IMG/VR virus record: IMGVR_UViG_3300027749_000047
Coordinates: 1 to 64,000 of that record
Source: a virus
Direction: 5' to 3' (one strand)
Length of the DNA: 64,000 bases
This document shows, one piece after another, positions 1 through 64,000 of this stretch. Within the stretch, counting starts at the first letter, position 1; each line of letters starts with the position of its first letter. Under the pieces are notes generated by a model. The model was not told the origin of the DNA. It was given only the letters and a program-made list of their open reading frames with translations, and did not search any database. The position numbers and the translations under genes are program-made.

Positions 1-1
1 C

Positions 2-694
2 GGTACTGGCGCTAACGCTGTTGACTTTGCTTGGACTAAACTTCCACGCGGTCAAAAAGGTTACTTTGTAATCTCGCGTTTCAATGATCCAGGCAGTATT
101 ACTCAGGGTACTAACCAGTCACCTGCAGCAGGTAACATTGTTGAAATTTGGCCTGTAGTTGTAACTGCTCGTACTGCGGGTCCTGTTACATCTAACACTG
201 TTCAGACTTTCACAATCACTGGTGCTGTTCCACAGGAACCAGCTGAAGGTGCAAACGTTATTGCTAGTGCTAGTGCTGTTCCATCTGCTGTTGTTAACCT
301 TGTGGCTACTCGCTTGACTCAGACTGCATCTGCTTCTGTGGCTTCGATTAACCTTGACTGGGATACACCTGCTTACACCGGTACTCTAACTGGTGGTGCT
401 ACTGAAGCTGCTACACCTTACATTGTGCAGGTTTCAACTTCAGCGACTGGTACGTTTACAACGATTACTCAGTTGACTGCGACTTCAATCGCTTCTGCAA
501 CTGGTTCATCATATGCTGATTCAAACTTCCAAGCTTTGAACACTACACCAACTACTCCAGTAACTAGCGCTAACATTGCTATCACGACTTCACAGGGTAC
601 TTCAAAGACCTTGTACTTCCGTGTAGCAGCGCGTAACGCTAACGGTCCTGGTACTTACAGCAACGTCGTTTCTGTAGCAGCCGTTCACGGTTAA
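2..694 (+). CDS. Major tail (tube) protein, 5'-truncated, with C-terminal FN3/Ig-like extension
   Basis: Frame is open from base 2 (GTGANAVDFAWTKLPRGQKGYFVISRF...) straight into track ORF 302..694; IWPVVVTART is tube-like; C-terminal LYFRVAARNANGPGTYS is FN3-like; lies directly before the chaperone and tape measure genes. Confidence 0.85.
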   Translation, partial: GTGANAVDFAWTKLPRGQKGYFVISRFNDPGSITQGTNQSPAAGNIVEIWPVVVTARTAGPVTSNTVQTFTITGAVPQEPAEGANVIASASAVPSAVVNLVATRLTQTASASVASINLDWDTPAYTGTLTGGATEAATPYIVQVSTSATGTFTTITQLTATSIASATGSSYADSNFQALNTTPTTPVTSANIAITTSQGTSKTLYFRVAARNANGPGTYSNVVSVAAVHG

Positions 695-702
695 ACTAAT
701 TT

Positions 703-748
703 AGTATAGGCGGAGGAGTTTTCCTCTCTTTTCTCCTTCGCCTATACT
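703..748 (+). terminator. Stem-loop after tail tube gene (terminator-like)
   Basis: AGTATAGGCGGAGGAG (703-718) pairs with CTCCTTCGCCTATACT (733-748) with one G-U pair; followed by TTTAT. Confidence 0.65.
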
Positions 749-817
749 TTATACATGTCCGCATCTACACCTCGTAATAAGCGAAAGCTTAAACAGACCG
801 AACGAAGGAAATATATC

Positions 818-1204
818 ATGGCTCGTAAAATTGCTACTCTTGAAGATCTACTCAAGAAACCTGCTCGTACTAAAGAAATTGTTATTAACGTGCCTTCTGG
901 CAAGTCGTCTACTACTGATTTTGTGGTAACTATTAAGGCGATTGGCTCTAGGGCTTATGACGATTTGTTATCTGCTCATCCACCAACTAATGAACAAAAG
1001 AAAGAAGGTACGTCGTATAACGTTGAAACGTTTGCGCCGGCTCTAATTTCTGCTTGTTCTGTTACTCCGCAGTTGAATGAAGAACAAGCTAATCAAATTT
1101 GGACTTCTAACGAGTGGTCTCGTGGTGAGTTGACTGAATTGTTTATTGGGTGTGTTGAGGTTAATTCTAAAGGCCTCGATGTCCCTTTCAACGAAGTCGG
1201 CTGA
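818..1204 (+). CDS. Tail assembly chaperone (gpG-like)
   Basis: Between tube and tape measure genes; ATG at 818 preferred over the track start at 755; ends just after a slippery site. Confidence 0.85.
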   Translation: MARKIATLEDLLKKPARTKEIVINVPSGKSSTTDFVVTIKAIGSRAYDDLLSAHPPTNEQKKEGTSYNVETFAPALISACSVTPQLNEEQANQIWTSNEWSRGELTELFIGCVEVNSKGLDVPFNEVG

Positions 1205-1220
1205 GGTACGACCCGACTTT
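1183..1220 (+). other. Programmed -1 frameshift signal
   Basis: X XXY YYZ heptamer C CCT TTC at 1183-1189 in the correct frame; hairpin GAAGTCGG (1193-1200)/CCGACTTT (1213-1220). Confidence 0.85.
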
Positions 1221-1545
1221 CTATATGGAAGTCGCATGGTGCTCAGACCATGGGCTTCCTCATTCTACGCTTCTTGATTGGAATGAGGATGACCGCGCTA
1301 AACTCGCAGCGTATTTGTTGGAGTCTGGTGAGAAGTGTCAAATGTGTGGAACTGCTGGCTGGGAGTGGGAAGAAGATAGGCATGCTTATGAACCTATCAC
1401 TCACCAATGTTGGGGTTGTTACATAAAGGATCGTGCTACGGACGAGAATGAGCGCTTGCCAGGCTCTACAATTACATTAGTACCTTCTTATGTTGCGGAT
1501 GCTACTCGTAATAAAGAGGTAAAGAGGCCTGAGCGAAAGGATTAA
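1183..1545 (+). CDS. Tail assembly chaperone -1 frameshift extension (gpGT-like)
   Basis: -1 frame is open from the slippery site (…RSRLRYDPTFYMEVAW…) into track ORF 1225..1545, which has CxxC motifs. Confidence 0.85.
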   Translation, partial: PFQRSRLRYDPTFYMEVAWCSDHGLPHSTLLDWNEDDRAKLAAYLLESGEKCQMCGTAGWEWEEDRHAYEPITHQCWGCYIKDRATDENERLPGSTITLVPSYVADATRNKEVKRPERKD

Positions 1546-1547
1546 CT

Positions 1548-4500
1548 GTGTTTAATGAAGATGTAACAGTTGATTTTAATGCCAATGTAGGCCCTTACAC
1601 GTCTTCTCTTGGTCAAGCTTTGGCTATGACTAATCAGTTTAGTGCTGCTAACGATATTGGCATTGCTAAACTTGGTAATCTTAATAAGATTTCGTTGGCT
1701 CTTGTTCAGTCAACGGCTATGTTTACTGGCGCTAATAAAATTGCTGTTCAGCAGGCTGCAGCGTATGAGCAAAAACTTTCTGGCATTAATACTATGGCTA
1801 AGATTGCCGGTAAGCAGTTTGATGATCTTGGCAAAGTAACTATGAAGTTTGCTCGCCAATTTCCTATTGGTATGGATAAAGCCATTGAAACTACTAAGGC
1901 TTTAGCAACTTCTGGTGTTGTGACCACTAAACAGGTTCAAAAACTCGGTACTGAGTTTATTAAACTTCAAGCTGCTTCGGGCGAGTGGGGTTCTGGCATG
2001 ACCCAGGACATGCTTCAGGTGACTCGTTCGTTTGGTAATTCTACTAATATGATTAAAGGTTTTAGTGATTCTTTAGTCACTGTTACTACTAAATATGGCG
2101 CTTCGGCTTCTTCTGTTTTGGCTTTTTCTAAAGCTATTGCACCTATTGCTTCTGTTGTAGGCATTGGTCAGGCTTCTGTGTTTGGTTTGTCTACGGCTAT
2201 GTCTCGCCTTGGCGAAGATGGTTATCGTTCTGCTAACGCATTTAACAAGGTCCTTTTGGATATGAACCGGTCTATTCGTACTGGTTCACCTGAAATTCGT
2301 GAGTATGCCAAAGTCTTAAACATGTCTTCAGATTCTTTAGGCAATTTGTTTAAGAGCGATCCTACTGAAATGATTTTGCGCTTTACTAGTGCTATTAATA
2401 AACAAGGCGCTCAGGCTGTCACTACGCTTGATAATTTGGGTCTTGATGGTGTTAATACTTTTAAGTCTTTGCAGGCTTTGTCTAAGACTGGTGATTTGCG
2501 TCAAATTGTTGGTGATGCTACTAGTGCTTATAATAATGGTTCTGCTAATGCTGGTGCACAGACTGCTTTGGGTGGCGTTAATGACCAGTTAACTAAAATG
2601 CAAGAAACTATGTCGCAGACTACTGCTGAGGCAGGTAAACCTTTCTTGTCATTTTTGGGTAGCGTTTTGGGTGTTTCTAATGGAATTGCTAGTGGCGTAC
2701 ACGGGCTTGTTTCAGCTCTTGCAGGCCTTGGACCTTTACTTCCTGTGTTGTCTACTTTATGGACTATTTTAAAAGGTATTGCTGTTATTCAATTGGGCCG
2801 TCTTGGTCTTAATATGTTTAAGAATTCTAATTTTGGACAACAATTTTTTGCTGGTCGAGCACAGGCTTTAAACGGTGAGGCTTTTGGACCTAATGCTTTA
2901 ACTACTGCTGGTGCGCGTGTGGGTCAGGGTTTTGGCACTATGTTTGGTGGTAAAGATGAGACTGGCGAACGTGTTAGCCGAATGAGTCGTTTAATGGGCA
3001 GCACTAAGTGGTTATCACAAGCGTATGTTAATGCTAACGCTAATCTTTACAATGCTGATCCTAGTAATTCACGTATGCGTACTGATGCGGGTATGGCTCG
3101 CGCTAATAACAAACTTCATTTACAAAACAATCTTCCATTGATGTCTGCTGCTGAACAGGAAGCACATTATGGTAAAGATGCTAACAATGTGATTCGCCCA
3201 GCCACTTTATCAACCATGCCAGCCGGCGGAGTTCCTGGCGGTCAATACGGTTGGCGTGAAATTTCTGCTGCCAACAAAATGATGTATCAAGATATTAAAG
3301 CTACTTCTGGAAGTTTGGGTGCGTTTCGTGCTGCTGCTGGATATACTGCTAAAGGTGTTGCTGAGTTAGGTAAGGCTACGTTTAAGAATGCTGGTGCTTA
3401 CTTGCGCCAAGGATCTATTACTGGGCTTGATGAGGCAGGCGGTACTATTCGCGGTGGTGCTCGTTTTGGCGCTTTAGGCAGCATGCTTTCGGGCATGGGT
3501 CCAATGCTTGGGATTATGGCCACTATGGCCGCTATTGGTTTCGTTAAAAATGCGCAAAAAATTAGCGCAGAGCGTATGGCTGGTACTGGTTTTGGCGATG
3601 CTTATTCTGTTTATAATAATTTTGCAACTAAAGCAAATTTGCCTACTCAAAACGGTACTCTTTCTACTGGTATTGATAGTACGATGGACTGGGCAACTTA
3701 TTACGCTAAGTCTGCAAAAACTGTTAGGCAAGCAATTACTTTAGGCCAAGACGTTAATTTAAACGCACTACGACCAAATTACAAAACTTCTGCAGACATC
3801 AATATTGATGGTGATAATAAAAATCCAAATGATTTAGCGGCTTATGTACGCTTAATGGCTGGACCTAGAGCAAACCCTGAAGTTATTAGTCGTTTAATGC
3901 AAGATTTAACTGCTAAAACTAAAGACACTAATTTAACTGCTCAAGTTGGCATAAAAGCTTTTGCTCCGTCGCAAGTTAATAATTCAACTTCTGGATTGTA
4001 TCAAAGTGCTTTTCAGGCTGCTGGCGATTCAATGGGGCATACTGACGAAGCAACTTGGCGACAATCTGCGTATGGTGGAACAATTGGTCAGTTAATTAGG
4101 CAAGAAGCTACTACAAATATTAACAATACTCTTTTAAAATTTGGTTCCGGTACTCAAAAAATGGCTACCTTGCAGCAGGCTGCACAAGTTTTGCGCGGTG
4201 CTAGAGAATATGGTGTAAAAAATGGTGGCCTTGGCAATAATGGTTACGTTGTTACGCAAGGTATGGAAGCACTAAAAATTGTTAGCGAATTGCTTGGAGT
4301 AAAATATAACACAAGCAATGTAACCAATGCATTAGGTATGCAGCGAACTCTTAATAATGCGCAAGGTAACGACCCACTAAAGTTCTTTTTTCAATATTCT
4401 CAAGGTGGTTTAGAAGGCGTAAAAAACAACGAATTTTATAAATATTACAAAACTTTGATCGCTAAAGGCGGTGGAGATTTTGAAAATCCTGTTTATAAAA

Positions 4501-7349
4501 AAGGTAAGCGTATAGTTTCGCCTGAAGAAAAGTATTCTAAAAAAGCCAATCAAGATATTGGTTCTGGCTTATTTGCTGCTGAGGATTACGCATGGTCAAA
4601 AAGTATGACTATTTTAGATATTTTTAGTAATCCAACAATGTTTAATGCCATTAAAGATAAAGTTGTAAAACTTGCTATTAATGCTTCTATTGCGCAAAAT
4701 GATGTTAGTGCGCAAAATGCTTTTTCTCAAGCTATTTCTACTACTGCTTTAAATAGCACAAAAAGTGGCATGGCTGCTGTTACTGAACTGTTACAGCAAT
4801 TAAAAAATCCTAATCTTGCAGCAAGTAGTGCACAGGCCTCAGCTATTCTTAACGCCTACAATATGACTGCTTCTGTTCGTTCTGTTGAGCAAGCTGGTCA
4901 GAGCGGTCTTTCAAATATTAACCAAAATATTAAAACAGGTGTTACCGCTGCTAACACTGTATTGCCTACTGGTGCTACACAAGAACAGCAAAGTGTTTTG
5001 GGGCAAGAAAGAGCAACTGGTCAGCAGGCTGTTTCTCAAATGATGTCTTTTGCTAAGCAAATTGCTAATTTGAATCATGAGATGGCTAAGGGTGCTGAGG
5101 ACATGGCTATCAATGTTACTCGTACTCAATTTAAGTTTAATCAAAGTATTTTGCGTGGTACTCAAGATTTTGCTAAAAGTTTTTATAATGTTTATGAGCG
5201 TGTTGGTGGTCAGCGTGTTGCTTCGACCGGTGCTTTGATTACTAATCTTAAAGAGCAAAGTACTCTTTTGAATCGTCAAATGAAAAATGTTACTAAGTTG
5301 AAAAAACTTGGTTTGTCTGATGATGCTATTCGTACTATGGATTTGATGAATCCTGCTAATGCTCAGCAAACGGATCAGCTTGTTAATGATATGACACGTA
5401 ATGTGTCTTTAATTAATCAAGCTAATAAAGAAGTCGCTAATCGTATGGATTTATCCGGTCAGCATGAGACTAGCCCAAATAATACGGCTTATAAACGCGC
5501 TAAAGAAGACTTTGATTTGCAAATGAAATATATGAGCGAGGATTTTGAAAAAGCGGCTAAGCGTGCTTATAACGATTTGTTTAATTTTGGGGAAAACATT
5601 TCGGTTGCTGGCAGTGGTGTAACAAACAAATTGGCTAAGGCACTTTCTGGCATGCCTGATGTTGCTGGTAAAGCCGCTAAAGCTGCTGGTCAAGCTATTT
5701 TAGACGGTTTACAAACATCACTTAAAGGTTTAACTGGCAATGAGCAATTCAGTTTAGTTAATGGGTTTTTATCTGCTCCTAGAAAAGCACCAAATACTCC
5801 AACTGCTCCTGGTTCTGGTGGAAGCGGTTCTGCTGGTTTAACTGGTGGTAGTGGTGGCGGTGGCGGTGGTGGTGCAAGCGGTGTTATGGGTGCACCGGGT
5901 AAAATTACTAATCGTTTACCAAAAAATACTGGTGTAAGCGGTAATGGAACTGCTGGCGATTATAAAGGCCAGATGGTTATGGATAAAGATGGTGTTTATC
6001 AAGTAAGTAATCCTATGAATAACGGTAAATATCAAAAAATTGTTAAAGATAATGGCAAGACTAAGCGTGGAAAATTTCTTGATGCTGTATTTAGTGAAAT
6101 TGGCCAAGACTATCGCCTTGGTGGCGGTCATGATTTAGATGATATCGGCGGATTTGATTGTTCTGGTCTTGTGGAGTTTGCAGCAAAGCATGCTGGAATA
6201 AATGCAGGTACAGGAACTGCAGCAACTTTGTATAATCAATACACCAAACATATTATGCAAAAAGATGCTATTGCCGGGGATTTAGTGTTTTATAACAATA
6301 ACCGTAGTCAAGCGGGTATGGATCACGTTGGTATTTATATTGGGCACGGAATGATGATTGATGCTCCTGCTCCGTACAAAAAAGTTCGAGCCGAACCTGT
6401 TGTTTTTTCTGGTTCTGGTAAACCATTTTTTGGTCGCTTAAATGGTTTACCTGTTGATGATTCTGATCTTGTTAAAGCTGCTACTGGTGGACATATTAAG
6501 GGTCCTGGTTCTAAGACTTCTGATTCTATTCCTGCTCGTCTTTCTGATGGTGAGTATGTTATTAAAGCGGATACTGTCGATAAGTACGGTGTAGATTTTT
6601 TCCACAATCTTAATGAGCAAAAGTTTAAAGATGGTGGCTCTGTAGGAAACTGGTGGGATAATGACAATAATCCTATTGGCAAGAATAGTTTAAAGAAACT
6701 GATTGCTAGGGCTGGTTTTAAAGGTCATGAAGCAATGATGGCTTGGGCAATTGCAATGGCGGAGTCTCATGGGTATACAAATCTTTTAAACAATACGGAT
6801 AGCACTGGTGATTTGTCTTATGGTCTATGGCAAATTAATATGATTCATAATCTGGGTCCTGAGCGACGTAAGAAGTATCATTTGTCTTCTAACAATGATT
6901 TATATGATCCTTTTACAAATGCAAAAATTGCTTATGATATTTCTAAGGGTGGTAAGTATTGGGCTGATTGGGGTTCTTACACTTTAGATCACCATTATTT
7001 AGATTTTTTAAATTACAAAAATGGTAATCCTGATAAAGCAGAAAAGTATAAGGATTTGAGCAGTAATGTTCCAATTATGACTGCTGGTCCCGCGCCAAAA
7101 GCCCATAATTGGTGGGATGATTGGATTCCTCATTTTAGTCGAGGTGGTTATGTAGGAAATTCTGATGCTGTTAACTCTCGTATGTCTAGATTTGCCACAA
7201 ATACTACTAACACTACAAGTCATAGCTATGATCACTCGACTCAAATTCATGGTCAGATTACTGTTCAGGCTAATGACCCTAATGAGTTTATGCGTAAGAT
7301 TAATGCTCAGCAACGTCGTCAGCGTTTATTATCACCGGTAGGTAACTAA
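1548..7349 (+). CDS. Tape measure protein with NlpC/P60 peptidase and lytic transglycosylase-like domains
   Basis: 1933 aa, helical N-terminal TMP region; GFDCSGLV...DHVGIYIG (NlpC/P60); AIAMAESHG...SYGLWQIN (SLT/lysozyme-like); DSIPARLSDGEYV motif. Confidence 0.93.
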   Translation: MFNEDVTVDFNANVGPYTSSLGQALAMTNQFSAANDIGIAKLGNLNKISLALVQSTAMFTGANKIAVQQAAAYEQKLSGINTMAKIAGKQFDDLGKVTMKFARQFPIGMDKAIETTKALATSGVVTTKQVQKLGTEFIKLQAASGEWGSGMTQDMLQVTRSFGNSTNMIKGFSDSLVTVTTKYGASASSVLAFSKAIAPIASVVGIGQASVFGLSTAMSRLGEDGYRSANAFNKVLLDMNRSIRTGSPEIREYAKVLNMSSDSLGNLFKSDPTEMILRFTSAINKQGAQAVTTLDNLGLDGVNTFKSLQALSKTGDLRQIVGDATSAYNNGSANAGAQTALGGVNDQLTKMQETMSQTTAEAGKPFLSFLGSVLGVSNGIASGVHGLVSALAGLGPLLPVLSTLWTILKGIAVIQLGRLGLNMFKNSNFGQQFFAGRAQALNGEAFGPNALTTAGARVGQGFGTMFGGKDETGERVSRMSRLMGSTKWLSQAYVNANANLYNADPSNSRMRTDAGMARANNKLHLQNNLPLMSAAEQEAHYGKDANNVIRPATLSTMPAGGVPGGQYGWREISAANKMMYQDIKATSGSLGAFRAAAGYTAKGVAELGKATFKNAGAYLRQGSITGLDEAGGTIRGGARFGALGSMLSGMGPMLGIMATMAAIGFVKNAQKISAERMAGTGFGDAYSVYNNFATKANLPTQNGTLSTGIDSTMDWATYYAKSAKTVRQAITLGQDVNLNALRPNYKTSADINIDGDNKNPNDLAAYVRLMAGPRANPEVISRLMQDLTAKTKDTNLTAQVGIKAFAPSQVNNSTSGLYQSAFQAAGDSMGHTDEATWRQSAYGGTIGQLIRQEATTNINNTLLKFGSGTQKMATLQQAAQVLRGAREYGVKNGGLGNNGYVVTQGMEALKIVSELLGVKYNTSNVTNALGMQRTLNNAQGNDPLKFFFQYSQGGLEGVKNNEFYKYYKTLIAKGGGDFENPVYKKGKRIVSPEEKYSKKANQDIGSGLFAAEDYAWSKSMTILDIFSNPTMFNAIKDKVVKLAINASIAQNDVSAQNAFSQAISTTALNSTKSGMAAVTELLQQLKNPNLAASSAQASAILNAYNMTASVRSVEQAGQSGLSNINQNIKTGVTAANTVLPTGATQEQQSVLGQERATGQQAVSQMMSFAKQIANLNHEMAKGAEDMAINVTRTQFKFNQSILRGTQDFAKSFYNVYERVGGQRVASTGALITNLKEQSTLLNRQMKNVTKLKKLGLSDDAIRTMDLMNPANAQQTDQLVNDMTRNVSLINQANKEVANRMDLSGQHETSPNNTAYKRAKEDFDLQMKYMSEDFEKAAKRAYNDLFNFGENISVAGSGVTNKLAKALSGMPDVAGKAAKAAGQAILDGLQTSLKGLTGNEQFSLVNGFLSAPRKAPNTPTAPGSGGSGSAGLTGGSGGGGGGGASGVMGAPGKITNRLPKNTGVSGNGTAGDYKGQMVMDKDGVYQVSNPMNNGKYQKIVKDNGKTKRGKFLDAVFSEIGQDYRLGGGHDLDDIGGFDCSGLVEFAAKHAGINAGTGTAATLYNQYTKHIMQKDAIAGDLVFYNNNRSQAGMDHVGIYIGHGMMIDAPAPYKKVRAEPVVFSGSGKPFFGRLNGLPVDDSDLVKAATGGHIKGPGSKTSDSIPARLSDGEYVIKADTVDKYGVDFFHNLNEQKFKDGGSVGNWWDNDNNPIGKNSLKKLIARAGFKGHEAMMAWAIAMAESHGYTNLLNNTDSTGDLSYGLWQINMIHNLGPERRKKYHLSSNNDLYDPFTNAKIAYDISKGGKYWADWGSYTLDHHYLDFLNYKNGNPDKAEKYKDLSSNVPIMTAGPAPKAHNWWDDWIPHFSRGGYVGNSDAVNSRMSRFATNTTNTTSHSYDHSTQIHGQITVQANDPNEFMRKINAQQRRQRLLSPVGN

Positions 7350-7867
7350 TGTTTTCTAGACCCGATTTTGTTACAACGCCTTATAGTGGCAATAATACTG
7401 ATGTTAATGTTCGTATTTCGTTATCTAGCGACATGTATAACATCGATGGAACAACTAACTATAGTGGGCAATGGTTGCTAGTTAACGATGGGCAAACTTA
7501 TCGTATTGCTAAAGGTTCGTTTGAAAATTCTGCTGTGCAATTTAGGCGTGATGAGGTTACTAACTCTTTTCTTGAAGGTAAATACACTATTAATGCTCTT
7601 CGCGAGAATGTTACGGAAACTTTAGCGGTTTATGTTCGCGGTACTACGCATTATGAGATTATGTCTGCGGTTAAGTCTTTAACTGATGCTGTTTCTCAAA
7701 TTCGTTTTTATATGGAAATTAATCTTGGTAATGTTGTTAAAGGCTGGAATTGTTATGCTTCTGACTATACGGTAAATGTTACTCACGAGTTTTTGCACGC
7801 TAAACTAGCTTTAGTGACCGCACAAATTGTGCGTGATCCTGTGGAAACAATAACTGAGGAAATTTAA
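7349..7867 (+). CDS. Minor tail protein (distal tail protein position)
   Basis: Coupled to the TMP stop (TAATG); position-based call. Confidence 0.55.
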   Translation: MFSRPDFVTTPYSGNNTDVNVRISLSSDMYNIDGTTNYSGQWLLVNDGQTYRIAKGSFENSAVQFRRDEVTNSFLEGKYTINALRENVTETLAVYVRGTTHYEIMSAVKSLTDAVSQIRFYMEINLGNVVKGWNCYASDYTVNVTHEFLHAKLALVTAQIVRDPVETITEEI

Positions 7868-8280
7868 TGGGATATATTTCGTTATACGGTGACCAGTTAA
7901 TGTTGGCTTCGTTACTTACTCCTGATGCTTCTGTTAGTGTTGGTACTTTTTATGTAGCTTTGTTGACTGATTTGCCTGACAAAAATTTAACGGATGCATC
8001 ACAATTAAATGAACCTTTGGCGGCTTACAGTTATGTTCGCCAGTCTTACAATTCTGGTTATGATAACTGGTCTTCATCTGTTGGTGTATTTTATAACACT
8101 AAAGACATTGTTTGGCCTACTCCTACTGGCGATTGGGGTCGCGTAGTTGGTTGGGCTCTTTGTGACAGTTTAGCTGCAGGTAACATTATTGCTATTGGTG
8201 TTTTGTCACCAGAGTCTACTATTTCAGCGTATTCTAATGTGTACATCCCGTCTAATTCGCTTCGACTAAAGTTGGTTTGA
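7867..8280 (+). CDS. Minor tail protein, paralogue of 12498..12962
   Basis: FYVALLTD..P...Y.RQ...W..N...WP..GDWG.V..WAL.D pattern shared with 12498..12962. Confidence 0.65.
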   Translation: MGYISLYGDQLMLASLLTPDASVSVGTFYVALLTDLPDKNLTDASQLNEPLAAYSYVRQSYNSGYDNWSSSVGVFYNTKDIVWPTPTGDWGRVVGWALCDSLAAGNIIAIGVLSPESTISAYSNVYIPSNSLRLKLV

Positions 8281-8281
8281 T

Positions 8282-9601
8282 GTGGCTTATGTTGTTGCGG
8301 TTGCGTATTATGATTTTTCTTCAGCAAAACCTGCTGTAAAAAGTTCTTACGATTTTACTTTTGGCTCTTATCCTAATGCTGTTATTGGGCCTATTAATGT
8401 TGGCGATAATGTAACTATTCGGTCTGTTAATGATTCAAACAAATACATGTTTGGTTATGTTGATCATAGCGTTGGCACTACCAGCACTACTATTGTTTAC
8501 ACTATTCGTATCGATGGCTTATCGATAGATATCGCTAATGCAAGTTCAATTAGTGATACTTACTGGAGTATTGATACTACTTTTTCTGTCGATAGCGCTT
8601 TACCTTCTGATGAGTCTTTGTCTGTAACAAATGCTGACGCTTCAATTACGGTTCATCCTAAGATTTATTTTCAGCCTAATTTAATTATGCAAAAGTCTGC
8701 AAAATTTGAAACTGACCCTTATTTTATTGTTGCTGGTTATCCTATTGCGGCTAGTTCTTTTGGGGTAAACATTTACTCTACTGCTTCATTAAATGCTCCT
8801 ACTAAGTTAGTTAATGTTTTTAAGTATTCAGATGTTAATACACTTGCTAATGATCGTTGGATACCTATTCTGGCGCAGTTTGATAAAACTGTTACTAACA
8901 ATGTTACAAAGATTAAAAAATGGTTTCCGTGGAAATCTAACGGTTCGCAAGGAGCTTTGGTTGCTTCTGCTGACAATCCAACTTTGGTTAATGATGTACA
9001 GATAAATAATGGCACTGGTATACAAAACACTCAAACCAACGAGCACACAATTAAGTTTAGTAATGGGCAATATCTTGTAACTACTAGCCAGCCACTTGTT
9101 CCAGGTAGCAACAATAGTTCAACTTTTTTTACAATGATGTCTGTAGTGTTTTTACAGCCGCCTACTAAAAGTACTTGGTATACCGTTATGGGTGCTGGTG
9201 GCACTAAATACACATCTAAAGACCCTTTAATAAATGTAAAATATTACAAAAATAGTGTTTTAAGGCTTTGTTTGGGTAGAACTATTATTTCAGAAATTCG
9301 TATTGATGCTTCTAGATTTAATTCTTTTAAGCCTATTATTATTGCGGTTAGTGTTTCTGCTACTGATGGTGTTGCGCAATTTGCTGTGTTGGATTCGCAA
9401 TTGCATTATGAAAAAGTTTCTTTGCCTTACAAACATCCTTTTGATGCTAATTTTTATTTAGGTGGTGCGCCTGTTTCTGATTTAAATATAGGTGCAAACA
9501 TGTATGTTTTAGAGCATAATCAGTATTACGACCAATTATCTCAAGAGGATTTAAGTGACAGAATGTTGTTGCTTAATCGAATTTATGGAGTTACTTTATG
9601 A
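8282..9601 (+). CDS. Minor tail protein, possible C-terminal lectin (LamG-like) domain
   Basis: 439 aa, beta-rich, within tail operon; LamG call is by pattern only. Confidence 0.55.
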   Translation: MAYVVAVAYYDFSSAKPAVKSSYDFTFGSYPNAVIGPINVGDNVTIRSVNDSNKYMFGYVDHSVGTTSTTIVYTIRIDGLSIDIANASSISDTYWSIDTTFSVDSALPSDESLSVTNADASITVHPKIYFQPNLIMQKSAKFETDPYFIVAGYPIAASSFGVNIYSTASLNAPTKLVNVFKYSDVNTLANDRWIPILAQFDKTVTNNVTKIKKWFPWKSNGSQGALVASADNPTLVNDVQINNGTGIQNTQTNEHTIKFSNGQYLVTTSQPLVPGSNNSSTFFTMMSVVFLQPPTKSTWYTVMGAGGTKYTSKDPLINVKYYKNSVLRLCLGRTIISEIRIDASRFNSFKPIIIAVSVSATDGVAQFAVLDSQLHYEKVSLPYKHPFDANFYLGGAPVSDLNIGANMYVLEHNQYYDQLSQEDLSDRMLLLNRIYGVTL

Positions 9602-12498
9602 AACGGCCTCAAGCAAATATTGTTTCTTTAACTGAATCTGGTTATTGGCGTGTAATTGTTGACCCTGTTCCGCAAACTGGTGGTAATAAAAGTAAAAAAG
9701 ACGTAACTGTTTTTCGTGGTGGCGCCACTATGGTTTCTAGTCTTTCAACTACAGATCCTTTTGGCCCAGCTACAGCAACTATCTCTTTTCCAGCCATTAC
9801 AGTTTTTGATGCTTTGGGTACGGGTGATTTAGATTGGTGTGTTCCCGAAGCAAATGTTGACATTATGTGGATGTCTTCGCAGGTTGATGCTTCTTCGGCG
9901 ACAGTTTGGGAACCTTCTACAGCGTATTTAACTAATCAGTTTGTTATTTATAATGGCTTAAATTATAAGGCTTTAACAAACATTGATGCTTATGTTTACA
10001 GTGTTTGGAATCGCTTTGATGATTTTGTTGTTGGTGACATTGTTATTGATAATGGGATTTATTATAAATGCATATTAAATCGCGCACACACTACTAATAC
10101 TCCTCATCCTGTAGCAGATAAAACCCACTGGCAAGTTATTAATGTTACGCCAGATAAAGCTACGGATAAGTGGCTTTATTTTGAGGCTGCCGGTAAACCG
10201 TTGTATACGTGGGAAGGGTATTTTCTTGCTTTTGAGTTTGGCGAAGATGATGCTGGTGGTACTTTAACTATTACGTGTAATGGTGCTATGCGCCAAATGG
10301 ATAACTTTTTGGCAAAGCCAGAGTATTTAACGCATCCTATTTCTTACGAAAACGCTATTGCTAGGCAATTTGATTCAACGTTACATCCGTCTATTCGCCT
10401 TAAAAATATTAAACCTTTATCAGATACGCTTAATCAACTTGATTGGTGGGAAACCATTTACAGTGTTTCTGATTACAAAGATTTGTCTAATTTTTATCGC
10501 CCAGTAAATATTAAAGATAAGACTCGATGGACTGGTCTTTTAACACGCTCTACAGGTAATTTTGAACCTGTTTTAACTACCTACGTTCAAGGTTTACTTT
10601 CAACTATGCAAACTACAAGAGGTAGTTTTACAGTGTTGCTTGGTACTGATCGTAGACCTTATTTTAAGCATCGTGAGCGTTTACATGCACCAGCAAATGA
10701 AACACTTGTTGTTGATTTATTGTGGCCAGGCGTTCAAGTTTCTATTTCTCAAGATTATTCACAAAGACTAAATGTTGTGTATGGTAATGGCCAGTCTTTG
10801 TCTGGGTATTCATATTCAAATATTAAAGTATCTGCTGATGGTTCTACAACTTATTATGAGCCTTTTGCAGCTCGTCCACAGGTTTATCCTGCTTTAGATA
10901 CTAATGTTAATTGGGATCCTAACAAAATGGCTAAAGAGGTTTCTTTGCAGTTTTATAGTGGCTTGGATACTGATGAAGCTACTGCTGTGGCTAGAAAACA
11001 TTTAGAGATGTTTACCGAACCAGGTGTTACTGGTACTTTGACGCTTAAAACCGACCCTTTAGTTAATGGTGTTCTTTTACCGCGACAAACAATTGTTGCT
11101 GGTATGTCATTGCAATTATTGGGGTTATTTGGTGACCCTAATGGTATGGTTTTTCATATTACTGAAACTTCATATTCTGAAGATAATACTGTTTCTATTA
11201 CTTTTGATTCTAAATTCCGTGACCAGTTAACTGTTCAAGAGATTCGTAAGCGTGGTCGTGATTCTATGGTTGTTAATCGTGTTTTGGGTGTTGGTCGCTA
11301 CGCGCCTAGTATCCCAGATTTGCTGTTTCCATGGACTTATGAAAAGCCTGTCTATTCTGGGTTTGTTCCACAAGCCTCTGGCGCTATGTGGAGCAATGCA
11401 GTTACTTATGGCAATATTCCTAATAATATTGCTTATCCTTGGACTAAATTAACTACTGCATATCCACCTAGCCAATCTGGGCATGAAAATATGTATGCCA
11501 AAATTGATGGGCCTTCCAGTATTAATAATGCTGACGCTAACTGGTCTGACCCTGTTGTGGTTAATTTGGCTGTTACTGGTCAGGTTATTGCGTCCCAGTT
11601 TGTGGCATTAAAAGCTGATGGGTCTATTTATAAAGTTCCGTTCCATGTATCTATTTGGTATCAAAACGTTGACGTACTAACAGGTATGCCTATTTTGCCA
11701 ACTGCTAGCGGTGCTGATACTTTTTCTACAACTATCACAGATCACGCTTTAGTTACCAGCACTGCTACTGCTTCTGGCGGTGCGTATACTTTAACGTTTG
11801 TTACTCCTAGTGCTCATGGCTTAAAGGTTGGAGATAATGTTATTGTTATGCCTGACCCAGCACCAACTATTGATGGCTTATTAACTCCTACTTATTATAT
11901 TGTTGATACTGTTGTGGGCACTAAAACGTTTACTGTTCACATAAGTACATCTGCTATTACGTTGGCTGAAGCAAAGACATTAAAAAAGGGTGAGGCAACT
12001 TATGCTAAGCAGTTTGTTGGTTTGGCTAAGTATGTTGTTGGTAAAAAAGACTCGGTAACTGGCTTGTCTTATCAACCTGGTCAATATTATCCATTTTTTG
12101 AAGGTGCTTGGGAAAATAATAGGCCAGACGGTACTGTTATTCAAGATCCTAATGTGGTGGCTAAAAGTCCACCTATTGCGGCTTGGGGTACTTATTATCA
12201 AAAAGCTGGGTATTGGCCTGCTTCTTCGCCTAGCCCTGAACGTAAAGATGCTACGGTTCCTACTGGTAAGTTTTGGGATGAAACTCCTTTTAGTTTTGAT
12301 TTTAAGGGTACTTCGATTGTTAATGTTAGCCAGTATGAGGCTTTTAATCCTAAATTGCCTGATGCTGCGCGTGTAGCTGCTTATGTAATGTTTTATTGCG
12401 ATGAGGAGTGGAGCGATTCGCAAGGTAAACTTATTCCTAGGACTGAGGATGTTTATTTCTTGGGCCGTTTGTATCATCAGCCACCGACGGGACAGTAA
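9598..12498 (+). CDS. Large minor tail/baseplate hub protein with carbohydrate-binding-like repeats
   Basis: 966 aa; two short W..AY...V.YNG..YKA-type modules near the N-terminus resembling CBM5/12; tail operon context. Confidence 0.65.
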   Translation: MKRPQANIVSLTESGYWRVIVDPVPQTGGNKSKKDVTVFRGGATMVSSLSTTDPFGPATATISFPAITVFDALGTGDLDWCVPEANVDIMWMSSQVDASSATVWEPSTAYLTNQFVIYNGLNYKALTNIDAYVYSVWNRFDDFVVGDIVIDNGIYYKCILNRAHTTNTPHPVADKTHWQVINVTPDKATDKWLYFEAAGKPLYTWEGYFLAFEFGEDDAGGTLTITCNGAMRQMDNFLAKPEYLTHPISYENAIARQFDSTLHPSIRLKNIKPLSDTLNQLDWWETIYSVSDYKDLSNFYRPVNIKDKTRWTGLLTRSTGNFEPVLTTYVQGLLSTMQTTRGSFTVLLGTDRRPYFKHRERLHAPANETLVVDLLWPGVQVSISQDYSQRLNVVYGNGQSLSGYSYSNIKVSADGSTTYYEPFAARPQVYPALDTNVNWDPNKMAKEVSLQFYSGLDTDEATAVARKHLEMFTEPGVTGTLTLKTDPLVNGVLLPRQTIVAGMSLQLLGLFGDPNGMVFHITETSYSEDNTVSITFDSKFRDQLTVQEIRKRGRDSMVVNRVLGVGRYAPSIPDLLFPWTYEKPVYSGFVPQASGAMWSNAVTYGNIPNNIAYPWTKLTTAYPPSQSGHENMYAKIDGPSSINNADANWSDPVVVNLAVTGQVIASQFVALKADGSIYKVPFHVSIWYQNVDVLTGMPILPTASGADTFSTTITDHALVTSTATASGGAYTLTFVTPSAHGLKVGDNVIVMPDPAPTIDGLLTPTYYIVDTVVGTKTFTVHISTSAITLAEAKTLKKGEATYAKQFVGLAKYVVGKKDSVTGLSYQPGQYYPFFEGAWENNRPDGTVIQDPNVVAKSPPIAAWGTYYQKAGYWPASSPSPERKDATVPTGKFWDETPFSFDFKGTSIVNVSQYEAFNPKLPDAARVAAYVMFYCDEEWSDSQGKLIPRTEDVYFLGRLYHQPPTGQ

Positions 12499-12962
12499 TG
12501 TTAGGTATTGCTACTAACGAGACTTTTAATCGTTTTATTAACTTGATTAAGTCAGATACTTGCTATTTGTCGTTACATTACGATTATCCTTCTAATGTTG
12601 ATCCTACGGCTACTGAGATTATTTCGGGTGGTTATAAACGCCAACTTATTACTTGGTCTTCTTCTGCTACATCTTTGGTTAATTCCAATACTTTAACTTT
12701 TACTGGTTTAACGTCTTGCACTATTAAGTATGTTGGCGTTTTTGATGCTTTAAATAAAGGCTATTTATTATTTAAGATTCCTTTGGATAGCCCTATTGTT
12801 ATCATTAACTCTGATAATTATGTAATTAATGCTAATGATTTGTTTATTGCTTTTGGGTCTTCTGGGCAATTTACAAGCGCTGCTTTATCTAATGTTTACG
12901 GTGGAGCGCCTACTTCTACTTATGATGATTTCCAATATATTGATGCCGGAAATGTGTTCTAG
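12498..12962 (+). CDS. Minor tail protein
   Basis: YLSLH..P....EI..GGYKRQ.ITW pattern; paralogue of 7867..8280. Confidence 0.65.
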   Translation: MLGIATNETFNRFINLIKSDTCYLSLHYDYPSNVDPTATEIISGGYKRQLITWSSSATSLVNSNTLTFTGLTSCTIKYVGVFDALNKGYLLFKIPLDSPIVIINSDNYVINANDLFIAFGSSGQFTSAALSNVYGGAPTSTYDDFQYIDAGNVF

Positions 12963-12993
12963 TAGACTATGATTATGGTTTTGAGGAGTTTAG

Positions 12994-14199
12994 GTGGCAA
13001 CTAAGATACAGGTCCGGCGTGGTTCTTCTTCGGAATGGTCTACAGCCAATCCCGTTTTGGCTACAGGTGAAATTGGGTATGACACTACTGCTAATAAATT
13101 TAAAATTGGTGATGGCGTAAAAACTTGGAGCCTTCTTAGTTACACAGATGGTACAGTTAATAACGGTTATGCTTTTCCTTCAAAAGTAACACTGCCAGCA
13201 TCTACTACTTCTTCAGCCAGTTTAAATGTAATTAATGGTACTGCACCCACTAGTCCTGTTACTGGTGATTTGTGGGCATCCAGTGGATCGCTTTTGTATC
13301 AATCAAGTATTGGCTTATCTACAATTGCGTATTTAAGTAGCAATATTAGCGGAACTGCTGTAGGTATTTCGGGTACACAAACACAAAAATTTGTTTATGC
13401 TGCGCCAAATGCCTCAAATGGTGTTGCATCATTTAGAGCTTTGTTGGCGTCTGACATTCCAAGGTTAGACCAAGATACTACTGGATCAGCTGGTAACTTG
13501 TCTGGCACTCAGACTCAAAAGTTTGTATACGCTGCACCAAATGCAGCCGATGGCACTGCCTCATTCCGCGCACTTGTTGCCTCAGACATTCCAACCTTGA
13601 ACCAGAACACAACTGGCACTGCTGCAGGTATTACTGGGTCTTTGTATTACGCAAACAATGGCGATTTTACAATGACAGAATCAGGACAAACAGCAGGTGT
13701 TGTTACTAGCACTAATGCGGCAGTTAAATATTTTGGTGTTGGTGCTAATCTTGCGGCTAATACTACTTACGAAATAGATATTTATTTGCCTTTAGTATTT
13801 ACAACAACAGCAGGTTTACAGCCAAGGTTAAATACATCTCATACAAATAGTTTAACGCTTTATTCTGGTAGTTATACAATAACTTCAGATTATGTTTCTA
13901 CTTCTGCTAGCGAAACAACTATGAGCGCTAATACAAGAGCAGTGCGTTATTACTCTAATACTACAAATATCAGCACCAGCACTATGTCTGTAGCTGCACT
14001 ATCTACTAGTACTTTTTATTCTTTTAAGATTTACATAAAAGGCATTATAAGAACAAATGCCGCGGGCACTTGGAATGTATTTTATAACCCTTCTACTGGT
14101 ACAACAACGGGAACCACACTACGCGATGGAGCGTACATGAAATTTAATCCAGTTACTACAGGCACAGCATCTCCTACAAGTATTGGGTCGTTTTCATAA
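12994..14199 (+). CDS. Tail fibre/receptor-binding protein with Mtd-N-like N-terminus
   Basis: MATKIQVRRG...EW..ANPVLA.GEIGYDT...KFKIGDG.KTW..LSY is the Mtd-N/hyaluronidase-like anchor; T/S-rich body. Confidence 0.8.
   Translation: MATKIQVRRGSSSEWSTANPVLATGEIGYDTTANKFKIGDGVKTWSLLSYTDGTVNNGYAFPSKVTLPASTTSSASLNVINGTAPTSPVTGDLWASSGSLLYQSSIGLSTIAYLSSNISGTAVGISGTQTQKFVYAAPNASNGVASFRALLASDIPRLDQDTTGSAGNLSGTQTQKFVYAAPNAADGTASFRALVASDIPTLNQNTTGTAAGITGSLYYANNGDFTMTESGQTAGVVTSTNAAVKYFGVGANLAANTTYEIDIYLPLVFTTTAGLQPRLNTSHTNSLTLYSGSYTITSDYVSTSASETTMSANTRAVRYYSNTTNISTSTMSVAALSTSTFYSFKIYIKGIIRTNAAGTWNVFYNPSTGTTTGTTLRDGAYMKFNPVTTGTASPTSIGSFS
13369..13625 (+). repeat. Internal duplication of about 44 aa in the fibre gene
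   Basis: GTQTQKFVYAAPNA..G.ASFRAL.ASDIP.L.Q.TTG occurs twice, 132 nt apart; many differences are synonymous. Confidence 0.9.
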
Positions 14200-14224
14200 T
14201 GATTATTAATTGGAGTACAAATTA

Positions 14225-14572
14225 ATGGCTAATGCACATCCTTACCCTATTGTTATTGATCAAGGTGGTACTTGGTCTCTTAGTTTGACGTACAAAATTA
14301 ACAATGCTTTGGTTAATTTGACTGGTTTTACGGCATCTATGATGGTTCGTACTAATTACACAGATACTACGCCTTTGCTGTCTTTGACTACTTCTAATGG
14401 CGGTATTGCTTTGGGTGGTGCTGCTGGGACTATTGTTATTACTGCTTCAGCGACTCAGACTGCTGCTATTCCGGCAGGTCAGGCTGTTTATGATATTGAA
14501 CTTTATACAGGTAGTGAGGTTCGTAAGCTTCTTAGGGGTTCTGTGACTGTTAATGCTGAGGTTACTCGATGA
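14225..14572 (+). CDS. Fibre adaptor, beta-sandwich (LtfC/BppU-N-like)
   Basis: IDQGGTWSLSLTY...VNLTGFTASM.VR...YDIEL..G..V.KLLRG.V.V; ATG at 14225 after GGAG. Confidence 0.65.
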   Translation: MANAHPYPIVIDQGGTWSLSLTYKINNALVNLTGFTASMMVRTNYTDTTPLLSLTTSNGGIALGGAAGTIVITASATQTAAIPAGQAVYDIELYTGSEVRKLLRGSVTVNAEVTR

Positions 14573-15741
14573 GTGAGATTGTCGAAATAGGCAAAGATAC
14601 GGTCAGTTTGACGGTTGTTGATAACAATGTGTCTCTTAATGTCACAACGTCTCAAATAAGCCTTGAAACGGCTTCTGTGGGCCCGCAGGGCATACCTGGG
14701 GCTAAAGGAGACACTGGTGCTGCAAGTACTGTAGCCGGCCCTACGGGACCTGCTGGTCCTGGTGTAGCTACTGGTGGTACAACAGGTCAAGCTTTGGTCA
14801 AGATTGATGGTACAAACTATAACACTCAATGGACAACTATTGTTAGTGGCGTTTCGAGTGTTGATGCTTTAACTGGCGCTGTAGATTTAACCGGTAAATA
14901 CCTAACTCAGACTAATGCTGCGTCTACTTATGAGCCTAAGATCACTGCTGGGACCACAGCACAGTATTGGCGTGGAGATAAGACGTGGCAAACTTTTCCT
15001 ACTATCCCTACCACTACATCTGCATTAACTAATGACTCAGGGTTTATTACTTCTTCAGCTCTATCCCCATATTTAACCTCATCTACGGCATCTAGTACTT
15101 ATGCACCTATAGCTCAAACTATGAATCTTGGAACTACCGCAGTTGCAATTAACCGAGCATCGGCTACAGGTCTTTCTTTGTCTGGTGTCAGTATTGATGG
15201 TAATGCCGGCACTGTAACAAATGGTGTTTATACATCGACAACTTCACTTCCAAATGTAACATCGGTTCGTGGCACAACAATCCCAGCTTCAGCAACTTTG
15301 CTAACAGATGCTAGCACAAGCTCGGCGTTGACTTCTTTTGGATCTAACGCTACTTTAACTGGCAAACTTATTGAAACAATATCAGCATTAACTGGTCCAG
15401 CTACCAATACAACTTTAACATTAGATACTTCCGCAGGAACTACCTTTACAGTAACTTTTGGCGCAGCAAACATTTCTGGGCTTTTATTTACTAATCTTCC
15501 TAGCTCTGGATCTACAACAATTACTCTTATTTTGAAGCAAGATGGCGTTGGCAGTAGGACTATTACTTGGTCTGGTACGCAAGTTAATGCATCTGCAGTA
15601 ACTCCTAAATGGGCTGGTGGTACTGCACCTACTTTATCAACGGCCGCTAACTCTGTTGATATTGTTACTTTGGTTATAAATAGAACTTCTGGCTCTACAG
15701 ATAACATTTATGGATTCCTTGCAGGTAAGGCATTTGCTTAA
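14569..15741 (+). CDS. Tail fibre protein with collagen-like G-X-Y stretch
   Basis: GPQGIPGAKGDTG...GPTGPAGPG; C-terminal WAGGTAPTLSTAANSVDI domain. Confidence 0.75.
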   Translation: MSEIVEIGKDTVSLTVVDNNVSLNVTTSQISLETASVGPQGIPGAKGDTGAASTVAGPTGPAGPGVATGGTTGQALVKIDGTNYNTQWTTIVSGVSSVDALTGAVDLTGKYLTQTNAASTYEPKITAGTTAQYWRGDKTWQTFPTIPTTTSALTNDSGFITSSALSPYLTSSTASSTYAPIAQTMNLGTTAVAINRASATGLSLSGVSIDGNAGTVTNGVYTSTTSLPNVTSVRGTTIPASATLLTDASTSSALTSFGSNATLTGKLIETISALTGPATNTTLTLDTSAGTTFTVTFGAANISGLLFTNLPSSGSTTITLILKQDGVGSRTITWSGTQVNASAVTPKWAGGTAPTLSTAANSVDIVTLVINRTSGSTDNIYGFLAGKAFA

Positions 15742-16592
15742 TGTCTAGACGATTAATTAATACAATTCCAGCCACAACTACTCAATATGCAGTCCTAAGC
15801 ACTGTTGGTTCTGGTACATGGACAGTACCTTCTACTCTTTCTGGCAATCTTGAAGTATATGTTATTGCTGGCGGCGGAAGAGGAGGTTACGCATACCTTA
15901 GAACTACACCAAGTTCTACCGCTGAAAGATTTGTAGGCGCTGGCGGTGGTGCTGGTGGCATTGTTTATCACTCTTCCTATTCTGCTACACCTGGCGGAAC
16001 TATTTCTTACACAGTAGGCGCTGGCGGCGGTACTGGTGCAAAAGGCGGTAACAGTATTTTTGGATCTATAACCGCAAATGGCGGTGGCACTGCAGATTCA
16101 TCTCTTGGCGCTTCAATGAATGGTGGGTCTGGCGCAGGTGGTTACTATGATCTTGCACCTTCTATAGGCACAACTCTTTTTTCACCAGGTACAGCTTCTG
16201 CTGGAACTGGAGGTACTGCTTCTTACGCAAGCGTAGGTGGAACAGCAACAGCAACATCTGGCTCTGGAGCAGGTGGTGGTGGCGCTAGTGCTGCGGGTAC
16301 TGTAAGAAACGGCGGTGCTGGTCTTGCGCTAACTTGGGCTGATACAACTAATACTAATCTTGGTACCTATGCTGGCGGTGGTGGTGCTGGTTCGCCATCT
16401 TCCACTGCCGGAAGCGCAGGAACTGGCGGCACTGGTGGCGGTGGAAACGGGGCGCTGGCGGGAACGGCTGGGTCTGCCGCAACTGCTTACGGTGGCGGTG
16501 GTGGCGGTGCTGGGTTACCAACTACTAACGGCTCAACTTTTGCTGGTGGTAGCGGTTATCAAGGCGTTATTGTTATTAAATATGTGGCTTAA
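15741..16592 (+). CDS. Glycine-rich tail-associated protein
   Basis: VYVIAGGGRGG...GAGGGAGG...GGSGYQGVIVIKY, typical glycine-rich fibre tip domain. Confidence 0.75.
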   Translation: MSRRLINTIPATTTQYAVLSTVGSGTWTVPSTLSGNLEVYVIAGGGRGGYAYLRTTPSSTAERFVGAGGGAGGIVYHSSYSATPGGTISYTVGAGGGTGAKGGNSIFGSITANGGGTADSSLGASMNGGSGAGGYYDLAPSIGTTLFSPGTASAGTGGTASYASVGGTATATSGSGAGGGGASAAGTVRNGGAGLALTWADTTNTNLGTYAGGGGAGSPSSTAGSAGTGGTGGGGNGALAGTAGSAATAYGGGGGGAGLPTTNGSTFAGGSGYQGVIVIKYVA

Positions 16593-16648
16593 TTTTTATT
16601 AAGTTTATGATAGGCTTTTTTTGACCATTTAACCTATAGGAGAAACAC

Positions 16649-16876
16649 ATGGCCACTAGTTACGACAACCTGCTAACACAGGAGCAAAAGAAAGCAATTC
16701 TTGAAAATCGTATTCAACAGTTTGCTGCAGATATTTATCAGACTGAATTGAATCGTGCGATTCATGTTCGTGCTGGTAATGAGGATGCTGTTGCTGGTTC
16801 TGATGAATCAATTGCTTTTTTAAAGACTGCTATTGATGTTCATCAAGAAGAATTGACTAAAACAGAATCTGAGTAA
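16649..16876 (+). CDS. Small helical protein at end of tail operon
   Basis: RBS AGGAG, 75 aa. Confidence 0.65.
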   Translation: MATSYDNLLTQEQKKAILENRIQQFAADIYQTELNRAIHVRAGNEDAVAGSDESIAFLKTAIDVHQEELTKTESE

Positions 16877-16891
16877 CCTGTTTTTGGGCAT

Positions 16892-16945
16892 AAAAAAAAG
16901 ACCAAGTTGGGCACACCCCGAAGGGTGTGCCCAATTGGCTTTTTT
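16892..16945. terminator. Bidirectional intrinsic terminator between convergent arms
   Basis: TTGGGCACACCC-CGAA-GGGTGTGCCCAA perfect 12-bp stem, A-tract left and T-tract right. Confidence 0.9.
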
Positions 16946-17134
16946 GCTAGATGCCATGCTATTACTTACTGTCATCCCGACACGCATGTTATTCGGGGCT
17001 AGGTATAGGTTTGTTAACCTTTTTCCATCTAGCGATTTCCTTAATAAATAGCCAGCCAACCTTATAGCTGCACGGCAAACAGGTTGACGTTCATTTGCCC
17101 TTCATGAGATTCAAGCAAATCAGGCGTGCACTTG

Positions 17135-17479
17135 TTAAGGAATTGTAACTGCAGGTGCAGTCATCTTAGGCGGTAAGCCTAAGTCTTTACCAACAGGATC
17201 ACCAAGATACAAATCGCTTTCTGACATTCTTGGTGGTGTTGGGCGTTGTTGCGGTGCAGGCTGCGGTGCAGTTGCTTTTGCTGGTACTGGAACGGTTAAT
17301 GGTCCAGCACCAATGTGACCTTCAGCAAACCAAATCGCTACTTGCCGTATTGAATCAAATACGGTTAAGACACGAGTGAGGATGCCAGAGAGGTTCCCGA
17401 ATTGGTTGAGGCGGTCAAGGTTTTTTGCTCCGTTGTTCTTTGCCCAGGAGAATCCAAAAATGGAGACTGCTGTCGCCAT
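17135..17479 (-). CDS. Hypothetical protein with hydrophobic N-terminus and Pro-rich tail (overlaps next ORF)
   Basis: Track ORF 17135..17494; overlaps 17365..18345 by over 100 nt, so uncertain. Confidence 0.4.
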   Translation of the reverse strand: MATAVSIFGFSWAKNNGAKNLDRLNQFGNLSGILTRVLTVFDSIRQVAIWFAEGHIGAGPLTVPVPAKATAPQPAPQQRPTPPRMSESDLYLGDPVGKDLGLPPKMTAPAVTIP

Positions 17480-18345
17480 AATAAGTAAGCCCATTCGCTA
17501 CCATCGCTTTCTATGTTGTCGTGTACGGTTTTCCAACCTCTGTAAAAAGCGTCTTGTGCTAATGTCCAGATTTTGGTTGATGTAGAGGATAAGAATTCTT
17601 CGATAACTGGTGGGCTAGCGTAAGCGTCTTCTATCCTTTGTTGAGCGTCTTGCTGCGAACTGCAATTACATTTGTTCCTGTAATCCTTTTCCGATTCACA
17701 TTCGTCATAACACGGTGCACTATCAATACTGCACCAGCATTCGCCAAAACTAAACATTTTTTCTTCTAATTCTTGATTGCAAATTTCTTTTTTAAGAACC
17801 TCAAAATGTTCAGTTTTTAGTGGCATGACTGTCCAAATAGGTACAACACCTAGAATCGAAATGCCTGCATTATTACCAATTTGTATGTAATTTCCATTTA
17901 CATCGTAATCAAATCGTTCAATGTTGGATTCGTATTGTAGGTTGTCTAAAGCCCAGCGGTGTTCAGGCGCTGGGCCGTAGACGTACTGTAAAGCTACGCA
18001 AGGGTAATCAATATCAAACCATTCAACTAATTGCTTATAAGGCTGGTTAGTCTGTGGATCAATAACTGAATGCCATTGCACGGCTGATGGATAAAGGTAC
18101 GGATTATTGTAATGGGTCCACAAGCATGAGTCTGCTTGACGGCCAAGCCATCCAGAGCAACATTCTGAGTCAAAAATTTGACCTACATGAACGCCAACTC
18201 CAGATGCCCCACCGCCAAGCATTGCATACCAATTGGTGCTGTCGTTGGGTAACCATCTTTCATAACCGGTTAACCATTCAGCAATAAAAGGTGAATAAAA
18301 GTCTTCTAATGAAGGCCTTACATCACCTTTCATACCCCAAGGCAT
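17365..18345 (-). CDS. Hypothetical protein, Trp/Cys/Tyr-rich
   Basis: 326-aa ORF starting 2 nt after the stop of the upstream gene; no family recognised. Confidence 0.65.
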   Translation of the reverse strand: MPWGMKGDVRPSLEDFYSPFIAEWLTGYERWLPNDSTNWYAMLGGGASGVGVHVGQIFDSECCSGWLGRQADSCLWTHYNNPYLYPSAVQWHSVIDPQTNQPYKQLVEWFDIDYPCVALQYVYGPAPEHRWALDNLQYESNIERFDYDVNGNYIQIGNNAGISILGVVPIWTVMPLKTEHFEVLKKEICNQELEEKMFSFGECWCSIDSAPCYDECESEKDYRNKCNCSSQQDAQQRIEDAYASPPVIEEFLSSTSTKIWTLAQDAFYRGWKTVHDNIESDGSEWAYLLWRQQSPFLDSPGQRTTEQKTLTASTNSGTSLASSLVS

Positions 18346-18347
18346 AA

Positions 18348-19322
18348 TTACTTACGCTTTTTTGTTTGCGGACGCGCTGGGTAGTTACGCGGACCAGCCT
18401 TAACATTTGGGAAGTCTTTAGCAAGTGATCGCTCAGCCGCTACTAATTCTTCCGCTATAGCTGCGTGTGCAACTAGTTCAGCCTGTTCTGGTGTAACGTC
18501 ACCCTCAACAGATACGGTTGCAATGTTTGCAACAATGTCGATGATAGATGTGCTTGCGGCAATTTTGTCAATGTTTTCACTGATTGCTTCTGCAATGATT
18601 TCGTCACGCTTGTAGAACAATGTAAATGCTGCGCTAAACATTGCAACAGATACGATGAACAATACGGTAGCAACTCCACCTGATAGCGCTGAGGCTAGGA
18701 TGGTGCCAACTACAGGTAGGCTTCCTAAGAATCCAACAATTGCGCCGTTTGTTAGTGCGTTACCGGCTAATCCAGTTCCAACCATTACTGATGTAAAGGT
18801 GGTTGAACGGATTGTGATTGGGTTGTTGAATGCGTGCTTAAAAAGGGTGCCAAGACCTGACAGGTTGCGGTAAGCAAAATTAGCAGCGTCGTAACGAATT
18901 TCTGTGAACTTAGCGTTCGCATCATGCATTAATTCGCCAGTAGGCGTGTGAATGCTTTTGACAAAGCTACTTACAATAGCGCCAATTTTGTCGATGCTGT
19001 TATGCATGACAATGGCTGCTGCTGTAATGGTATTTGTGATAAAGGAGATTGCTGTTCGAACTATCCCTGTTACCGACAAATAGCCTTGCTTAGTTGCCGT
19101 CAAACTAGCGACTAGTGAGCCGCTAACGTTTGCTGGCATTGCTGACCATGCACGTTTTGCAAAGTTTAGACCAGTAATTGTGGCGCCCTTTGCTGTTGTG
19201 CTTAACTTGATTGCTAGTGCCTTTAGGAAGGCAAGTTGGTTAGTCGCTTTGGACTGAACCTTGACTAGGACTGTCTTGTAGTCCAAGCCTGCGCCTGTCG
19301 GCGCTGCTGATGATGCAGACAT
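18348..19322 (-). CDS. Hypothetical membrane protein
   Basis: 324 aa, hydrophobic segments near residues 180-235, RBS-like AAAGGGTG. Confidence 0.7.
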   Translation of the reverse strand: MSASSAAPTGAGLDYKTVLVKVQSKATNQLAFLKALAIKLSTTAKGATITGLNFAKRAWSAMPANVSGSLVASLTATKQGYLSVTGIVRTAISFITNTITAAAIVMHNSIDKIGAIVSSFVKSIHTPTGELMHDANAKFTEIRYDAANFAYRNLSGLGTLFKHAFNNPITIRSTTFTSVMVGTGLAGNALTNGAIVGFLGSLPVVGTILASALSGGVATVLFIVSVAMFSAAFTLFYKRDEIIAEAISENIDKIAASTSIIDIVANIATVSVEGDVTPEQAELVAHAAIAEELVAAERSLAKDFPNVKAGPRNYPARPQTKKRK

Positions 19323-19395
19323 GTCTACACCCTTTCTCTTTGTGTATTCACTTGTAGTGAATAGGGTAGGTACTTCTGTTTCCCTAACTCCCCTG

Positions 19396-19425
19396 GTTAC
19401 TCAGTCGGGGAAGTGACTGAGTAAC
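19396..19425. promoter_or_regulatory. Perfect 11-bp inverted repeat (operator or hairpin)
   Basis: GTTACTCAGTC-8 nt-GACTGAGTAAC just downstream of the HTH gene. Confidence 0.5.
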
Positions 19426-19440
19426 GAGGCAGTCAGTAAA

Positions 19441-19665
19441 CTAAATTACTTCAAGAACAATTAAAAGTTGTTCATAACTGATTCCTAGAACCGTGCACAG
19501 TGGCGGCATCATTTCGATGCTTGGCCTTGTTTCTAGTGTGAAGTAACGGTAAAGGTTTCCTCGGTTAATACCGAGATCTTCTGCTACTTCTTGTAGTGAG
19601 TGGTAGTCGAGCTCTTTCATTCGCTCGCGTAGCCACTTCATTCCGGTGGATTGTTTTTTAGGCAT
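19441..19665 (-). CDS. XRE/Cro-CI family helix-turn-helix regulator
   Basis: SLQEVAEDLGINRGNLYRYFTLETRPSIEMMPPLCTVLG; ATG at 19665 overlaps the upstream gene end. Confidence 0.85.
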   Translation of the reverse strand: MPKKQSTGMKWLRERMKELDYHSLQEVAEDLGINRGNLYRYFTLETRPSIEMMPPLCTVLGISYEQLLIVLEVI

Positions 19666-20050
19666 TAGCCATCTCCATTTCATCTGCGCATTCGATACAT
19701 CCGCAGTTTTTAGTTAGTTTGTCGTATTCGGTAAACAGTTGACTAAATGCTGATGCAGCGTGGTTATTGTTACGCTCAATAACGCGTAATGCGTTACTTG
19801 TTGCTTCGGTTGTTGCATCAACTATTTGGCCGTTTATAGATTCCATAATGTTTTTTACTTCTGCATCAGCAACAGTTACTGGTAAGTAATTGTATAAATG
19901 CATTGTAATTACTTGGGCTATTGAGTCGAGTAACTCATGCCCTAGTAGTTCGCGTGTTCTGTCACTAAACACTTCTATGGTGTTTTTCTTTATTGTTTCG
20001 TTGTTTGCAAATTCACGTTTAAGCAAACTGCGTTGTATTTGGATACACAT
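19658..20050 (-). CDS. Hypothetical protein
   Basis: 130 aa, RBS GGAGAAAAAC-ATG. Confidence 0.75.
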   Translation of the reverse strand: MCIQIQRSLLKREFANNETIKKNTIEVFSDRTRELLGHELLDSIAQVITMHLYNYLPVTVADAEVKNIMESINGQIVDATTEATSNALRVIERNNNHAASAFSQLFTEYDKLTKNCGCIECADEMEMANA

Positions 20051-20067
20051 GTTTTTCTCCAGACATG

Positions 20068-20098
20068 AAAAAAGCCCCGACGCTGTTTGCGTCAGAGC
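20068..20098 (-). terminator. Intrinsic terminator in leader upstream of 20050
   Basis: Minus strand GCTCTGACGC-AAACA-GCGTCGGGGC followed by TTTTTT. Confidence 0.75.
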
Positions 20099-20221
20099 TA
20101 GTTACTTTTTTATTGTCTTAAGGTTTGTCCGGTCACATCCTATTGTGACTTAGGTTATCCTCCGAGACTTTTATCAGATTGAGTCACCCAGCAAAGCCAT
20201 GGTTGTTCGCAACCTGATACA

Positions 20222-20254
20222 TCTATTATACCACACATTTGCAACGTATTGCAA
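20222..20254 (-). promoter_or_regulatory. Sigma70/SigA-type promoter, leftward
   Basis: Minus strand TTGCAA-18 nt-TATAAT with extended -10 TGG; shares GTGTGGTATAATAGA with 23913. Confidence 0.8.
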
Positions 20255-20256
20255 CT

Positions 20257-20445
20257 TTATTTAAGAGTTTTTTCTAACTCTTTTAAAACATCTTTTTCAT
20301 ACCTAGATAAAGTTAATTTATCGCGATAATAGCCAGATGTTTCTGTGCGTGTAGATAGCCAGGCGCGAGCACCAGCAATGATAGCTGCTGATGAACCTAA
20401 TGAAAGCAATGCGCCCATATCCCTAATGGTATCGATATGACTCAC
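20257..20445 (-). CDS. Small membrane-anchored hypothetical protein
   Basis: 62 aa with one hydrophobic segment. Confidence 0.6.
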   Translation of the reverse strand: MSHIDTIRDMGALLSLGSSAAIIAGARAWLSTRTETSGYYRDKLTLSRYEKDVLKELEKTLK

Positions 20446-20451
20446 TTGTTG

Positions 20452-20712
20452 TCAAATCTCTTCATGATAGCCGCTGGCCTTACGGGCATCAGCCTCAATA
20501 CCATCAAGATCACTAATATGGTTACGCTCGCACTGCTTATTTTCGTACTTGTACTTATACATAGCGCGTTCTTCTTGCAACCACTGGATTTCATTGTCTT
20601 GATTATTAACAATGCGTGTCAGTTTTTTGTTTTCTTCAAAACGGTAAAGACAACCAATAATGGCGCCGCTAAGAATAAAACCAACTAACTCACAAAAATA
20701 ACTTACATTCAT
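20452..20712 (-). CDS. Small TM plus coiled-coil protein
   Basis: 86 aa; ATGA-coupled to upstream ORF. Confidence 0.65.
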   Translation of the reverse strand: MNVSYFCELVGFILSGAIIGCLYRFEENKKLTRIVNNQDNEIQWLQEERAMYKYKYENKQCERNHISDLDGIEADARKASGYHEEI

Positions 20713-20888
20713 GACTTACCTTTCTCGTGCTTTTCTAGGTACGCTTTACATAATTCAGCAAAACGTACATTTACCGGTTTACTTTCATCTTCTAAATAAG
20801 CCAAAAGTTCTTGGTTATCCATCAGAAGTTTGATTAAGTCAGTTTGAGACTTTTTAAGCGAATTAACTGCTTTGAGTTTATTGAGCAT
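20709..20888 (-). CDS. Hypothetical protein, 59 aa (not in ORF track)
   Basis: MLNKLKAVNSLKKSQTDLIKLLMDNQELLAYLEDESKPVNVRFAELCKAYLEKHEKGKS; fills gap with overlaps at both ends. Confidence 0.65.
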   Translation of the reverse strand: MLNKLKAVNSLKKSQTDLIKLLMDNQELLAYLEDESKPVNVRFAELCKAYLEKHEKGKS

Positions 20889-21639
20889 TTGCGTTTAGCA
20901 CCTTATAGTTGATTTTTTTATTATGGGGAGTATTAGTAAATGCCGCAAACGGAACGTGTACTCCATCGCTAGCATGACAAAATAACGCGTCGTCTATCTT
21001 TTCTTCTGGCGTGTATGGGTTATCTGTTTCAATTATGTGATAACGATGTAATTCGCAAAAACATAAGTTTGTACGTATATGATCTATTGCATTTTTTTTT
21101 GTAACAAATACGCCCCAAAATTTTGCTTTAAAAAAACCAGCATTTTTTGGTATATCAAAAGCCAAATAAAGTTTTGGCGATACAACAGCATCAACGTCTA
21201 AAATGTCATTTAAAGTATTGACCGTAGGGCATGGATAATCTAAATCACATTCTTCGCAAACACCATCATCATTCGCATGCAACAAATCAAGTTTATCTAC
21301 ATGTAAATAAATATCCTCAATAATTTTTTGTAATTGAGAATTACATCGTACTTTTTTCTCAGCACGCTCTTGATGCTTTAACCTATTTTTTTCTTTAATT
21401 TTTTCTTTATCATCTTTGCGCTTATCTTTTAAAAAGATATGGCGAAGCATTGCTTCTTCGCCACTATCGGCCATAGCCTCAACATAAGCGTTAGATGCAT
21501 AAGTACCTAGCGTGCTTTCAACTAGTGCGCGAGTTTCTTCGTTTACTAATTTTTGTGTCTCAGTTTTTTTAACTAACTGTTTTGCAATTTCTTTATACTC
21601 TTCGCTAGATAGCAAAGTTATTTTTCTTGGCTCAGTCAT
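20878..21639 (-). CDS. Hypothetical protein with H-x5-CxxC-x4-PC metal-binding motif
   Basis: HANDDGVCEECDLDYPCPTV; ATGA coupling. Confidence 0.7.
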   Translation of the reverse strand: MTEPRKITLLSSEEYKEIAKQLVKKTETQKLVNEETRALVESTLGTYASNAYVEAMADSGEEAMLRHIFLKDKRKDDKEKIKEKNRLKHQERAEKKVRCNSQLQKIIEDIYLHVDKLDLLHANDDGVCEECDLDYPCPTVNTLNDILDVDAVVSPKLYLAFDIPKNAGFFKAKFWGVFVTKKNAIDHIRTNLCFCELHRYHIIETDNPYTPEEKIDDALFCHASDGVHVPFAAFTNTPHNKKINYKVLNANAQ

Positions 21640-21908
21640 AACACTGCCCCTTTCATATGCTGCTCTTTCATAATGTAAAGCTTCGTGTCCAACTCGGCTA
21701 ATTTTTGTTCAAGCAAAGCCCTTAATTTACGCGCTTCATTAAACGTAAGTGCAATTGAACTGATTTGTACATTATTGTGCTCAACCCATTTTTTAATATC
21801 AATGGTAATAAAACCATCAATAAAACCGTCTGGATCGTACATTGCTTGCTGGTTAACAGCTTTAATGCTAGTAATACCAGCATCTTGTAAAATCTCTAAC
21901 TTTTTCAT
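21636..21908 (-). CDS. Hypothetical protein
   Basis: 90 aa, coupled to neighbours. Confidence 0.65.
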   Translation of the reverse strand: MKKLEILQDAGITSIKAVNQQAMYDPDGFIDGFITIDIKKWVEHNNVQISSIALTFNEARKLRALLEQKLAELDTKLYIMKEQHMKGAVL

Positions 21909-22459
21909 TAGATACCTTTCACTATAGGTGATTTAATTTTGTGCGAGCAGGCATTGCATTCATAACCCCAAGGATGCATTTTTATTGATTCGTCATATGT
22001 TAGACCAGTCAATTCAGTACCCGTACCCATGCCAATAACAAAACATGCTTGGCATACTGCAACATTGTCAATGTAATACACTTGGTATTCATTAGGCATG
22101 TCCTTAAAAGCAGGCGAACTAGTGATTACGCCAACTAGTGATGAGAAAGCGTCTAACACTATTCTTGCTAGTAAATCGTGTGAATCTACCGGCTCTACTT
22201 CTGGAAGTGTGTGATCAGGACATTTGCAGCAATCTACGCAAAGGTAGTCGCCATCTTTGATGGTGTGCTGGCATGCCCACTCATCAACTCGTACAACGTT
22301 GCAGTCTTTACATAATGGTGGTGTAACCATTGCTTTCTCCTTTTTTGCATCTTGGGATTGTTCTTTTAATTCAGTCTTGATTAGGTGGAACACGATTACT
22401 AAAACAATTGGTAGCAGGATAATTACTGCTGCGCGAAATAGGTAGGTTGCGATAACCAT
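21908..22459 (-). CDS. Membrane-anchored Cys-rich (Zn-ribbon) protein
   Basis: N-terminal TM; CxxC pairs; C-terminal HPWGYECNAC. Confidence 0.7.
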   Translation of the reverse strand: MVIATYLFRAAVIILLPIVLVIVFHLIKTELKEQSQDAKKEKAMVTPPLCKDCNVVRVDEWACQHTIKDGDYLCVDCCKCPDHTLPEVEPVDSHDLLARIVLDAFSSLVGVITSSPAFKDMPNEYQVYYIDNVAVCQACFVIGMGTGTELTGLTYDESIKMHPWGYECNACSHKIKSPIVKGI

Positions 22460-22460
22460 G

Positions 22461-22700
22461 TTAGTTACCTACTTTGCATAGTTCACAAAAGTCGCTGTTG
22501 TGGCGCTGTCCACGCATGTGGGCAACAGTTTCTTCCTCGCGCAGTTTTTGTTGCTGGGCAGAAATCTGACCCATACCAGTTAGGATAGCCATAATGGTAC
22601 CTGCTGCAGTGTTTGCTACTTTTTTGGTAGTTGCTTTAGCATCTATTTTTGGTTGGTTAACTTTTGAATTACTTGTCTTGCCGGTTTTTGCTTCAGACAT
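22461..22700 (-). CDS. Hypothetical protein
   Basis: 79 aa, RBS AAGGAG. Confidence 0.65.
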   Translation of the reverse strand: MSEAKTGKTSNSKVNQPKIDAKATTKKVANTAAGTIMAILTGMGQISAQQQKLREEETVAHMRGQRHNSDFCELCKVGN

Positions 22701-22726
22701 GATGTCTCCTTTTATGACCTGTCACT

Positions 22727-22753
22727 TCAGTACCGGTAGGTCAGTTCCGGTAG
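22727..22753. repeat. Tandem 13-bp direct repeat, intergenic
   Basis: TCAGTACCGGTAG-G-TCAGTTCCGGTAG (1 mismatch, period 14). Confidence 0.7.
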
Positions 22754-22777
22754 ACGCCTCGCGGCGTTTCGACTTAT

Positions 22778-22999
22778 CTAACTTGGGCCGGCAAATATGT
22801 GGCTCATTCGTTCTTGATGAAACATTTGTTCTGCTGTTATTGTCACGTCTGTAATTTCTTCAACAACGTGAATAAAATCTCCAGGCAAACCTTCAGCAAG
22901 AATGTGCTGCCGAGCGTCAAGCAATTCTTGTAATGTATTTTCGTCGCAAACAATAACTACTCTTTTGCCTTGCAAAGGTGTAAATTTGTATTCTTCCAT
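22778..22999 (-). CDS. Hypothetical protein
   Basis: 73 aa, RBS GAGG. Confidence 0.65.
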   Translation of the reverse strand: MEEYKFTPLQGKRVVIVCDENTLQELLDARQHILAEGLPGDFIHVVEEITDVTITAEQMFHQERMSHIFAGPS

Positions 23000-23002
23000 T
23001 TT

Positions 23003-23161
23003 TTATACCTCGGTTTCCCAGACGTTGCTAACAATCTCATCGTCTTTCAATTCGTCACGACCCCAATCCCTAGTTAGTTCTAAGGCCGCGTTTGCATCTT
23101 TGGCTTTAACTTCAACTTCCCAGACCGTAGTTTGAGTAAGCCTTACAATGTGTTTAGGCAT
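23003..23161 (-). CDS. Small hypothetical protein, 52 aa (not in ORF track)
   Basis: MPKHIVRLTQTTVWEVEVKAKDANAALELTRDWGRDELKDDEIVSNVWETEV. Confidence 0.65.
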   Translation of the reverse strand: MPKHIVRLTQTTVWEVEVKAKDANAALELTRDWGRDELKDDEIVSNVWETEV

Positions 23162-23459
23162 ATTTTACCGCAATTCGTAAAGCTCGATTGCGCTTATCCA
23201 TTGCAACCAACTTTTTGGATAAATAAGCCATAAACAATAATGTTTCATGCGCAGTCCAATCATTTGGACCAAACTGTTCATGCATTCTGTTCATGGCTCG
23301 ACCTGATTCAAAAAAAGCCACATCAAGGATTTGGCATGTATTTGCATCTGACAAACGACTTTCCAGATCCAAAAGTATAAGGTCTGCTGATTCTTCCCAG
23401 TCGTCTGTCAGTTGAACTGGCCAAACAAAACTGTCAGCGATTTCTTCGTCTTTTGTCAT
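23154..23459 (-). CDS. Hypothetical protein
   Basis: 101 aa, ATGA coupling. Confidence 0.65.
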   Translation of the reverse strand: MTKDEEIADSFVWPVQLTDDWEESADLILLDLESRLSDANTCQILDVAFFESGRAMNRMHEQFGPNDWTAHETLLFMAYLSKKLVAMDKRNRALRIAVKYA

Positions 23460-23830
23460 GAGTTGCTCCTAGCAGGTGGGGTGTAAACGTTTTCACAGCT
23501 ACAGCACGTGAACCCGTCTGGATAGGCTTGCATTGTGGATTCTGTACTTAATGGAATGATTTGCTTATCTTTGCGTACACCGCAGGTTAAGCAAAATGGA
23601 TAACCGCGAACTTGAAAAGCACGGTATGTCCATTGATTTGTTGATGTAATGTGCGAGTAGTCTTTGCACATCTCGCATTGACTATTGATAAGAAACCCTA
23701 ATTCGTACTGGTTTCCACAATCTACACATTCTTCGTGCTTTTTTGTTGTGCCTAAGTATTTGTTGCCTAGCTTTACGTATAAGGCGCAAAGCAAAACAAT
23801 CATAATAATTGGCGTTATTACGTTTGCCAT
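23456..23830 (-). CDS. Membrane-anchored Cys-rich (Zn-ribbon) protein
   Basis: Start at 23830 after GGAGAAAAAC (track start 24052 runs through promoter and terminator); TM then CxxC pairs and YPDGFTCCSC. Confidence 0.7.
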   Translation of the reverse strand: MANVITPIIMIVLLCALYVKLGNKYLGTTKKHEECVDCGNQYELGFLINSQCEMCKDYSHITSTNQWTYRAFQVRGYPFCLTCGVRKDKQIIPLSTESTMQAYPDGFTCCSCENVYTPPARSNS

Positions 23831-23848
23831 GTTTTTCTCCTGTAATGC

Positions 23849-23879
23849 AAAAACCCCCAAAACACGGTATTTTGGGGGT
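23849..23879 (-). terminator. Intrinsic terminator in leader upstream of 23830
   Basis: Minus strand ACCCCCAAAA-7 nt-TTTTGGGGGT then TTTT. Confidence 0.7.
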
Positions 23880-23912
23880 ATATTCAGGCAGCACAAATGC
23901 CGCTTGAATACT

Positions 23913-23945
23913 TCTATTATACCACACTTTGTGACCTTTACGCAA
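23913..23945 (-). promoter_or_regulatory. Sigma70/SigA-type promoter, leftward
   Basis: Minus strand TTGCGT-18 nt-TATAAT, extended -10; 15-bp identity with promoter at 20222. Confidence 0.75.
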
Positions 23946-23982
23946 CACATAATGTTTAAAAAATAACGATAGGCTAATAAAC

Positions 23983-24046
23983 ACAGAAAGGCTGGTCTCT
24001 TTCTGCAGTAGGAAGGGCAGTTTTGCCGTGTTTCTGCCCTTCCTAC
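23983..24046 (-). terminator. Double hairpin after DUF932 gene
   Basis: GTAGGAAGGGCAG/CTGCCCTTCCTAC perfect 13-bp stem (24008-24046) and CAGAAAG/CTTTCTG stem. Confidence 0.65.
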
Positions 24047-24055
24047 GCTCAAATG

Positions 24056-25012
24056 TTACAGTTTAGCCAAGATACGATGCGCTTCACGCTTAGGCGATTC
24101 TAAACGAGCCAAAGTACGGCTAATCCTTGTTTCTGTTGTTTGTGCGCGATTGGTATGATCACACATCTCAATAGCAGCCTGTAAAATACCCCATTTAGTG
24201 CCAGAAATACCCGCACAAGTAGGACCTTCATACAACTTGCGTAACTGCGCACGTCGCTCAGTCACATTTTCACGAACTCTTTGTTTCATGTCGGTTGAGT
24301 ACGGCAACCACTGATCCATAAAGTCTTCAAGCATGTAATCTGTAGCATTTTGGCTAGCAAATTCTTGAGCCATACGTTCCCAATGCTTAAAAGCGTCCAA
24401 GCTAGCCTGAATGTGGTCACGCGCCTCTTCAGTCTTGGTAGCCCAGTTACTTGTATGACGAATAGTAAACGATGTTTTGTTACTGTCCATCTGACGTTCA
24501 GCAATTGCTTGGGTATTAGCGCAAACAACCCTAACTGCAGTAGGACCAAGCTTCAAACCACCTTGACCGTCATGCCTTGAGATAAATACAAGATACGGAT
24601 AAGTTTCAGACGGGTCATTCTTTACATGAATAGGCTCATCTAAATACATAGTGGCAATAATCTGCCTACCGCCATCTAAACTAATAAGTGTCTCATACTT
24701 TAGATTGCTAGTTCCATCGATTCTCCCACCCAAGACATAATCGATAAGATTACCAAACTCAGAATTTCCAATAACAGCGTACGAATTCTTTTCAATAGAG
24801 AGATTAGCGCCTGTATCATTACGGATAATCCGTTGCCAACCGGGGATAACATTGCTTTCTTCATCAAATATCTCCTTTGTTTCGACTTCCCAGGTTAATC
24901 CTGCTTGCTTGCGTGCTTCTTCAAATGAGCCTGGCCAATCGCCAATAACATTACCTAGGTTATGCCAAGCTGGTTTGCGGACAAACATTCCGCTATCAAA
25001 TAAATGTGCCAT
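24056..25012 (-). CDS. DUF932 / TIGR03299 family phage-plasmid protein
   Basis: MAHLFDSGMFVRKPAWHNLG...AGLTWEV...SRHDGQGGLKLGPTAVRVVCANT...IRHT...GTKWGILQA. Confidence 0.85.
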   Translation of the reverse strand: MAHLFDSGMFVRKPAWHNLGNVIGDWPGSFEEARKQAGLTWEVETKEIFDEESNVIPGWQRIIRNDTGANLSIEKNSYAVIGNSEFGNLIDYVLGGRIDGTSNLKYETLISLDGGRQIIATMYLDEPIHVKNDPSETYPYLVFISRHDGQGGLKLGPTAVRVVCANTQAIAERQMDSNKTSFTIRHTSNWATKTEEARDHIQASLDAFKHWERMAQEFASQNATDYMLEDFMDQWLPYSTDMKQRVRENVTERRAQLRKLYEGPTCAGISGTKWGILQAAIEMCDHTNRAQTTETRISRTLARLESPKREAHRILAKL

Positions 25013-25020
25013 GTTATCTC

Positions 25021-25260
25021 CTAAAGACTAATCATGTATGTGTAATCAAGACCTGCTTTAATAATTAGGTCGTTTGCATATCTTTCAGCATCAGACCATG
25101 CGGTCTCAGTGTCAAAAGTTTTAATTTTGGTGATTTTGATTTCATCAGGCTCACCAGTTGTTGTTTCTATGGAATACTTACCAGTCACTCCTTCTTTTGG
25201 CTCATGGTAAACATTAATAACTAAATCGCCTATAGATCTAGTTGCTATCCTTGCTCTCAT
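25021..25260 (-). CDS. Hypothetical protein
   Basis: 79 aa. Confidence 0.65.
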   Translation of the reverse strand: MRARIATRSIGDLVINVYHEPKEGVTGKYSIETTTGEPDEIKITKIKTFDTETAWSDAERYANDLIIKAGLDYTYMISL

Positions 25261-25579
25261 TTTCTACTCCTTCATATTCACCTTCAGGAGTTAAAGTAAC
25301 CCACATACGGTGAATAAGATTTAGTGGGGTTTCGTGTGGTGTTTCCCAAGAATGGACCATAAACCCATTTTCGTAAGATTTCTTGGGATTTAGATGAACA
25401 CTTTTTGTGCCCAAGTTATGGCATTCATGATGAAGTGCCACAATGTTATCTAATGTGTCTTTACCGCCTTGTGACCGGAGTTTGCGGTGATGAGCTGCCC
25501 AACTTTCAGGCAAGTCACCACCGCAAAACTCACACATACCTTTACAACGTTTATAAAGAGTACGACGGTCAATAGTCAT
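25238..25579 (-). CDS. HNH endonuclease
   Basis: CEFCG...AHHRKLRSQGGKDTLDNIVALHHECH. Confidence 0.88.
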   Translation of the reverse strand: MTIDRRTLYKRCKGMCEFCGGDLPESWAAHHRKLRSQGGKDTLDNIVALHHECHNLGTKSVHLNPKKSYENGFMVHSWETPHETPLNLIHRMWVTLTPEGEYEGVENESKDSN

Positions 25580-25923
25580 TAAGTACGTAGCCCACTTGCT
25601 CTATTCTCGGAATCAATTGAATACGACATAATTTTAGCCGCTTCAACGTTTGATTTAAGAATAGATAGATGCATAACTAATGATTTTGTATTGGCTTCCG
25701 CTAACTTTGCGTATAACCGCTGGTCAGCGCTTTCAAGAAAAGCTTTGTTTTCTTTTTCAAAAACAGTGCCAGAAGCAGTTAAACCTGCTTTTGCCAAAGC
25801 CCCTTTATATTCTTGCTCAGCCAATACCTCTTCCTGCAAAGATTCTTTGTACTCTTTGAGTATGCGGTCTTGATCTTCAGTAACTTTTTCCAAGTCACTA
25901 ACAATACTGGCTTGCCGTATCAT
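25579..25923 (-). CDS. Coiled-coil hypothetical protein
   Basis: 114 aa, helical, coupled to neighbours. Confidence 0.65.
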   Translation of the reverse strand: MIRQASIVSDLEKVTEDQDRILKEYKESLQEEVLAEQEYKGALAKAGLTASGTVFEKENKAFLESADQRLYAKLAEANTKSLVMHLSILKSNVEAAKIMSYSIDSENRASGLRT

Positions 25924-26189
25924 TTTTTCTTACCTAACTCCTTTGCAAGTTTGGCAATAATGGCAATCAAATCATCTACGATTTCTTCGTAAATTGCTTT
26001 TTTAGGTTCTTGTGTGTGAATTTTGTCCCACTCAGAATAATGATTGTATTGATAATCATGCTTTTTATTGTATTTTTTAACCCAGCGTTTCATATCTTTA
26101 TCTTGTTCAGATAACCAATTGTCATAATATGATGAATCAAGTTTTTCTTCATCATTGTTTGGCTCTGGATTTGAAGTGTCATCTTCCAT
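25920..26189 (-). CDS. Hypothetical protein
   Basis: 89 aa, RBS AAGG. Confidence 0.65.
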   Translation of the reverse strand: MEDDTSNPEPNNDEEKLDSSYYDNWLSEQDKDMKRWVKKYNKKHDYQYNHYSEWDKIHTQEPKKAIYEEIVDDLIAIIAKLAKELGKKK

Positions 26190-26201
26190 GGTGTTTTTCC
26201 T

Positions 26202-26348
26202 TTACTTTACTCGGTCTATTCTGACATCAGAGCATACATTGGAAAGCTCTTTATAAGCAAGTACCTCAGCATGTTCTTTGTTTTCTGCGGTAATAGTAAC
26301 GGTGACTTCTGCCACCACTTCATATACCTCATTATTTTCTTGCGACAT
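26202..26348 (-). CDS. Small hypothetical protein, 48 aa (not in ORF track)
   Basis: MSQENNEVYEVVAEVTVTITAENKEHAEVLAYKELSNVCSDVRIDRVK; RBS AGGAGAGG. Confidence 0.65.
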   Translation of the reverse strand: MSQENNEVYEVVAEVTVTITAENKEHAEVLAYKELSNVCSDVRIDRVK

Positions 26349-26363
26349 TTCCTCTCCTATTTC

Positions 26364-26391
26364 TTGACAGGCTTCCTATAAGTAGTATGCT
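26364..26391 (+). promoter_or_regulatory. Rightward sigma70-type promoter for inverted cassette
   Basis: TTGACA-16 nt-TATGCT. Confidence 0.6.
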
Positions 26392-26420
26392 ATTGCATAA
26401 CACCGACAGAAAGGGTAAGC

Positions 26421-26645
26421 ATGGCGCTCAGCCTTGACGCACCAGAAGTAAAGAAAGACAAAATCTGTTCTTTACAAAAACTCCGCAACAAACTAGATGC
26501 AGAGGATCAAGCCGTACTAGACAGTTGGCTTGAAAACAAAGTAACTCCATATCGTATCTACATGGCACTCAAAAGAGAAGGCCATGCCATCGGTAGGCAA
26601 GTAGTCTACGAACACACGAACGGATGTTGTATCTGTGGCTCTTAA
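26421..26645 (+). CDS. Small putative DNA-binding protein
   Basis: CSLQKL...PYRIYMALKREGHAIGRQVVYEHTNGCCIC; HTH-like with Cys/His ligands. Confidence 0.6.
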   Translation: MALSLDAPEVKKDKICSLQKLRNKLDAEDQAVLDSWLENKVTPYRIYMALKREGHAIGRQVVYEHTNGCCICGS

Positions 26646-27822
26646 AGACTTTACAGAAATGGGCCCTAGCAGCCCTGATCCTCGTGGTAAACACCCAAAC
26701 ATTCCTAAAGGTTGGGAACCACGTCTAGAGTACGATGATGCTCAAGGTGGCTATCTTGTTACTAGGCCTCGTGAGGTTAAACAAGATGACCCTAGTTCTT
26801 TAGAAATTTTTGACCAATTCAATGTAAATCCAGAAAAGTGGAAAATTACTAATTTGCGCAGGTCTACTTGGCAAACTTATAGTGGAGAATGGCTTGAATC
26901 CTTTAAGGCTACATTTGTGCCTGTAACTATGGTCAGTGAAGCTTTAAGGCTAGATGCAGACCAGTTAATTGAAGAAGTTAAACGCCATAAACCAACCAAG
27001 CGTACAGCCCCTACAGGCGACTTTACAGCCGTTTTTGCTGTAGGTGACACTCAGATAGGTAAAGTCGATGGTGGTGGCTCAGAAACCATCCTAAACAACA
27101 TGCTGACCCGTTTTGACGCATCTAAAGAACGCCTAGCTGATATGCGTAGATTAGGTTACGGAATCGGTGAAATAGTCGCACCTTGGCTGGGTGACTGTAT
27201 TGAAGGTAACCAAAGCCAAAATGGTAACGCTGCAGCAGCCGGACGCATAGATTTAACTATCACAGAGCAATACCGTGTATTACGGCGCACAATGATGTAT
27301 CAAATCAGAATTCTTGCCCCTCTGGTGGAAAAATTGGTAATTCCCGTAATTCCCGGCAACCACGATGAAGCAGAACGACGAGGCGGTATAGTCAGGTCCT
27401 ACACAGACTCATGGGCCATTGAAGCAGGTGTAGCGGTAGCAGACGCTTGCGCAGCTAACCCAGACGTTTACGGCAACGTGTCATTCATCTTTCCAAAACC
27501 AGACGAATTAACAGTCACAATGGAAACAAGTGGCACAATCCTAGCAATGGCACACGGACACCAATTTGGTAGAGATCCAATCAAATGGTGGCAAGAGCAA
27601 TCACACGGTCGCCAGCCAGTAGGTGAAGCACACATACTCTTAGGCGCACACTTACACCACCACAAAATGCAAGACAGTGGTAAAGATAGAGTCTTTATTC
27701 AGGTTCCTGCGCTTGATGGTGGGTCTAATTGGTTCCGCCATCGCCGCGGGGAAGATGCTAAAGCAGGTCTGCTAACCTTTGTAACATCAAACGGCGCATG
27801 GCATGAAATGAGCATCCTGTAA
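26635..27822 (+). CDS. Calcineurin-like metallophosphoesterase
   Basis: VGDTQIGK, LGDCIEG, PGNHDE, AHGH and GAHLHH motifs. Confidence 0.85.
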   Translation: MALKDFTEMGPSSPDPRGKHPNIPKGWEPRLEYDDAQGGYLVTRPREVKQDDPSSLEIFDQFNVNPEKWKITNLRRSTWQTYSGEWLESFKATFVPVTMVSEALRLDADQLIEEVKRHKPTKRTAPTGDFTAVFAVGDTQIGKVDGGGSETILNNMLTRFDASKERLADMRRLGYGIGEIVAPWLGDCIEGNQSQNGNAAAAGRIDLTITEQYRVLRRTMMYQIRILAPLVEKLVIPVIPGNHDEAERRGGIVRSYTDSWAIEAGVAVADACAANPDVYGNVSFIFPKPDELTVTMETSGTILAMAHGHQFGRDPIKWWQEQSHGRQPVGEAHILLGAHLHHHKMQDSGKDRVFIQVPALDGGSNWFRHRRGEDAKAGLLTFVTSNGAWHEMSIL

Positions 27823-28079
27823 TGGACAAAACAATTATTGAAGAAGCATGGGCATTAGTAAATGGTGACCGACAAAACGACTACGGCACTGCGTTAAAAA
27901 ACATGAGTAGAACAGCCAAAATCTGGTCAGGCATCCTAGACATCGATGTAACACCAGAACAAGTAGCCCTATGCATGGCTGGCGTAAAACTAGCCAGATC
28001 GCAACAAACCTACAAAAGAGACAATGTAGTAGATGCGGTTGGATATCTTCTCGTTTACGACAATGTGAGCCTAAAATGA
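27822..28079 (+). CDS. DUF6378-like protein (nucleotide diphosphohydrolase-related)
   Basis: EAWALVNGDRQNDYG...W...QVALCM..VKLAR....KRDNVVDAVGY. Confidence 0.75.
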   Translation: MDKTIIEEAWALVNGDRQNDYGTALKNMSRTAKIWSGILDIDVTPEQVALCMAGVKLARSQQTYKRDNVVDAVGYLLVYDNVSLK

Positions 28080-28279
28080 AACGCCAGATCGTCGTCAAGC
28101 TATTTGGCGATGAGATTGTAAATATTCTCATTGACGAAAGCGATGACGATGCTATTGAAGAGGCTGAAGACTCTTCAGAGAATCTGGGGTCTATTACTTC
28201 TGCAGATTTATCTAAAGGCGAAGGCTCTATTGGTTTTAATACGCCGTGGAGTGTTGAGTATTGGGATGAAGATGAGTAA
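28076..28279 (+). CDS. Small acidic protein
   Basis: ATGA-coupled start at 28076; 67 aa. Confidence 0.6.
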   Translation: MKRQIVVKLFGDEIVNILIDESDDDAIEEAEDSSENLGSITSADLSKGEGSIGFNTPWSVEYWDEDE

Positions 28280-28451
28280 GTTTGTGATTTGCCCAGTCTT
28301 CTTTTTGTAACTCGTAATTATCAGTTATGGTGTTAGATTTCCATCCACATCGACAGCCTGATGATTTTATTACTGTCAGTACTTCATTAATGTTTTGTAT
28401 TTGTATTGCTTGTTCGTAGCGGCATTTTTTTGCGCCTTGCTTTTTGCTCAT
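28236..28451 (-). CDS. Small putative Zn-binding protein
   Basis: CRCGWKS...W..H motif; TAATG-coupled to upstream gene; convergent 44-nt overlap with 28076..28279. Confidence 0.55.
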   Translation of the reverse strand: MSKKQGAKKCRYEQAIQIQNINEVLTVIKSSGCRCGWKSNTITDNYELQKEDWANHKLTHLHPNTQHSTAY

Positions 28452-29137
28452 TATGCTGCTTCGTAAGTTCCACTAAAAATAATTACGTCAGCAGCAGTTT
28501 TTGTGTAAGTAGTGCTATTTAAACCTATTCTTGCTAAATATGTACCACTAGCCAAAATAAGTTGAGGCTGAAATGTTGTTGTGCTCACTGGTGCAATGGC
28601 TAAAACAGTTACAGAAGAAACGCCGGTTAAGTTACCTCTTCCAGTGCCAATCCAGTTACTATCTAAAGAAGTGACTGGCAAACTTAGCGTAAGATTACCG
28701 CTACCTACTGTTGCTGTTGTAAAAGTCCAACTACCTTTAAAAAATACTGTTTTTCCAATTTGAATCCATCGGGCTAGTGGAACAGTTGCGCCTGTAGACC
28801 ATCCTGTGCCAGTTACGGCTGGGTTGTAGTCATTCCAGGCTGCGTGATCTGCAGCTATTGTTGTACCAGAAATGCCACCTATAGTTGAGGCGCTATCTAG
28901 CGTTGCGGTTGCTGCGGTTGCTGTTAAGTTCGCAACGTTAATGGTTGCAGTACCATCGTTATAATCTGCTAAGTTACTTATTTCTAGCGGTGAAGCAACC
29001 CATTTATTGTCTAAATAAACCAATGCATCGTTTAAGTTTGGGTTTCCAACACTAACATTTGAAATGTCGTTTAGTTCATGAACATGACCACTACCTGATG
29101 AAGAGGATGTGACTTTTCCTTTATTTACTAAATCCAT
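28451..29137 (-). CDS. Receptor-binding/fibre-like protein
   Basis: HVHELNDISNV anchor-like start; C-terminal ARWIQIGKTVFFKG...LTLSLPV beta-rich head. Confidence 0.65.
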   Translation of the reverse strand: MDLVNKGKVTSSSSGSGHVHELNDISNVSVGNPNLNDALVYLDNKWVASPLEISNLADYNDGTATINVANLTATAATATLDSASTIGGISGTTIAADHAAWNDYNPAVTGTGWSTGATVPLARWIQIGKTVFFKGSWTFTTATVGSGNLTLSLPVTSLDSNWIGTGRGNLTGVSSVTVLAIAPVSTTTFQPQLILASGTYLARIGLNSTTYTKTAADVIIFSGTYEAA

Positions 29138-30657
29138 TAGATTACTGTAAACCTTAACTGGCCGTTTACTGTTGAACTACCACCTAAGTCACGATCAAAC
29201 ATCATGTAGTAGCTTGCGCTGCTAAGATTACCTGGGTCTATTCCACCAATGGTAATACCTTTGTATGTGCCTGCTTTTAGTAATGCAATCCATTCAGTTG
29301 GTAGTGTTACCCAAATTGCTTCGTTTTTGCTAAAAGCATTTGTTAAGTATTGCCACCAACCGGATTTGTCTGCTGGTGTTGCAGCTGTGTAACTAGCGGA
29401 CGTGCTTATGGTGTTAGATGATGAGTGGGTAGTGTATTTATGTAACGTTATGTTAATAAAACCAAATGATGGGCCTATTGTGGTGCTTCGTTTAAAGTAA
29501 ACTTCTGCTTGTGACCACGTACCTTCTGTAGGTATTCCAGAAAGAGCATTTGCGCCGTAATAGAAATAACTATAGTAAACGCCTGGCTGCGCACCGTATG
29601 ATGTTCCATCACCATGATAATAATTTCCAGTTGAAGTCCAAGACGTAGAGTTGTAATAACTTTGAAATTGCGTATAAACCTGTTTAGGGCTTACCGGGAA
29701 TATACCATTAACAAAAGTATCGGTAGTAAATGTTGTTGGTAAACCGTTAGGTGAAGCAACGCCGCCTACATTTGCTTGTAAAACAATAGTGTAGGTGGAG
29801 TTAATTGTTAAACCAGTAATTGTTGCACCTGATGCAACCCCACTTGCGTAAACATTTCCGCTATTAAAATCTACAATGTTGTAACTTGTTGCGCCTGCAT
29901 ATGTGCCAGTCCAAGTTATTGTTGCGCCAACATCAGATTTATCGGCAATAACTGGCGCAAATGTTGGTGCGGGTAATTGATCTAAGTTAACTGTAATTGT
30001 TTGGGCTACCGAACCGGTTTCTACAGTTGATGTTGTAGTGTTATAAACATTGCCAAAAACACTTAAAGTAAAGTCGCTTGATGCTGCAGGCGTAGGAGCA
30101 GTATACGTAAATGTTCCAGATGTTGTGGTTCCGCTGGAAATAATTTTTGCTGCGTCAACATCATATAAAGTCCAGCTTGTGGCATTAGGTACATTAAAAG
30201 AAAAGTTTATGGTGTTGTATGACGGTGTTCCAAGCGTATATGTAAATGAATCAACATAAATTGTTGTTGGATATACTTGTACCCAACGTGATTGTGGTGT
30301 TTTAAAGATCACTTCACCTTGGGTGCTTGCTGATGCAGAAAATGCTGTACCTGTTGGTGTTGCTGTAAAAGCGGTTGTACTGGTAACTGTAGCTACTGTG
30401 TAGTTGGTGTTAAGTGAACTTGGTGATGCGCCCACAACGCTAATTATGTCGCCTAAAGCAAAAGAATGACCACTGGTAACAAATGATGCTGAACTTGGTG
30501 AACTTGTTACTGTTATGGCTGTGGTTTTTGCTTTGTTAAAGTTTCTCCACGCTTTTTGCGCTGGAACAAAATTAGTATCATCAATGCAAGTAGATAATAC
30601 TTTTACGTTACTAAAAGCATGTGCTGCATTATTAGTGGATGTTTTAGGTGTTGCCAT
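29137..30657 (-). CDS. Virion-like protein with Ig/FN3-like repeats
   Basis: T/S-rich, ATITWTGTYAGATSYNI repeats; start 30657 by TAATG coupling. Confidence 0.65.
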   Translation of the reverse strand: MATPKTSTNNAAHAFSNVKVLSTCIDDTNFVPAQKAWRNFNKAKTTAITVTSSPSSASFVTSGHSFALGDIISVVGASPSSLNTNYTVATVTSTTAFTATPTGTAFSASASTQGEVIFKTPQSRWVQVYPTTIYVDSFTYTLGTPSYNTINFSFNVPNATSWTLYDVDAAKIISSGTTTSGTFTYTAPTPAASSDFTLSVFGNVYNTTTSTVETGSVAQTITVNLDQLPAPTFAPVIADKSDVGATITWTGTYAGATSYNIVDFNSGNVYASGVASGATITGLTINSTYTIVLQANVGGVASPNGLPTTFTTDTFVNGIFPVSPKQVYTQFQSYYNSTSWTSTGNYYHGDGTSYGAQPGVYYSYFYYGANALSGIPTEGTWSQAEVYFKRSTTIGPSFGFINITLHKYTTHSSSNTISTSASYTAATPADKSGWWQYLTNAFSKNEAIWVTLPTEWIALLKAGTYKGITIGGIDPGNLSSASYYMMFDRDLGGSSTVNGQLRFTVI

Positions 30658-31574
30658 TAGTATTGAACCCACAATGAAGCGTAAGGATATGTGCCAGATG
30701 TTGGTGGAGTTGAGTTAGAAATATTTACGGTTGATAAAACAGATGATGTTCCTGTAGTACCATCCCACAAATAAACATACATTGTGTTTGTGTTTTGCTG
30801 TAAATAAATAGTTCCATTAGTAATTAAACCTGATGTGTTTACTGACGTATATAGTTGCGCAGTTACTGCAGTAGCGTCGGCGTAAGACTGCACACCGGTT
30901 GATCCATAGATTCCAGTAAGGCCAAATGTCCATGATGTGTAAGTACCTGAACCCACAGTGTTTGCAACGTTTACTGTTATGGCTGTGGTAGATGATGCTG
31001 TAATAATTCCTTCGACATAATTTGAAGTATCAACAATTACGCGTACTCGCTGACCAACAACATAAGCATGAGTGGTTGTACTAAAACTCCAAGTTTTAGA
31101 ACCTGTGCCAATTGCGTTTGATGTGGTAGATGTTACACCTGAGTAGCCTGCACCTGCTGGCCCTGTAGAACCACCGCCAAAGTTACCGTTACCTGGCGAT
31201 GCTGGCCATGCGCCTGAAGCTTTAACATAAATGTTTTTATTTGTGTAATCTAAATACACATCGCCATTATTGCTAGTAGTTGGTGCTGGTGGGCTAGAAG
31301 TTGGTGCACCGCTACCTACGTAAACAGATGTGCCTGTGTCACCTTTAACGCCTTGTGGAATACTAAAGTTCCAGATGGCTGCATTAGTTGTACTGCCAGT
31401 CGCAGCCGTAACGGTAGCGCTTGATCCTGCACTACCGGTGGTTACGGTACCAATAGTGACTGTTGCTGCCACACCATCTGCGCCTGTAGCACCTGTAGGG
31501 CCTACACCACGCAATACGCCTGTTCTAACTTGTACTGTGCCGCCTGATGCTAAGCGTACTGTGTTGCTACTCAT
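30657..31574 (-). CDS. Collagen-like fibre protein
   Basis: GVGPTGATGADG...GVKGDTG...GSTGPAG; C-terminal PPTSGTYPYASLWVQY. Confidence 0.7.
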   Translation of the reverse strand: MSSNTVRLASGGTVQVRTGVLRGVGPTGATGADGVAATVTIGTVTTGSAGSSATVTAATGSTTNAAIWNFSIPQGVKGDTGTSVYVGSGAPTSSPPAPTTSNNGDVYLDYTNKNIYVKASGAWPASPGNGNFGGGSTGPAGAGYSGVTSTTSNAIGTGSKTWSFSTTTHAYVVGQRVRVIVDTSNYVEGIITASSTTAITVNVANTVGSGTYTSWTFGLTGIYGSTGVQSYADATAVTAQLYTSVNTSGLITNGTIYLQQNTNTMYVYLWDGTTGTSSVLSTVNISNSTPPTSGTYPYASLWVQY

Positions 31575-32173
31575 AATGACTCCATAATAGTTGTTCTGGT
31601 GTTGACGATAAAAAGACCTGAAACTAATTTTACTTGTGGGTTTGCAATTGGGCTAGATACGCCATCTACAGTGGCATAAACATCAATTTGATAAGTTCCA
31701 GGGTTTAAAGTTTTAGTTATTGATTTAGGTGCGCTAAGTTGCAAAACACCAGCGGTACCAGCAATTGTAATAGATGCTTGTGTTGCTGGAGTATTTGATG
31801 ATTTGAATGAAATTATTGTGTTATTTGCGCTATCTTTAATGTCTGCTCGGCAACTTTCAAACGTAGCCGTTACTGTTCCGTTAACTGCAGAAGCATTGGT
31901 GTATTGAAAAGATGTACCAGCAACGATACTGGTGATTGCAAAAATTCCGTTATTTGCTGTTACACCGCCAGAAATAGTGACATAATCACCGACCAAAAAA
32001 GCATGTCCAGTGCATGTTGCTGTTACTGTTCCGCTTGATACTGAAAGAGTTGCTGATTTTGCAAAAGAAGCTCGCACTGGCATAGCCGAACCCGTACTGT
32101 CTGCCCATAGTAATTGACACGCAAAGTCTTCACCTGCGTCCAAATCTATTTCAACATAATCGCGGTTGGCCAT
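31571..32173 (-). CDS. Fibre adaptor paralogous to 14225..14572, with inserted beta module
   Basis: IDLDAGEDF...LLW...GVLQLS...GTYQIDV...KLVSGLFIV matches 14225..14572; ~70-aa insert. Confidence 0.65.
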   Translation of the reverse strand: MANRDYVEIDLDAGEDFACQLLWADSTGSAMPVRASFAKSATLSVSSGTVTATCTGHAFLVGDYVTISGGVTANNGIFAITSIVAGTSFQYTNASAVNGTVTATFESCRADIKDSANNTIISFKSSNTPATQASITIAGTAGVLQLSAPKSITKTLNPGTYQIDVYATVDGVSSPIANPQVKLVSGLFIVNTRTTIMESL

Positions 32174-32673
32174 TAGTATTCTCCTTGATCAATCATTGTT
32201 GGTAATTCTGCTACACGCCGAAGTGCAGCAACATACTCTTCAGATGTACCTGCAACAACAATAGTGTTATTAGTTATTGTACTAGTAGGCATGTTATCTA
32301 AGCCTAAGACTTTGGCTCTTGCTTGAATAATTTTTAACGCTGTTTCTACGGCTTGCCTATCTCCAGAGATGGCATCTTGCCATACTGCGCTCTGTAATTC
32401 GTCTAAACGGTCTACTTCCATAGCCAAAAGTGAGCGTTTGTGGCCCGCATCTACTAAATCTGCGGCTTCTTTTAAGGTATCTGCAATTAGCGTATTTGCT
32501 TTGCGTTCAGATATACCTAAATATTCAGCAATTGACCATAGTGAGCGTCCTGATCTGCGCATCTCTAAAGCTTTGCGAGCCATTTCGTTGCGTTCATCTT
32601 GAATTATTGCCATGGTATTAACTTTTTTGGCTTTAGCAACGGCTTTAGTTGGTGATGCTTTTTTTACAGTCAT
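32173..32673 (-). CDS. HTH DNA-binding protein, terminase small subunit-like
   Basis: ALEMRRSGRSLWSIAEYLGIS...EVDRLDELQ..VW..AI.GD..AV...LKI...RAKVLGLD. Confidence 0.55.
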   Translation of the reverse strand: MTVKKASPTKAVAKAKKVNTMAIIQDERNEMARKALEMRRSGRSLWSIAEYLGISERKANTLIADTLKEAADLVDAGHKRSLLAMEVDRLDELQSAVWQDAISGDRQAVETALKIIQARAKVLGLDNMPTSTITNNTIVVAGTSEEYVAALRRVAELPTMIDQGEY

Positions 32674-33101
32674 TTCTTTCTTCTCCTAGGCGCTACAAAT
32701 GTTTTATCATCATAATCATCCATGGCTTTCTTTACATCATTTTTATTTTTAGCCAAAGCCGCTCTGCGTTCAAATGCCGTAAAGCCGCCCCAAACACCAT
32801 AAGGTTCATTTGTTTTTAAAGCAGTAATTAAACAATCACGTTGCACTTCACATAATTTGCAAATAGATTTAGCATAATTTATTTGCTGTGATGACATTGG
32901 TAAATCGGAGTGACCGTAAAAAATTTCTGATGGCATACCAAAACAGTATGCGTCATCCTGCCAATACTTTTTGGCCGTATAGCGCCAGGCAGGTGGAATC
33001 GATGACGTCTTGTGGTTTTTTGCATTTTTGGCAACATTCGTAGTATCTGGGATGCTTTGAGGCAAGCCATCTTTCAACGGCTTGTTTGTCCGCGTTTCCA
33101 T
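32670..33101 (-). CDS. whiB: WhiB family transcription regulator
   Basis: W...AYC...IFY...AKSICKLCEVQRDCL..AL...EPYGVWGG...ERR with four Cys; start uncertain. Confidence 0.92.
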   Translation of the reverse strand: METRTNKPLKDGLPQSIPDTTNVAKNAKNHKTSSIPPAWRYTAKKYWQDDAYCFGMPSEIFYGHSDLPMSSQQINYAKSICKLCEVQRDCLITALKTNEPYGVWGGFTAFERRAALAKNKNDVKKAMDDYDDKTFVAPRRRKK

Positions 33102-33423
33102 ACCCTAATACCGCCTTTTTCCATGATGATGGTCCAATAAATGTTACTTCTGAGTCTACCTGTTGTGACGCCAAAGCCAAAGCCCCGGCTACCATACCAA
33201 GAGATATGCCTGTTCTAACATTACGACTAACGCCCTGAATAGGCTGTTCAATAACTACCAGTTCAGGGCGCGTCGCCGTAATTTTGGTTTTTAACCATTC
33301 AGACATGGTTACTAAGTTTTTGATGTCATCTTTACTGGTCAAAATAAGTTCATCAAAAACCATGTGATTAGGGTGTGCAAACGCAATACGTCTGACGCCA
33401 TAATCAACACCTGCTGAATTCAT
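32953..33423 (-). CDS. ruvC: RuvC-like Holliday junction resolvase
   Basis: AGVDYG, VVIEQP, PSSWKKAVLGYGNADK, DVIDS. Confidence 0.85.
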   Translation of the reverse strand: MNSAGVDYGVRRIAFAHPNHMVFDELILTSKDDIKNLVTMSEWLKTKITATRPELVVIEQPIQGVSRNVRTGISLGMVAGALALASQQVDSEVTFIGPSSWKKAVLGYGNADKQAVERWLASKHPRYYECCQKCKKPQDVIDSTCLALYGQKVLAG

Positions 33424-33432
33424 ATACCATTT

Positions 33433-33510
33433 CTACCAGTTTTGCTTGTTAATGTACAGAACGACACCAAGCAAGCCACCGATTAGCAGTAAAAATACCA
33501 CTTCTCTCAT
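33433..33510 (-). CDS. 25-aa membrane peptide (not in ORF track)
   Basis: MREVVFLLLIGGLLGVVLYINKQNW; RBS AGAGG; ATGA coupling. Confidence 0.5.
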   Translation of the reverse strand: MREVVFLLLIGGLLGVVLYINKQNW

Positions 33511-33695
33511 CCTCTTTTTTCTCCTTCAATTGGTGGACCCCATGAATCCCATGGGTTTTGTCGCCAAGCAATGCGACAAATTTTGTTATCAAAAACATTG
33601 ATAAGAAGCTGACCACCTAAATTTATAGGCACATAGTATTGGTCGTCTAAATTAACTACAAAAGTAGACATTGCATCGTCAATTGGATCAGTCAT
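33507..33695 (-). CDS. Hypothetical protein
   Basis: ATG at 33695 after AAGGA. Confidence 0.6.
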   Translation of the reverse strand: MTDPIDDAMSTFVVNLDDQYYVPINLGGQLLINVFDNKICRIAWRQNPWDSWGPPIEGEKRG

Positions 33696-33873
33696 CTTTA
33701 TCCTTAATTTCTTCAATTTGTGTCAAGGCGTCACGGTATCCCATTACCAAAATATTGGCAAGTTTAAGACCGTTTAATGTACCTTCAAAAAAAGTACCTG
33801 TGTATGGTCCAGATTCATCAATATAACTGCTAATTTCTTGAGCAATTTTTTGCCTGAATTCTTCTTCAGTCAT
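33688..33873 (-). CDS. Hypothetical protein
   Basis: Coupled small ORF, MTEEEFRQKIAQEI... Confidence 0.6.
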   Translation of the reverse strand: MTEEEFRQKIAQEISSYIDESGPYTGTFFEGTLNGLKLANILVMGYRDALTQIEEIKDKDD

Positions 33874-34075
33874 CGTCAGATTCGTCATTAATAGCCTCCT
33901 CTATGGCTTCTGCACGGCATTCCCAGCAATTATTTGGGTATGCTCTACCTTTAGGATGATGGCGCCAACAACTGGCATTCATTTCATCATCATCAACAGT
34001 AATTTCTAACATGTGTGGTACCTCATTATCAACAACCAAACTTAACTTGTTTGGTCTATTAGCATAGGTTGTCAT
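33866..34075 (-). CDS. Small Cys/His protein
   Basis: CWRHH...CWEC; ATGA coupling to Cas4-like gene. Confidence 0.6.
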   Translation of the reverse strand: MTTYANRPNKLSLVVDNEVPHMLEITVDDDEMNASCWRHHPKGRAYPNNCWECRAEAIEEAINDESDDD

Positions 34076-34842
34076 TTGTTTTCCTTCCATTGAGCAGTTG
34101 GGCAAGATTCTCTAAAATCGCAATAATTGTAAGAAGAACCTGTTTTAGCAATACATGTTTCTAGCATTTCTGGTAACTCTTGCATTGCGATATGACCATG
34201 TAAAGATTCCATGAGCATTTCTAAGTTGTCATCTACTTCTTGCATTCGAGCTACGCGAAATTCTTTCCAAATTGCATGGTCACGATTTTCATACACGATT
34301 GAAAAATGACTAAGATCAAGTGCTTTCATGTAAGCATGTGTTTGCATAAGGTGTGGGAACAGTGGTGCGTTACGTTTTAGAATGTCGCGCCATTTATTAC
34401 TATTGACTGTTTTTAATTCCCAACCAGAACCATCACTAATGATTCCGTCCATTGCACCTTTTACAAGCCATGGTGAGTATTCAACTTGAACCTCAATGTC
34501 TGCTAGCCAGCCTTGCGAAAGCCCAGCTAACTGCCATCGATAATGGCCCCAAGTTCCCGCATTCATAACATCAAAACTGCCGTCAGATGGTGTTAATTTA
34601 TTTTCACCCAAATAAGACAATAAATGCTTTCGTTGGCAAGAATCACCAATTAGCGATGGGCGTATACGACCAGCACCACTTGTACGTGAGTTATCAAAAG
34701 AGTCATTATGCATGACTTCCTGTAGTCGGTCAAAGGCTTCTATAGTGATAACAGATCCGCCTTCTCGCCATTTACTCATACCAAACGTAACTGGCATATC
34801 ATTGTTTCCCATTACGCTTTTTAACAGATTAACCATACTCAT
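34072..34842 (-). CDS. Cas4-like PD-(D/E)xK exonuclease
   Basis: IRPSLIGDSCQRK, GAMDGII, WELKT, HLMQTHAYM, C-terminal C...CDFRESC cysteine cluster. Confidence 0.85.
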   Translation of the reverse strand: MSMVNLLKSVMGNNDMPVTFGMSKWREGGSVITIEAFDRLQEVMHNDSFDNSRTSGAGRIRPSLIGDSCQRKHLLSYLGENKLTPSDGSFDVMNAGTWGHYRWQLAGLSQGWLADIEVQVEYSPWLVKGAMDGIISDGSGWELKTVNSNKWRDILKRNAPLFPHLMQTHAYMKALDLSHFSIVYENRDHAIWKEFRVARMQEVDDNLEMLMESLHGHIAMQELPEMLETCIAKTGSSYNYCDFRESCPTAQWKENK

Positions 34843-37481
34843 GATTGCTCTCTTTCTAAGCCGATTAAAGCACCGGCATCGTGTAGTGCTGCGACGATAC
34901 CGCCGCATGCGGATGGTGTGTGTCCAAGTCCAAGCGATTTAGCGCCTGTAACTCTTCTTCCACTTACTTTTCGTGCAAAGTCATCAAGTGAAGTGTATGG
35001 TGCGTGTCTGACAATTTCATCAGCCGCTTTATCCCCTAAACCTTTAATTGAGGTTAACCCTTTACGAATTGCGTTCTTACTTATGTCAGCCGAATAACTT
35101 TCTTTTGACCTATTTACATGTGCTGTGCGTATTTGAACGCCCGCCTCTCTTGCAGCTTTTAGATAAAACGGTTCTTGTTTTGCGCCTGTGTAGGAATGTA
35201 GCATTCCAGCCCAAAACGCTGCTGGGTGATGTACTGCATAGTAACCTGTTATGTATGCAAGCACACCGTATGCTGTGGCGTGGGCTTTGTTAAACCCATA
35301 ACCAGCGTATGCTTCTAATGCTTCTTCTAACCATTTAAGGTCATGAATTGTCATTCCTTTTGCTAACGCTAGTTCGCGCACTCGCTTTAATAGTTCAGTT
35401 AGTTCATCGCGAGCGTTACCAACATCTGCGTTAGATGCCTTGATTACTTTGCGCATACGCTCAATTTCTTCTGAATCTAAACCAATGTTGCGCATAACAC
35501 CAATCACTTGCTCTTGGTATAACAAAACCCCATAAGTTTCTTTTGTTTCATCAGAAATAATTGCGTGCCGTTCTGGTACTGGTGATACGCGTTGGCGCCG
35601 AAGAATAAAATCCTCGGTGGCACCAGATTCCATTGTGGCTGGACGAAATAATGCCATAGCAGCAATAACGTCTGCTATTTTTGTTGGCTTTAATCGACGT
35701 ACACCATTGCGACTTGAACCACCTTCTAACTGAAATAGCCCAACCGTATTACCTTTAGACATGGCGCTGTAAACGGCTTTATCGTTTAAAGGTATGTCTT
35801 CTGGCTCTACACCTGAATATTCACGCATAATACGTAATGCTGTTAATGTTTTAAGGCCAAGCAAATCAAGTTTGACTAGCCCTAAACGTTCAACATCATC
35901 TTTATCAAAAGCAGTAACCATAGTTTTGCTCGATGCTACATACTGCAGTGGTACTACTGATGCGGCTTCAGCGCTAGGTGCTACAAGCAAACCTGCTGCG
36001 TGTACGCCATAGCCAAGGAATGCTTTTTTGTTTGCTAATCCTTTTAGGCTATTCCACTGATATGTAGTTAAAGGCAAGTCGGGGTCTTCGCCTAGTTTTC
36101 TGGCACGCATTTTCCAACGAACCATTAAGCTACCTTTCTGATCATTCTCATCATCATCTAAGCCCATTTGTAGCCAAGTGCTGATGTTAACGACGTGAAA
36201 GTTTTCACGCAACCAATTAACTACTTCATCGCGACGGTCATGCTCAACATCAATATCAATGTCTGGTGGTTTTGTGCGGTCTTTGGATAAAAATCGGTCA
36301 AAACGCAAACCCCAAATAATTGGATCAAATGAAGTAATACCTAATAACCAACAAAGCAAAGATCCAGAAGCCGAACCACGAACATTATAATTAATTTTAT
36401 GCTCGTCCATGTATTTACAAACTGAAGCCGTAAACATAAGATAGCCTGAAAAACCAGCGCTAGTAATAACATCTAATTCTTCATAAATACGTTCAAGATA
36501 TGCTTTCTTTTTATTTGGCTTTATCTTTCCTGCATCAATTTTTTCATCAAGCACTTTAAGGCTTATTTCGGCTAATTCTTTTTCTGGATTACCCGATACG
36601 GTTGTGTCTGGTACTTTGAGTTTGAATGTATCTAGTTCAGGAATAACTACATTTGCTTTTGACAACAAATCTTCAAGGCCTTGCATACCAGCACTAAAAA
36701 TTGCTGGCGCATGGTGCTCTTTCATCCATTGTGTATCAACCATGTGGTAACCGTCACCTGGGAACAAAGCATCTTCTGGTTCTTCCGACCAAGATACCAA
36801 CTCTTTCATAGTGTCATGTAGTTCACGGTCGCTTTCTTCAACATAATGCGAATCCTGTGTAATAATTACTGGTAGTCCATGCTTTTGAGCAATGCGCCAT
36901 TGTAAGTTAGAGTGCAAGTCGCTGTCTTGTCCTTCAAGATAAATAGCATGGTTTTGTATTTCTACATAAAGCCCAGAACCAAACCATCCAGCCATGCTGA
37001 GTAATAAATTATTTGTAATTTGGTCAACGTTAGCGTTTGGAGTTTTTAGTGTTTCCGATAACACACCAAACCAGCACCCTGTCATTGCCGCAATACCATC
37101 TAATCTGCCATCCTCAGCGGCTTGCGCTAAATCAGCAAAATCTAATATTGGTTTGTATTTAAATTGCTGATGTGATTGCGTGACTAGTCCGGATAAATTA
37201 CGGTAACCTTTTTCGGTAGTTGCTAACATACCTAAATGCATTGTGCTTGGTCGTTTGTGTTCACGGTTAAATGCAATGTATGCTTCAACGCCAGGTAATG
37301 GCTTTATGTCTGCTTTTTTACATGCCGTATAAAGTTGGGCTGAGCCGGCCATTGTTCCGTGATCTGTTAAACCAAGTGCTGGATACTCTAACATTTTTGC
37401 TTTATTAACAATTGCATCAACGGTAGGTAAAGCATCTTTAGCTGAATAGCGACTGTGGGTGTGGGCACTCCAGTATTTCAT
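34839..37481 (-). CDS. dnaE: DNA polymerase III alpha subunit (family C), compact
   Basis: HTHSRYS PHP motif, TDHG, RGSASGS, PPDIDID, KLDLLGL, YAGYGFNKAHA; ends after the HhH region. Confidence 0.96.
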   Translation of the reverse strand: MKYWSAHTHSRYSAKDALPTVDAIVNKAKMLEYPALGLTDHGTMAGSAQLYTACKKADIKPLPGVEAYIAFNREHKRPSTMHLGMLATTEKGYRNLSGLVTQSHQQFKYKPILDFADLAQAAEDGRLDGIAAMTGCWFGVLSETLKTPNANVDQITNNLLLSMAGWFGSGLYVEIQNHAIYLEGQDSDLHSNLQWRIAQKHGLPVIITQDSHYVEESDRELHDTMKELVSWSEEPEDALFPGDGYHMVDTQWMKEHHAPAIFSAGMQGLEDLLSKANVVIPELDTFKLKVPDTTVSGNPEKELAEISLKVLDEKIDAGKIKPNKKKAYLERIYEELDVITSAGFSGYLMFTASVCKYMDEHKINYNVRGSASGSLLCWLLGITSFDPIIWGLRFDRFLSKDRTKPPDIDIDVEHDRRDEVVNWLRENFHVVNISTWLQMGLDDDENDQKGSLMVRWKMRARKLGEDPDLPLTTYQWNSLKGLANKKAFLGYGVHAAGLLVAPSAEAASVVPLQYVASSKTMVTAFDKDDVERLGLVKLDLLGLKTLTALRIMREYSGVEPEDIPLNDKAVYSAMSKGNTVGLFQLEGGSSRNGVRRLKPTKIADVIAAMALFRPATMESGATEDFILRRQRVSPVPERHAIISDETKETYGVLLYQEQVIGVMRNIGLDSEEIERMRKVIKASNADVGNARDELTELLKRVRELALAKGMTIHDLKWLEEALEAYAGYGFNKAHATAYGVLAYITGYYAVHHPAAFWAGMLHSYTGAKQEPFYLKAAREAGVQIRTAHVNRSKESYSADISKNAIRKGLTSIKGLGDKAADEIVRHAPYTSLDDFARKVSGRRVTGAKSLGLGHTPSACGGIVAALHDAGALIGLEREQS

Positions 37482-37504
37482 ATGTTTTTCCTTTTTTAAA
37501 CGCA

Positions 37505-37535
37505 AAAGGAGCTGCCCAAATGGACAGCCCCTTTT
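37505..37535 (-). terminator. Terminator-like hairpin between SSB and dnaE
   Basis: Minus strand AAAAGGGGCTG-TCCATTTGGG-CAGCTCCTTTT. Confidence 0.6.
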
Positions 37536-37544
37536 ACTTAGTGT

Positions 37545-38447
37545 TTAGACGTTATGTGCAATTGCAAGTGCAATTAGTGCAGAACGTGTTGAACGTGGTG
37601 GAATAGACACCTTAGCGCTAGTCAAAAGTGTCTTTAAGCGAATGTCTGAAATAGCAGCATACTTGTCTTCTTCTGTAGGCTCTGCTTCAACCACTGCTTC
37701 TTCGTAAGCATCAACAACATCATGCTCTTCTTCAGTAGTTACCACTTCTACATGTGTGTCGGAAAGACTACGCACATAGTCTTCAACTTCACTACGAATA
37801 GAAGCAAACACTTCAACCAAATCATATGGCTCTGGTAGTTCAGCCGGCGCCTCGTTCTTGATTGGCTTAACGGTTAGTGTTGTGTTAAGGCCTTCACCAC
37901 GAACGGTTAACGCCCATGGGTACTGTGTGCATGAGAAGTTTTCGTCCATCTCACGATAATTGTTAAACGCACGGAATAGGTCTTTTGCTCGCGCTGAACT
38001 CATCTTTAGGATGATGTGCCGACCTTCTTCCGTAAGAACGTTAACTGCAACTTTGTCTTGTCCTTTAACACGACCGTCTGCTGGCGGGAATCGCAACGAT
38101 GGAACGACTAGTTCCAACAATGGATCAGTACCACGTGGTGCATACTGGCGACGCTTTTCACCAGTGTCAGGGTCTTCCACAATGATTTGGTCATTGACTG
38201 GAAATTCTTTACAACCGCCAGGTAACTGGAAGCCACCTCGAAGTCCTTCAAATGCCGCAACTTCACGGTAGATGTGCCAACCGTGGTCAACGCTCATGGT
38301 TTCTTTATCTGTCAAGAAACGAACGATTGTGGTACCGCGCTCTAGACGGTAGATAGGACGGAAAGTGCTATTGTCCTTTTGTGGCTGTGAGTATCCATCG
38401 ATACCGGCCAGTAACAGGTCTTCGTCGATATTGTAATCAATCGGCAT
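37545..38447 (-). CDS. Single-stranded DNA-binding protein (gp32-like), C-terminal HeH/LEM-like domain
   Basis: N-terminal TIVRFL..W, aromatic OB-like body, acidic linker, then RLKTLLTSAKVSIPPRSTRSALIALA; replication context. Confidence 0.6.
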   Translation of the reverse strand: MPIDYNIDEDLLLAGIDGYSQPQKDNSTFRPIYRLERGTTIVRFLTDKETMSVDHGWHIYREVAAFEGLRGGFQLPGGCKEFPVNDQIIVEDPDTGEKRRQYAPRGTDPLLELVVPSLRFPPADGRVKGQDKVAVNVLTEEGRHIILKMSSARAKDLFRAFNNYREMDENFSCTQYPWALTVRGEGLNTTLTVKPIKNEAPAELPEPYDLVEVFASIRSEVEDYVRSLSDTHVEVVTTEEEHDVVDAYEEAVVEAEPTEEDKYAAISDIRLKTLLTSAKVSIPPRSTRSALIALAIAHNV

Positions 38448-38449
38448 AA

Positions 38450-38740
38450 CTAACTGATCTCCTTTGTTTTCTTTGCTTGTAACGCGGCTTCTCGCTTGGC
38501 GTCAATGATGGTTGCCAAATTTTCGGCAGTTTGGAAAGCAGTGCCAAGCGCAATTGCTTGCGCTCGTTCACTAGCTTCGTCGGATGTTTCTTCAGGCAAT
38601 ACAGCAATATTTGCTTCTGCAGTTGCCCATTGTGTTTGCCCATTTACCAAAAAGGTATGGGTAACTTTTACTGTGATTTTGTCGCCATCGCTTATCGGGA
38701 TGGGTGTGTAGACGTCATCATCGTCATACTCGTTACTCAT
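38450..38740 (-). CDS. Hypothetical protein
   Basis: Start MSNEY at 38740 by overlap with upstream stop. Confidence 0.65.
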   Translation of the reverse strand: MSNEYDDDDVYTPIPISDGDKITVKVTHTFLVNGQTQWATAEANIAVLPEETSDEASERAQAIALGTAFQTAENLATIIDAKREAALQAKKTKEIS

Positions 38741-39146
38741 CGGTGCTTTCCTCCGTGTCAATGATTTCGCTGATTGATAGCCATGGCTTACGTGGCTTAA
38801 TTGCGATTATCTTATTTGCTAAGTCAGCTTCTAAACCGCCATTAGTTACTATACGGTTAAATGCTGTTTTGTCCAAAACTGGCTTAGTTACTTTTGAATA
38901 CAATTCTGGTGCTTCTGCTTTTAGCACCGCTAGGTCAACATCAAAAGTTTCACTACGCATTACTTTGGCTTTGAAGTGACGGTTATCAACCTCAAAATCT
39001 ATTTTTTCAAACAAGTCTGCTAGTTGAACTTGAATAAATTCAATCTCATGTTCAATTTCTACTTTCCTTGCTTTTAACTGTAAAAGCCTATAAAGGTCTT
39101 TTGTAAGATCTTCATCTGCTTTTTCTATTGTGTCTTGTTCAGACAT
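38733..39146 (-). CDS. Hypothetical replication-region protein (coiled-coil N-terminus)
   Basis: 137 aa, RBS AGAGGA. Confidence 0.65.
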   Translation of the reverse strand: MSEQDTIEKADEDLTKDLYRLLQLKARKVEIEHEIEFIQVQLADLFEKIDFEVDNRHFKAKVMRSETFDVDLAVLKAEAPELYSKVTKPVLDKTAFNRIVTNGGLEADLANKIIAIKPRKPWLSISEIIDTEESTDE

Positions 39147-39168
39147 TTTTTCCTCTTTTCAGTGTATT

Positions 39169-39426
39169 TTAATTTTTATCAACATAAGGCAAAATTTTAA
39201 CTGCCTCGTCACGACGGTGTAGCCATTCTAATTCATGACATGGTGCCATTTCATAATTATATGGATCAAGAATCCCGCCGTTGCATTTTGGACAATAAGT
39301 CATAGCGCTGTGGTCTTGGATTTGCATTACGTGACGATGAGTCACTCCCAATACCCAAAAGTATCTTAATGCGGTATTTACGGGGCTTAGCTGCAAATGC
39401 AGCCATTCTTTAATGTTGTTAAACAT
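39169..39426 (-). CDS. Small Zn-ribbon protein
   Basis: YCPKCNGG...PCH. Confidence 0.6.
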   Translation of the reverse strand: MFNNIKEWLHLQLSPVNTALRYFWVLGVTHRHVMQIQDHSAMTYCPKCNGGILDPYNYEMAPCHELEWLHRRDEAVKILPYVDKN

Positions 39427-39434
39427 TTCTCTCC

Positions 39435-40259
39435 TTAACTGTGTTTTTTGTATGTACTGTTTTGTAATAGGTTACGAATGCTTGTGATTCGTTCACCTAC
39501 TTTTACTTCGCCAGGATCATTGCCACCCACTGTAGTCCAATGGTGTGACAAAACTGGTGAAATGTCATTTAACTGGTATTTTGCTCTTTGTGACGCACCC
39601 CAACCAGCATTATCATCATCAAAAGCAGTAATAACTACCTTTGGTGATAAATCTGCAATCATTTGCACTTGTGGTGCATGTAACCCCGAACCAAAGCAAC
39701 CTAAAACTGTCCAATGCTCTGGTATACCTGACTGATCTAAGGCCATAACGTCAGCAGCACCTTCAACCAAAACAATTACTCGTGATGGTTTGTATTCACC
39801 ATAAAAAGTTGCTGATGTTCTTACACCGTATGGGTATTTGTATTTGGCTTTTTCATCTTCATGCCTTGTAACTACACCAATAAGTTGATTGTTTTGATTT
39901 CTTATTGGATAAGTTGGTGAACCATCAACATAACTAGTTCCACATCGATGTTTAGTTGCTGTTTCAACACCAAACCTTTTTACCCAGTAGGGGCTAGGGC
40001 TATGTGCATCAAATATGTCAAGCCAGGCTTCTGAGTAAATGCGTGCTGGTACATCACCAGCAAGTACGCGAATAATGTCTTCAACAGTTGGTACATAACC
40101 TTCTGTTGTTCCATTAGCTTTACATGCGTGACAATACCAAACACCTTTACCTACGTTAACTGATGCTGAAGCGTTACCGTCATCGTGTACAGGGCAACAA
40201 AACGACCGCTCTAATCCTCTTCCTGTCGTTAAAGCCTCGTCTAACGTTATTCTTTTCAT
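39435..40259 (-). CDS. DNA primase (CHC2 Zn finger plus TOPRIM)
   Basis: CPVHDD...WYCHAC; LVEGAADV; FDDDNAG. Confidence 0.92.
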   Translation of the reverse strand: MKRITLDEALTTGRGLERSFCCPVHDDGNASASVNVGKGVWYCHACKANGTTEGYVPTVEDIIRVLAGDVPARIYSEAWLDIFDAHSPSPYWVKRFGVETATKHRCGTSYVDGSPTYPIRNQNNQLIGVVTRHEDEKAKYKYPYGVRTSATFYGEYKPSRVIVLVEGAADVMALDQSGIPEHWTVLGCFGSGLHAPQVQMIADLSPKVVITAFDDDNAGWGASQRAKYQLNDISPVLSHHWTTVGGNDPGEVKVGERITSIRNLLQNSTYKKHS

Positions 40260-40265
40260 GTTTTC

Positions 40266-41564
40266 CTAACTTATTTGTATTTCGTCAGCTTCATCGTCAG
40301 CCATTCGCATTTCTGTTGCTTTTTCAGCACTAATGTCATTAAAGCGCCCAAACGTTGGGTCAAACTCTGTAAACCATCGAGCGCCCGACTCACCATGGCG
40401 ATACTTAGTTAATGAATTAAGCAATACTCGTTTAGATATTCGCTTGAGTGTTATTAGTGCGTCTGCGTCTTGTCCAAGCGCATCAGATTGTGCTAAATGT
40501 TCAGCGCCTGGTGTTTTGTCTGAATTACCACCTGCACGGTTAATTTGCGCTGCAGCAATAATTGGAATGTTACGGTTAAGCGCTACTTCTTTTAGTTGGT
40601 TAGAAATAGCAGCCATGGCACGCCAATCTTCAATCGCTCTAGAGCCTGTGGTTGTATGCATCAAACCAACATAATCAACAATTACTAATGTGTTTTCATT
40701 AGCAACCGCTGAAATAACTGAGGCATCGCATCTACCTTTAGATGGATCATAAATACTGATTGTTCCTTTATCTTCACTTGACCATTTTTCCAAAAGGTCA
40801 CGGCGAGTATCTATGTCTATGTCTTGCCATGGATGTTTATAGTTTTGGAATGCTACGCGGTGAATACGGTCCTGTACTGATTTGGCAGGCATTTCTAAAC
40901 TAAAGTATGCGACATCCCAACCACCTTCGGCAGCAGCTACGGCATGTTGAATCATTTTCCATGATTTACCAATACCTAGACGCGCTGCAACAAACCACAA
41001 ATCTCCAGCCGCTATGCCACCTGTAAGGGTGTTTAACATACCAAATGGTACTGGACATATCTGCAGGTCTTCATTGCTTTCTAGGAGCGTTAAATCGGTT
41101 GCGTCAATACCCATGCCAATTGCTGGTTGTATTTGGTTTAGCCCGGTTTTTAGAATGTCAATTGCTTCATCGTTTGCATCTTCTGCAAGTGATGCTGATG
41201 CTTTGGACATTGCTGAGCGTAGTACGCGGTTGGTGTGTGCATCTGATAGTTGGCTTGCAGCCCACACAGGGTTTATGTCTGATGTGTATGGGAATCGCGC
41301 ATAGCGTTCTAGCAGTAAATGAATAGGTGGTGCACAGTTAGCATCTTGTTGGTATTTCATACAAAACTCGTGAATAGGTTTATGGCCTGATATTTGTTCT
41401 GTCTTAATACCAAACATTCCAGGCACATAAACGCCTGTATCTAAAAGCGCTGAAATAAATAATGCTTCCGGAGCATGATCTGCTGTAGAACCGTAATTTA
41501 TCTCTTTTTGTCTATTGCTAACTAACTGAACATAACTATCTTTTTCTTTTTTCTGTAATCCCAT
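40266..41564 (-). CDS. dnaB: DnaB-like replicative helicase
   Basis: AARLGIGKS Walker A, YFSLEM, IVDYVGL, AAAQINR, SDALGQDAD, KYRHG. Confidence 0.93.
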   Translation of the reverse strand: MGLQKKEKDSYVQLVSNRQKEINYGSTADHAPEALFISALLDTGVYVPGMFGIKTEQISGHKPIHEFCMKYQQDANCAPPIHLLLERYARFPYTSDINPVWAASQLSDAHTNRVLRSAMSKASASLAEDANDEAIDILKTGLNQIQPAIGMGIDATDLTLLESNEDLQICPVPFGMLNTLTGGIAAGDLWFVAARLGIGKSWKMIQHAVAAAEGGWDVAYFSLEMPAKSVQDRIHRVAFQNYKHPWQDIDIDTRRDLLEKWSSEDKGTISIYDPSKGRCDASVISAVANENTLVIVDYVGLMHTTTGSRAIEDWRAMAAISNQLKEVALNRNIPIIAAAQINRAGGNSDKTPGAEHLAQSDALGQDADALITLKRISKRVLLNSLTKYRHGESGARWFTEFDPTFGRFNDISAEKATEMRMADDEADEIQIS

Positions 41565-41590
41565 GTTTTCTCCTATGTGTTAAAAAGCAA

Positions 41591-41642
41591 AAGAGCCTTA
41601 AGTCTGTGCCTAGGATTACCTAGACTAAGGCTTAAAGCTCTT
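41591..41642 (-). terminator. Long hairpin plus U-rich tract in leader upstream of helicase
   Basis: AAGAGC/GCTCTT closing stem with inner AGCCTTA-AGTCT/AGACT-AAGGCT; minus strand continues TTTTGCTTTTT then RBS. Confidence 0.6.
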
Positions 41643-41701
41643 CTTGGGAAGTTAATCTGTTAAATCTTTTGGGCATACTGCCCCTTCCCCGTGTATAAGC
41701 A

Positions 41702-41710
41702 ATTATAGCA
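41702..41710 (-). promoter_or_regulatory. Extended -10 promoter element, leftward
   Basis: Minus strand TGCTATAAT; no clear -35. Confidence 0.5.
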
Positions 41711-41822
41711 GATAAATCTGTACAGGGATACCATTTAAGAACTGTTAACAGGTAATGCTTTATAACGATTTTGTTATAAACAGTAAAAGCAAGAAAAGTA
41801 AGCGTTGTGATTAGGAAGTATA

Positions 41823-41831
41823 TGCTACAAT
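41823..41831 (+). promoter_or_regulatory. Extended -10 promoter element, rightward
   Basis: TGCTACAAT a few nt upstream of the structured RNA. Confidence 0.55.
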
Positions 41832-41834
41832 AAA

Positions 41835-42053
41835 GGCTGAGTACGTAGTGTTCAGAAAGCGGATTAAATAACATTCACAATAACACTCCTTAAAGGTGTT
41901 GAAGTGAAAGAAGCAAAAGCAGAAAATCCGAGAACTTACCAGAGCATAGCTGTTAAAGCGAAGCGCCACTACGGTACGGAAGCCTATACATATAGTGATT
42001 AACACTGTAAAAACTAGGTGAGAATTAACCCTTGCAAACGCAGGGGTTTTTTC
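41835..42053 (+). ncRNA. Putative ~220-nt structured RNA ending in an intrinsic terminator
   Basis: Nested helices GGCT..GTAC-GTAGTG/CACTAC-GTAC..AGCC, CGGATT/AATCCG, TTCAC/GTGAA, AACAC/GTGTT; hairpin TATAGTG/CACTGTA; terminator AACCCTTGC-AAAC-GCAGGGGTT-T5. Confidence 0.55.
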
Positions 42054-42094
42054 TTTTGATACACTTATCACATAACTACTATCAAGGAGAAGCT

Positions 42095-42511
42095 ATGGCT
42101 TTATCACGAATTACCGGTTTTCAAGCATATGCACATATGCATCAATGGATGCTGCAACACAAAAAAGGTTTTCTAGGCCATTGCCATAAAACATGTCAAG
42201 ACGCTTGGGGATTACCAGTTAAATATGCTTCAGCTATTGATGCTTGGAATCATGTGCCAAAGAAACATCAACACACTGATCTGTCTAAGATTCCAGTGGG
42301 TTCGCCAATCTTTATGGATGGTGGCCAATATGGTCACGTATGCCTCCAGTCAGACAAAAAAGGCATTGTTATATCTACAGATGCTCCAACAGCTGATTAC
42401 ATTGGTGAAGTGCCATTGGAATGGTTTACCAAGCATTGGGGTAAAAAAGTTCTTGGCTGGGCATCTCAATACAATGACGTTGATTTGCAATTAGACAAAA
42501 TGCCTGTTTAA
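42095..42511 (+). CDS. Endolysin, CHAP/NlpC-P60-like peptidase, catalytic domain only
   Basis: GHCHKTCQDAWG...SAIDAW...PVGSPIFM.GGQYGHV...WGKKVLGW; ATG 42095 after AAGGAG. Confidence 0.78.
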   Translation: MALSRITGFQAYAHMHQWMLQHKKGFLGHCHKTCQDAWGLPVKYASAIDAWNHVPKKHQHTDLSKIPVGSPIFMDGGQYGHVCLQSDKKGIVISTDAPTADYIGEVPLEWFTKHWGKKVLGWASQYNDVDLQLDKMPV

Positions 42512-42519
42512 ACTAGGCA

Positions 42520-42602
42520 GGGGCAGGAAGGTTTCGACTAGACATTAAGACCACACGTTGGTAGTGTCTAGGACCAGAGTTCAATTCTCTGCTGCTCCAC
42601 AC
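42520..42602 (+). ncRNA. Mini-tmRNA: tRNA-like domain only, no mRNA-like domain
   Basis: 5' GGGGCAG-GAAGGTTTCGAC; helix CTAGACATT/AGTGTCTAG; GAC linker; T-arm CAGAG-TTCAATT-CTCTG; 3' CTGCTCC-A with G3:U70; CCA not fully encoded. Confidence 0.85.
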
Positions 42603-42621
42603 AAAAGAAAGTGAGAAAAAA

Positions 42622-42951
42622 ATGGAATATGAAGACCCTGTATTAACTAGATTCTATTCATTTACTAAAAAAGATTTAGAAACTGGTTGTTTAATTTGGC
42701 AAGGTGGAATAAAAGGCAAAGGCTATGGTGCTTTTAAGTTTGAAAAAGTATCTCACCGTGCACATAGATTCATTTATGAATATGTAAAAAACAATAATGA
42801 GCGTTTACCACGAGAAACAATTATTAGACACACATGTGACACCCCATTATGCGTTGACTTAAATCATTTATTACCAGGAACACATAAAGAAAACTATCAA
42901 GACTCTGTTGACCGTGGTAGAAGAATATTTAAGAAAAAAGATATTGCATGA
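42622..42951 (+). CDS. HNH endonuclease (HNH_3/homing type)
   Basis: GCLIWQG...GYG.F...AHRF.YE...IRHTCDTPLCVDLNHLLPGTHKENYQD. Confidence 0.9.
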   Translation: MEYEDPVLTRFYSFTKKDLETGCLIWQGGIKGKGYGAFKFEKVSHRAHRFIYEYVKNNNERLPRETIIRHTCDTPLCVDLNHLLPGTHKENYQDSVDRGRRIFKKKDIA

Positions 42952-43085
42952 GTACATCAGATATCATTACCGGAATGTTATTGGCCTTTTTAGGTGGGTC
43001 AATGTTTTTGTTAACGCTCATGATGATGTTTATGATATGGGATGATTATCAAGATAACAAGAAAAGACGTAACAGCAAAAAATGA
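42948..43085 (+). CDS. 45-aa single-TM protein (not in ORF track)
   Basis: MSTSDIITGMLLAFLGGSMFLLTLMMMFMIWDDYQDNKKRRNSKK; ATGA overlaps at both ends. Confidence 0.6.
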   Translation: MSTSDIITGMLLAFLGGSMFLLTLMMMFMIWDDYQDNKKRRNSKK

Positions 43086-44587
43086 CCGAAGCACCTATCT
43101 TTAGCCTTGTCAGGCCACCAACTAATAAAGAAGAACTATGGTGGACTGTCAAGACTCTATGGGGTGTTGAATTACCTAGAGTACAGGTATGTCCAGATCA
43201 CACGGCTCCTTTTGATGCATTTGCGGAGGCTTATTTTGGTAACGAGTTTAACTGGGTTCTTTGGTATGGTTCGCGTGGTACTGGCAAAAGCTATATGCTT
43301 GCTCTTTTGGCCCTTACTAAAGCTGCTCTTCTTGAAATAAATGTGACACTATTGGGTGGGTCTATGGCTCAGTCACAAAACATTCACGAGCATGTTGAGT
43401 TTTTGACACAACACAAGCATGCACCTGTTCATGCAATTGAATCTATGATTAAAACACAGATTACTTTTACTGGCGGTAATTGGATTAGACCACTACCTGC
43501 ATCACAAAAGACTGTTCGTGGACCTCACCCTCAAATGACATTACTTGATGAGATTGATGAAATGGAACGCAAGATTTATGATGCTGCTATGGGTCAGGCT
43601 ATGACTAAACCCAATGCTAGAGGTGTTGAAGTTGCTGAAATGGTTGTTGCTTCGTCTACATGGCAAAATCCTGTTGGTACTTTTCAGTCTGTTATGGATG
43701 AGGCTTTGGCTAAAGGTATGCCTGTTCGTACATGGTGTTATCGTGAGCAGTTAAAGCCTCATGGGTGGATGGATCCTGATTTTATTGAGCGTAAGCGTAT
43801 GTCTGTTCCGGCTGAGATGTTTCGTGTTGAGTATGAGCTTGGTGAGCCTGCTGGTGGTTCACGTGCGTTTGATTTAGAGAAACTTAATAAGGCTTTTGTT
43901 GATTTAGAGATTGTTGATGAGCGTCATTCGGCTAATGATGATGAGTGGGTATTCGAACGACCTGTACCTACTGCTACTTATTCTGCTGGTGCCGATTGGG
44001 CTAAAGAGCAGGATAAGACTGTTATTGCTGTGTTTAGGCTTGATGAAAGTATTAGACGGCTTGTTTATTATCGTAGGTTTAATCGTACTGATTGGCCAAC
44101 AATGATTGGCGTGTTTAATCGAGTAACTACCGAGTATCAAGCTATGGCGGCGCATGATGCTACAGGTATTGGCAATGTTGTTCATGACATGGTTGATGAG
44201 CGAGTTATTAAATTTACTATGTCTTCTAATAAACGTACAGAGATGTTGACTAATTACATTACGGCTGTTGAGCAAGGTCGCTATAAGTTGCCTCGTAATA
44301 CTCCTGCGTACCTACAGCATAAGTCAACTACGGTTGAGGAAGTCTTTGGTGGTGGCGGTTGGAACTCTCATCTGTCTGATGATGTGTGTGCTTTTGCTTT
44401 GGCTCATCATGCTGCAGAGCGTATGGCTCCGCCGGCAGCTGGTGAGGGCGTTAAGAAGACAGAGTATGCTCCTGAAAAGTTTAAAGACATTACTCCTGTG
44501 TATGAGGATGATGGTCGTTATGTTACGCAAGTGGGTGCTGTTACTGTTAAAGATGATAGCGGTGTTGGAGTTTTTAATCTTTTCTAA
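43082..44587 (+). CDS. terL: Terminase large subunit
   Basis: GSRGTGKS Walker A, TLLDEIDE Walker B, GADWAKEQD and SDDVCA nuclease motifs. Confidence 0.93.
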   Translation: MTEAPIFSLVRPPTNKEELWWTVKTLWGVELPRVQVCPDHTAPFDAFAEAYFGNEFNWVLWYGSRGTGKSYMLALLALTKAALLEINVTLLGGSMAQSQNIHEHVEFLTQHKHAPVHAIESMIKTQITFTGGNWIRPLPASQKTVRGPHPQMTLLDEIDEMERKIYDAAMGQAMTKPNARGVEVAEMVVASSTWQNPVGTFQSVMDEALAKGMPVRTWCYREQLKPHGWMDPDFIERKRMSVPAEMFRVEYELGEPAGGSRAFDLEKLNKAFVDLEIVDERHSANDDEWVFERPVPTATYSAGADWAKEQDKTVIAVFRLDESIRRLVYYRRFNRTDWPTMIGVFNRVTTEYQAMAAHDATGIGNVVHDMVDERVIKFTMSSNKRTEMLTNYITAVEQGRYKLPRNTPAYLQHKSTTVEEVFGGGGWNSHLSDDVCAFALAHHAAERMAPPAAGEGVKKTEYAPEKFKDITPVYEDDGRYVTQVGAVTVKDDSGVGVFNLF

Positions 44588-44650
44588 TTGCAAACGTGTT
44601 GTTATGGGTTTAGTCTTGTAGTATCTGCTGTCTTTCTTTGCGAGGTTCTT

Positions 44651-44935
44651 ATGAACAAATTTCTTAAATGGCTTGGTACTAGCCCTACTGCTGCTGTATT
44701 AAAAATTGCCCTTGGTGGTTTGTTAGTTATTGTGTTTGATTCTATTGATTCATATAACTTGCCTGCAGGTGTTGCTTTGGCAATTACTGCGCTTATCCCA
44801 GTTATTGTTGATGCGCTTAATCCTCAAGACCCTCGTTTTGGTAGAGGTAAATCTCCTAGTCTTAAAGACTTTTTGGCTGTTATTGATGGTATTGTTGGCG
44901 AACGTCAATCTGCTGTTGAACCAAAGAAGCCATAA
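44651..44935 (+). CDS. Holin
   Basis: Two TM segments ending DALNPQDPRFGRG, actinophage holin-like; ATG 44651 after GAGG. Confidence 0.75.
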   Translation: MNKFLKWLGTSPTAAVLKIALGGLLVIVFDSIDSYNLPAGVALAITALIPVIVDALNPQDPRFGRGKSPSLKDFLAVIDGIVGERQSAVEPKKP

Positions 44936-44940
44936 GTGTT

Positions 44941-45180
44941 ATGGATCAGTCGCTTATACACGTAGGCCAAATCTGCGGGGCTTTATTAGCTATTCTTTCT
45001 TTGGGTGGTGTGTTAGTGAAGTGGGGCATTGTTAAACCAATTAAGGCTTACATTGACCAAATGACTTACCCTATTCAACCTCATGCTAATGGTGGTGATT
45101 CTTTACCAGATGTCATTAAGACAATGAAAAGAATAGAAAACAAACTAGACCAGCATCTTGATGTGGATCACGGTCGTTAA
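44941..45180 (+). CDS. Lysis-associated membrane protein
   Basis: TM then QPHANGGDSLPDVI..IE.KLD.H pattern typical of actinophage genes beside holins. Confidence 0.65.
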   Translation: MDQSLIHVGQICGALLAILSLGGVLVKWGIVKPIKAYIDQMTYPIQPHANGGDSLPDVIKTMKRIENKLDQHLDVDHGR

Positions 45181-45221
45181 AAAAACGCGTAGTGTAGGCT
45201 AAACCTGTACTTGGAGGAATT

Positions 45222-47450
45222 ATGAGTAAAAAACCTGCTGGTCGTCCTTATCCTAATCTTGTGGATAACATGGCTGTTAGTAAGGCGCTTTTTAATAAAG
45301 GAAAAATTGCAAGTGCAGTTAAAAATAGATATGCTCGTCCTCTTGCTGATAATGAGTTTTATCATGGTACTAACTTAAAATCTGCTACAAAGATTAAAAC
45401 TCAAGGTTTTAAAACAGTTGACCCTAGAAAAAAAAATTATGAGCCTAGTAGTCACTTAAGATCCGCTGGGAGAAGTTCCACTGGATTTGGTCGCCCAATA
45501 CCTGAAGGAAACATGGGTCCTGGCGCTTATATGACAAAAAACAAATCTCACGCTAAAAAATATGCAAAAGGTAAGTCTGGATTGCCAGCTGTTGTTCGAT
45601 TGCAAGTACCTGAAAACACTAAATTTGTAGAAGTAGATCTTCATGATAAAAATCTAATTGCTTATGTTAACCATGGCAGAAAATCAAATGCTACACATAG
45701 TATTAATGGCCGAATTGCTAATTATGTTAAAAGAAATCATAATACTCATGGTATTTATGATGGTGATTATTATTATGGTCAAACTAAGCACGTAAAAATG
45801 GTTTCTGGCTTAAAACCTGTAAATATTGCTACCGATACTACTGCAGTCGGCGGTGCTGGCTATTACGGCAACAAAAAACTAAACAGTAAGCCTGTTAGTA
45901 AGTCTTGGGAAGAAGTATCTAAAGTATTTCCTCAACGGGCTATCCTCACGCAAGGTACGCGTAAGACACGAGTTATGGTGCATTATGAATATTCACCTAC
46001 ACATTGGGGAATTATTCATCCTACTGAAGGGCAGCGTGTAGCACACAAAGATAGTATTAGGTTTATTCCAAATAAAAAGCCTAAGAGTCCTGGTCCTGAT
46101 TTGTTTGGCGAACCTTTGAAAAAGTCGATGGAGTATAGTGTAGTTATGAATCAGTCCCGTTTTGGAAATGCTAGCAACGTAGCAAAATCACTAGATGATT
46201 ATTGGAAAAAAGAGCAGGCCGAGAAAGAGGCTGCTCATCGTTTGCAAATTAAAGAAACACATGCAATTAGCCGCAATGCTTTTAAACAAGGCGTTAAAGG
46301 CGGTTTGATTATTGGTGTACCTACTGCTGCGGGCGCTACTTATGGCACTATGAAAGCTAAAAAGAAACTTTCTGAAGTACGTAAAGCATCTCTGGGCGCT
46401 GGAAAAATCTTTGAAGGTGCTGCTAACGCTGCGCATCACGCAACTCCTGTTGGTCATGGTTCTGGTGATTTTAGTGCTGAGATGCGTCGCAGTATTCGTG
46501 AGCATGCTGAGCGCACGAGGGCAGCAGCTAATAAGCGTGGTAAGGAACTTGTTTTACGTCCTAAGCCAGGTGAACTTGTTGATACTCGCCCACCTGCGCC
46601 TAAGCCTGCTAAAAAAGGTAGAGAACTTGTTCGTTTGAAACAGGACGTTCCTACTGCTAGTGTCTCTGCGCCTCGCCCAATTAAAATTACTCGCCCGATT
46701 AAAATTACTCGTGGACCTGCTGCTGGCGCAGGAACAAGAGCGCCTTCTGTAGCACCTGCTGTAGCACCTGCTGCGGCGGCACCTAAAGGTGCTCCTGGCT
46801 TAGCGCATTTTGATGAAGGTGTTAAAACTAAGAGTTATGTTCCACATGCTTTGGCTGCTTCTGCTGCGGGTATTACTGGTGGCGTGGCTATTACTGATCC
46901 TGAGAAGCGTAAGAATTGGATTAATGGCGCTAAAAGCCAAATTCATGAGTTGACTAAGGCTGATGAGTACGATGCTGCAGGTAATTTAAAGCAGCCTGCA
47001 AAAATTTCTGGCAACACTGCTATGGGTCTTGCTGGCGCGGGTACGGTTGCTTTGGGTGCGCGTACTCTTGGGCGTGCAGGTAATCTTCCTTATACTGCAG
47101 CACGTAATGCTAATTTTGCTAACAATAATTTGATGCAACAACGTACTTTGCATGCTGATAAAGTAGCTAATACTCAGGCTGCCCAAGCTAAAGCTGCTAA
47201 GGCGCGTATGCCTTGGACTAAGGCTATGGCTAATAAAAATGTTGACCGAGCTGTGTATCATGAATCTCGTCAAGACCAGCGTCTTATTGCTCAAGAAGCT
47301 AAGACCGCTGAAGCGCATGCTTTGGCACATGCTGTTAAGCCTCGTATGAAGATGATGCGTAATGGTGGCATGGGTATGGTTGCTGGCGGTTCTTTGTTGG
47401 CTGCTGGTGCTTTGGTTAATGCTGGTAAAAAGCGTGAGGTTCCACAGTAA
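45222..47450 (+). CDS. Putative packaged head protein; N-terminal ADP-ribosyltransferase-like domain, then basic Gly/Ala-rich modules
   Basis: FYHGT...GF...GPGAYMT...AKKYA...VVRLQV; repeated VSKA/VSKS/LKKS/VAKS/VRKA/LTKA. Confidence 0.65.
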   Translation: MSKKPAGRPYPNLVDNMAVSKALFNKGKIASAVKNRYARPLADNEFYHGTNLKSATKIKTQGFKTVDPRKKNYEPSSHLRSAGRSSTGFGRPIPEGNMGPGAYMTKNKSHAKKYAKGKSGLPAVVRLQVPENTKFVEVDLHDKNLIAYVNHGRKSNATHSINGRIANYVKRNHNTHGIYDGDYYYGQTKHVKMVSGLKPVNIATDTTAVGGAGYYGNKKLNSKPVSKSWEEVSKVFPQRAILTQGTRKTRVMVHYEYSPTHWGIIHPTEGQRVAHKDSIRFIPNKKPKSPGPDLFGEPLKKSMEYSVVMNQSRFGNASNVAKSLDDYWKKEQAEKEAAHRLQIKETHAISRNAFKQGVKGGLIIGVPTAAGATYGTMKAKKKLSEVRKASLGAGKIFEGAANAAHHATPVGHGSGDFSAEMRRSIREHAERTRAAANKRGKELVLRPKPGELVDTRPPAPKPAKKGRELVRLKQDVPTASVSAPRPIKITRPIKITRGPAAGAGTRAPSVAPAVAPAAAAPKGAPGLAHFDEGVKTKSYVPHALAASAAGITGGVAITDPEKRKNWINGAKSQIHELTKADEYDAAGNLKQPAKISGNTAMGLAGAGTVALGARTLGRAGNLPYTAARNANFANNNLMQQRTLHADKVANTQAAQAKAAKARMPWTKAMANKNVDRAVYHESRQDQRLIAQEAKTAEAHALAHAVKPRMKMMRNGGMGMVAGGSLLAAGALVNAGKKREVPQ

Positions 47451-48103
47451 TGACTATTTCTCAGTCTCGTTATGGCAGTAATGCTGAAGTTGGTCGTGCG
47501 CCTAATCGTAAGCCTGTTAAGGATCAGCATCATTGGGGTGCTGCGGCTGGTTTAGGTGTGGCTGGCACTGGTCTTGGTGCTACTCGCGCTTCTAGTGTTT
47601 TGAGCAATAATGCTGGCGCTTCTAAAGGTAAGGCTAATCAATCTTTTGCCGGTGCTCGTATTAGTCGCGGTGATGCTAATCTTCAGCGTCAACTTCAGGC
47701 CAATGAGCAGGCTAAATTAACTAAATTGCGTGGCCGTACTAAAGGTCAGGCTATGTGGATTACTGATGGTCAGGGTAAGCGCATTAACATTCCTGCTGGT
47801 GCTTCTAATGGTGATATTAAAAACATCATGACGGGTGTTTCTCGTGATAGCGCTAGATATTCGCAAAGGGCTGGTATGCACGATAAAGCTGCGCAGGCTT
47901 CGCGCGACGAGGCTCGTAAGCATACAGAAAATTATGTTCGTATGAATCGTTATAGTAAGTTAGCGAGTCGTGGTGGCAAGGTGGCTATTGGTGCTGGTTT
48001 GTTGGGCGCGGCGGGCGCACTTGCTAATACTGAGCATGCTCGTGGTACAGTTGGCTACAAGCGACCTACACGCGCACAATTAAGGGGACGTAATGTCAGA
48101 TGA
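47450..48103 (+). CDS. Basic Gly/Ala-rich putative head protein
   Basis: 217 aa; SQSRYG motif shared with 45222 (NQSRFG). Confidence 0.6.
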   Translation: MTISQSRYGSNAEVGRAPNRKPVKDQHHWGAAAGLGVAGTGLGATRASSVLSNNAGASKGKANQSFAGARISRGDANLQRQLQANEQAKLTKLRGRTKGQAMWITDGQGKRINIPAGASNGDIKNIMTGVSRDSARYSQRAGMHDKAAQASRDEARKHTENYVRMNRYSKLASRGGKVAIGAGLLGAAGALANTEHARGTVGYKRPTRAQLRGRNVR

Positions 48104-49661
48104 TGTACGTTTGGCGGCTAGACAGACTGATGGGTTAAATGCGACACCTGCTGATATTCAGGCAATAGAGGAATTAAAAAATGCTTCTCCTTTTATGGAG
48201 CTTGGTACTACAGGTTTAAAGCGTGCCGGTGGTTACATTGATGAGCAGTTTCTTCCGCAGTTGCGTGGGCGTAAGGCTGTTCAAGTCTTTAAGGAAATGG
48301 CTGAGAATGACCCTTTAGTGGGTTCTTTGTGGTTCACTATTGATCGTCTTATTCGTAATGTTGAGTGGCGTGTTGAGCCTGCTAGTAAGTCTAAAGAAGA
48401 TACAGATAATGCCAAACTTGTAGAAACTTGTATGGATGACATGTCTCATACTTGGGATGACTTTATTTCTGAAGTTTTGTCTTGTGTCATTTATGGCTGG
48501 TCTTGGCATGAGATTGTTTATAAGCGTCGTATTGGTCCTTGGGAAAAAGATTCTTCTAAGCGTTCTAAGTACACTGATGGTCTTATTGGTTGGCGTAAGA
48601 TGCCTATTCGTGCGCAGGAAACTTTGTTGCGTTGGGCGTTTGATGATACGGGCGATGTGTCTGCAATGATTCAGTTGGCTCCGCCTCGTTATGAAACTAA
48701 AGTTTTACCTATTGAGCGTTCTTTGTTGTTTCGTTATCGTCATCAAAAAGGTAATCCTGAGGGTATGTCGATGCTTCGTCAGGCTTATCGTCCTTGGTAC
48801 ATGAAGAAGCGCCTTGAAGAGTATGAGGCTGTTGGTATTGAGCGTGACCTTGCTGGTTTACCTGTTGTTAAGGTTCCGGCAGAGTTTTTGCGTGCTAAGC
48901 CAGGTTCACAGCAAGCCCAAACTGTTGAAGCGTTTAAGCGCATGGTTAAGAGTGTGCGTCGCGATGAGCAAGAAGGCATTGTCTTTCCTATGGCTTACGA
49001 TCAAGATACTAAGCAACCTTTGTATTCTTTTGAACTCATGGGTGGCGGTGGTGCTCGTGCTTTTAATACTGATGCGATTATTCAGCGTTATGAGCAGCGT
49101 ATTCTTATGTCTGTGCTTGCTGACTTTATTATGGTCGGCCATGAGGGTAGCGGTTCTTACAGTTTGCATACCGATAAGACAGGTATCTTCCGTACATCTT
49201 TGAACTCTATTGCGGGTTCTATTGCGGATACGCTCAATCGGTATGCAATCCCTCGTTTGTTTTCTGTTAATGGTATGAAGCCTTCAGAGTTGCCTAAGAT
49301 TGTTCCTGGTGATGTTGATAGTCCAGATATTTCACAGTTGGCTCAGTTTATGTCTGCTATGTCTAGTACTGGTGTTACTTGGTTCCCAGATCCAACTATG
49401 GAAAACTTTATTCGCGATGCTGCGCGTTTGCCTAAACTTAATGATGAAGATGAAGAGCGTCGTCGTCAGATGCAGATGCGTACGGAAGCTACTCAGTATG
49501 CTCAGGCTAATATTGCGTATGTTCAGGCTAAGCAACAGTTGGCTCAAACTCTTATGGGTCAGATGCAGCAACCTGGTCAGCCGGGTCAACCTGCGCAACA
49601 AGATAGTCAACAAAATGCTGCGCAACAAGATAGTCAACAAAATCCTCAACAGGGGCAGTAA
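48093..49661 (+). CDS. Portal protein (DUF935-like)
   Basis: ELGTTGL, G.S.HEIVY, W.KM..R.Q, GNPEG.SMLR.AYRPWY.KK, GIERDLAGLP; Q-rich tail. Confidence 0.9.
   Translation: MSDDVRLAARQTDGLNATPADIQAIEELKNASPFMELGTTGLKRAGGYIDEQFLPQLRGRKAVQVFKEMAENDPLVGSLWFTIDRLIRNVEWRVEPASKSKEDTDNAKLVETCMDDMSHTWDDFISEVLSCVIYGWSWHEIVYKRRIGPWEKDSSKRSKYTDGLIGWRKMPIRAQETLLRWAFDDTGDVSAMIQLAPPRYETKVLPIERSLLFRYRHQKGNPEGMSMLRQAYRPWYMKKRLEEYEAVGIERDLAGLPVVKVPAEFLRAKPGSQQAQTVEAFKRMVKSVRRDEQEGIVFPMAYDQDTKQPLYSFELMGGGGARAFNTDAIIQRYEQRILMSVLADFIMVGHEGSGSYSLHTDKTGIFRTSLNSIAGSIADTLNRYAIPRLFSVNGMKPSELPKIVPGDVDSPDISQLAQFMSAMSSTGVTWFPDPTMENFIRDAARLPKLNDEDEERRRQMQMRTEATQYAQANIAYVQAKQQLAQTLMGQMQQPGQPGQPAQQDSQQNAAQQDSQQNPQQGQ
49591..49643 (+). 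repeat. 27-nt period tandem repeat in portal Q-rich tail
   Basis: CTGCGCAACAAGATAGTCAACAAAAT twice. Confidence 0.85.
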
Positions 49662-49918
49662 TGAATTTAACACTTGAACGTAGGGCGCAAATAACTGTTG
49701 CTGGTGCTTGTGCTCACATTGCTCAGGAAAACAATGCTGATGCTGCCAAATTGGTTAATATGTTTGTTACTGATGTTATGGAAGAAAATGGCATTAAGTT
49801 TGATGAGGCTTTGGAGATGCTTGCGCGTGCGGGTATTGCTATTTCTATGATGGCTGCTGAGCCTGATGTTGAGGAAACTTTTCGCCGTATTACTTTGACG
49901 TTGAGTGAGTTGCAGTGA
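49661..49918 (+). CDS. Hypothetical protein
   Basis: 85 aa, coupled to portal stop. Confidence 0.65.
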   Translation: MNLTLERRAQITVAGACAHIAQENNADAAKLVNMFVTDVMEENGIKFDEALEMLARAGIAISMMAAEPDVEETFRRITLTLSELQ

Positions 49919-51096
49919 ATAAGAAAAACAAAAATAGGCTTCATGGTGTTGAAGCTGCTGCAGTTGGTGGCAGTGTTGCTGGTGTTGGCGCAAACATTAA
50001 TTATCGTTCTGAAAAGGCTTTGCGTGCTTCTGGCAAAAAGGGTTTGTGGGATGCTACTAAAGCGCGTGAATTGGGTGTGGAGCATGCCAAGTTTGTTGGC
50101 TCTAAGTTAGGCGCTCGAGGTTTGCAGGTTACGGGTATTCCTTTGGCACTTGTTGGTGCTAAGCATGCTGTTACTGGCGAGCCTACTCGCCGTTTAGATA
50201 TTCATCATGATGTTGTTAAACCTGTGGCGCATAATGCTGTTATGGCTGATCAGTTAAAGCGTGGTGAAAAGAATTTAAGTAAAGCTGATGTTCCCGATTA
50301 TGAGGATAAGATTCTTAGTTCTAAGCGTCGCGCTAAAAACTTTTCTCGCGTTGCTGGCACTTTAGGTTTGGCTGCTCTTGGTACACGTGCGCCTGAGATT
50401 GCTAATTATGCCGCTAAGAAGGCACCTAAACTTGCTACTAATAAACATGTTGCAGGTATTATTGCTCATGAGCCTAAAGCAACTAAAGCTTCTAATACTT
50501 TAGGTATTGGTGCTATTGGCGTTGGCGCACTTGGTTCTTTTAATAATGCTAAGTTACAAAATCTTGAGTTTAAGCAAGGTAAGCAACGTAAGGCTGGTAT
50601 TGCTAAACGTGATGATAAGTTTTTAGCACAGCATCGTAATCGTATTAGTCCTGAGGCTGAAGAGGGATATAAATATCTACGCAATGGTGTCAAGCATCGT
50701 ACTTTTGATGCCGCCGCTGCAGGCGCCTTAGGTACTGGCGTTATTGCCTATTCTGCTAGAGATTTGCGTCATAAAAATAAGGCTGGCGCTGCTTTGGGTA
50801 CGTTGGCTGGTGCTATTACACTTAAAGAAGCGCATGATAATTATAAGGCTGCTAGGTCTTGGAATGCTAAGGCTAATAAGATTAAGGCTAAAGCTTATGA
50901 GCGTGAGGCTGCTGGTGAGTGGGGCAAGAATCGTCAAGTTACTGTTGCTAAGTCTTTGTGGGATGTTGATAAAGCATCTTTAGGTATGGTGCCTAATGTT
51001 CCTAAAGGTTTGATGCGTCGTCCGGCTATTAGGCAAGGGCATTTGATGAGAACGCGTAGTGGTAAGGTTGTTTCTGTTAATGGGTCGATTGGTTAA
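49915..51096 (+). CDS. Basic Gly/Ala-rich putative head protein
   Basis: 393 aa; LSKA, IAKR, VAKS, VDKA motifs separate hydrophobic G/A hairpins. Confidence 0.6.
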   Translation: MNKKNKNRLHGVEAAAVGGSVAGVGANINYRSEKALRASGKKGLWDATKARELGVEHAKFVGSKLGARGLQVTGIPLALVGAKHAVTGEPTRRLDIHHDVVKPVAHNAVMADQLKRGEKNLSKADVPDYEDKILSSKRRAKNFSRVAGTLGLAALGTRAPEIANYAAKKAPKLATNKHVAGIIAHEPKATKASNTLGIGAIGVGALGSFNNAKLQNLEFKQGKQRKAGIAKRDDKFLAQHRNRISPEAEEGYKYLRNGVKHRTFDAAAAGALGTGVIAYSARDLRHKNKAGAALGTLAGAITLKEAHDNYKAARSWNAKANKIKAKAYEREAAGEWGKNRQVTVAKSLWDVDKASLGMVPNVPKGLMRRPAIRQGHLMRTRSGKVVSVNGSIG

Positions 51097-51107
51097 GGGG
51101 TTTTGTT

Positions 51108-54100
51108 GTGTCATTGCTTGATGCGGTTCGTAAGGCTGTAGAGGAAGACCCTGAAGGTGGTTCTATTCTCATTGATGAGATTGTTTATTCTTTTTTGGCT
51201 GATGAGGCTGAGCAGATTCGTCCTGAAGTTCAGGAAATGTTATCTGAGTTTATGGCTGACCGTGTTGCTGTCGCTAAACGTGCGTTAGGTCGTGCTTATG
51301 TTGAAACTATGGCTAATGGTGAATACCCTGACCCTGAAGTTCAGAAGAATGCTGAGTGGATTGCTGGCATCGAGCGTTTTGTTGCTTCAGATATTTCTAA
51401 GGCTGATGATCGTCCTTTTGATGAGCGGTTGCATCCTCGTGGTAGCGGTGGTCGTTTTAGCACTAAAGCGCCTCATGCGGCTGAGGTAGCGGCTGGTGCT
51501 TATGTTGGTTATGCTGGCGCACAGCATCCTAAAAAGCATAGTGCTACTACTAAAACTCATGTAATGCCCGATGGTAGTGGTAAAAATGTTTATTCTGAGG
51601 GTATTGATGTAGATACTAAGAAACTTGTTGACCAGCATCAGTATCAATGGGATGCAGCTAATCAGCAGGCTAGTGATATTTTAAATAGTTTTGGTGGCGA
51701 TGCTAAAAATGTTAATCTACATATCACTGTTCAGAATAAACATAATGACAAAATGCGCGACATTATTGTCCCAGGTAGTGATGCTAAAGGTGGTTTGCCT
51801 GAAGATGCTGCTTGGTCATTAAATGATGATTACAAGTCTATGAGTGTTGAATCAGCAAAGTTAGATAGTCCTGATAAGCAAATTATGATTGATAGGCGCG
51901 TGGATGCCTACAATGTTATGGGTAATGCTGGTGGTCCTGCTATGGCAGAGTTAGGCGCTGTCGACCCTGCACGCTATTCTCAGTTACGCACTTCTATGGG
52001 CCGTAATTACATGCGCGATAACAAAAAGTCTAAAATGACTACGTTTTTTGACCGATTGCATGCTGGTGGTGGAGTTCTTCGAGAAGTCCCAGGTATGGAA
52101 AAGTATGGTCGTTTTGCACAGTTTGTTGGCGTTAATGGCCCAGAGGCTGAAGAAGCGCTTGGTCCTTATGCTAAACAAGCTGCGTATCGTTACCGCGGCA
52201 CTGAGAAAGAGCCAGATTTAGAAATAGTTACACAGTTCAATAGCACTACTATGAATGCTGTTAATGCTGTGGCTGTTAATCCTAATAATAAGTTGGCTAT
52301 GGATCATCTTGAAAATGAAATTTCTGGTCAGGGTGAGAAGGATGTAGTTGCTACTTCTGCTGTTTATGAAATGAATCACTTAAAGCGCACTCGTGGTGGT
52401 GAATACACTCCGGATGAATTAGCGCTTAATGTTCGTGCTGATGTGGCTACACGTCATTTGTTAAACACTTTACCAACTGACCCTTTTGTAGCTGATTTGT
52501 CACGCGCTGCAGGTAATGTTTTGCCTTCGCAAGGAATTATTATTGATGCTGATGGCGATGTTGTTTCGCAGTCTGTTGGTTTTGCGGATGACCACTATTT
52601 GCCGTTTGATCTTAAGAATCTTAAGTCTTTGCGTGGCGGTCAGTATGTTCGTACGCGCCAGCAAGGCGGTTTGACTGCTGAGGATGTTTACGCGTCTATT
52701 CGTACGGGTGCGCGTATGGCTACGGTTGTTTCATCTTCTGGTGTGTTTTCTTTAGAGTTTGACCCTAACTTCCGTGGTGCTCGCGCCAATTCTGATAAGG
52801 CTCGTCAGATGGTTGATCGTTATGTCAGCATTCTTGATGCAGTTCAAAATTCTAATCTTTACACTCAAGACATTGACCAGAAAGAAAAAGAGCGCTTAAA
52901 GGGTTTGGCTAACTCAATGGGTGCTACTGATGCAGAACGTAAGGATTTGTTTAATCATTATGTTGATCAAGCACGTAACGCTGGTGAGAATCTTAATGAA
53001 CAAGATTTACAGTTAATTCAAGAAGATGCTGTTAAACAGGTTGATAATGAAGGCTTTAAGTACAAGAATGAGCGTTACAATCGCCGTGTTAATGAAGTGT
53101 TTGATGAAATGGCTGAGCAAAAGCGTGCGCAACGCGTTTCGCGTCTAAATCTTAATTCAAAGGGTTATGATGCTGCGTTGCAGACTTTGCAGCAACAGTT
53201 CCCGTATTTTATTCGTTCTGTTAAGTATCAGCCTTTGACTGCTGATAAGAATGGCCAGCGCGGCTTTTTACAGTCTCTTGGTCAGTCTGGTGCTGCAGGT
53301 GCTCGTCAAAAGTTGTCTGCTAAAGACCAGGGTTATGTTAATGCTGGTGCTGGTGACCTTCGACCTAATGTTGGTTACCCAAAGCCTGCTGAAGAAAAGA
53401 TTGGTGCTGGCGCTACTAGCGAAACTAAACCAACTACTGGTGGTACTGAATCTAGTACTGCAGAGGCACCTAAGCCTAAGTCTGTTCCTAAGGCTAAATT
53501 CTTGGGTGATTTGGAAGTATTTACTGCTAGTGCCAATAAAGAAGCGGCGTCTGAAGTTGAAGAATTAGCATCTATTTTCCGTAGTCATGACCCAGGAATT
53601 CAAGGTGTTCCAGGTACTACTGAGTGGTCTGTAGCAAAAGGCGCTTTTGAAACTACTGGCGATAAACGTTTGGCTGCTAAGTATTTATTAGCTGCTTCAA
53701 ACAATGGCGAGCATGATGCTTTGGCTAAGGCTTACAAGTCAGACCCTGCTATTGTTGGTGCTGTTTTGTCAGATGAAAAAGCAGTTAAAGAAGCTCTTTC
53801 TGCTCTGTATGGTTCTGCTTGGCAAGGCGAGGCAGAAATTAGTTTTGGAATGTCACTTAAAGATTTGCAGGGAAATGTTCATTATGTGGCCGATAAAATT
53901 AACGAGGCTTTGGAATTAAAAACACCCTATGCCCCTGCATCTCATGGCCCTGCTGGTTTATTTTACACAGGCAATAAGCCTCAAGAAATGGCTGAGTTGG
54001 CTGCAGTTAACGATAAAGCAGGTCTCAAGAGCATGATTAATGCTAGCCCTGCTGTTGCCGAAATTGCTTCAGATCTTGATGGTTTAGATAATGCACAAAT

Positions 54101-54584
54101 GAGTGAACTTGTTGGCGAGCGTGTTGCTGTGCTTAAGAAAGCCAAGGATGCTCGTATTAGTGAATTGTTTAGCGCTGAGGCTGCTATTAATCCAGATGAT
54201 GCGCCCGCTAAGGCTTTATCAAAAGCAGATATTACTCCAGATGAGTGGAAAGCCGCTATGGGCTCTAGTGCTAGTTCACATTTTGGTACGTTCCAACAAT
54301 TCTTACCTGAAACCATTGATCAGCGTGCTCAGGCTACCCAGACTGCTTGGGGTGCTATTTACACGTCTAATTTGATGGATAAGTTGGAGGAGTTGAAAGC
54401 ATCTTCCGCTAAGGCAGGTGGTGTTGAGGCCCCAAAAGCGGAACCCCCAGTGGGGGAATTAGCGAAAAGCCAGCCGGTGTCCTCGTCCCGACGGGTGCAA
54501 GTCGCGAAGAACCATTGGCTAGCCCAAGAGGTAGCGGTGAGGCGCGAGGCGGGCCTACCTCTGGTGCCGACCCGCAAAAGGTAG
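51108..54584 (+). CDS. Large putative head/ejection protein
   Basis: 1158 aa; ISKA then FDERLHPRGSGGRF; central degenerate JAB-like segment. Confidence 0.7.
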   Translation: MSLLDAVRKAVEEDPEGGSILIDEIVYSFLADEAEQIRPEVQEMLSEFMADRVAVAKRALGRAYVETMANGEYPDPEVQKNAEWIAGIERFVASDISKADDRPFDERLHPRGSGGRFSTKAPHAAEVAAGAYVGYAGAQHPKKHSATTKTHVMPDGSGKNVYSEGIDVDTKKLVDQHQYQWDAANQQASDILNSFGGDAKNVNLHITVQNKHNDKMRDIIVPGSDAKGGLPEDAAWSLNDDYKSMSVESAKLDSPDKQIMIDRRVDAYNVMGNAGGPAMAELGAVDPARYSQLRTSMGRNYMRDNKKSKMTTFFDRLHAGGGVLREVPGMEKYGRFAQFVGVNGPEAEEALGPYAKQAAYRYRGTEKEPDLEIVTQFNSTTMNAVNAVAVNPNNKLAMDHLENEISGQGEKDVVATSAVYEMNHLKRTRGGEYTPDELALNVRADVATRHLLNTLPTDPFVADLSRAAGNVLPSQGIIIDADGDVVSQSVGFADDHYLPFDLKNLKSLRGGQYVRTRQQGGLTAEDVYASIRTGARMATVVSSSGVFSLEFDPNFRGARANSDKARQMVDRYVSILDAVQNSNLYTQDIDQKEKERLKGLANSMGATDAERKDLFNHYVDQARNAGENLNEQDLQLIQEDAVKQVDNEGFKYKNERYNRRVNEVFDEMAEQKRAQRVSRLNLNSKGYDAALQTLQQQFPYFIRSVKYQPLTADKNGQRGFLQSLGQSGAAGARQKLSAKDQGYVNAGAGDLRPNVGYPKPAEEKIGAGATSETKPTTGGTESSTAEAPKPKSVPKAKFLGDLEVFTASANKEAASEVEELASIFRSHDPGIQGVPGTTEWSVAKGAFETTGDKRLAAKYLLAASNNGEHDALAKAYKSDPAIVGAVLSDEKAVKEALSALYGSAWQGEAEISFGMSLKDLQGNVHYVADKINEALELKTPYAPASHGPAGLFYTGNKPQEMAELAAVNDKAGLKSMINASPAVAEIASDLDGLDNAQMSELVGERVAVLKKAKDARISELFSAEAAINPDDAPAKALSKADITPDEWKAAMGSSASSHFGTFQQFLPETIDQRAQATQTAWGAIYTSNLMDKLEELKASSAKAGGVEAPKAEPPVGELAKSQPVSSSRRVQVAKNHWLAQEVAVRREAGLPLVPTRKR
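54431..54456 (+). other. Candidate programmed -1 frameshift signal
   Basis: C CCA AAA at 54431-54437 in frame; -1 frame TGA at 54425-54427 just before; CCCCC-AGT-GGGGG hairpin 6 nt downstream. Confidence 0.75.
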
Positions 54585-55378
54585 AAGAAATTAGTGCTGA
54601 CCTTCATTCAATGATTGGTATGAATAGTGTCGCTAACGAAGTTGATAGTCTTGTTGCTACTGGTTTAATTAACCAAAAGCGTGAAGATGCTGGTTTGCCT
54701 GTTTCTCGTAATGCTAAGCATTTGGTGTTTGTTGGCGAGCCTGGTACTGGTAAAACTACGGTTGCTAAGAAATTGGCTAAGTTGTATAACGCTGCTGGTC
54801 TTTTGCCTAGTAGTAAGGTTGTTGAAACTGACCGTAGTAAGTTGGTTGGGCAGTATGGCAATAACATTTCTGATCGTGTGCGTCAAGAGTTTGAGAAGGC
54901 TCGTGGTGGTGTTTTGTTTGTTGATGAGGCTTACACTCTTGCGGATGACCAGTTTGGTAAAGAAGCTGCTACTCAGTTGATGAAAATGATGGAAGAGCAT
55001 AAAGACGATACCGTGGTTATTGTTGCTGGTTATCCGGGTGAAATGGATAAGTTTATGAGTCTTAATCCTGGCATGAAGTCGCGTTTCTCTAAAACAGTTA
55101 ATTTCCCTAATTATTCACATAAAGAACAAGTTCAAATTCTTGAGCAACGTATGGCTAAACATAAAGATGTTGTTGATAGTCCTAAGACCGCTAAGGCGCT
55201 AAATAATGCTGTTCGTGTTGCTACTGCTGAGGGTGGCAATGGTCGCGCTATGGAACGTCTACATGCTAAGTTGGAAGAAAGCCGTAATGTGCGTTTGAGT
55301 CGCATGCCTGATGTATCTGAGGAAGATTTGTCAGTATTTACTATTGATGATGTAAACTCGGCTATTGCTTCTAATTGA
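54437..55378 (+). CDS. AAA+ ATPase, CbbX/SpoVK/EccA family (probably translated as frameshift fusion)
   Basis: GEPGTGKT, VLFVDEAY, VIVAGY, NPGMKSRF, GNGR; no convincing RBS; frame open back to slippery site. Confidence 0.88.
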   Translation, partial: SGTPSGGISEKPAGVLVPTGASREEPLASPRGSGEARGGPTSGADPQKVEEISADLHSMIGMNSVANEVDSLVATGLINQKREDAGLPVSRNAKHLVFVGEPGTGKTTVAKKLAKLYNAAGLLPSSKVVETDRSKLVGQYGNNISDRVRQEFEKARGGVLFVDEAYTLADDQFGKEAATQLMKMMEEHKDDTVVIVAGYPGEMDKFMSLNPGMKSRFSKTVNFPNYSHKEQVQILEQRMAKHKDVVDSPKTAKALNNAVRVATAEGGNGRAMERLHAKLEESRNVRLSRMPDVSEEDLSVFTIDDVNSAIASN

Positions 55379-55390
55379 AAGTAGGGGATT

Positions 55391-57886
55391 GTGAATCGTT
55401 GGTGGGCCAGCCCAGAGACTTCTACAGTTGTTCTAAAATCTGTTGATGATTCTGATGTTATCAATGGCGTTGGTGTGGCTATTCTTGGCTATCACGGGCT
55501 CGCTATGGGCGTTTTACAGCCTTTAGTTACTCAGACACTAGTTGATACTTATACGGTGCGTAAGGCTTTGTCTGGGATTGATTTAGAGCCTATTGCTAAA
55601 GCGTTATCTGAGGCTACTAAACCAGTTATGGGTGAGGCTTCTGAACGTTATGGAAAGTTGCTTGCTGATGCTATTCATGAGAAAGCTACTGATTCTACTG
55701 AGCGTCTTTTACATACTTGGACTAATAATGGTATGCCGTGGCCTAATGCGATTGAAAGGGCTGCTGAAGTTCATGGCGTTCCTATTGAGCGTTTGGGTCG
55801 TTATGCCACTGTTATGAAAGGCGCTACGGTTAATCCTCATATTCGTGCTGATTATGCTGATCGTGAGCTTATGACTTACGCATCCGTTATAGGTAGCCGC
55901 GAGGCTTCTATTTCTCCTGAATTAATTTCTAAACAATCTAGTGAGTTTGAAGAGTTACATCCCCGGTCTGTTAATGGTCAATTTACTGATAAAGCTGAAG
56001 TTTTAGATTTACGCGCCAAATTAAATAAATTTAAAAAACTTAAGAATGCACGCGAAGTTGGGTCACAGATTAAGCGCGGTACTTTTGAATTTGCTAAACC
56101 ACAAACGTCTAATCAAAAGCATGTAAAAGTTCAACCTCAAGTTAAAACTATGGCTACTGAAACTACTGGCACTAATTTTCGTACTAACTTTAAAAAAACT
56201 CCTTTTAAAAAACCTAATTTTAAAATAGAGCCAAAACCTGAACATCCAACAGTTGCTACTTTGTTTGTTGAAGGCGATTTATACATCCCTGTTAATCAAG
56301 ATTTGCTTAAAGATTTTCAAAAGCAAGGTAATCAGTTTGTTGCTGGTGATGTGGTTGATTTGTCACCTGATCGTTTGCAAGGCGAATTGATGGCTTTGGG
56401 TAAAAATGGTTTTAGTGATTACATTGAAACGCGTGGTTTGAGAACTGTTATTGACGAAAAAACTGTGTTTTTGCGGTGTTCTTCTACTCCTGTTTATAAA
56501 AACCGCGCTGAAGTTTTAACTAATTCTTCTGGTTTTCCTCATGCTGATGATTTTGTGGAAAGTTTTGTTGTTCCTAAAGCGCATTTTAGGTTGGTTACTG
56601 GTAAACCAGAACCTCGTAGTTTGATGTCTTTAATTAATCAGGGTAAGTATAAACAATATGCGGCGTCTGATGATGATATGTTTGAAGACAAATTTGTTGT
56701 TGATTCTAGTGATTTTTTGATTTATGACATTCAGTTATTGAATGATGATCCTGAATTATGGGAAGAAGATATTAGTAAAAACTTGTCTGAGGATGAATTA
56801 CAGCATTTTAATGAAGAGCATCCTCGGTCTGTTAACGGTCAGTTTGCTGATAAAAATGTTTCTGATTTGAAAGCTAAGTTGGATAAGCGCAATAAGATGG
56901 CTCGTCAGCGTGAGATTGGCCAAAAGGCTAAACAGGGTAATTTTGAGTTTAAGCAGTCTAATCGTAGTAAAGTTGAGTCACGTCAGAAGGCTGAAGTTTT
57001 GCGTAATGAAAAAGCACAGGCTGCTACTAATTTTAAGCAAAGTTTTAGAAATAATTTTAAGTATGTTTATCGTCAAGAAACAGAATACCCTTTAGATTTT
57101 GCTAATCTTTATGGTGTTATTATTCCTAGCGGTCATAGGTCTAAAATGTATGATCAGTGGCCTCATTTTAGTGATACAGACACTTATGGCGTAAAAAATG
57201 GCAGTGAAGCAAAAGAAATGCCTTCTGGTAGTCTTAGTGATTCTCGAACAATTGCAAAAGTTTTTGACCAAACGTATGGAAGCATGATGCTTTTGAAAAA
57301 AGAAAACAGAGTAGCAGGTGATGTAGCGTTGTCGCCTGTAATCGGCAACATTATTACACATGCTGATTATCGTGAACCCGAAGAAACAATAAAAGCATTT
57401 AGAATTGAGCCTAATGGTATGAATAGCGGTGAACATTCTTTTAATACTTCTGCTGAAGCAAAGCATGCTGCTAGTACTTATATGGAAAAAATTGAGCCAT
57501 CTAATGCTAATTTAGTTTGGCAACCTGAAGCGCGTTTTAATGAAGATGGCGGTTTTGATGCTATTTTGGCTGGTTATGAGCCTGAAGAAAAGTATCAAAT
57601 TATTATTGGTTCTTTTTCTGACATGCATGACACAAATGTATTTATGAATAAATTAAATAAACTTAAATTAGATAATGAACAATTTGAGCATTATTTGTCT
57701 AAGAATGTTGAGATAGTTCCATATACTGAAAATGATGTTGAAAATCTTAGGGATTTGCTAGCGTACGGCGATAGTGATGAATTAATTGATGAATTTAACG
57801 GTGCATCTAGGGATAAGGTCACAAATCCGCCTATTGAGTTGTATCAAATTAAGTTTAAAGGCAAGCGTGGAGAAAGCATTGTGTAA
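55391..57886 (+). CDS. Putative minor head protein (degenerate MuF-like N-terminus) with two duplicated HPR modules
   Basis: 831 aa; HPRSVNGQF twice (55958, 56819), each after an ISK motif. Confidence 0.6.
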   Translation: MNRWWASPETSTVVLKSVDDSDVINGVGVAILGYHGLAMGVLQPLVTQTLVDTYTVRKALSGIDLEPIAKALSEATKPVMGEASERYGKLLADAIHEKATDSTERLLHTWTNNGMPWPNAIERAAEVHGVPIERLGRYATVMKGATVNPHIRADYADRELMTYASVIGSREASISPELISKQSSEFEELHPRSVNGQFTDKAEVLDLRAKLNKFKKLKNAREVGSQIKRGTFEFAKPQTSNQKHVKVQPQVKTMATETTGTNFRTNFKKTPFKKPNFKIEPKPEHPTVATLFVEGDLYIPVNQDLLKDFQKQGNQFVAGDVVDLSPDRLQGELMALGKNGFSDYIETRGLRTVIDEKTVFLRCSSTPVYKNRAEVLTNSSGFPHADDFVESFVVPKAHFRLVTGKPEPRSLMSLINQGKYKQYAASDDDMFEDKFVVDSSDFLIYDIQLLNDDPELWEEDISKNLSEDELQHFNEEHPRSVNGQFADKNVSDLKAKLDKRNKMARQREIGQKAKQGNFEFKQSNRSKVESRQKAEVLRNEKAQAATNFKQSFRNNFKYVYRQETEYPLDFANLYGVIIPSGHRSKMYDQWPHFSDTDTYGVKNGSEAKEMPSGSLSDSRTIAKVFDQTYGSMMLLKKENRVAGDVALSPVIGNIITHADYREPEETIKAFRIEPNGMNSGEHSFNTSAEAKHAASTYMEKIEPSNANLVWQPEARFNEDGGFDAILAGYEPEEKYQIIIGSFSDMHDTNVFMNKLNKLKLDNEQFEHYLSKNVEIVPYTENDVENLRDLLAYGDSDELIDEFNGASRDKVTNPPIELYQIKFKGKRGESIV

Positions 57887-57921
57887 GATAAGATTGACCG
57901 TAATAAGAATTTGGAGAATCA

Positions 57922-58635
57922 ATGGATTCGTTAGAGATTGTTAAGTCGCTTCATAAGGTTGACCCAGGCTTTGTTGACTTGTGTAAAACACTATTTGGCG
58001 ATGCTATTTACCCTGAGGTTATTTGGGAATATTTGTATACCCCTGAGGGTATTTCTAAGATGGGTCCTGATCCGTCAGAGTTGAATACTTCTTCTAGCAA
58101 TAAGCGTGGTCGTTTGGTTCCACAAGAGCGTAATCCTCAGGTTCCTCGAGTTAAGGTACTGGCTAAGCATTCTCATAAAGGCGAACAAGTCGATAATACT
58201 GATGCTATGAGTAAGTCTGATGATGATTTTGACATTACTTGGTCTGGTGAGTTTGCTAAAGCTGATGAGGATAAGCGTCAGGTTTTTGGCTGGGCTTCTA
58301 TTGTTGAGGTTGATGGCACTCCGGTTGTTGATCGTCAGGGTGATTGGATTACTCCTGAAGAGATTGAAAAGGCTGCTTATCAGTATGTTTTGAATTCTCG
58401 TAAAGCTGGGCATCAGCATAAGCGTGATGGTGATCAGCCTTTTCATGCAGGTGACATGATTGAGTCTTTTGTTATGACTCCTGAAAAGGTTGAAAAGATG
58501 GGTCTTCCTGACGATACGCCTATTGGCTGGTGGGTTGGTTACAAGATTCATGATGAGGATGCTTGGCAGAAGGTTAAGAAAGGCGAAGTTACTGGCTTTT
58601 CTATTCATGGTCGCGGTAAGCGCAAAGAAGTCTAG
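57922..58635 (+). CDS. Prohead serine protease, XkdF-like
   Basis: RQVFGWAS...DRQGD.I..EEIEKAAY...GHQH...IESF...WWVGYKI.DEDAW.KVKKGE.TGFSIHG. Confidence 0.88.
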   Translation: MDSLEIVKSLHKVDPGFVDLCKTLFGDAIYPEVIWEYLYTPEGISKMGPDPSELNTSSSNKRGRLVPQERNPQVPRVKVLAKHSHKGEQVDNTDAMSKSDDDFDITWSGEFAKADEDKRQVFGWASIVEVDGTPVVDRQGDWITPEEIEKAAYQYVLNSRKAGHQHKRDGDQPFHAGDMIESFVMTPEKVEKMGLPDDTPIGWWVGYKIHDEDAWQKVKKGEVTGFSIHGRGKRKEV

Positions 58636-58637
58636 TT

Positions 58638-58937
58638 ATGTCAATTAGCAAAGCACTTGTTGAAGGTAATATTTCTAAGGGCTCTAATGTTCGAGAGTTT
58701 CCTTATCTTCCTGAAAACATTAGGGAATGGCAAAATAGCGCTGCTCCTATTCGCCGTAATCCTGTTTCACCTTTGTCTATGATTGCGGCTAGTAATGTGA
58801 TGGCTTTGGGTAATAATTTGGGTAACCAGTCTGGTATGTCTAAGCGCCAGTTGCGTCGTCTTGCTCGCGGTTTGAATCTTTATGAAGGTGGTCGCGCTAA
58901 TGTGTATTCGCCTATTGGTCAGGGGACGATGGTTTAA
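58638..58937 (+). CDS. Hypothetical head-region protein
   Basis: 99 aa; ISKA and ISKG motifs. Confidence 0.6.
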   Translation: MSISKALVEGNISKGSNVREFPYLPENIREWQNSAAPIRRNPVSPLSMIAASNVMALGNNLGNQSGMSKRQLRRLARGLNLYEGGRANVYSPIGQGTMV

Positions 58938-60733
58938 TGGCTACTGATCAACCTAAGGGTCATGCTCAAGAGTTGGGTGTAGGTCTTGTAGGAGCTACTG
59001 CTGCTGAAGCTGCTGCGGTTTCTGAGTCTGCTAAAAAGTATCGCAATTTGAAGGCTAAAGGTTTTCATGTTGCGCCTGAGGAAATGGGCGCTATCGCGCG
59101 TAGAATTGGTCCTAAGAATGCAGCTATTGCGGGTCTTGGTTTACAAGGCACAAATATGGTTGTGGGTGCGAGTGCTGCGCATCATTTGTTGAAGAAACCT
59201 AAAGGAAGTGCTATGAAATCTGGTCAGACTGCTATTCATAAGGCAGAGGGTGCTGTAAGCCGTAATGGTCATGGTAAAAAAATGGACAGTAAGTTGCCTG
59301 CTGCTATGGCTACATCTGGCGGGGTTTATGGCGCTGCTATGGGTGGTTATTTTGGGCATGCTTTTGGTGATCGCGGTTTAGAAAATGCTTATGAAGCATA
59401 CGGACTTCGCGAAGCACGCGCAGAAAAACCTAAACGCGATGGCGTAAAAGGTTTAACTAAAACTAGTCGTGAGTATAAAAAAATGATGCGTGCAAATGGT
59501 TTAATGGCTCAGCCAAAGTCTTTAGCGCAACATGGTAAAGATGCTAAACATTTTGCTGGTAAAAATAAATGGGCTATTGCTGGGGCAACAGGTCTTGGTA
59601 CCGTGTCTGCTTTAGGCTCTTATGCTGAGGGTAAAAAAGCGGTTAATAAAGCTGACCGTGGTAAGGCTTTGGACGCTACTGGTGCGGTTGCCGCTGGTGT
59701 TGGCGGTGCAGGTTTGTATCAAGCTGGAAAAATGAATACTAAGGCTAAGCGTGCTACTGCGTCTGCTGAAAAATATGGCGAAAGATTTCTTGATTACAAA
59801 AATCAAGAATCAAAAAAATTAAGGGATGCAGCAAAACAATACAATAAATCGGTGGCTAATGGTGTAATTAAACCTAGCATACACCACACTGCTGCTGGCT
59901 CTGTTGGATTTGTTCATGACCCAGAAACTTTAAGACACATGGGTTGGGCACAATCTCACGCCGAGCAAGCAAGCCGTGAGTATGACAAGTCTAAAAAAAT
60001 GGAGGGTATTGCTCAGAAACTTAAGTCAGGGCGTAACAAGTACGCTCTTGGTGGCGCTGCTTTAATTGGAGCTGCTGGAGCTGAACGCGTTTACAACAAC
60101 AAAAAAGTTAATAAAGCTGTTGGCGCTAATTCTTTAGTTATGATTCAAAATCGTAAAAATAAAAAGAAGTTAGAAGCTGCGGGAACTCCAGTTGAAAAAT
60201 CCAAAGCTGCTGAAAGAAGAGAACATAAAACTAATGCTGCTATAGCAGGTGTAGGTGGATCTGCTCTTTTATATAACGCTGCTAATAAAACTTCTGCTAG
60301 CAAAACTGCATCGTCTTTGGGCTCAGATTATTATGCAAAAAAAATTGCTCGTGGGCGTAATTTAGGTGTTGCAGCTGGCAGTGGTTTTTTGGCAATTGCT
60401 GCTAATGAGGCTAATAAAGCACATAAATTAAAAACTCCAGTTAAAAAAGCTTATCGTCGTTTTGATCCTGAGGCTGACCGTCAACGTCGTCTAGGTCTTT
60501 ATTCGGGCGCCGCTGCGGGTTCTGGTATTGTGTTGGGCCGTGAAGCTGCACGTAATTATAAAGTTAGTGGTTTGGATTCTGCTAGTCGTGCAGAACATGG
60601 TTTGGGTGTCAAACTTAAGCCTGGTCTGACTAAGCGCGGGTTAGGCCTTACTGCTGCCACATTGGCTGCTGGTGCTATTAGTGCTGGTTCGTACAAGCGT
60701 GGGGTTAGTGCTCGTAATCAGCCTTGGACATAA
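58937..60733 (+). CDS. Basic Gly/Ala-rich putative head protein
   Basis: 598 aa; IHKA, VNKA (twice), VEKS, VKKA motifs between G/A-rich segments. Confidence 0.62.
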   Translation: MATDQPKGHAQELGVGLVGATAAEAAAVSESAKKYRNLKAKGFHVAPEEMGAIARRIGPKNAAIAGLGLQGTNMVVGASAAHHLLKKPKGSAMKSGQTAIHKAEGAVSRNGHGKKMDSKLPAAMATSGGVYGAAMGGYFGHAFGDRGLENAYEAYGLREARAEKPKRDGVKGLTKTSREYKKMMRANGLMAQPKSLAQHGKDAKHFAGKNKWAIAGATGLGTVSALGSYAEGKKAVNKADRGKALDATGAVAAGVGGAGLYQAGKMNTKAKRATASAEKYGERFLDYKNQESKKLRDAAKQYNKSVANGVIKPSIHHTAAGSVGFVHDPETLRHMGWAQSHAEQASREYDKSKKMEGIAQKLKSGRNKYALGGAALIGAAGAERVYNNKKVNKAVGANSLVMIQNRKNKKKLEAAGTPVEKSKAAERREHKTNAAIAGVGGSALLYNAANKTSASKTASSLGSDYYAKKIARGRNLGVAAGSGFLAIAANEANKAHKLKTPVKKAYRRFDPEADRQRRLGLYSGAAAGSGIVLGREAARNYKVSGLDSASRAEHGLGVKLKPGLTKRGLGLTAATLAAGAISAGSYKRGVSARNQPWT

Positions 60734-60786
60734 AAATGCTTAAGTCTAATGCGAGCAGTCAAAAACTGTAAGAAGATTGGAATACT

Positions 60787-61788
60787 ATGAATCAAAATGT
60801 GAAGCGTCTTTTTGACATTGAGATAGATGAAGTCTCTGTCGTTGACCGCCCTGCTAATCAGCATGGTCTTATTGCGTTTGCTAAAAACGATGACAGCGTT
60901 GATGAAACTCCTGCTTTGTTTGATGAAACTGGCGAAGAAGTACCTGCCGAAATTCTTGAGCATGGTGATGTTGTTTTTGATGCTGAAGGCAACGAGTATG
61001 TTTACGTCGAGGATGAAGTTGACTCTGATGACGATGTTGAAAAAGGTATGTTCACCGGATTTGCAGAAAAATTTGCTGCATCTAAGGCTGGACAAAAGGT
61101 ACTTCCACACCTTGTAAACGGTGCGGAAAAAGCTGGCACTAGTTACCGTGGTGCTATGACTTCTGAAGCTGGTCAGTCTCTTGCTCGTGGCACGAAAAGG
61201 ACGACTGGTTGGATGAAAGAAAATCCGGGCAAAAGTCTTGCCTTAGCTGCTACCGGCGGTGGCGCTGCTGGATACGCCTTATCAAAGGCAGAAATGAGTG
61301 ATCATATGAGTCTAGGTGACTCGGTTCTTGAAGAACTAAGTAAGGCGGTCACCGAGCGTGATCGCGAAGAAATCATTGCTAAAGCAATGGATGAAGTTGA
61401 AATCGCAAAGGCTCAAGCTGCTGAAGCATACGAATATGCTGCTGCAATCGAAGATGCCCGTATCGAAGATGCTTTCATCTCTAAAGCAGCGGAATACAAT
61501 CTTCCTGTTGCACCAGAAGTATTCGGCCCTATTTTGAAGTCAATTGCTGAGGCTTTGACTGATGAAGAGCTAGAACTTGTTGATGAACTTTTCTCCGCTA
61601 TCGGTGATGCGTTGTACAACGAAATCGGCTATGTTGGAGATACAGACAATGTTTCTGTTCTTGACACAGTTAATGGTCTTGCTAGTGAATTTGTTGGTAA
61701 GGCTGATGTGTCTTACGAGCAGGCGTTTACTGCAATGTTTGAATCAAACCCAAGCGCATATGACGCTTACTTAGCAGAAGGACGATAA
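60787..61788 (+). CDS. Scaffold protein with N-terminal protease-like EVSxVDxPAN segment
   Basis: LFDIEIDEVSVVDRPANQ; acidic helical C-terminus ending YDAYLAEGR; immediately upstream of decoration and capsid genes. Confidence 0.72.
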   Translation: MNQNVKRLFDIEIDEVSVVDRPANQHGLIAFAKNDDSVDETPALFDETGEEVPAEILEHGDVVFDAEGNEYVYVEDEVDSDDDVEKGMFTGFAEKFAASKAGQKVLPHLVNGAEKAGTSYRGAMTSEAGQSLARGTKRTTGWMKENPGKSLALAATGGGAAGYALSKAEMSDHMSLGDSVLEELSKAVTERDREEIIAKAMDEVEIAKAQAAEAYEYAAAIEDARIEDAFISKAAEYNLPVAPEVFGPILKSIAEALTDEELELVDELFSAIGDALYNEIGYVGDTDNVSVLDTVNGLASEFVGKADVSYEQAFTAMFESNPSAYDAYLAEGR

Positions 61789-61791
61789 GTC

Positions 61792-62442
61792 ATGGCTTAC
61801 GAAGAGTCCCTTAAATCCATTTCCCTCGCGGCTGATGCTTCGATTGCTGGTTACACCGGTGTATCTAACGTTGGTCTTGGTGGATTCCCATCTAGCAAGT
61901 CTTTGACTGCTACTATTTCTTACGCATCGTCAGTGAACACTTTCACCACTCCGACACCTCATGGTTTTTCTTTTGGTGACACGATTGTTGTTACTGGTGC
62001 TACTGCTGCAGCAAATAATGGCACTTTCACTATTACAGGTATTGCTTCGGCAACTACTTTTACTGTTGCTAACGCTGCCCCTGGTGTTACGCAGTCTGGT
62101 GCAGGTATCACTGTAACTCGTAACATCAGCACTGCTGGCTTCCAGTACCGCTTTGTTAAGATTACTGGTTCTAAGACTGCTGGTCTTTGTACTGCTTCAT
62201 CTGATTACAGCATTGGTGTTCTTCAGAACAAGCCACAGGTTACTGGCGCTGCTGCTCAGGTTGGCTTCATCGGTGTCTCGTTTGTTGTTTCAGGCGATGC
62301 TTCAATCACTGCAGGTACAAAAGTAACTGCAGATTCACTCGGTCGTGCAACAACATACTCTAGTGGTGTGGTTGGCGGTGTAGCTCTTGCTGCTTCTTCA
62401 ACTGTTGGCGAACTTATCCCCGTGCTTCTGGCCGCACGATAG
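61792..62442 (+). CDS. Capsid decoration/cement protein with inserted beta module
   Basis: YRFVKITG...IGVLQNKP...AQV...GVS.V.. GTKVTADSLGRA pattern. Confidence 0.75.
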   Translation: MAYEESLKSISLAADASIAGYTGVSNVGLGGFPSSKSLTATISYASSVNTFTTPTPHGFSFGDTIVVTGATAAANNGTFTITGIASATTFTVANAAPGVTQSGAGITVTRNISTAGFQYRFVKITGSKTAGLCTASSDYSIGVLQNKPQVTGAAAQVGFIGVSFVVSGDASITAGTKVTADSLGRATTYSSGVVGGVALAASSTVGELIPVLLAAR

Positions 62443-62459
62443 AAATAGGAGACTAACTC

Positions 62460-63467
62460 ATGCCAAGTCCATCCCAGTCCGATCTGCATGTAAATGTGCC
62501 GTTGACCAATGTGTCGATTGCCTACATGCAGTCTGCAGATGCATACATTGCTGACAAGGTATTTCCTAAAGTACCGGTCAAAAAGCAATCAGACCTTTAT
62601 TGGAAGTACAGCAAGAGCGATTGGCGTCGTACTGACGTTGCTCGCCGTGCGCCTTCTACAGAGTCTCCAGGCGTTGGTTGGAACACAACCACCGACCAGT
62701 ACTTTGCTCACGTCTACGCCGTGCACAAGGACATTGACGATCAGTTACGCGCCAATGCTGATAGCAACTTCGTACTAGACCGTGACAGCACCGAATTCAT
62801 CACAAACCAACTTTTGTTGAAGCGTGACGTTGACTGGGCTGCTAAGTACTTCACCACTGGTATTTGGGACAATGACCTTACTGTTGGTGCTTCTGCTAAC
62901 GCTAATGGTTTCACTGCTCCTGCCGCTAAGTGGTCAGATGCTGGCTCAGACCCAATTGGCGACGTTGCTCGTGCGGTTATTTCTTTCCGCAAGAACACCG
63001 GTTTTGCTCCAAACATCATGGTTCTTGGTGCCGATGTTATGACTGCCCTAAAGCAGCATCCAGATATCATTGACCGTATCAAGTACACTCAGCGCGGTAT
63101 CGTGACTGAAGACTTGATTGCTACAATGTTTGGCGTTAACGAACTGTACACATCGTACGCTTCACAGTCAACTGGTCCACAGATTCCAGATGCTAAGACT
63201 CAGGATGCTGCTGCTTCATACAGCTTCATCAATGATTCTAAGTCTGCTCTGTTGTGCTACGCGCCTTCAGCACCTAGCTTGATGACTCCATCAGCTGGTT
63301 ACACCTTCACTTGGAATGGCTACCTTGGTGGTAATTCTGAAGGTATCAAGATCAAGCGTTTCCGTATGGAACACATTGCATCAGATCGTATCGAAGCAGA
63401 AATGACTTACGATATGAAGACTGTTGCTACTGACCTTGGTGCATTCTTCACAAGCGTGGTTGCATAA
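62460..63467 (+). CDS. Major capsid protein
   Basis: HVNVPLTNVSIAY...IAD.VFP.VPV.KQSD.Y...DPIGD...PNIMVLG...L..HPDIIDRIKY. Confidence 0.93.
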   Translation: MPSPSQSDLHVNVPLTNVSIAYMQSADAYIADKVFPKVPVKKQSDLYWKYSKSDWRRTDVARRAPSTESPGVGWNTTTDQYFAHVYAVHKDIDDQLRANADSNFVLDRDSTEFITNQLLLKRDVDWAAKYFTTGIWDNDLTVGASANANGFTAPAAKWSDAGSDPIGDVARAVISFRKNTGFAPNIMVLGADVMTALKQHPDIIDRIKYTQRGIVTEDLIATMFGVNELYTSYASQSTGPQIPDAKTQDAAASYSFINDSKSALLCYAPSAPSLMTPSAGYTFTWNGYLGGNSEGIKIKRFRMEHIASDRIEAEMTYDMKTVATDLGAFFTSVVA

Positions 63468-63469
63468 TC

Positions 63470-64000
63470 ATGTACCGTCCTGCAACTGTTCTTCGCTTAG
63501 CTAAGGCTCTTACCATTAATGGTGTGGCTCGTGCTAAGGGATATGTTCTTACTGATGCTGAAGTGCTTAGTATGAAGACGTTGCAGTCTATTATTGCGAA
63601 GCGGTGGGTGGTTCCTGTTCCTGGGCCATCCGCCGCTCGCCTTAGTACTGCTCGCCAGCAATCTGCAGATGGTACTTTTAGTAATGGTATTTTAAACTCT
63701 ACTGTTATGACTGATACTTCGTCTAATAATTCTGTAAAGTACACTCCACATCCTACATATTTGAATCCTCAAGTTCTTCGCGATTATGCTAAGGATAATA
63801 TTCCTTATGCTTTGACTGGTACTGTTACTGGTCAGGCTGCTGGCGCTGTGGTTTTGAATTGGTATGCTCCTGTTAATGCTCCTGCATTGCTAACAGATTA
63901 TGTTGTTCAGTATCGTACGTCTGCTGTTGGTTCTACTGCTGCAGGATCGTTTACTACTTTTTCTGATGGTACTTCTACTGCAGTTACTGCAACTGTTACT
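63470..64000 (+). CDS. Virion protein with FN3-like domain, 3'-truncated (not in ORF track)
   Basis: Open from ATG 63470 to window end; VVLNWYAP...LTDYVVQYR...FTTFSDGTST. Confidence 0.75.
   Translation, partial: MYRPATVLRLAKALTINGVARAKGYVLTDAEVLSMKTLQSIIAKRWVVPVPGPSAARLSTARQQSADGTFSNGILNSTVMTDTSSNNSVKYTPHPTYLNPQVLRDYAKDNIPYALTGTVTGQAAGAVVLNWYAPVNAPALLTDYVVQYRTSAVGSTAAGSFTTFSDGTSTAVTATVT

Follow-up and report, generated by a model that had tools for sequence, protein, structure and literature searches.

In the general model of trans-translation, the alanine-charged tRNA-like domain (TLD) of tmRNA, together with SmpB, takes the nascent chain in the A site of the ribosome (PMC3929946). Natural tmRNAs reduced to this domain receive only a few sentences in the literature that we found. 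Hudson, Lau and Williams (2014, PMC4131195) include 'Mycobacterium phage DS6A (TLD only)' in a list and propose that such an RNA titrates SmpB, with reference to Mao et al. 2009. According to PMC4131195 and PMC11915505, Mao et al. saw strong inhibition of tmRNA in E. coli by a similar TLD-only molecule; PMC4131195 adds that the inhibition did not depend on chargeability. A 2025 database paper (PMC11915505) repeats the DS6A entry and adds CDS-less plastid and mitochondrial forms, which co-occur with SmpB and are thought to aid incomplete mRNAs without tagging (PMC11915505, PMC4131195). Our literature search, which was incomplete, turned up no account of TLD-only tmRNAs as a broad family in phages.

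We analysed a 64,000-nucleotide stretch of phage DNA (the window), in which a mini-tmRNA lies upstream of the terminase gene. The features of the locus are as follows:

42032..42511, plus strand: upstream ORF, separated from the RNA gene by 8 nt
42520..42599, plus strand: mini-tmRNA (TLD-only tmRNA) gene, running from acceptor position 1 to discriminator A73
42520..42526, plus strand: 5′ strand of the acceptor stem, GGGGCAG, with the G3 of G3:U70; its partner is 42592-42598
42527..42537, plus strand: stemless D-loop substitute of tmRNA type, GAAGGTTTCGA, which aligns with the tmRNA consensus GGaUUCGAC
42538..42571, plus strand: helix 2, made of the 9-bp P2a, an internal AAG and the 4-bp P2b hairpin, standing in place of PK1, the tag frame and PK2-4
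42538-46/42563-71, plus strand: the two strands of P2a (9 bp)
42547-62, plus strand: 16-nt insert between the P2a strands, containing the ACCA/TGGT hairpin
42550-53/42559-62, plus strand: P2b hairpin ACCA/TGGT, loop CACGT
42572-74, plus strand: GAC linker
42575-91, plus strand: T arm, CAGAG / TTCAATT / CTCTG
42592..42602, plus strand: 3′ strand of the acceptor stem, CTGCTCC, then discriminator A (42599) and CAC; CCA is not encoded
42622..42951, plus strand: HNH endonuclease gene, starting 19 nt past 42602
43082..44587, plus strand: terminase large subunit gene (phrog_2, E 4e-17), which opens the packaging and head module

The element is 80 nt long to the discriminator, and direct reading of its sequence, including the linker and T arm, bears out the parts named in the original prediction: the 7-bp acceptor stem GGGGCAG/CTGCTCC with G3:U70 and discriminator A, the D-loop substitute, the 9-bp helix, the 16-nt insert with its small hairpin, and the T arm. 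Since CCA is absent from the DNA, trimming and CCA addition would be needed. The Rfam tmRNA model RF00023 matches the element with 57.3 bits (gathering score 47, E 7.8e-20), the alignment running over model positions 1-374 with 292 central positions skipped. tmRNA is the sole Rfam family above threshold in the window and, within its clan, matches the element better than tRNA does. It had been expected that both Rfam and ARAGORN would recover the two ends of an ssrA gene around a large central deletion; this held for Rfam, but ARAGORN called neither a tRNA nor a tmRNA in the element. The predicted fold has a minimum free energy of -29.8 kcal/mol (z -3.3), none of 200 shuffles folded as well, and 0.00 chance occurrences of the core motif are expected in the window. 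Our own covariance model, R1, built from the window clade and environmental members with DS6A left out, gives the element 85.3 bits.

The comparison with one-piece SsrA is simple to state: the tRNA-like domain, helix 2 and alanine identity elements of SsrA match the window element end to end, whereas the mRNA-like domain of SsrA (PK1, resume codon, tag frame with its stop codon, and PK2-PK4) has no counterpart in it. As the 292 skipped model positions are absent, neither a tag nor a stop codon can be templated. An ordinary tRNA-Ala was rejected on the ARAGORN and clan results and because the element does not form a cloverleaf with D stem and anticodon arm. The lack of an anticodon arm likewise leaves unsupported the earlier idea of a decoy against tRNA-targeting defences. 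A permuted two-piece tmRNA was also rejected, the ends of the element standing in normal order in the RF00023 alignment.

The window belongs to G000, a virus record of IMG/VR in which genes for terminase, HNH, DnaB and primase are present. It is 135,953 bp long and rated 100% complete, and it is a head-to-tail fusion of the genomes of two related phages, each about 68 kb in length (1-68175 and 68176-135953, junction 68175/68176), the window being positions 1-64000. The halves are syntenic, with about 73-88% nucleotide identity in aligned blocks, and the opening 100 nt recur at 68176; gene counts and apparent 'paralogues' in this record are therefore doubled. The second genome carries an orthologous element at 109671-109753 (61.4 bits). 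The two copies are identical at 78 of 83 positions (94%), and the flanking blocks at 81% and 84%; among the differences are an A-U to G-C change that affects the small hairpin and, within the long helix, a change of G-C to G-U. Independent Logan contigs from two other runs, belonging to other studies, span the element free of insertions and deletions, which disposes of an assembly collapse of a full-length ssrA, and related IMG/VR contigs from other metagenomes also have the short form. The phage occurs in sequencing runs of freshwater and lake metagenomes, and no RNA run is among them.

To follow the element among relatives, 59 loci were fetched, each encoding a relative of the adjacent terminase. 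The element is present only where the terminase is at least 81% identical (L003, L005, L007, L008, L009 and L023), and more distant relatives among these loci have neither the element nor a full-length tmRNA near the terminase. In L006, whose terminase is 82% identical, the element is absent and a tRNA-Trp occupies its slot, which indicates that the element is dispensable and its distribution patchy. Where it does occur, its structure is kept. In an alignment of 11 close relatives, the 25 drawn pairs are paired in 275 of 275 cells, compared with 36-55% in controls in which the partners were slid, and compensatory changes occur at five pairs; the closing pair of the apical hairpin is found as GC, AU, CG and UA. 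The original prediction had held that all stems pair and that the element looks maintained rather than decayed, and had proposed a search of related phages for covariation; on each of these points the relatives agree with it.

We then looked for the family at large. A first motif, which comprised only the D-loop, GGAC linker and T-loop and left the acceptor features outside the pattern, found at least 117 stretches in IMG/VR. Among the 122 first-motif matches listed, 120 have a perfect 7-bp acceptor and 121 have a GGG start with G3:U70; A73 followed by C is found in all 122, and CCA is encoded in only 28. A motif with a relaxed D-loop added at least 51 further matches with perfect acceptors, and the D-loop variants of other family members include GGGTTCGAC, GGCATCGAC, GGTATCGAC and GGATTCGAC. 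Together, the two scans give at least 140 distinct elements with a perfect acceptor stem, 73-95 nt long (mode 79), and the middle segment is a single stem-loop, often CAYG-capped, in 139 of the 140 elements listed. When 100 matches (99 distinct sequences) were aligned with R1, 97.6% of cells were paired (41-52% in slid controls), the covariation score was 0.81 (about 0.1 in slid controls) and compensatory changes were found at 14 of 19 pairs. The T stem is 99.8% paired across the family, with compensatory changes at four of its five pairs. G1-C72, G2-C71 and G3:U70 show no variation in the 99 sequences, while at acceptor pairs 4-7 both sides have changed in 5-43 of them; these three pairs and A73 are also essentially invariant among the elements listed from the full set of at least 140.

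Across 185,579 species genomes of bacteria and archaea, the same motif gave only 11 strong model matches, mostly in MAGs, from Actinomycetota, Bacillota, Bacteroidota and Saccharibacteria. Five representatives of the weak bacterial matches, which come from a Bacteroidota MAG, Microvirga (Alphaproteobacteria) and cyanobacteria, were checked and rejected as mini-tmRNAs, ARAGORN calling a tmRNA at each: four permuted and one ordinary one-piece. True permuted tmRNA genes, labelled tmRNA* by ARAGORN, reach only about 31-37 bits with R1. Judged by these searches, the mini-tmRNA class is strongly enriched in viruses. The Rfam match, the covariation in both close and distant relatives, and the invariant alanine identity elements support the reading of the window element as a complete alanine tRNA-like domain of tmRNA that lacks the pseudoknots and tag frame and is kept by selection, not decayed. 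It is a genuine conserved TLD-only tmRNA gene and a further member of a known, under-described class.

Of the known members of this class, DS6A is the closest. R1, from which DS6A had been left out, finds its TLD-only tmRNA (tmID 11587, 'Phage__Mycobacterium.9') at 28478-28557 of JN698994 with 57.5 bits (E 5e-13), whereas an ordinary tRNA-Ala scores 28.9 bits. The DS6A element (our locus L179) lies between gp33 and gp34 and is unannotated in both GenBank and RefSeq. It has the same architecture and length as the window element: a 7-bp acceptor with G3:U70, a stemless D-loop, P2a, an A-rich internal loop, a short capped P2b with the apical AAAACCGCACGCGG hairpin, a GGAC-type linker and a T arm, with no tag frame. 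Both elements are phage-borne, and neither phage has its own SmpB. The two differ in their D-loops (GGTGGTCGAC in DS6A, GGTTTCGAC in the window), in GC content (about 70% in DS6A, an actinophage of M. tuberculosis, versus 50% in the freshwater phage of the window), and in that DS6A is temperate and has an integrase, whereas the window phage has no tyrosine integrase. In addition, the DS6A copy falls below the Rfam gathering score and the window copy above it. BLAST with the DS6A element returned only DS6A records and one 28-nt T-arm match.

By their description, the organellar CDS-less tmRNAs (mitochondria of jakobids and oomycetes, plastids of Mallomonadaceae) are likewise reduced to roughly the tRNA-like domain (PMC11915505, PMC4131195). 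However, these are vertically inherited and served by a dedicated imported SmpB, whereas the virus would exploit or compete for the SmpB of its host. The synthetic TLD-only constructs of Mao et al. 2009, as they are cited, comprise the same minimal domain and inhibit endogenous tmRNA; they were engineered, whereas the window element is natural, is under purifying selection and retains the alanine identity set.

We propose that the element is a functional tag-less mini-tmRNA which would be charged with alanine by the host, bound by host SmpB and set in competition with host tmRNA, so that tagging is suppressed, an account to which we give about an even chance. Since the gap to the upstream ORF is 8 nt and that to the HNH start 19 nt, the mini-tmRNA is probably cut from a polycistronic transcript, and host tRNA-processing enzymes would perform this step, followed by CCA addition. 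Proximity to tRNA genes elsewhere in the family also suggests tRNA-like processing: a tRNA gene lies within 100 nt, always on the same strand, for 18 of 96 unique elements, often only 1-13 nt away. Host AlaRS would then charge the RNA through G3:U70 and A73, as their invariance suggests. SmpB, which would have to come from the host since the phage encodes none, would bind it along with EF-Tu, and the complex would compete with the host's tmRNA both for SmpB and for ribosomes that have stalled. A nascent chain transferred to it would gain at most one alanine and no degradation tag, and ssrA tagging would consequently be suppressed during infection. The phage may benefit either from the tag-less freeing of ribosomes or from a disabled host rescue.

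SmpB is absent from G000 and from 36 of 36 other mini-bearing phage records (of which 18 have a completeness of 90% or more). The downstream genes across 70 family loci are heterogeneous, and a fixed protein partner was rejected on this ground. The absence of a phage SmpB and of any fixed neighbouring protein gene supports a dependence of the RNA on host factors. Two of the 37 mini-bearing records encode a small ArfB-like RF-1 domain protein. The two proteins, with open frames of 123 and 114 aa, are found at G031:C1:27616-27801 and G033:C1:86715-86888 (the records of L282 and L291) in phages of 115-120 kb. Such a protein could act on ribosomes whose A site is empty, hydrolysing the peptidyl-RNA there.

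Three points weigh against the proposed account. The inhibition in E. coli that is cited in PMC4131195 as independent of chargeability implies that entry into the ribosome is not needed for inhibition; with no stop codon, the release of the peptidyl-mini-tmRNA is unexplained; and the distribution is patchy, the element being dispensable. The first point bears directly on the alternative that the RNA is purely a sponge, titrating the SmpB of the host, and perhaps partners of RNase R, away from the ribosome, with charging and ribosome entry irrelevant. A titration function would not be new, since it matches the hypothesis published in 2014 (PMC4131195), and it is in keeping both with the E. coli inhibition as cited there and with the absence of SmpB from the phages. 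However, it does not account for the invariance of G1-C72, G2-C71, G3:U70 and A73 in about 100-140 divergent sequences whose neighbouring acceptor pairs covary, and a sponge would tolerate G3:C70. Because the neighbours vary and the stem would only gain strength from a U-to-C change, the constancy of G3:U70 is the chief reason to think that charging matters; read from the alignment, the fixed first three pairs beside variable pairs 4-7 are the signature of selection on charging. This points to an action on the ribosome and not to mere titration, and we consider pure titration unlikely.

A stronger form of the proposed account is that natural mini-tmRNAs need their alanine charge and that phages run a tag-less trans-translation on the ribosome. 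We advance this only tentatively, as something possible and on balance doubtful. Such a takeover of stalled ribosomes might serve, for example, when host or phage nucleases leave many broken mRNAs, or it might counter abortive-infection systems that cleave mRNA. If true, the messenger half of tmRNA would be dispensable for a useful rescue step, and these phages would offer a natural system in which this can be tested. The testable question raised is whether phages do no more than block ribosome rescue in the host or operate a form of it that adds no tag. It rests on the family of at least 140 members, its enrichment in viruses, its residence in tRNA arrays, the lack of a phage SmpB and the invariant alanine set.

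The position of the element between closely spaced genes raises a different possibility, namely that it is a tRNA-like processing signal at which RNase P and 3′-end cuts set the 5′ end and stability of the downstream mRNA, the excised RNA itself having no role. The short distances to the ORFs on either side fit this, as do the promoter and terminator scans around the element, which found nothing above shuffle expectation, and the identity of the downstream gene, which across the 70 family loci is the major capsid protein in 14-17 cases and a DnaB-like helicase in nine. Against it, a processing signal leaves unexplained why the stemless D-loop, GGAC linker and helix 2 of tmRNA have been kept along with the alanine identity set, and many copies lie within tRNA arrays with no adjoining ORF, some of these arrays holding 11-26 tRNAs. 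We find such a role rather improbable.

The genes flanking the window element had been described as an endolysin upstream and an HNH gene downstream. The first assignment is unsupported, as the ORF has no Pfam match and only a weak match to phrog_12298, 'membrane associated protein' (E 1.4e-5); the second is sound, with matches to PHROG HNH endonuclease families at E 5e-23. A terminator-like hairpin with a T-run at 42027-42048 overlaps the listed TTG start of the upstream ORF, whose true start is therefore probably further downstream. An HNH gene stands between the RNA and the terminase in both genomes of G000, the two proteins being only 44% identical. Among close relatives, the contents of this hypervariable slot (42622-42951 in the window, 1607-2077 in L001, 3887-3958 in L006, 100-173 in L008, 3896-3969 in L009 and 3890-3963 in L023) are divergent HNH endonucleases, tRNA-Trp, tRNA-Asn or nothing. 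A tRNA-Trp or tRNA-Asn lies between the RNA and the terminase in L008, L009 and L023, the last of which also has an unannotated ORF there, and only about 150 nt with no tRNA separate the two in L003 and L007. Since the content of the slot varies in this way, and HNH is the downstream gene in only one or two of the 70 family loci, the HNH association is incidental, the gene being a variable insert and no fixed partner of the RNA, and the pattern suggests that the junction is a site of repeated mobile-gene insertion.

It is very improbable that the element is half of a split tmRNA whose tag template is a separate phage RNA. Permuted two-piece tmRNAs do occur in bacteria and marine phages (PMC9004378), but both ends of the element are non-permuted, a permissive Rfam scan of the 64-kb window found no other tmRNA-like piece, and no tag frame with an ALAA-like ending is conserved between the two genomes of G000; the last two are weak negatives. 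An inert remnant, be it an attP-type fragment, a decaying host ssrA copy left by imprecise excision or an assembly collapse, is exceedingly improbable and largely refuted: integration often targets tmRNA genes, and prophages can contain fragments of ssrA (PMC9004378, PMC11915505), but both ends of the element are present and covary, G000 has no tyrosine integrase (the recombinase family that was searched) and only four of the 37 mini-bearing records have one, the element is better conserved between the two phages than its flanks, other runs bridge it without an indel, and in two assemblies with both a mini-tmRNA and a full-length ssrA, whose bin membership is uncertain, the acceptor and T stems of the two differ. 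The presence of both halves and the lack of a tyrosine integrase led us to reject an attP or ssrA integration fragment in particular. From the differing stems in these two assemblies, with the same uncertainty of bin membership, it also follows that the minis were not recently copied from the gene of the local host, and host mimicry or recent capture was rejected.

ARAGORN called no copy correctly over 60 other family loci, and its tmRNA call overlapping L139 was rejected as spurious, having a non-GGGG 5′ end and an atypical tag. Searches of the region and of the 83-nt element by blastn and tblastn gave no match in cultured phages, BLAST being ill-suited to this RNA. Such elements should be labelled 'TLD-only tmRNA' in annotation instead of being left as intergenic gaps.

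Several minor features of the family were also observed. Nearly every member has C directly after the discriminator, with the full CCA encoded in about a quarter, and C likewise follows the discriminator in two full-length bacterial tmRNA genes without an encoded CCA. A long extension of helix 2 brings the total length to 92-95 nt in L280, L283, L284, L295 and L305, and the element of L154 (5845-5939) contains an AT-rich insert of 50 nt. The viral contig L115 carries two mini-tmRNA copies on the same strand about 1.3 kb apart, at 5-81 (45.5 bits) and 1317-1392 (58.6 bits).

Follow-up and report, generated by a model that had tools for sequence, protein, structure and literature searches.

In an uncultured freshwater phage, a gene within the head-gene block very probably harbours a site at which -1 ribosomal frameshifting is programmed by a three-part signal of the bacterial kind. 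At this site, the slippery heptamer C CCA AAA, a fraction of ribosomes would leave the frame of an 1158-amino acid (aa) protein and continue into an overlapping -1 frame, fusing the protein to an AAA+ ATPase. The signal, the relation between the two frames, and protein-coding selection in both of them are established by sequence comparison; experimental support from proteins, ribosome profiling, or reporters does not exist, no public RNA run is listed as containing the phage, and how efficiently ribosomes shift is inferred only. The window (the whole 64,000-nucleotide stretch of DNA analysed) could not by itself raise the signal above chance. Its more-than-chance status comes from comparison at the level of the family.

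The locus and its recoding signal

The gene for the 1158-aa protein (hereafter the big protein; 51108-54584, plus strand, from the list of open reading frames) defines the 0 frame and ends with a TAG stop codon at 54582-54584. It lies between the gene for the portal (48093-49661) and that for an XkdF-type protease (57922-58635). The ATPase module (54593-55378, plus strand, ending with a TGA at 55376-55378) directly follows the big protein in the gene order of the window, which proceeds through the protease to a capsid-E-like protein (62460-63467). Relatives keep the same order.

All elements of the signal are on the plus strand. Directly 5' of the slip site, a TGA (54425-54427) marks the upstream limit of the -1 frame, which from there is open to 55378 (316 codons). 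The heptamer, which has the form X XXY YYZ, occupies 54431-54437 and is read in the 0 frame as GCC CCA AAA GCG. Located 7 nt upstream of it is a Shine-Dalgarno (SD)-like element, AAGGCAGGTGGTG (54411-54423), whose core, AGGTGGTG, is at 54416-54423; its duplex with the anti-SD sequence (-8.8 to -9.5 kcal/mol) is the strongest within its own gene. After a 6-nt spacer, the heptamer is followed by a GC hairpin, CCCCC-AGU-GGGGG (54444-54456; -8.9 kcal/mol), which is short (5 bp) and by itself not beyond chance (z -1.2). A preliminary description of this DNA had pointed out the heptamer, the -1-frame stop, the hairpin, and a GC-rich dual-coding stretch, and each of these is present; the GC content is 0.59-0.63 across 54400-54599 versus 0.39-0.46 on both flanks.

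This arrangement resembles that of the dnaX/IS911 type, in which the heptamer, X XXA AAR, is preceded within a few nt by an SD-like sequence and followed after 5-8 nt by a stem-loop (PMC5009743, PMC4066793). Heptamers of the form V_VV.A_AA.R, the class to which C_CC.A_AA.A belongs, are among the most efficient in E. coli (PMC4066793). By analogy, translating ribosomes would first meet the internal SD-like AGGTGGTG, which could pair with 16S rRNA, then, 7 nt on, C CCA AAA with the G that follows it, and, 6 nt beyond, the GC hairpin. A fraction of the ribosomes would slip back by one base, with tRNA-Pro moving from CCA to CCC and tRNA-Lys from AAA to AAA. Shifted ribosomes would read a flexible linker of ~46 aa containing LVPTG and then the complete ATPase, resulting in a 1423-aa fusion; ribosomes that do not slip would terminate 48 codons later, giving the 1158-aa form with a conserved C-terminal tail of its own. 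Recomputing the predicted products, put earlier at 1158 and about 1423 aa, gives 1158 aa without the shift and 1110 + 313 = 1423 aa with it. The shifted junction would be EAPK-SGTPSGGISEK, the -1 frame within the overlap encodes the peptides SGTPSGGISEK and PAGVLVPTGASR, and the junction peptide predicted after GluC digestion is APKSGTPSGGISE.

A change of frame at this position might also arise at the RNA level, if RNA polymerase rather than the ribosome were to slip on the short A run (AAAA) that is present at the site. However, four A's are far below the homopolymer runs known for transcriptional slippage. In addition, what is conserved is the full in-frame X XXY YYZ heptamer, accompanied by an SD-like element and a hairpin that are spaced as for ribosomal shifting; these are all translation-level features, and we consider slippage by the polymerase extremely improbable. 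Our comparison point for the length of a slippage run is the remark on AAAAAAA/UUUUUUU in PMC4066793.

Conservation of the signal and of both frames

The comparison rests on 26 related loci that bear the ATPase and represent 22 distinct lineages, with 31-84% identity in the big protein, 29-89% identity in the ATPase, and a gene GC content of 44-72%. These relatives were recovered by an alignment-based search; a search of viral contigs with the single ATPase protein found no relative, and a search of genome contigs yielded only two contigs from metagenome-assembled genomes (MAGs). Among cultured phage records, neither a nucleotide nor a protein search with the big gene revealed a relative.

In 26 of 26 loci the ATPase lies in the -1 frame, and the open -1 frame overlaps the end of the 0 frame by 109-529 nt. 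The identical heptamer with its invariant G, as NNC CCA AAA G, is present in the 0 frame of every locus, 93-207 nt ahead of the 0-frame stop. The residue encoded just before it varies (A, G, S, V, P, F, L, or D), but the third base of that codon is always C. Among the high-GC members, CCA accounts for just 2-15% of the Pro codons and AAA for 2-16% of the Lys codons; the per-locus probability of the heptamer arising by chance is 0.0001-0.05. The -1 frame opens 0-12 nt ahead of the heptamer in 17 loci. An SD-like element is found in all 26 (-6 to -12.6 kcal/mol), with a median rank of 1% within its own gene. Downstream hairpins, whose sequences are unrelated, lie 3-10 nt after the heptamer and have a median energy of -14.9 kcal/mol, with 19 of the 22 lineages ranking within the top 10% of their own gene; the minimum free energy (MFE) computed over 40 nt has a median rank of 1.6% within its own gene. 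Thus, the check on homologous loci proposed in the preliminary description, namely that heptamer, hairpin, and -1 frame be conserved and that no conserved independent start for the ATPase emerge, turned out in favour of a programmed -1 frameshift into a CbbX/EccA-type AAA+ ATPase.

The same description had also called for a search for relatives carrying an in-frame fusion. This search was made, and none was found: among the roughly 120 homologues obtained in a near-length search with the big protein, no homologue exceeded 1225 aa, and no natural in-frame fusion was present. A search for longer homologues and a broad phmmer search with the -1 open reading frame (ORF) were uninformative on this point because they were swamped by bacterial multi-AAA repeat proteins. 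An in-frame fusion, had one been found, would have been direct evidence for a working joined protein.

Could the frame relation be an artefact or a recent lesion, in which a sequencing or assembly indel, or a pseudogenising mutation, has interrupted a real in-frame fusion? The assembly is imperfect, since the public record itself mis-joins two related genomes. However, the same frame relation occurs in 26 independently assembled loci from varied samples and of varied GC content, and the heptamer is identical and free of indels in contigs assembled from three freshwater or lake samples. Coding constraint acts on both frames in the overlap, and the approximately 120 homologues, all of 1225 aa or less, include no in-frame version. 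An artefact is therefore almost inconceivable.

The constraint on the -1 frame is seen in the linker. In the window, this segment of ~46 aa (54437-54574, plus strand) has a high content of G, P, S, A, and E, shares its DNA with the 0-frame tail, and contains the motif G-V-L-V-P-T-G, with LVPTG at 54482-54496. Across the family the motif is G-x-L-[VA]-P-T-G, about 90 nt upstream of the 0-frame stop. Within the motif block, entropy is 1.46 bits at third positions of the -1 frame versus 0.64 and 0.64 at positions 1 and 2. Three loci (L003, L009, and L011) contain the motif twice, and their copies differ mainly at -1-frame third positions, leaving the LVPTG core unchanged. In the window and in loci L002, L003, L006, L007, and L009-L011, the heptamer comes at most 6 nt after the opening of the -1 frame, and there is no ATG, GTG, or TTG ahead of the motif (in L003, for one motif copy). 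Since many loci lack a start codon before G-x-L-V/A-P-T-G, the motif there can be translated only by shifted ribosomes.

The 0 frame of the overlap is likewise conserved. The C-terminal tail of the unshifted product (54489-54569, plus strand) has, from the family alignment, the consensus RVxVLSKxHPLSxxVxxRxxxGLPLVP, and its HPLS and GLP columns follow the 0-frame codon pattern. Because the tail is thus also a conserved motif with the codon pattern of its own frame, the overlap is truly dual-coding. In the shifted product the tail is replaced by the linker and the ATPase. As had been described, LAKS and VAKN are confined to the unshifted tail; both occur in the 0-frame tail of the window and are absent from the -1 frame.

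Two suggestions about these motifs were considered separately. The idea that LVPTG is a general protease site was not adopted because the motif is found nowhere else in the long ORFs of the record, where a loose form of the pattern gave only one weak match, AAPTG. The idea that the 0-frame tail is a dedicated handle for the ATPase, as in CbbX-style tail threading, is weakened because three loci without the ATPase (L033, L046, and L050) retain a similar tail.

The ATPase and its carrier

The module in the -1 frame is a CbbX/SpoVK/EccA-type AAA+ ATPase (PF00004, 2e-17) with a weak match to AAA_lid_6 (PF17866; 18.9 bits versus a cut-off of 24.3). Its NCBIfam matches are TIGR02881 (4e-64), TIGR03922 (1e-60), and TIGR02880 (1e-45). 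As its scores are well under all three equivalog cut-offs (216 of 423 bits for SpoVK, 206 of 467 for EccA, and 156 of 459 for CbbX), the ATPase is a relative of these families rather than an orthologue. It matches EccA1 at 1e-39 and CbbX at 4e-36, and the motifs GEPGTGKT (Walker A), LVGQYG, VLFVDEAY (Walker B), and SRF (arginine finger) align to both proteins. The LVGQYG stretch, which we take to be the pore loop, aligns to LVGQYIG of CbbX. Although CbbX, EccA, and SpoVK are thus its best sequence matches and share its key motifs, the phage ATPase differs from them in reaching expression, on our reading, as an extension added to a phage protein by frameshifting. An N-domain of its own, TPR or other, is absent. 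A search of cultured phages with the ATPase only found just distant SpoVK-like ATPases in unrelated phages.

The lack of a clear ribosome-binding site noted at the outset was borne out by the energies of pairing with the anti-SD sequence. The candidate ATPase starts, TTG 54515, ATG 54611, and ATG 54620, have energies of -1.0, +0.7, and +0.6 kcal/mol, respectively; 20 of 25 other gene starts checked in the window are at -4 to -9 kcal/mol. Without a ribosome-binding site, the ATPase would be made only, or almost only, as the fusion. Most near relatives keep an in-frame ATG equivalent to 54611, a short way into the ATPase domain, and consequently some free ATPase made by re-initiation cannot be excluded.

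These potential starts are the basis of a simpler account, in which the ATPase is an ordinary separate gene with its start at ATG 54611 or 54620, where ribosomes that terminate at the TAG at 54582 might reinitiate, and the open -1 frame and the heptamer are incidental. Gene callers annotate the ATPase in this way in relatives, most loci have an ATG at the equivalent position (q13 or q16), and just 27 nt separate the 0-frame stop from the candidate start. However, besides lacking an SD sequence, the candidate ATGs fall inside the conserved N-terminal helix of the domain, the match to the SpoVK model beginning already at 54593. In addition, L006 has no start codon at all in the stretch where the ATPase would start, and L015, L017, and L027 have no ATG there. 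A separate gene would also leave unexplained both the invariance of the heptamer at synonymous sites, together with the universal -1 relation, and the protein-level selection on -1-frame codons 90 nt ahead of the 0-frame stop. We therefore regard a separate gene as very unlikely.

The carrier is less well understood. The big protein has more than 120 homologues of 1100-1225 aa, on contigs of up to about 98 kb, many of which are about 66-70 kb. No match to it was found in Pfam, PHROG, NCBIfam, PDB sequence profiles, or the ESM Atlas. In its AF2 model (pLDDT 74), the frameshift site falls in a disordered segment, residues 1104-1132, after the last long helix; the model of the central domain (pLDDT 90.9) reached at best a Z of 5.4 against the PDB. 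Foldseek matches to proteins annotated "minor capsid protein" were no more than weak and partial, and, with Foldseek and VIA-align together, the full and central-domain models gave only sub-threshold matches, the best being a deaminase/JAB-like alpha/beta core (Z 4.5-5.2). That the big protein is a head (virion) protein is inferred solely from the placement of its gene, with the portal on one side and the XkdF-type protease on the other, and this placement is all that underlies the idea that the ATPase fusion is packaged in the virion or used in ejection. If so, the shared 1110-residue body would direct a fixed minority of ATPase-bearing copies to the destination of the big protein, probably the assembling head, and the ATPase may then remodel proteins at that destination or after ejection.

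Other payloads and known recoding systems

A second set consisted of 44 more distant loci that lack the ATPase. The last 400 nt of the gene contain no in-frame X XXY YYZ heptamer in 37 of these, and in 2 there are only non-matching heptamers with -1 ORFs of 0-4 aa. The remaining 5, together with L086, have the frameshift cassette followed by a long -1 ORF that encodes something other than the ATPase. These payloads are unrelated domains of about 130-250 aa in L031, L033, L034, L046, and L086; they have no significant Pfam family (one sub-threshold Abi_C match, E 0.017) and no relative in this genome. In L050 the cassette is identical to that of the window, but the -1 ORF is just 60 aa.

The case of L050, which implies that a payload domain is not always needed, lends some support to the notion that the conserved cassette serves to pause or regulate translation, shifting ribosomes only to tune the yield or folding of the big protein, and that the fusion itself has no function. 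Set against this is the -1 frame itself, which in 26 loci is free of stops through the linker and into a complete ATPase that has no other route of expression, while the linker has its own conserved motif under -1-frame selection. Consequently, a pause site without a functional fusion seems highly improbable. A programmed frameshift that yields a fusion is the reading we retain.

The signal has the same three parts as those of E. coli dnaX (tau/gamma) and IS911/IS3 OrfAB, which likewise operate on the bacterial ribosome (PMC5009743; PMC4066793). It differs from dnaX in its heptamer, C CCA AAA rather than A AAA AAG, and in its outcome, since the dnaX shift gives a shorter product whereas the phage shift would append a whole enzyme domain. 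Relative to both dnaX and IS911, the phage site is located in a head module, and the gap from the SD-like element to the heptamer in the window is 7 nt. The logic, in which a fixed minority of a structural or assembly protein is extended, is also that of retroviral and totiviral Gag-Pol, T7 10A/10B, and gp5A/5B of phage A2; in Gag-Pol, the extension carries an enzyme into the particle (PMC5009743). Unlike these systems, the phage carrier is not the major capsid protein, and packaging of the fusion has not been shown.

The tail assembly chaperone of lambda, G/GT, similarly uses a -1 shift near the 3' end of a morphogenesis gene to make a minority product with a C-terminal extension. The site described here differs in that it lies in the head rather than the tail module, has explicit SD-like and hairpin stimulators, and would add a 267-aa AAA+ ATPase instead of a tail-binding T domain. 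A canonical site of the tail-chaperone type is present in the same window, C CCU UUC at 1183-1189 with a -1 frame of 1171-1545, just upstream of the tape-measure gene. Among tailed phages, the textbook cases of programmed frameshifting are tail chaperones and a few capsid decorations. To our knowledge, which includes the recoding reviews, there is no report of a tailed phage that adds an ATPase by frameshifting, and a literature search found no description of this frameshift. What is distinct here is the use of a frameshift as what appears to be the sole expression route for an entire AAA+ motor, the conservation of the signal over phages of 44% to 72% GC, and the presence of the cassette before different payloads in relatives.

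For annotation, the consequence is that gene callers currently break the locus up and assign the ATPase a start that is truncated and lacks an SD sequence. For recoding research, the site offers a natural dnaX-like signal with a different heptamer, and the overlap is a clean example of dual coding, each frame having its own conserved peptide motif. A broader hypothesis, which we put forward only tentatively and which remains rather doubtful, is that a large group of environmental siphophages shares a portable recoding cassette, consisting of the SD-like element, C CCA AAA G, the hairpin, and the LVPTG linker, by which interchangeable payloads are attached to a conserved carrier inside the head, LVPTG serving as a processing or docking site. 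If this were true, the payload would be the AAA+ ATPase in the clade of the window and other domains, or a short alternative tail (L050), elsewhere. An enzyme would then reach the capsid, and perhaps the host, on a fixed minority of the carrier copies, in a tailed double-stranded DNA phage version of the Gag-Pol strategy. For phage biology, the locus provides a testable candidate for stoichiometric enzyme delivery by a head-module carrier.

The predicted slip site and its stimulatory elements

The gene for the 1158-aa protein (51108-54584, + strand) reads GCC CCA AAA GCG near its 3' end, which places the slippery heptamer C CCA AAA at 54431-54437, as a preliminary description had proposed. The other features claimed for this region are also present. 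A TGA in the -1 frame (54425-54427) lies just 5' of the heptamer, and the frame is then open to 55378; a GC hairpin (CCCCC-AGU-GGGGG, -8.9 kcal/mol) follows after a 6-nt spacer; and the GC content is 0.59-0.63 across 54400-54599 vs about 0.39-0.46 on both sides. The predicted products are 1158 aa without a shift and 1423 aa (1110 + 313) with one, the latter having the junction EAPK-SGTPSGGISEK. Taken alone, this 5-bp hairpin is not significant.

Contigs of uncultured phages encode more than 120 homologues of the 1158-aa protein (1100-1225 aa); the longest of these contigs reach about 98 kb, and many are about 66-70 kb. The loci compared consist of four fetched by exact protein and 79 obtained from IMG/VR via alignment; 26 of these bear the ATPase, representing 22 lineages once near-duplicates are removed. 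The predicted conservation of the heptamer and the -1 frame holds throughout: at all 26 loci the ATPase is in the -1 frame, which overlaps the 0-frame end by 109-529 nt, and C CCA AAA followed by G lies in the 0 frame within this overlap. The GC content of the compared genes ranges from 44% to 72%. Of the codons used in high-GC members, CCA accounts for only 2-15% of those for proline and AAA for 2-16% of those for lysine, yet both occur at the site without exception. The residue preceding the proline can be any of eight amino acids, while its codon ends in C every time. Such retention of rare codons, together with a fixed third-base C beneath a variable residue, shows that selection is acting on the nucleotides rather than on a Pro-Lys dipeptide. 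The base after the heptamer (54438 in the window) is G at the 26 loci and at six others that carry the site without the ATPase, which makes AGN (Ser or Arg) the first -1 codon in every case. A stop in the -1 frame lies 0-12 nt before the heptamer at 17 of the 26 loci, often as the TGA within an SD-like GGTGA, and bars entry into that frame from any point further 5'.

Every locus has an SD-like sequence (GGTGGTG, GGAGG or GGGGG) 3-20 nt upstream of the heptamer. Its predicted duplex with the anti-SD (-6 to -12.6 kcal/mol) stands at a median rank of 1% when all windows of its own gene are compared. A downstream hairpin starting 3-10 nt past the heptamer is found in each lineage (median -14.9 kcal/mol), with stem sequences that are unrelated between lineages; the 40-nt downstream window has a median rank of 1.6% within its own gene and falls in the top 10% in 19 of 22 lineages. 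This layout of SD-like element, heptamer and hairpin matches that of dnaX and IS911. Heptamers of the V_VV.A_AA.R class, of which C_CC.A_AA.A is one, are the most efficient in E. coli (PMC4066793).

Expression and identity of the ATPase

The ATPase had been described as lacking a clear ribosome binding site, and indeed no SD sequence precedes any of its candidate starts (TTG 54515, ATG 54611 and ATG 54620), whose anti-SD energies are -1.0, +0.7 and +0.6 kcal/mol, respectively; at 20 of 25 window gene starts checked, this energy is -4 to -9 kcal/mol. The match to the SpoVK model starts at 54593, ahead of the first ATG. A conserved independent start in relatives would have argued against frameshifting. 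However, one relative (L006) contains no start codon at all from the heptamer to 22 codons inside the ATPase domain, and three others (L015, L017 and L027) have no ATG in that stretch. The start assigned to L006 by the gene caller removes a conserved N-terminal helix. The ATPase thus appears to be made only, or almost only, by way of the frameshift.

The protein is a complete, classic AAA+ module (EccA1, 1e-39; CbbX, 4e-36; SpoVK model, 4e-64). Its aligned motifs include a Walker A (GEPGTGKT), a Walker B (VLFVDEAY), an SRF arginine, and LVGQYG, corresponding to LVGQYIG of CbbX, which we take to be the pore-loop region. Since its scores fall far under the equivalog cut-offs of all three models, it is a family relative whose substrate is unknown.

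Dual coding and apparent exchange of the payload

The linker encoded by the -1 frame is 38-67 aa long and has a high content of G, P, S, A and E; G-x-L-[V/A]-P-T-G or a near variant such as LFETG occurs in it in 15 of 22 lineages. The window has LVPTG (54482-54496, -1 frame), and high-GC relatives have LAPTG. When 19 distinct copies of the block are compared, third positions of the -1 frame have a nucleotide entropy of 1.46 bits, vs 0.64 at first and 0.64 at second positions; the 0-frame reading of the block is freely variable (SSRQV, WSQQD, LSPRV and others). In L003, L009 and L011 the motif is present twice, the copies differing mainly at -1 third positions with the LVPTG core unaltered. This pattern of substitution indicates that the -1 frame is translated within the overlap. 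The block lies ~90 nt upstream of the 0-frame stop. From the point at which the -1 frame opens up to the motif, the window and several relatives have no ATG, GTG or TTG in that frame, so that only ribosomes changing frame at the heptamer can make the motif. The distal 0-frame tail is also kept as protein (consensus RVxVLSKxHPLSxxVxxRxxxGLPLVP), its HPLS and GLP columns having a 0-frame codon pattern. Together, these two signatures indicate, at the level of sequence, a truly dual-coding overlap. Dual coding plausibly accounts for the raised GC of the overlap in low-GC members, because two stop-free frames, a G/P/A-rich linker and a GC hairpin are all required there.

Another 44, more distant loci have only the central domain of the 1158-aa protein in common and no ATPase downstream. 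In 37 of them, the final 400 nt of the gene contain no X XXY YYZ heptamer in frame; two others have only non-matching heptamers with -1 ORFs of 0-4 aa. The remaining five carry the cassette, again with an SD-like element before the heptamer. In L031 (5609-6190), L033 (6581-7225) and L034 (6014-6916) the site is C CCA AAA G, and in L046 (5705-6298) it is G GGA AAA; in all four, a G/P/A-rich -1 linker comes next and then a domain of 191-298 aa that is not an ATPase. The fifth, L050 (6788-6976), has the same upstream context as the window and a -1 extension of only 60 aa. The cassette is also found at 5054-5590 of L086, a contig binned with a Microlunatus MAG, which contains GGCGGTGA, C CCA AAA G, RLVPTGRR and a 176-aa non-ATPase payload. 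Thus, LVPTG goes with the cassette rather than with the ATPase, and may serve in processing or docking. Elsewhere in the long ORFs of the record it is absent, save for one weak AAPTG match to a loose search pattern. No Pfam family matches the non-ATPase payloads significantly (Abi_C was matched once, below threshold), and the window genome contains no relative of them. The cassette thus has a broader distribution than the ATPase and probably predates it, with a payload that can be exchanged.

The carrier protein and its place in the genome

No family was found for the 1158-aa protein. A full-length AF2 model (pLDDT 74) has residues 1109-1110, the Pro-Lys encoded at the slip site, in a disordered stretch, 1104-1132, past the last long helix, which would be a sensible point at which to branch two C-termini. 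The most conserved part, residues 309-746 (52032-53345), has 44 invariant positions in 61 sequences and includes the motifs AYRYRGTE, DDHYLPF, GGQYVRTR and GGLTxED. This central domain is common to many phages without ATPase or cassette. Its fold is predicted confidently (pLDDT 90.9), but comparison with the PDB gave nothing above noise (best Z 5.4; a faint deaminase/JAB-like core).

The window is part of a siphovirus-like genome. Between a Mu-type portal (48093-49661) and an XkdF-type prohead protease (57922-58635), the + strand carries an 85-aa ORF, a 393-aa ORF, the 1158-aa gene, the CbbX/SpoVK/EccA-type ATPase ORF (ending at 55378) and an 831-aa ORF; a capsid-E-like protein is encoded at 62460-63467. 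The designation "head protein" therefore stands as a statement of position in the head module, with gene order as its sole basis. The gene between the 85-aa ORF and the 1158-aa gene encodes 381-694 aa among relatives, and its equivalent in L003 (1147-2991) has a ParB_N domain, which is typical of "polyvalent" packaged proteins of phage head modules. The window also has a second, canonical frameshift of the tail-assembly-chaperone type (gene 755-1204; heptamer C CCU UUC, 1183-1189; -1 frame open 1171-1545), directly upstream of a tape-measure gene with lysozyme and NlpC/P60 domains (1548-7349).

The public record (135,953 bp) is made up of two related ~68 kb genomes (1-68175 and 68176-135953) placed head to tail. 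Their block-by-block identity is 69-94%, and both strains occur together in the same two freshwater metagenome runs; the record is probably a mis-join of two strains rather than a 136-kb phage. The second copy of the site (record 121755-122155) has the same 31 nt around it. Logan unitigs of these runs break exactly at this common 31-mer (54412-54442), and the site is unbroken in a third variant, which comes from a different lake. A sequencing or assembly artefact was considered and rejected, as no contig has an indel at the heptamer.

Programmed -1 frameshifting is thus well supported, and we hold it with high confidence. The phage frameshifts covered in reviews and tools include tail chaperones, capsid proteins of T7, T3 and A2, and PSA, with MuF-like/ADP-ribosyltransferase pairs mentioned as candidates; no ATPase is among them (PMC5009743 and others), and no published description of this site was found in the literature. 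The mechanism is known; what is new is the gene pair and the modular payload. Slippage at the heptamer would yield shifted and unshifted forms with 1110 residues in common. The carrier, judged from gene position, is probably destined for the procapsid; the data agree equally well with a role as an assembly chaperone outside the particle. Given the common 1110 residues and the apparent absence of another route to ATPase expression, the simplest model, in which the purpose is inferred, is a Gag-Pol-like one (PMC5009743): the ATPase would be borne by a fixed minority of the carrier molecules and would be located wherever the carrier goes.
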